Shown one piece after another: positions 1-1,304 of a stretch of 1,304 nucleotides of DNA (position 1 is the first letter of the stretch; each line of letters opens with the position of its first letter). The notes beneath the pieces were generated by a model. That model was given only the letters and a program-made list of their open reading frames with translations. It had not been told where the DNA came from and did not search any database. The stretch lies in the NCBI GenBank assembly GCA_000004985.1, contig GG739450.1; one strand, written 5' to 3'. The position numbers and the translations under genes are program-made. This stretch comes from Naegleria gruberi (taxonomy: Eukaryota).

Positions 1-966
1 CAACAAGAAATATTTTCAGATGATGTTTGTTTTGAAATAATTTCCATGCTCGATGATTCGTGGTTTATTTTGAATAATTGTTCCTTGATTTCAAAACAAT
101 TCTTTAATGTGATCAAGGAACGTTCAAAACTTGTTATTCAATTTAAACAAAAATTTACAGAGAAACGAGTTGAATTATTCATGAAAAGTCAGTTTAGGAA
201 TAGAATTATTAATCTTAAAGTTTTTAGATATTTGCTTGACTCTTTTGAAAAACTCAAATTCATTAGTGATATGAAACGATTAACGTCACTTGATATTTCT
301 TTCAATCAAATTGGTGTACAAGGGGTCAAATTCATTAGTGGAATGAAACAATTAACATCACTTGATATTTCTTTCAATCAAGCTAGTGATGAAGGTGCTA
401 AATACATAAGTGAAATGAAACAATTAACATCACTTGGTATATCTAAGAATCTAATTGGTGATGAAGGAGCTAAATATATTAGTGAAATGAAACAATTAAC
501 ATCACTTAATTTATATTACAATGAAATTTGCGATGAAGGAGCTAAATATATTAGTGAAATGGAGCAATTGACATCACTTGATATTTCTTCTAATCTAATT
601 GATGTAGAGGGAGTCAAATTCATTAAGGAAATGAAACAATTAACATCACTTAATATATATTACAATGGAATTGGTGTAGAAGGAGCCAAATACATAAGCG
701 AAATGAAACAACTAACATCACTTAATATTACTAACAATGAAATTGGTGATGAAGGAGCTAAATACATTAGTGAAATGAAACAATTAATATCACTTATTAT
801 ATCTAGGAATCAAATTGGTGATGAAGGTGCTAAGTACATTTGTGAAATGGAGCAATTGACATCACTTAACATTTCTGGCAATGAAATTGGTGATGAAGGA
901 GCCAAATACATTAGTGATATGAAACAACTAACATCACTTGATATTTCTTTTCAATCAAGTTGGTGA
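1..966 (+). CDS. F-box-like / leucine-rich-repeat protein (RI/GALA-like 24-aa LRRs). Probably 5'-partial, and the 3' end is truncated by a frameshift as sequenced.
   Basis: Frame 1 has no stop from base 1 to the TGA at 964-966. The first in-window ATG is at 46, as in the ORF track. Translated, residues 1-40 read 'QQEIFSDDVCFEIISMLDDSWFILNNCSLISKQFFNVI'. By eye this fits an F-box-like consensus of the form LPxEILxxIFSxLDxxDLLxxxLVCKxW. From about residue 75 onward there are ten 24-aa repeats, 'MKQLTSLDISFNQIGDEGAKYISE', with the LxxLxLxxNxIGxxGAxxL spacing typical of RI-type and GALA-type LRRs. Codon usage is consistently AT-rich at third positions. The domain call comes from visual motif matching, not from an HMM search. 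Confidence 0.78.
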   Translation, partial: QQEIFSDDVCFEIISMLDDSWFILNNCSLISKQFFNVIKERSKLVIQFKQKFTEKRVELFMKSQFRNRIINLKVFRYLLDSFEKLKFISDMKRLTSLDISFNQIGVQGVKFISGMKQLTSLDISFNQASDEGAKYISEMKQLTSLGISKNLIGDEGAKYISEMKQLTSLNLYYNEICDEGAKYISEMEQLTSLDISSNLIDVEGVKFIKEMKQLTSLNIYYNGIGVEGAKYISEMKQLTSLNITNNEIGDEGAKYISEMKQLISLIISRNQIGDEGAKYICEMEQLTSLNISGNEIGDEGAKYISDMKQLTSLDISFQSSW

Positions 967-1012
967 TGAAGGTGCTAAATACATTAGTGAAATGACACCA
1001 CTAGGAAAATAA
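253..1012 (+). repeat. Tandem 72-bp direct repeat array of about 10.3 units, in frame, encoding the 24-aa LRR units.
   Basis: Units begin with 'atgaaacaattaacatcactt' at 271, 343, 415, 487, 559, 631, 703, 775, 847 and 919. A degenerate final partial unit starts at 992. Spacing is exactly 72 nt, except that the last full unit is 73 nt because of an extra T. Many units share exact blocks, for example 'ggtgatgaaggagctaaatacattagtgaaatgaaacaattaacatcactt'. Confidence 0.95.
953..1012 (+). pseudogene. Frameshifted C-terminal remnant of the LRR gene. It lies in the +1 frame relative to 46..966 and encodes 'NQVGDEGAKYISEMTPLGK*'.
   Basis: After the T4 run at 948-951 (T3 in every other unit), the sequence 'caagttggtgatgaaggtgctaaatacattagtgaaatgaca' continues the repeat almost exactly, but out of frame with the annotated CDS. 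Read in the shifted frame it gives another canonical half-unit and ends at TAA 1010-1012, exactly where the DNA repeat degenerates. Confidence 0.6.
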
Positions 1013-1062
1013 GCTGCGTTGGGTGTTGGAAAACAAAAAAACACCATTTATAAACCAAGTGG

Positions 1063-1302
1063 GTGGTAAATATCTGCTCCTATTCTTCATCCAAAGGTGT
1101 GCACCATTTTCGTCGATGTGAAATGGATGTTAAAGTCGTAAATGGTGACACAAGACCCAAAATTACAAATGGATATTACGAATGCTTGAAACGTTTGACG
1201 AATTCTTTCAGCATCAAGTATTCGAAAGGAAGTCAACTCTATTCAAAATTAAATACAACATTCAAAAAGAAATTGCCAATCCCAAAGTACACTACAATAT
1301 GA
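1063..1302 (+). CDS. Hypothetical small basic protein. It is 79 aa from GTG 1063, or 59 aa from the in-frame ATG at 1123-1125. Its reality is doubtful.
   Basis: The ORF track gives this ORF. Position 1063 is GTG, not ATG. I see no convincing Shine-Dalgarno motif upstream of either start, and I recognise no motif in the translation. The composition (about 35% GC) differs from the upstream gene. The region could equally be non-coding or a UTR. Confidence 0.22.
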   Translation: MVNICSYSSSKGVHHFRRCEMDVKVVNGDTRPKITNGYYECLKRLTNSFSIKYSKGSQLYSKLNTTFKKKLPIPKYTTI

Positions 1303-1304
1303 AA

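Follow-up and report, generated by a model that had tools for sequence, protein, structure and literature searches.

The question raised by this locus of Naegleria gruberi is why an LRR coding sequence should stop within its tenth repeat unit while the nucleotides beyond the stop carry on the same repeat in another reading frame, and whether the one surplus T that separates the two frames is a real and recent mutation or an error of sequencing or assembly. The window, i.e. the whole stretch of 1,304 nucleotides that was analysed, was studied for its reading frames, its repeat register, the predicted structure of its product and the ends of related genes. Overall, what is found is an ordinary one-base change in a short T-run at the far end of a repeat gene.

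On the plus strand, frame 1 is free of stop codons over bases 1-963 and continues past the 5' edge of the window, so that 321 codons are visible, the listed ORF (46-966) being the ATG-bounded portion of this open frame. Its translation, its Pfam matches and its N. gruberi relatives identify bases 1-963 as an F-box-like plus LRR coding sequence. The Pfam profile LRR_6 (PF13516) matched seven stretches of the translation (E 2.3e-56; 183.9 bits, the cut-off being 23.4), and LRR_8 (E 6.5e-28) and LRR_4 likewise exceeded their cut-offs, placing the protein in the LRR superfamily. The N-terminal segment (residues 7-40, DDVCFEIISMLDDSWFILNNCSLISKQFFNVIKE; bases 19-120 of the plus strand) is F-box-like, the profile PF12937 matching it weakly and below threshold (E 0.063, 13.5 bits, with a cut-off of 24.3 bits). 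On the N-terminus of the N. gruberi paralogue P0001 the F-box-like profile gave no match; the F-box-like motif is conserved across Naegleria paralogues.

The best database relatives of the window protein are N. gruberi predicted proteins, which make up nine of the ten top matches (best 10 of 759). P0001 is 74% identical to the window protein over 222 aa, and an identical 44-residue stretch is common to P0001 and the N-terminus encoded in the window. The first 60 residues, encoded by bases 1-180, agree with residues 36-95 of P0001 at 58 of 60 positions, and the linker and the repeat array are far more different, a mosaic pattern suggesting that the 5' part was exchanged between paralogues by gene conversion or duplicated among them only very recently. 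Together with four further N. gruberi paralogues (P0003, P0006, P0007 and P0009), P0001 resembles the window gene in its F-box-like N-terminus and its 24-residue unit (...KYISEMKQLTSLxIxxNxIGDEGA); like the window gene, these paralogues end mid-repeat without a conserved C-terminal cap. They differ in having 5-6 units, against 10 in the window gene, and they are known here from protein models, whereas the out-of-frame continuation of the window gene is visible in its DNA. The exact window protein is absent from the protein collection searched, and an exact-product look-up of the window ORF returned nothing on record, as did those of P0001 and P0002; the literature yielded the definition of GALA-LRRs and nothing specific to this Naegleria F-box-like/LRR family. 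The window holds the 3' part of a gene from a large Naegleria family whose F-box-like proteins carry GALA-type LRRs of 24 residues; the gene is a previously unlisted member of that known family, presumably an unannotated paralogue.

The LRR array extends from 256 to 995 on the plus strand and comprises ten full 72-nt (24-residue) GALA-type units followed by 19 nt of an eleventh, as delimited with Tandem Repeats Finder (TRF), a unit table and MAFFT. TRF reports a single array with these limits (period 72, 10.3 copies, 80% matches). When cut in register, all ten units consist of 24 codons each and have the array consensus KYISEMKQLTSLNISYNQIGDEGA, the pairwise identity among array units being 72-92% (52-66 of 72 positions). 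The units are less uniform than the initial annotation had it, in which DISFNQIG was attributed to every unit other than the tenth: gat att tct ttc aat caa (DISFNQ) occurs in units 1 and 2 only, and the corresponding residues of the other seven full units are GISKNL, NLYYNE, DISSNL, NIYYNG, NITNNE, IISRNQ and NISGNE. The exact string IGDEGA is found in four of the nine in-frame units, with Gly at position 9 in 10 of 10 units and Ala at position 10 in 8 of 10. Variation among the units (window 256-975) is clustered at repeat positions 23, 1, 2, 4 and 6-8, around the beta-strand and loop; the variable x positions are occupied by D/N/G/I, S/Y/T, F/K/Y/S/N/R/G and Q/L/E/G, and hardly any change is seen in the helix or the L/I/N scaffold. 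Variability of this kind is the usual pattern of a variable LRR binding face.

The GALA/GL class of CC-LRRs has been defined as a 24-residue repeat with apolar residues at positions 5, 10, 13, 19, 22 and 24, Asn at position 3, I-G-D at positions 5-7, Gly or Ala at position 9 and Ala at position 10, GALA proper being without the conserved apolar Leu at position 16 and having a 'GAxALA' helix motif (Kajava et al. 2008, PMC2244805). The window repeats fit both the 24-residue length (TRF period of 72 nt) and the position pattern, Asn 3 included, as does their consensus N-Q-I-G-D-E-G-A-K-Y-I-S-E-M-K-Q-L-T-S-L-N-I. Position 16 is Met in 10 of 10 units, and the helix reads GAKYIS or GVKFIS. Because of this conserved Met 16, which is GL-like, and of GAKYIS in place of GAxALA, the repeats are GALA-like and not strict GALA. 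The closest solved structures by sequence are 9j7j, a 'GALA protein' (RipG4 LRR, E 9.1e-65), and 4xa9 (LegL1, E 6.1e-27), and the same two were again the top two in a Foldseek search with the AF2 model (E 1.4e-14, TM 0.66). The Ralstonia RipG/GALA effectors and Legionella LegL1 are like the window protein in their 24-residue repeat and in the placement of an N-terminal F-box-type domain, putative in the window protein. Unlike the secreted bacterial GALA effectors, the window protein is eukaryotic (heterolobosean), and its F-box match is sub-threshold.

Within this array, unit 10 departs from the repeat register by one base. At 940-969 it reads gat att tct ttt caa tca agt tgg tga tga, with a run of four T's at 948-951 on the plus strand that has one base extra relative to the register; three T's stand at the equivalent place in units 1 and 2 (300-302 and 372-374). 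An unsupervised MAFFT alignment of the 11 raw units opened a gap of a single column in each of the nine other full units, and this gap falls inside the T-run of unit 10. Downstream of the run, frame 1 meets TGA TGA (964-969, plus strand), a pair of stops that arises when the conserved att GGT GAT GAa is entered one base too soon, and the frame-1 protein ends ...DISFQSSW. The shifted-frame TGA pair, in the string TGG-TGA-TGA, is present in most array units. The four-T run and the truncated end described in the initial annotation are thus borne out by the sequence, the translation and the MAFFT gap column.

Beyond the shift, the repeat continues in frame 2 of the plus strand from 953 to 1012 (NQVGDEGAKYISEMTPLGK followed by TAA), a segment that is presumed to be the ancestral C-terminus and encodes the last predicted alpha-helix; around the shift, frame 2 reads ...LIFLFNQVGDEGAKYISEMTPLGK*, with TAA at 1010-1012. 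The repaired protein would end ...GAKYISEMTPLGK, against ...DISFQSSW in frame 1. In the window the repaired ORF has 336 codons versus 321, so that 15 residues are lost and four more are changed (NQVG to QSSW), rather than the loss of about 20 residues first estimated. Deletion of one T brings unit 10 to 66 of 72 identical positions against the consensus, which ties it for the best score, and to 66 of 72 against unit 2. The 44 nt past the shift contain two differences from the consensus, compared with 1-11 (median 5) in the nine in-frame equivalents, which makes the out-of-frame segment the second lowest in divergence of ten equivalent segments. Both changes in the tail are harmless, ATT to GTT replacing Ile with Val and GGA to GGT being synonymous. 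The out-of-frame tail is without decay, and the match of the unit 10 tail to the array is far above chance. The evidence lies in the identity; the open frame by itself has no significance, since shuffling this AT-rich stretch leaves 19 codons free of stops in about 19% of cases. It had been proposed that the shifted frame keeps the repeat down to a stop at 1012, and this holds, with frame 2 open to the TAA. It had also been stated that the TAA lies exactly where the repeat stops, and here the position of the TAA stands and the coincidence does not: repeat similarity stops at about 995, the unique codons T-P-L-G-K follow, and the TAA comes 15 nt further on.

The state of this tail bears on the age of the shift. 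The argument that out-of-frame sequence would not stay preserved for long agrees with the undecayed tail, but it is weakened because gene conversion can homogenise tandem units and near-identical paralogues. The frameshift might then be old, its tail having been kept pristine-looking by gene conversion or unequal crossing-over among tandem units and near-identical paralogues. We consider this improbable. The unit most similar to unit 10 is unit 2, far from it in the array, hinting at non-adjacent exchange among units that are 72-92% identical; the near-identical N-termini (58/60) and differing arrays of the window gene and P0001 form a mosaic compatible with conversion between paralogues; and P0001 ends in ...NW in the same phase. 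A conversion tract covering the tail would, however, usually erase the adjacent extra T too, and the unique TPLGK-TAA tail is without a donor and yet still open.

The ends of related genes were read as DNA for four Naegleria-like relatives from environmental and Logan assemblies (L001-L004, encoding P0010, P0005, P0016 and P0019). All four end in frame, and like the repaired ORF they close with a last helix and a brief unique tail; an out-of-frame repeat continuation past the stop was found in none of the four. These ends support position 1012 as the probable ancestral stop, in agreement with the initial annotation, in which related copies were expected to end at the equivalent of this position. 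Together with the two differences in 44 nt of the tail, they also support its view that the extra T is either a very recent frameshift or a homopolymer error. L001 and L004 come from one metagenome sample (ENA ERZ929261), and the family genes on them adjoin genes for a gelsolin, a fatty-acid hydroxylase and an amino-acid transporter. With eukaryote-type neighbours beside family genes on both, a Naegleria-like amoeba was in all likelihood present in that sample.

A homopolymer error, whether in sequencing or assembly, would mean that the true gene has TTT and ends at 1012. Such an error predicts that the 44 nt downstream should match the consensus as well as the best in-frame units do, and this is what is seen; moreover, the difference is a change in homopolymer length, and the repaired end agrees with those of all four relatives read as DNA. 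The four-T run is also uncorroborated, the locus having been found neither in the protein collection nor in contigs of viruses, prokaryotic genomes or metagenomes: none of these contigs contains an exact 30-mer taken from the unique tail, and a protein-guided locus search gave 120 pattern matches in metagenome contigs and 57 in genome contigs, 0 of which were confirmed. On the other hand, a step from three to four T's is short for a homopolymer error, and the ORF contains seven further homopolymer runs of 4-5 bases, all in frame. Counted along the visible ORF, the shift (about nt 948 of 1009) falls within the final 6%, where a frameshift that selection tolerates is to be expected, and this late position would favour a tolerated real mutation, given that errors scattered at random would hit that part in only about 6% of cases. 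With similar clipped or shifted tails among annotated paralogues also speaking against it, an artefact is a possible explanation that we hold only tentatively.

Eight of 19 annotated N. gruberi paralogues, judged from protein models only, end within a repeat. The tail of P0032, ...GEWNGIHLWNETVDQTFVFHE (WNGIHLWNETVDQTFVFHE), matches shifted-frame translations of the array, with 0 of 200 shuffles as good, and so does that of P0002, ...ITIVLVMKEPSS, with 1 of 200 shuffles as good. The end of P0001, ...LTSLDIGDNPNW (DIGDNPNW), lies in the same phase of the repeat as ...LTSLDISFQSSW and can be aligned with it position by position, and it would fit the insertion of one base in aat-caa-att-ggt-ga. 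These tails are automated gene models at the protein level and may themselves stem from assembly errors or mis-modelled introns; accordingly read with that limit, those of P0001, P0002 and P0032 suggest either recurrent real frameshifts or systematic gene-model or assembly problems in the family. A frameshift-clipped C-terminus would seem to be normal for the Naegleria F-box-like/LRR family, and the truncated form in the window to lie within its range.

The predicted effect on the protein is confined to its end. In the AF2 model of the repaired fragment, block pLDDT is 83-95 over residues 131-330 and low in the N-terminal 80 residues. The model ends in a strand (312-320) and a helix (322-329), with a pLDDT of 84-88 over residues 311-330 and of 60 over the last six residues. 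The extra T, which lies at repeat position 2 of unit 10, replaces N318-Q-V-G321 with QSSW and cuts off residues 322-336. According to the model, the lost part would be exactly the last predicted helix (322-329), and the last beta-strand would be kept, minus the conserved Asn, leaving the nine other repeats and the N-terminal domain unaffected. Stop codons abound in both shifted frames of the array: when 1-nt insertions were simulated throughout it, translation ran on for 4.9 codons on average (maximum 24) before a stop, and for 8.1 codons (maximum 27) when the simulated change was a 1-nt deletion. Because the shifted frames are so rich in stops, early truncation is a generic outcome in this array.

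In its visible part, the gene does not have the appearance of a decayed pseudogene, having a single frameshift, 321 open codons and an undiverged tail. Among the labels initially offered, 'incipient pseudogene' is the weakest; the frameshift that it refers to stands, but 321 or more codons are intact, the last helix alone is lost, and close paralogues routinely end mid-repeat. An LRR effector of Acidovorax avenae is reportedly, by the title of a paper (PMC5209373), a frameshift-generated C-terminal variant, and in this likeness, drawn from the title alone, one frameshift likewise alters the C-terminus of an LRR gene.

The reading preferred here is that the extra T is real and recent, and that it gives a slightly shortened, putatively still functional protein, not a dead gene; we hold it with about even confidence. 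All three of its parts are inferred, namely the reality of the T (as opposed to a miscalled base), its recent origin and the continued function of the protein. The ancestral frame would have ended at the TAA at 1010-1012, past the tenth repeat's helix and the five unique residues that follow it. One T would then have been gained in the TTT run at repeat position 2 of unit 10, the simplest route being replication slippage. The ribosome would now read the conserved ATT-GGT-GAT-GAA one base early and meet TGG-TGA-TGA, whereby QSSW would take the place of the conserved Asn and the three residues after it, and the protein would lose its final 15 residues, those of the predicted terminal helix. The product would be another ragged C-terminus in a fast-turnover repeat family. 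At the level of sequence, such a real recent mutation and a sequencing error would be inseparable, and a miscall would explain the same facts equally well.

The frame-1 stop could also be thought to be bypassed in translation, by an antizyme-like programmed +1 ribosomal frameshift at UGG-UGA-U that would yield a full-length product, ...DISFQSSW-DEGAKYISEMTPLGK, with decoding resumed at GAU-GAA-GGU. Skipping the U of the UGA at 964 does restore the LRR frame as far as the TAA at 1012. However, TGG-TGA-TGA follows trivially from the conserved IGDE codons and is present, in the same shifted frame, in most array units, no Rfam element was found, and the repeat's conserved Asn would be lost, so that a programmed shift is scarcely credible. 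A recoding RNA structure 3' of the frame-1 stop was rejected, the segment 964-1063 having a fold z of -0.54 and no stimulatory structure. It is just as hard to believe that the four-T or three-T run and UGG-UGA-U together make up a recoding or slippage-driven on/off switch of the terminal helix; if they did, one gene would give LRR proteins with and without the C-terminal helix, and P0001, with its end ...NPNW, would be a second case.

The change matters little beyond the locus, being at most one more example of LRR-family turnover in free-living amoebae, where arrays are lengthened and clipped by slippage and any indel truncates the frame within a few codons (mean 5-8). Its practical value is that of an annotation flag on the C-terminus: if the four-T run is an error, the protein ends at 1012.

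The non-repeat 3' flank (1013-1304) has a GC content of 0.35, versus 0.30 in the array, and contains no recognisable gene or RNA; an Rfam search matched no family, and the minus strand has short ORFs only. On the plus strand, a frame-1 ORF of 79 codons (1063-1302), with a GTG start and an internal ATG at 1123, overlaps a frame-3 ORF. The search with its 79-aa product gave no word-sharing homologue candidates, HMMER with frame 1 of 1150-1302 gave two weak multi-stretch matches (E 2e-4 and 4e-4) that are not credible, and this ORF is probably not a gene. The frame-3 ORF, also on the plus strand, begins with the ATG at 1182 (MLETFDEFFQHQVFERKSTLFKIKYNIQKEIANPKVHYNMK...) and runs past the 3' end of the window at 1304; by its position, about 170 nt past the TAA of the LRR gene, it may mark where the next gene begins.

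What the first reader, a model, noticed from the sequence alone, without database searches (positions are those of the whole stretch)
253..1012. Near-identical 72-bp in-frame tandem repeats imply recent expansion or concerted evolution, and probably copy-number instability
Ten consecutive 72-bp units share long exact nucleotide blocks, with identity well above what is needed to conserve a 24-aa LRR at the protein level. That degree of DNA-level identity in a tandem coding array suggests recent unit duplication or gene conversion. Such arrays are prone to replication slippage and unequal recombination, so the protein may differ in repeat number between strains or cells. They are also a classic assembly-collapse hazard, so the true copy number may differ from the 10 seen here.
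Basis: partly seen in the sequence, partly recalled or inferred. Interest (0 to 1): 0.5.

Follow-up and report, generated by a model that had tools for sequence, protein, structure and literature searches.

The report
Naegleria LRR gene, diverged 72-bp repeats
The window holds most of an unannotated Naegleria-type leucine-rich-repeat gene whose ten 72-bp repeats are real but only about 80% alike, and no more alike than repeats in a different gene, so it is an ordinary member of a lineage-specific gene family, not a freshly expanded or visibly unstable array.

Summary
The array is real: period 72, 10.3 copies, positions 256-995, each unit coding one 24-residue LRR. It is not near-identical. Pairwise nucleotide identity is 71-90% (mean 80%), the longest exact repeat is 30 nt, and no 31-mer recurs. 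It is not fully in frame either. An extra T (T4 run, 948-951) in unit 10 shifts the frame to a TGA at 964-966.

DNA identity (0.80) exceeds what protein conservation plus Naegleria-like codon usage predicts (0.665 ± 0.01). But this excess is shared by the subfamily and is not specific to this array:
- Same-codon use is 0.796 within the window and 0.796 against the units of a separate gene from another sample (L001).
- dS is 0.47 among units and 0.47 for the non-repeat N-terminal domain between the two genes.
- L001 units interleave with window units in a tree.
- There is no adjacency gradient and no excess of long identical tracts.

Distant Naegleria-type arrays are saturated (same-codon 0.52-0.55). 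The subfamily is therefore younger than LRR arrays in general, but this array is not recently expanded. Paralogs carry about 3-10 units, so copy number changes over evolutionary time.

The protein is a GALA-type 24-residue LRR solenoid, possibly behind an F-box. Interest is low.

The parts
1..252 (+). Coding sequence upstream of the array. It enters the window already open. It codes a conserved N-terminal domain (QQEIFSDDVCFEIISMLDDSWFILNNCSLISKQFFNVIKERSKL...) followed by two degenerate LRR-like turns.
   Evidence: The frame is open from base 1. The first 44 residues are identical to N. gruberi paralog P0001, and there are 30 invariant columns across 8 family members. Pfam F-box-like reaches only E = 0.25. 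AlphaFold2 predicts three short helices with pLDDT below 50, then strands at residues 44-48 and 69-75. No 72-nt window outside the array reaches 62% identity to the unit consensus.
253..900 (+). Units 1-9 of the 72-bp tandem array, in frame. Each codes one 24-residue GALA-type LRR.
   Evidence: TRF gives period 72 and 80% matches. Pairwise identity is 71-90%. Pfam LRR_6 scores 2.3e-56. The predicted solenoid has pLDDT above 90.
901..973 (+). Unit 10, 73 nt long because of a one-base insertion.
   Evidence: Removing one T restores AKYISDMKQLTSLDISFNQVGDEG. The corrected unit is 90% identical to unit 2.
948..951 (+). A TTTT run where the other DISFNQ units have TTT. It causes a +1 frameshift.
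   Evidence: Direct comparison of units 1 and 2 (TCTTTCAATCAA) with unit 10 (TCTTTTCAATCAA).
964..966 (+). TGA stop of the frame that is actually open. It is created by reading GGTGATGAA out of frame.
   Evidence: the ORF listing gives an ORF at 46-966 ending ...DISFQSSW.
974..1012 (+). Partial eleventh unit (AKYISEMTPLGK) with a TAA at 1010-1012. It is readable only in the shifted frame and is probably the original end of the gene.
   Evidence: Translation. TRF extends the array to 995. Repeat similarity ends here.

Best explanation
The window carries most of an unannotated member of a Naegleria gruberi-clade gene subfamily. The gene has a conserved N-terminal domain, possibly an F-box, followed by a C-terminal array of 24-residue GALA-type leucine-rich repeats.

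How the protein is built. Each 72-bp unit codes one turn of a curved solenoid: a beta strand (LTSLxIxxNxI) followed by a helix (GDEGAKYISEM). Scaffold positions are under purifying selection. The exposed strand positions 14, 16, 17 and 19 vary freely and probably form the binding surface for a partner protein. If the N-terminal domain is an F-box, that partner would be presented to an SCF ubiquitin ligase. This last step is inferred.

Why the units look alike at DNA level. All units of the subfamily, in this gene and in its paralogs, descend from one ancestral 72-bp unit that was amplified recently enough for synonymous sites to remain unsaturated (dS about 0.47). The units of this array are about as old as the split between paralogous genes, and they belong to at least two unit lineages shared with another gene. 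The array is therefore a moderately old product of unit duplication and loss during a lineage-specific family expansion. It is neither a recently expanded nor an actively homogenised array.

A one-base insertion in unit 10 now closes the frame 15 codons before the probable original stop.
For: Source and family:
- Best protein hits are N. gruberi predicted proteins. P0001 is 74% identical and its N-terminal 44 residues are identical.
- The window's 306-aa ORF (46-966) is not on record, and no database protein is more than 74% identical to the frame-corrected protein.

Age and origin of the units:
- The array exists and its identity values are as given above.
- Pooled Nei-Gojobori estimates: within the array dS 0.47 and dN 0.19. 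Window units against L001 units dS 0.50. Non-repeat N-terminal domain, window against L001, dS 0.47.
- Same-codon fraction is 0.796 within the window, 0.796 between the genes and 0.825 in the N-terminal domain. The simulated null is 0.46-0.54.
- Distant arrays L002 and L003 give 0.52-0.55.
- The DNA within-minus-between difference is 0.0135 (p = 0.14), and L001 units interleave with window units in a UPGMA tree.
- There is no adjacency gradient and no excess of long identical tracts.
- Paralog arrays hold about 3-10 units.

Protein structure and class:
- pN is 0.44 at codons 14, 16, 17 and 19, against 0.094 in the 18 scaffold codons.
- The LRR solenoid model has pLDDT above 90.
- The best solved relative is the GALA protein RipG4: profile E = 2.5e-38, Foldseek E = 2.4e-18.
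- FBXL17 and FBXL2 align over the whole model with TM 0.73-0.78.
Against: - Only one close relative (L001, four units) was available as DNA. The between-gene comparison therefore rests on a small sample, and DNA of the N. gruberi paralogs could not be fetched.
- At protein level, units are slightly more alike within genes than between them: 0.672 against 0.648 overall (p = 0.005), and 0.694 against 0.661 for the window. Six of the ten window units have their nearest neighbour in the same gene. Some within-array duplication or conversion has therefore happened.
- A few unit pairs are close at synonymous sites (units 2/10 pS 0.10; units 2/8 and 3/8 pS 0.14). Each unit has only about 16 synonymous sites, so these values are noisy.
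- The F-box assignment is not established: Pfam E = 0.25 and pLDDT below 50.
- The choice of hypervariable codons was partly post hoc.
Confidence: 0.7

Rival explanations
1. The array expanded recently, or is being homogenised by gene conversion among its own units. It is therefore unstable in copy number and may be mis-assembled.
For: - DNA identity and same-codon use are well above the protein-only expectation.
- Protein-level similarity shows a slight within-gene excess, and 6 of 10 nearest neighbours fall within the gene.
- The closest unit pairs (2/10 and 3/8) are 90% identical.
- Paralog P0006 shows clear gene-specific unit signatures: 0.785 against 0.669, with 4 of 4 nearest neighbours in the same gene. 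The process therefore does occur in this family.
Against: - Units are only 80% alike on average. The longest exact tract is 30 nt and no 31-mer is repeated.
- Within-array and between-gene values are equal for same-codon use, identity and dS.
- There is no decline of identity with distance and no excess tract length.
- Units from another gene nest among the window's units.
Confidence: 0.12
2. Family-wide concerted evolution. Ectopic gene conversion among the units of all paralogs keeps every unit in the subfamily at a steady state of about 80% identity. In that case the shared codons reflect continuing exchange, not a single past burst.
For: - Within-array and between-gene similarity are identical.
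- The unit relationships are star-like and interleaved.
- Apart from the first unit, there is no clear positional orthology between arrays.
Against: - The non-repeat N-terminal domain shows the same dS (0.47) and the same same-codon fraction (0.825). Ordinary divergence since duplication explains this more simply.
- No long identical tracts were seen.
- L001 comes from a different sample and probably a different strain or species. Exchange with it is not possible, yet its units are just as similar.
Confidence: 0.13
3. The similarity at synonymous sites is imposed by selection on the nucleotide sequence itself (codon preference, mRNA structure or a DNA-level signal) and not by common descent.
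For: The genome is AT-rich (window GC 30%) and codon usage is biased, which raises chance identity.
Against: - The simulation already includes codon bias and still gives only 0.665.
- Codon choice is position-specific. Ser is AGT at position 5, TCA at 12 and TCT at 16. Leu is TTA, TTG or CTA at position 10 but always CTT at 13.
- Tyr is mostly TAC and Phe always TTC, although the reference genes prefer TAT (0.77).
- Distant arrays in related genomes with similar GC content are saturated.
Confidence: 0.03

Closest known systems
GALA-LRR proteins (Ralstonia RipG/GALA type III effectors; Legionella LegL1), assigned to the CC-LRR subfamily by Kajava et al. 2008 (PMC2244805)
   Same: - The unit is 24 residues long.
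- In the paper's numbering, the motif has Ile5-Gly6-Asp7, Gly9 and Ala10, with apolar residues at positions 5, 10, 13, 19, 22 and 24.
- It is the best solved-structure match by sequence profile (9j7j_A, E = 2.5e-38; 4xa9_A, E = 1.4e-24) and by fold (9j7j, 30% identity; 4xa9, rmsd 1.4-1.6 Å).
- GALA proteins combine an F-box with the LRRs, and their variable surface positions are thought to bind substrates.
   Different: - This is a eukaryotic (Naegleria-type) host gene, not a secreted bacterial effector.
- Position 16 is an invariant Met, whereas GALA-LRRs have no conserved apolar residue there.
- The F-box is not demonstrated here.
- Sequence identity to GALA proteins is only 27-30%.
Naegleria gruberi predicted proteins P0001, P0002, P0003, P0006, P0007, P0009 and P0031 (unnamed LRR_RI-type paralogs) and the metagenomic relative P0010
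   Same: - The same N-terminal domain and the same EMKQLTSL unit. Identity is 59-73% in the family alignment and 53-74% locally to the query in the search.
- P0010 uses the same position-specific codons.
- Arrays run to the C-terminus without a conserved cap.
   Different: - The window gene has the longest array seen, at 10.5 units against about 3-8.
- It is not in the protein database.
- It carries a frameshift in its last full unit.
FBXL-type F-box/LRR substrate adaptors of SCF ubiquitin ligases (FBXL17, FBXL2)
   Same: They have the same overall architecture of a short helical N-terminal domain followed by an LRR arc. They give the highest query-normalised TM-scores, 0.73-0.78, over 360-389 aligned columns.
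   Different: - Their CC-LRR units are 26 residues long, against 24 here.
- Sequence identity is 18-19%.
- The N-terminal part of the model has low confidence, and Pfam F-box-like is below threshold.
Repeat arrays under concerted evolution that generate recognition diversity (for example the fungal HET/NWD WD40 repeats, PMC1805685, seen by title and abstract only)
   Same: Both are tandem coding repeats with conserved scaffold positions and hypervariable surface positions. Here pN is 0.44 at four strand positions, against pS of 0.35.
   Different: To my recollection, and not checked here, those arrays have units above 90% identical within and between genes, together with demonstrated repeat shuffling. 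Here units are 80% identical, with no detectable conversion tracts.

Membership tests
Leucine-rich repeat proteins (Pfam LRR_6 / RI-like clan) | Repeated LxxLxLxxNxL core motif, scoring above the curated Pfam threshold | tested here: met
   LRR_6 scores 183.9 bits against a cut-off of 23.4, with 7 matched stretches. LRR_8 and LRR_4 are also above their cut-offs. L10, L13, N18 and G24 are invariant in all ten units, and position 15 is Ile in nine units and Leu in one.
Leucine-rich repeat proteins (Pfam LRR_6 / RI-like clan) | Solenoid fold with one strand and one helix per repeat | tested here: met
   The AlphaFold2 model has pLDDT 90-98 over residues 90-330, with alternating strand and helix at a 24-residue period. 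Foldseek matches LRR structures with probability 1.00. This is a prediction, not a solved structure.
GALA-LRR (CC-LRR subfamily, Kajava et al. 2008) | 24-residue unit with Ile at position 5, Gly/Asp at 6-7, Gly at 9 and Ala at 10 | tested here: met
   The unit consensus N-x-I-G-D-E-G-A-K-Y-I maps to I5 G6 D7 G9 A10. Apolar residues fall at positions 5, 10, 13, 19, 22 and 24 (columns; definition).
GALA-LRR (CC-LRR subfamily, Kajava et al. 2008) | No conserved apolar residue at position 16, which distinguishes GALA-LRR from GL-LRR | tested here: not met
   Position 16 corresponds to Met7 of the unit as cut here. It is invariant in all ten units, which resembles the conserved Leu16 of GL-LRRs. 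The repeat is therefore GALA-like and not a textbook GALA-LRR.
GALA-LRR (CC-LRR subfamily, Kajava et al. 2008) | Closest solved relatives are GALA proteins | tested here: met
   9j7j_A (RipG4) is the top hit by profile (E = 2.5e-38) and by fold (E = 2.4e-18, 30% identity). 4xa9 (LegL1) aligns with rmsd 1.4-1.6 Å.
F-box/LRR SCF substrate adaptors | An N-terminal F-box domain able to bind Skp1 | tested here: inconclusive
   Pfam F-box-like gives E = 0.25 and 11.6 bits against a cut-off of 24.3. Three short helices are predicted, but with pLDDT below 50. FBXL17 and FBXL2 give TM 0.73-0.78 over the whole model. Skp1 binding cannot be tested with these tools.
Recently expanded or concertedly evolving, unstable coding tandem arrays | Units near-identical at DNA level, with long exact tracts | tested here: not met
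   Mean identity is 79.8% (range 71-90%). The longest exact repeat is 30 nt and no 31-mer is repeated.
Recently expanded or concertedly evolving, unstable coding tandem arrays | Units of one array more alike to each other than to units of paralogous arrays | tested here: inconclusive
   At DNA level the difference is 0.0135 (p = 0.14), same-codon use is 0.796 against 0.796, and units interleave in the tree. At protein level across 10 genes the difference is small but significant: 0.672 against 0.648 (p = 0.005), and 0.694 against 0.661 for the window.
Recently expanded or concertedly evolving, unstable coding tandem arrays | Synonymous divergence among units much lower than between paralogous genes | tested here: not met
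   dS is 0.47 among units, 0.47 for the N-terminal domain between genes, and 0.50 for units between genes.
Recently expanded or concertedly evolving, unstable coding tandem arrays | Copy-number polymorphism between strains or cells | not testable with these tools
   No orthologous locus from another strain could be found. The ORF is not on record, and DNA motif scans of the metagenome, viral and prokaryotic collections gave 0 hits. Only variation between paralogs (about 3-10 units) was seen.

The most novel reading that the evidence does not exclude
The N. gruberi-clade EMKQLTSL subfamily might be a fast-diversifying intracellular recognition repertoire. On this reading it would consist of F-box-linked GALA-type LRR adaptors whose arrays are rebuilt by unit gain, loss and frameshift truncation. 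Their concave-face positions (14, 16, 17, 19) would be under diversifying selection, for example to track proteins of intracellular bacteria or giant viruses of amoebae. It would also be the kind of eukaryotic gene pool from which bacterial GALA/LegL-type effectors were acquired.
Probability: 0.1. Interest if true: 0.55.

Novelty: new member of a known kind. Interest (0 to 1): 0.15.

Why it matters
Mostly as a calibration case. A striking tandem coding repeat with shared codons is not by itself evidence of recent expansion or instability. The deciding control is whether the units are closer to each other than to the units of paralogs, and here they are not.

Biologically, the window adds one unannotated and possibly frameshift-truncated member to a lineage-specific Naegleria family of GALA-type LRR proteins. 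That family has variable repeat number and hypervariable putative binding positions. This is of modest interest for anyone studying SCF adaptors, or the eukaryotic relatives of bacterial GALA/LegL effectors, in amoebae.

Tried and rejected
- Exact look-ups of the window ORF and of N. gruberi paralogs P0001, P0006 and P0002 for their DNA returned nothing on record. The closest paralogs could therefore be compared only as proteins.
- A metagenome scan with a family alignment gave 236 pattern matches, none confirmed.
- Exact scans for the degenerate motif GAAATGAARCAAYTRACATCACTT in the metagenome, viral and prokaryotic genome collections gave 0 hits each.
- A second protein search with the N-terminal 132 residues scored only 64 candidates and returned 3 known paralogs, so it added nothing.
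- A protein search with the 82-aa frame downstream of the gene, which contains the 79-aa ORF at 1063-1302, found no homologue. Pfam found nothing in the ORF either. I treat the ORF as probably non-coding.
- Higher-order periodicity was rejected. TRF reports only period 72, and identity does not peak at any unit distance.
- A column-permutation test for gene-conversion tracts gave an observed maximum of 30 against a null mean of 30.3, p = 0.5. This null is crude.
- The minus strand has no long ORF across the array or the 3' region.

Full report
**What is in the window**

The window is AT-rich (GC 30%). A reading frame is open from base 1 on the + strand. The first 252 bases code a non-repetitive domain. 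From 253 onward the sequence is a head-to-tail array of 72-bp units.

Tandem Repeats Finder reports a single array at 256-995: period 72, 10.3 copies, 80% matches, score 862. Cutting at 253+72i gives ten units, each translating to a 24-residue leucine-rich repeat with consensus AKYISEMKQLTSLDISYNQIGDEG. Pfam LRR_6 scores 183.9 bits against a cut-off of 23.4. The repeat is real and far beyond chance.

- The units are not near-identical. Pairwise nucleotide identity is 71-90% (mean 79.8%), and amino-acid identity is 50-83% (mean 69%).
- The exact blocks are short. The longest exact direct repeat is 30 nt, and no 31-mer occurs twice in the window.
- The array is not in frame throughout. Unit 10 has TTTT at 948-951 where the other DISFNQ units have TTT. 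The open frame therefore reads ...DISFQSSW and stops at TGA 964-966.
- Removing one T restores a normal unit 10. A partial eleventh unit, AKYISEMTPLGK, then runs to a TAA at 1010-1012.
- I cannot tell whether the extra T is a real mutation or an error.
- Paralogs P0001 (...DIGDNPNW) and P0002 (...LVMKEPSS) also end in what look like out-of-frame readings of a unit.

**Source and family**

The frame-corrected protein finds 759 proteins. The best hits are Naegleria gruberi predicted proteins. P0001 is 74% identical and its N-terminal 44 residues are identical to the window's. No database protein is more than 74% identical to the frame-corrected protein, and the 306-aa ORF (46-966) is not on record. 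The window is therefore an unannotated paralog or comes from an unsequenced close relative.

Eight family members share the N-terminal domain and the EMKQLTSL unit, but they carry about 3 to 10 units.

**Is DNA identity higher than the protein needs?**

Yes.
- I took codon usage from ten non-LRR genes on two Naegleria-like contigs and back-translated the ten unit peptides 1000 times. Expected mean pairwise identity is 0.665 (sd 0.010, maximum 0.70), against 0.80 observed.
- Where two units have the same amino acid, they use the same codon in 79.6% of cases, against 46% expected.
- Leaving out Ser, or Ser, Leu and Arg, changes little: 0.78-0.79 observed against 0.49-0.54 expected.
- Codon choice is position-specific. 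Ser is AGT at position 5, TCA at 12 and TCT at 16. Leu is always CTT at position 13. This points to descent from one ancestral unit, not to codon bias.

**Is that excess specific to this array?**

No. The one close relative available as DNA is L001, a 4.1-kb ENA metagenome contig coding P0010, with four units.

| Comparison | Nucleotide identity | Same-codon fraction | dS |
|---|---|---|---|
| Among window units | 0.80 | 0.796 | 0.47 (dN 0.19) |
| Window units against L001 units | 0.78 | 0.796 | 0.50 |
| Non-repeat N-terminal domain, window against L001 | 0.81 | 0.825 | 0.47 |

Further points:
- A permutation of gene labels over the 14 units gives a within-minus-between difference of 0.0135, p = 0.14.
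- L001 units nest among window units in a UPGMA tree. L001 unit 2 is the nearest neighbour of window units 4, 7 and 9.
- Two unit subtypes span both genes. The VKF...GVEG type holds W1, W2, W6, W10, L1 and L4. The AKY...GDEG type holds W3, W4, W7, W8, W9, L2 and L3.
- Identity does not fall with distance along the array: 0.80 at one unit apart and 0.85 at nine.
- The longest identical tract is no longer than under column shuffling, p = 0.5.

In contrast, two distant Naegleria-type LRR arrays (L003, coding P0071, which one source names N. fowleri, and L002) have units 49-50% identical, with same-codon fractions of 0.52-0.55. That is the saturated level.

**Reading of these results**

The subfamily as a whole is younger than LRR arrays in general. 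All its units trace to one 72-bp ancestor that was amplified while the gene family was also expanding. The units of this particular array are about as old as the split between paralogous genes. This does not fit a recent expansion or within-array homogenisation.

There is a weak residual gene-specific signal at protein level:
- Within-gene identity is 0.672 against 0.648 between genes (p = 0.005).
- For the window it is 0.694 against 0.661, and 6 of 10 nearest neighbours lie within the gene.
- The signal is strong only in paralog P0006, at 0.785 against 0.669.

Some within-array duplication or exchange therefore does occur in the family. Family-wide gene conversion cannot be fully excluded. 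It is the less economical explanation, because the non-repeat domain shows the same divergence and L001 comes from a different sample.

**Consequences for stability and assembly**

With 80% identity and exact tracts of at most 30 nt, slippage and unequal recombination should be inefficient. This is inference from general knowledge of homology requirements and was not tested here. With no repeated 31-mer, collapse within the array is unlikely for assemblers using k of 31 or more. Confusion with paralogs elsewhere in the genome could not be checked.

**What the protein is**

- AlphaFold2 on the family alignment gives mean pLDDT 84 and pTM 0.82. It shows a regular strand-helix solenoid at pLDDT 90-98 over the array, and a low-confidence helical N-terminus.
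- The best solved relative is the LRR domain of the Ralstonia GALA protein RipG4, both by profile (9j7j_A, E = 2.5e-38) and by fold (E = 2.4e-18, 30% identity). Legionella LegL1 follows, at rmsd 1.4-1.6 Å.
- The unit fits the GALA-LRR pattern of Kajava et al. 2008: 24 residues, with Ile5, Gly6, Asp7, Gly9 and Ala10. The exception is an invariant Met at position 16, which resembles GL-LRRs.
- FBXL17 and FBXL2 give the best whole-model TM-scores, 0.73-0.78. However, Pfam F-box-like is far below threshold (E = 0.25). An SCF-adaptor role is a reasonable inference, not a result.
- Non-synonymous differences concentrate at strand positions 14, 16, 17 and 19, where pN is 0.44, above the overall pS of 0.35. 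The 18 scaffold codons have pN 0.094. This is typical of LRR binding surfaces. The choice of positions was partly post hoc.

**Verdict**

The feature is an ordinary, unannotated member of a known kind of gene family.

Noticed in passing
window 948-966; proteins P0001 and P0002: The frame is closed by a one-base T insertion in the last full unit (...DISFQSSW-TGA). Paralog P0001 ends ...DIGDNPNW and P0002 ends ...LVMKEPSS, which look like out-of-frame readings of the same NQIGDEG segment. Arrays in this family may often be shortened by frameshifts near their 3' ends.
   Followed up: partly
window 253-1012, frames 2 and 3: Every unit carries stop codons in both alternative frames, for example TGA inside GGTGATGAA and inside GAAATGAAA. 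Any frameshift therefore ends translation within about one unit, and neither strand has a long alternative ORF across the array.
   Followed up: partly
window units 1, 2, 6, 10 against 3, 4, 7, 8, 9; L001 2482-2769: Two unit subtypes (VKF...GVEG/DISFNQ-like and AKY...GDEG-like) occur in both the window gene and the L001 gene. Unit lineages therefore predate the split of the two genes.
   Followed up: partly
window codons 14, 16, 17 and 19 of each unit: The exposed beta-strand positions are hypervariable: pN 0.44, against pS 0.35 overall and pN 0.094 in the scaffold. This suggests a diversifying binding surface. The positions were chosen partly post hoc.
   Followed up: partly
protein P0006 (N. 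gruberi paralog): Its four units share a gene-specific GVEGSKFI signature. Within-gene identity is 0.785 against 0.669 to other genes, and all four nearest neighbours are in the same gene. This paralog, unlike the window gene, does look recently duplicated or homogenised.
   Followed up: no
first unit of each paralog (window 253-324; listing): The first unit starts xKFI in 8 of 9 family members, while later units mix Y, F, S and other residues at that position. The 5' edge of the array appears positionally conserved, with turnover happening further downstream.
   Followed up: partly
window 1063-1302 (+): A 79-aa ORF lies downstream of the gene. It has no Pfam match and no homologue among 5.8 billion proteins, so it is probably non-coding. 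No LRR remnants occur beyond 1012.
   Followed up: yes
window units, codons 3 and 17: Tyr is mostly TAC (7 of 11 Tyr codons over the two positions; 5 of 7 at codon 3) and Phe always TTC (6 of 6), although the non-LRR reference genes prefer TAT (0.77). The codons appear to be inherited from the ancestral unit against the genomic bias.
   Followed up: no

Follow-up and report, generated by a model that had tools for sequence, protein, structure and literature searches.

The window, that is the whole stretch of 1,304 nucleotides of Naegleria gruberi DNA analysed here, carries on its plus strand a long reading frame, frame 1, which is open at base 1 and runs through base 963. No start codon context lies within the window and the frame is open from its first base, so the start of the gene has to be located upstream. 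Bases 1-120 translate in this frame as QQEIFSDDVCFEIISMLDDSWFILNNCSLISKQFFNVIKE, and the peptide that an earlier note on this DNA had read at bases 7-120 is found there exactly. The range 1-270, which that note had described as an F-box-like motif fused to a leucine-rich repeat (LRR) array, consists of a predicted diverged F-box (about 13-123) and two irregular linker repeats (about 127-270); the latter comprise a strand (residues 44-48), a helix (54-61), a second strand (69-74) and a second helix (82-89) in the AlphaFold2 (AF2) model and join the F-box to the regular array. In the paralogues P0001, P0002, P0003, P0007, P0008, P0015, and P0017 a basic low-complexity leader of 10-50 residues (MSKRNRQDFENH..., KKKK runs) precedes the F-box, and it might act as a nuclear localisation signal. 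Of this leader, only the residues QQEI fall within the window. All features are listed in Table 1.

Table 1. Features along the window, with position in bases, strand, and the evidence for each assignment.
Feature	Position	Strand	Evidence
Leader end, last four codons (QQEI)	1..12	+	Open frame; paralogues share the QQEIFSDD motif
Diverged F-box (predicted), residues F5-R41	13..123	+	PF12937 alignment, family evidence, AF2 helices
Linker, two irregular LRR-like strand-helix units	127..270	+	AF2 secondary structure; conserved among paralogues
Nine complete 72-bp LRR_6 units and first 11 codons of a tenth, frame 1	271..951	+	Unit listing, Tandem Repeats Finder (TRF), Pfam, AF2
Run of four T, one-base insertion, frame shift within the tenth unit	948..951	+	Comparison between units
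Two in-frame stops TGA TGA; frame-1 ORF ends ...DISFQSSW, stop	964..969	+	
Frame-2 rest of the tenth unit and C-terminal tail (NQVGDEGAKYISEMTPLGK, stop at 1010-1012), presumed original gene end	953..1012	+	
3' flank, no feature identified	1013..1304	.	ORF, Pfam, Rfam, tRNA scans

The LRR array is strictly periodic from base 271 onwards, and each of its 72-bp units encodes MKQLTSLxIsxNxIGDEGAKYISE. Tandem Repeats Finder reports a period of 72 with 10.3 copies and 80% matches over bases 256-995, and Pfam LRR_6 matches the window protein with an E-value of 2.3e-56. With a repeat length of exactly 24 residues the array is of the LRR_6 type and not of the cysteine-containing (CC) type of approximately 26 residues, which is the usual one in FBXL proteins of animals and plants.

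The N-terminal domain is far less conspicuous when the window sequence is taken alone. The profile search suggested by the earlier note succeeded for LRR_6, gave a sub-threshold score for F-box-like and no match for F-box: PF12937 (F-box-like, curated cut-off 24.3 bits) reaches 13.1-13.5 bits (E 0.06-0.09) with window residues 7-40 aligned on profile positions 6-37, and PF00646 (F-box, cut-off 20.5 bits) does not match the window N-terminus at E <= 1. Two hallmark positions of the F-box are replaced, namely the Leu-Pro pair at the start of the first helix (H1), which is Phe5-Ser6 in the window, and the Trp of the third helix (H3), which is Phe34 (SKQF for CKxW). Since the window alone stays below the Pfam threshold, F-box homology was instead asked of the homologous family.

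This family was gathered by database searches with the first 124 residues of the window (F-box, linker, and first LRR units) and with the whole protein, and the best matches of both searches are Naegleria gruberi proteins. The N-terminal domain is common to 21 retrieved proteins, the identity of which to the window ranges from 97% (P0002, over 62 residues) down to 30%; P0002 is 74% identical over the aligned part. All close relatives that bear names are nuclear-genome proteins of N. gruberi NEG-M encoded on scaffolds of 0.16-1.5 Mb, e.g., P0002, P0008, P0001, P0004, P0007, and P0003, as well as XP_002678454 and XP_002670683. These paralogues share leader, F-box, linker, and the array of 24-residue LRRs with the window gene, with F-box identities of 77-97% and aligned LRRs up to 74% identical. 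They differ from it in that repeat number varies and none is identical, and no protein identical to that of the window is present in the protein database, which includes the N. gruberi proteome; the window gene would therefore be an N. gruberi paralogue that has escaped annotation, or else belong to a close relative. Further relatives come from metagenome or Logan contigs with a GC content of 30-33%, to which the window, with 29% in its coding part and 35% in its flank, is similar; these values are compatible with a Naegleria origin. One of these contigs (L001, ENA ERZ929261 contig k127_410811) is 81% identical at the nucleotide level to window bases 10-545, which suggests that its sample contained a related heterolobosean, and also carries a gene for gelsolin, a eukaryotic cytoskeletal protein. 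The Naegleria-like contigs of this metagenome sample, PRJEB11402 (L001, L003), have family members beside genes for gelsolin, an amino-acid transporter, and a fatty-acid hydroxylase. By contents and relatives the window gene is thus a member of a lineage-specific, expanded Naegleria family. Orthology of the window gene to any named FBXL was not found, and literature searches yielded no paper on a Naegleria F-box/LRR_6 family.

At the level of this family the F-box becomes recognizable. Among the 22 N-terminal segments including that of the window, 16 match PF12937 (best E 1.6e-6) and 12 match PF00646 (best E 5e-6), and other Pfam families occur in no more than three of them. Full-length P0019 scores 23.2 bits with PF00646, which is above the cut-off, and 24.2 bits with PF12937, just beneath it. 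A family profile was built from the alignment of the 62 N-terminal residues. Among 177,635 distinct PDB sequences it matches three only, FBXO44, FBXO42, and FBXW11, each at its own F-box and in the same register. In 1.84 billion proteins it has 134 matches at E <= 1e-3, 120 of which were not seeds, and these 120 contain F-box-like in 65 and F-box in 57 cases (E <= 1e-3), accompanied by partner domains such as FBA, FBA_1, FBA_3, plant F-box LRRs, and beta-propellers; in the two library matches that were inspected closely, Pfam F-box and profile match cover the same residues. Furthermore, hhalign aligns the family with 11 textbook F-boxes at a probability of 95.9% (E 5e-9) over 35 columns in register; any errors in the textbook sequences used could only reduce the score. 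In this alignment the Phe-Ser of the window falls on Leu-Pro and SKQ(W/F) on CKRW.

The paralogues also show how the hallmark positions vary. Most of them keep the Trp and a few the Pro: Phe-Pro is found in P0017, P0018, and P0019, and SKQW in most divergent paralogues. In the window, as in the paralogues nearest to it, both are replaced. The residues D8, E12, I13, C27, L29, S31, Q33, and K43 are each conserved in at least 90% of the paralogues, and the motif (F/I)(S/P)DD(V/I)CxEI(L/I)S...NC(S/A)L(I/V)SKQ(W/F)...KL followed by MKQLTSL-type repeats of 24 residues is present in the window. As judged from the profile searches and comparisons of the family, the N-terminal domain is very probably homologous to the F-box, if diverged from it. 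The F-box-like N-terminus proposed in the earlier note is therefore upheld by profile searches and hhalign for the family, although the score of the window itself is sub-threshold. The precomputed Pfam annotation of N. gruberi P0001-P0009 and others lists LRR families only (including LRR_FBXL15, PF25372) and no F-box, and the public names of the relatives are “predicted protein,” “hypothetical protein,” or “leucine rich repeat protein.” As the F-boxes of the closest paralogues are below the Pfam thresholds, the family appears to be under-annotated.

The predicted structure is in line with this assignment. AF2, run with the family alignment on the 317 residues of frame 1, gave a model with a pLDDT of 87.7 and a pTM of 0.84, in which the helices H1 (7-15), H2 (20-30), and H3 (32-41) are followed by the strand at 44-48, two irregular strand-helix units, and a regular solenoid. 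The solenoid of the LRR array has pLDDT values above 90, and the first 40 residues with the three helices only 65-73; the same elements are obtained when the N-terminal 95 residues are modelled alone. The model thus has three predicted helices leading directly into the LRR solenoid, with moderate confidence in the region (residues 1-45) for which the earlier note had proposed a check for a three-helix bundle. In Foldseek the whole model finds the LRR domain of RipG4 with the lowest E-value (1.6e-15, 29% identity) and the LRR of LegL1 as second-best match (E 1.5e-11, TMt 0.79-0.80), while the top TM-scores across the whole query belong to FBXL2-SKP1 (0.72) and FBXL17-SKP1 (0.70-0.71). The isolated model of the 95 N-terminal residues has KDM2A/FBXL11, KDM2B/FBXL10, FBXL17, and FBXL3 as top matches without significant scores, and its resemblance to the fold of FBXL proteins can therefore be taken as suggestive only. 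Profile searches, profile-profile comparison, and predicted structure agree on the FBXL-type architecture that the earlier note had described, i.e., an F-box fused directly to LRRs. An N-terminal F-box that leads straight into an LRR solenoid is also found in the FBXL receptors SKP2, FBXL2, FBXL3, FBXL17, and KDM2A/B and in plant TIR1/COI1/D3. In contrast to these, the window has LRR_6 repeats of the RI/GALA-like kind in place of cysteine-containing ones, and an F-box with Phe-Ser for Leu-Pro and Phe for Trp.

An N-terminal F-box followed by 24-residue LRRs is also the architecture of the GALA/RipG type III effectors of Ralstonia solanacearum, and the earlier note had pointed out the likeness of the 24-residue units to GALA-LRRs. 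This likeness is borne out by RipG4 as best Foldseek match and by a sequence match to a GALA protein with an E-value of 4e-31, the own Pfam F-box of which is also weak (20 bits). The note had left two readings, depending on the origin of the DNA: an effector for host manipulation if it came from a prokaryote or a virus, and an ordinary member of an expanded F-box/LRR family if it came from an AT-rich eukaryote. According to the first, the window would encode a protein like the GALA/RipG or Legionella F-box effectors, secreted by a bacterium or made by a giant virus, that mimics a eukaryotic F-box/LRR adaptor in order to hijack host ubiquitination. Such an effector would be in keeping with the shared architecture and LRR type, and with the sequence matches to several LRR proteins of bacteria besides the GALA protein, but the bacterial matches cover the LRRs only, and the family profile has no significant match to the GALA F-box. 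A specific kinship between the F-box of the family and that of GALA was rejected with an hhalign probability of 0.4%. Moreover, the named proteins that closely share the N-terminal domain are all encoded in the N. gruberi nuclear genome, and the related metagenome contig carries the gelsolin gene. Searches with the N-terminal 95 residues through 185,579 genomes, one for each bacterial or archaeal species, and through the IMG/VR viral contigs gave no relative, and the window has no exact match in viral contigs (45-mer) or in prokaryotic genomes and JGI metagenomes (44-mer). A look-up of P0002 as an exact protein was empty as well. GALA/RipG proteins are bacterial and delivered by type III secretion, whereas the relatives of the window are eukaryotic, the closest being N. 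gruberi nuclear genes. Given the Naegleria relatives and the lack of any in these prokaryotic genomes and viral contigs, the ordinary reading was chosen and the effector reading does not apply; a bacterial or viral effector is effectively refuted and would be extremely improbable.

Similar considerations hold for the LRR and F-box effectors of Legionella (LegL1, LegU1, AnkB), which bring eukaryote-like domains into amoeba-dwelling bacteria. The LRR of LegL1 resembles that of the window, as its Foldseek rank shows, but all these effectors are bacterial, unlike the window gene, and LegL1 has no F-box. The F-box of Legionella effectors is paired with ankyrin repeats or with nothing, and is not known to be paired with LRRs. 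Some proteins attributed to uncultured bacteria combine the same 24-residue LRR_6 arrays with eukaryote-like domains: P0106 has eight LRR_6 stretches and a BTB/POZ domain, and P0021, P0025, and P0038 have LRRs and GTPase domains of the Arf/Ras type. It is possible that these four are effectors or misbinned eukaryotic DNA. As the Naegleria family joins an F-box to the GALA-type LRR of 24 residues, it is a useful eukaryotic comparison for the origin of such effectors. It would be a long shot to regard this family, or its protist relatives, as the eukaryotic source from which bacteria associated with amoebae and plants acquired LRR effector modules by horizontal transfer, with Ralstonia GALA/RipG, Legionella LegL-type proteins, and the LRR-BTB proteins of uncultured bacteria as recipients; if it were so, the window would belong to the donor-type lineage.

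The 3' end of the window gene is irregular. The T run at 948-951 is four bases long, one more than the three T of the equivalent units at 292-309 and 364-381 (pattern GATATTTCTTT(T)CAATCAA), and due to this extra T frame 1 ends at the TGA TGA of 964-969. The shift truncates the last repeat and removes the last 19 residues only. It is therefore possible that the window copy is a little shorter than the original or in decay, or that the extra T is just a sequencing error. If it were a decaying pseudogene with no function of its own, the one-base insertion and the premature stops would be explained, and so would the absence of an identical protein from a database that covers the N. gruberi proteome. 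On the other hand, 317 codons comprising the F-box and 9.5 repeats are intact with no other stop, the loss is confined to the terminal residues, the insertion sits in a homopolymer run as is typical for sequencing or assembly errors, and annotated paralogues likewise have tails that look out of frame. A pseudogene is hence rather doubtful, and we favor a gene that is intact in its F-box and nearly all of its array. As for the tails, P0003 ends with “...IITIVLVMKEPSS” like an out-of-frame LRR unit (compare “KLVMKEPNTLV” in frame 2 of the window), P0032 with “...LWNETVDQTF” (compare “NETINIT” in frame 3 of the window), and P0002 with “...GDNPNW,” a tail resembling an out-of-frame LRR translation. 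It seems that the arrays in this family are recurrently truncated by frame shifts at the 3' end, or else that assembly or gene models are faulty. The region behind the gene, 1013-1304, is probably 3' UTR or intergenic. Its only ORF (1063-1302, 79 codons, GTG start) was considered as a second gene and rejected, having neither a Pfam match nor a homolog; the minus strand has no long open frame, and scans gave no Rfam family and no tRNA.

Taken together, the gene is most likely a Naegleria-family F-box/LRR gene that codes for a receptor by which the SCF (Skp1-Cul1-Rbx1) ligase of the amoeba itself recognizes its substrates, and the second reading left by the earlier note, an AT-rich eukaryote with an expanded F-box/LRR family, fits the named close relatives, which are all from N. 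gruberi. The protein would begin with a short basic leader, followed by the diverged F-box of approximately 40 residues, the two irregular repeats, and a solenoid of ten RI/GALA-type LRRs of 24 residues. By analogy with known SCF ligases, Skp1 would be the docking site of the F-box and its bridge to Cul1-Rbx1, and the protein to be ubiquitinated would be held by the solenoid on its concave face. Skp1 and Cul1 are assumed to be present in Naegleria. A function that depends on Skp1 is somewhat favored, and the LRRs would present the putative substrates. What speaks against a receptor of this kind is the sub-threshold F-box-like score of the window (13 bits, E 0.06-0.09), the substitution of the two most conserved F-box positions, LRRs that are of the LRR_6 and not of the cysteine-containing type, and the frame shift, as the copy may be a pseudogene.

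The domain could also descend from an F-box and have lost Skp1 binding, so that the protein would serve as an LRR scaffold or binding protein independently of any ligase, with helices that do no more than cap the solenoid. The replacement of both Pro and Trp in the window and its closest paralogues would agree with such a loss, as would the low Pfam score and the moderate model confidence for the domain. However, the exchanges of Leu and Trp for Phe are conservative, many paralogues keep the Trp and some the Pro, and among otherwise divergent paralogues the F-box is better conserved than any other part, which points to selection on a shared partner. A loss of Skp1 binding is therefore unlikely, and we prefer the SCF substrate receptor. 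There is nothing unexpected in such a gene for the AT-rich genome of a protist. The Naegleria proteins now listed as “predicted” or “leucine rich repeat” can be re-annotated as F-box/LRR proteins and probable SCF substrate receptors, which, though a small gain in practice, enlarges the recognizable repertoire of ubiquitin-ligase adaptors in a deep-branching eukaryote.
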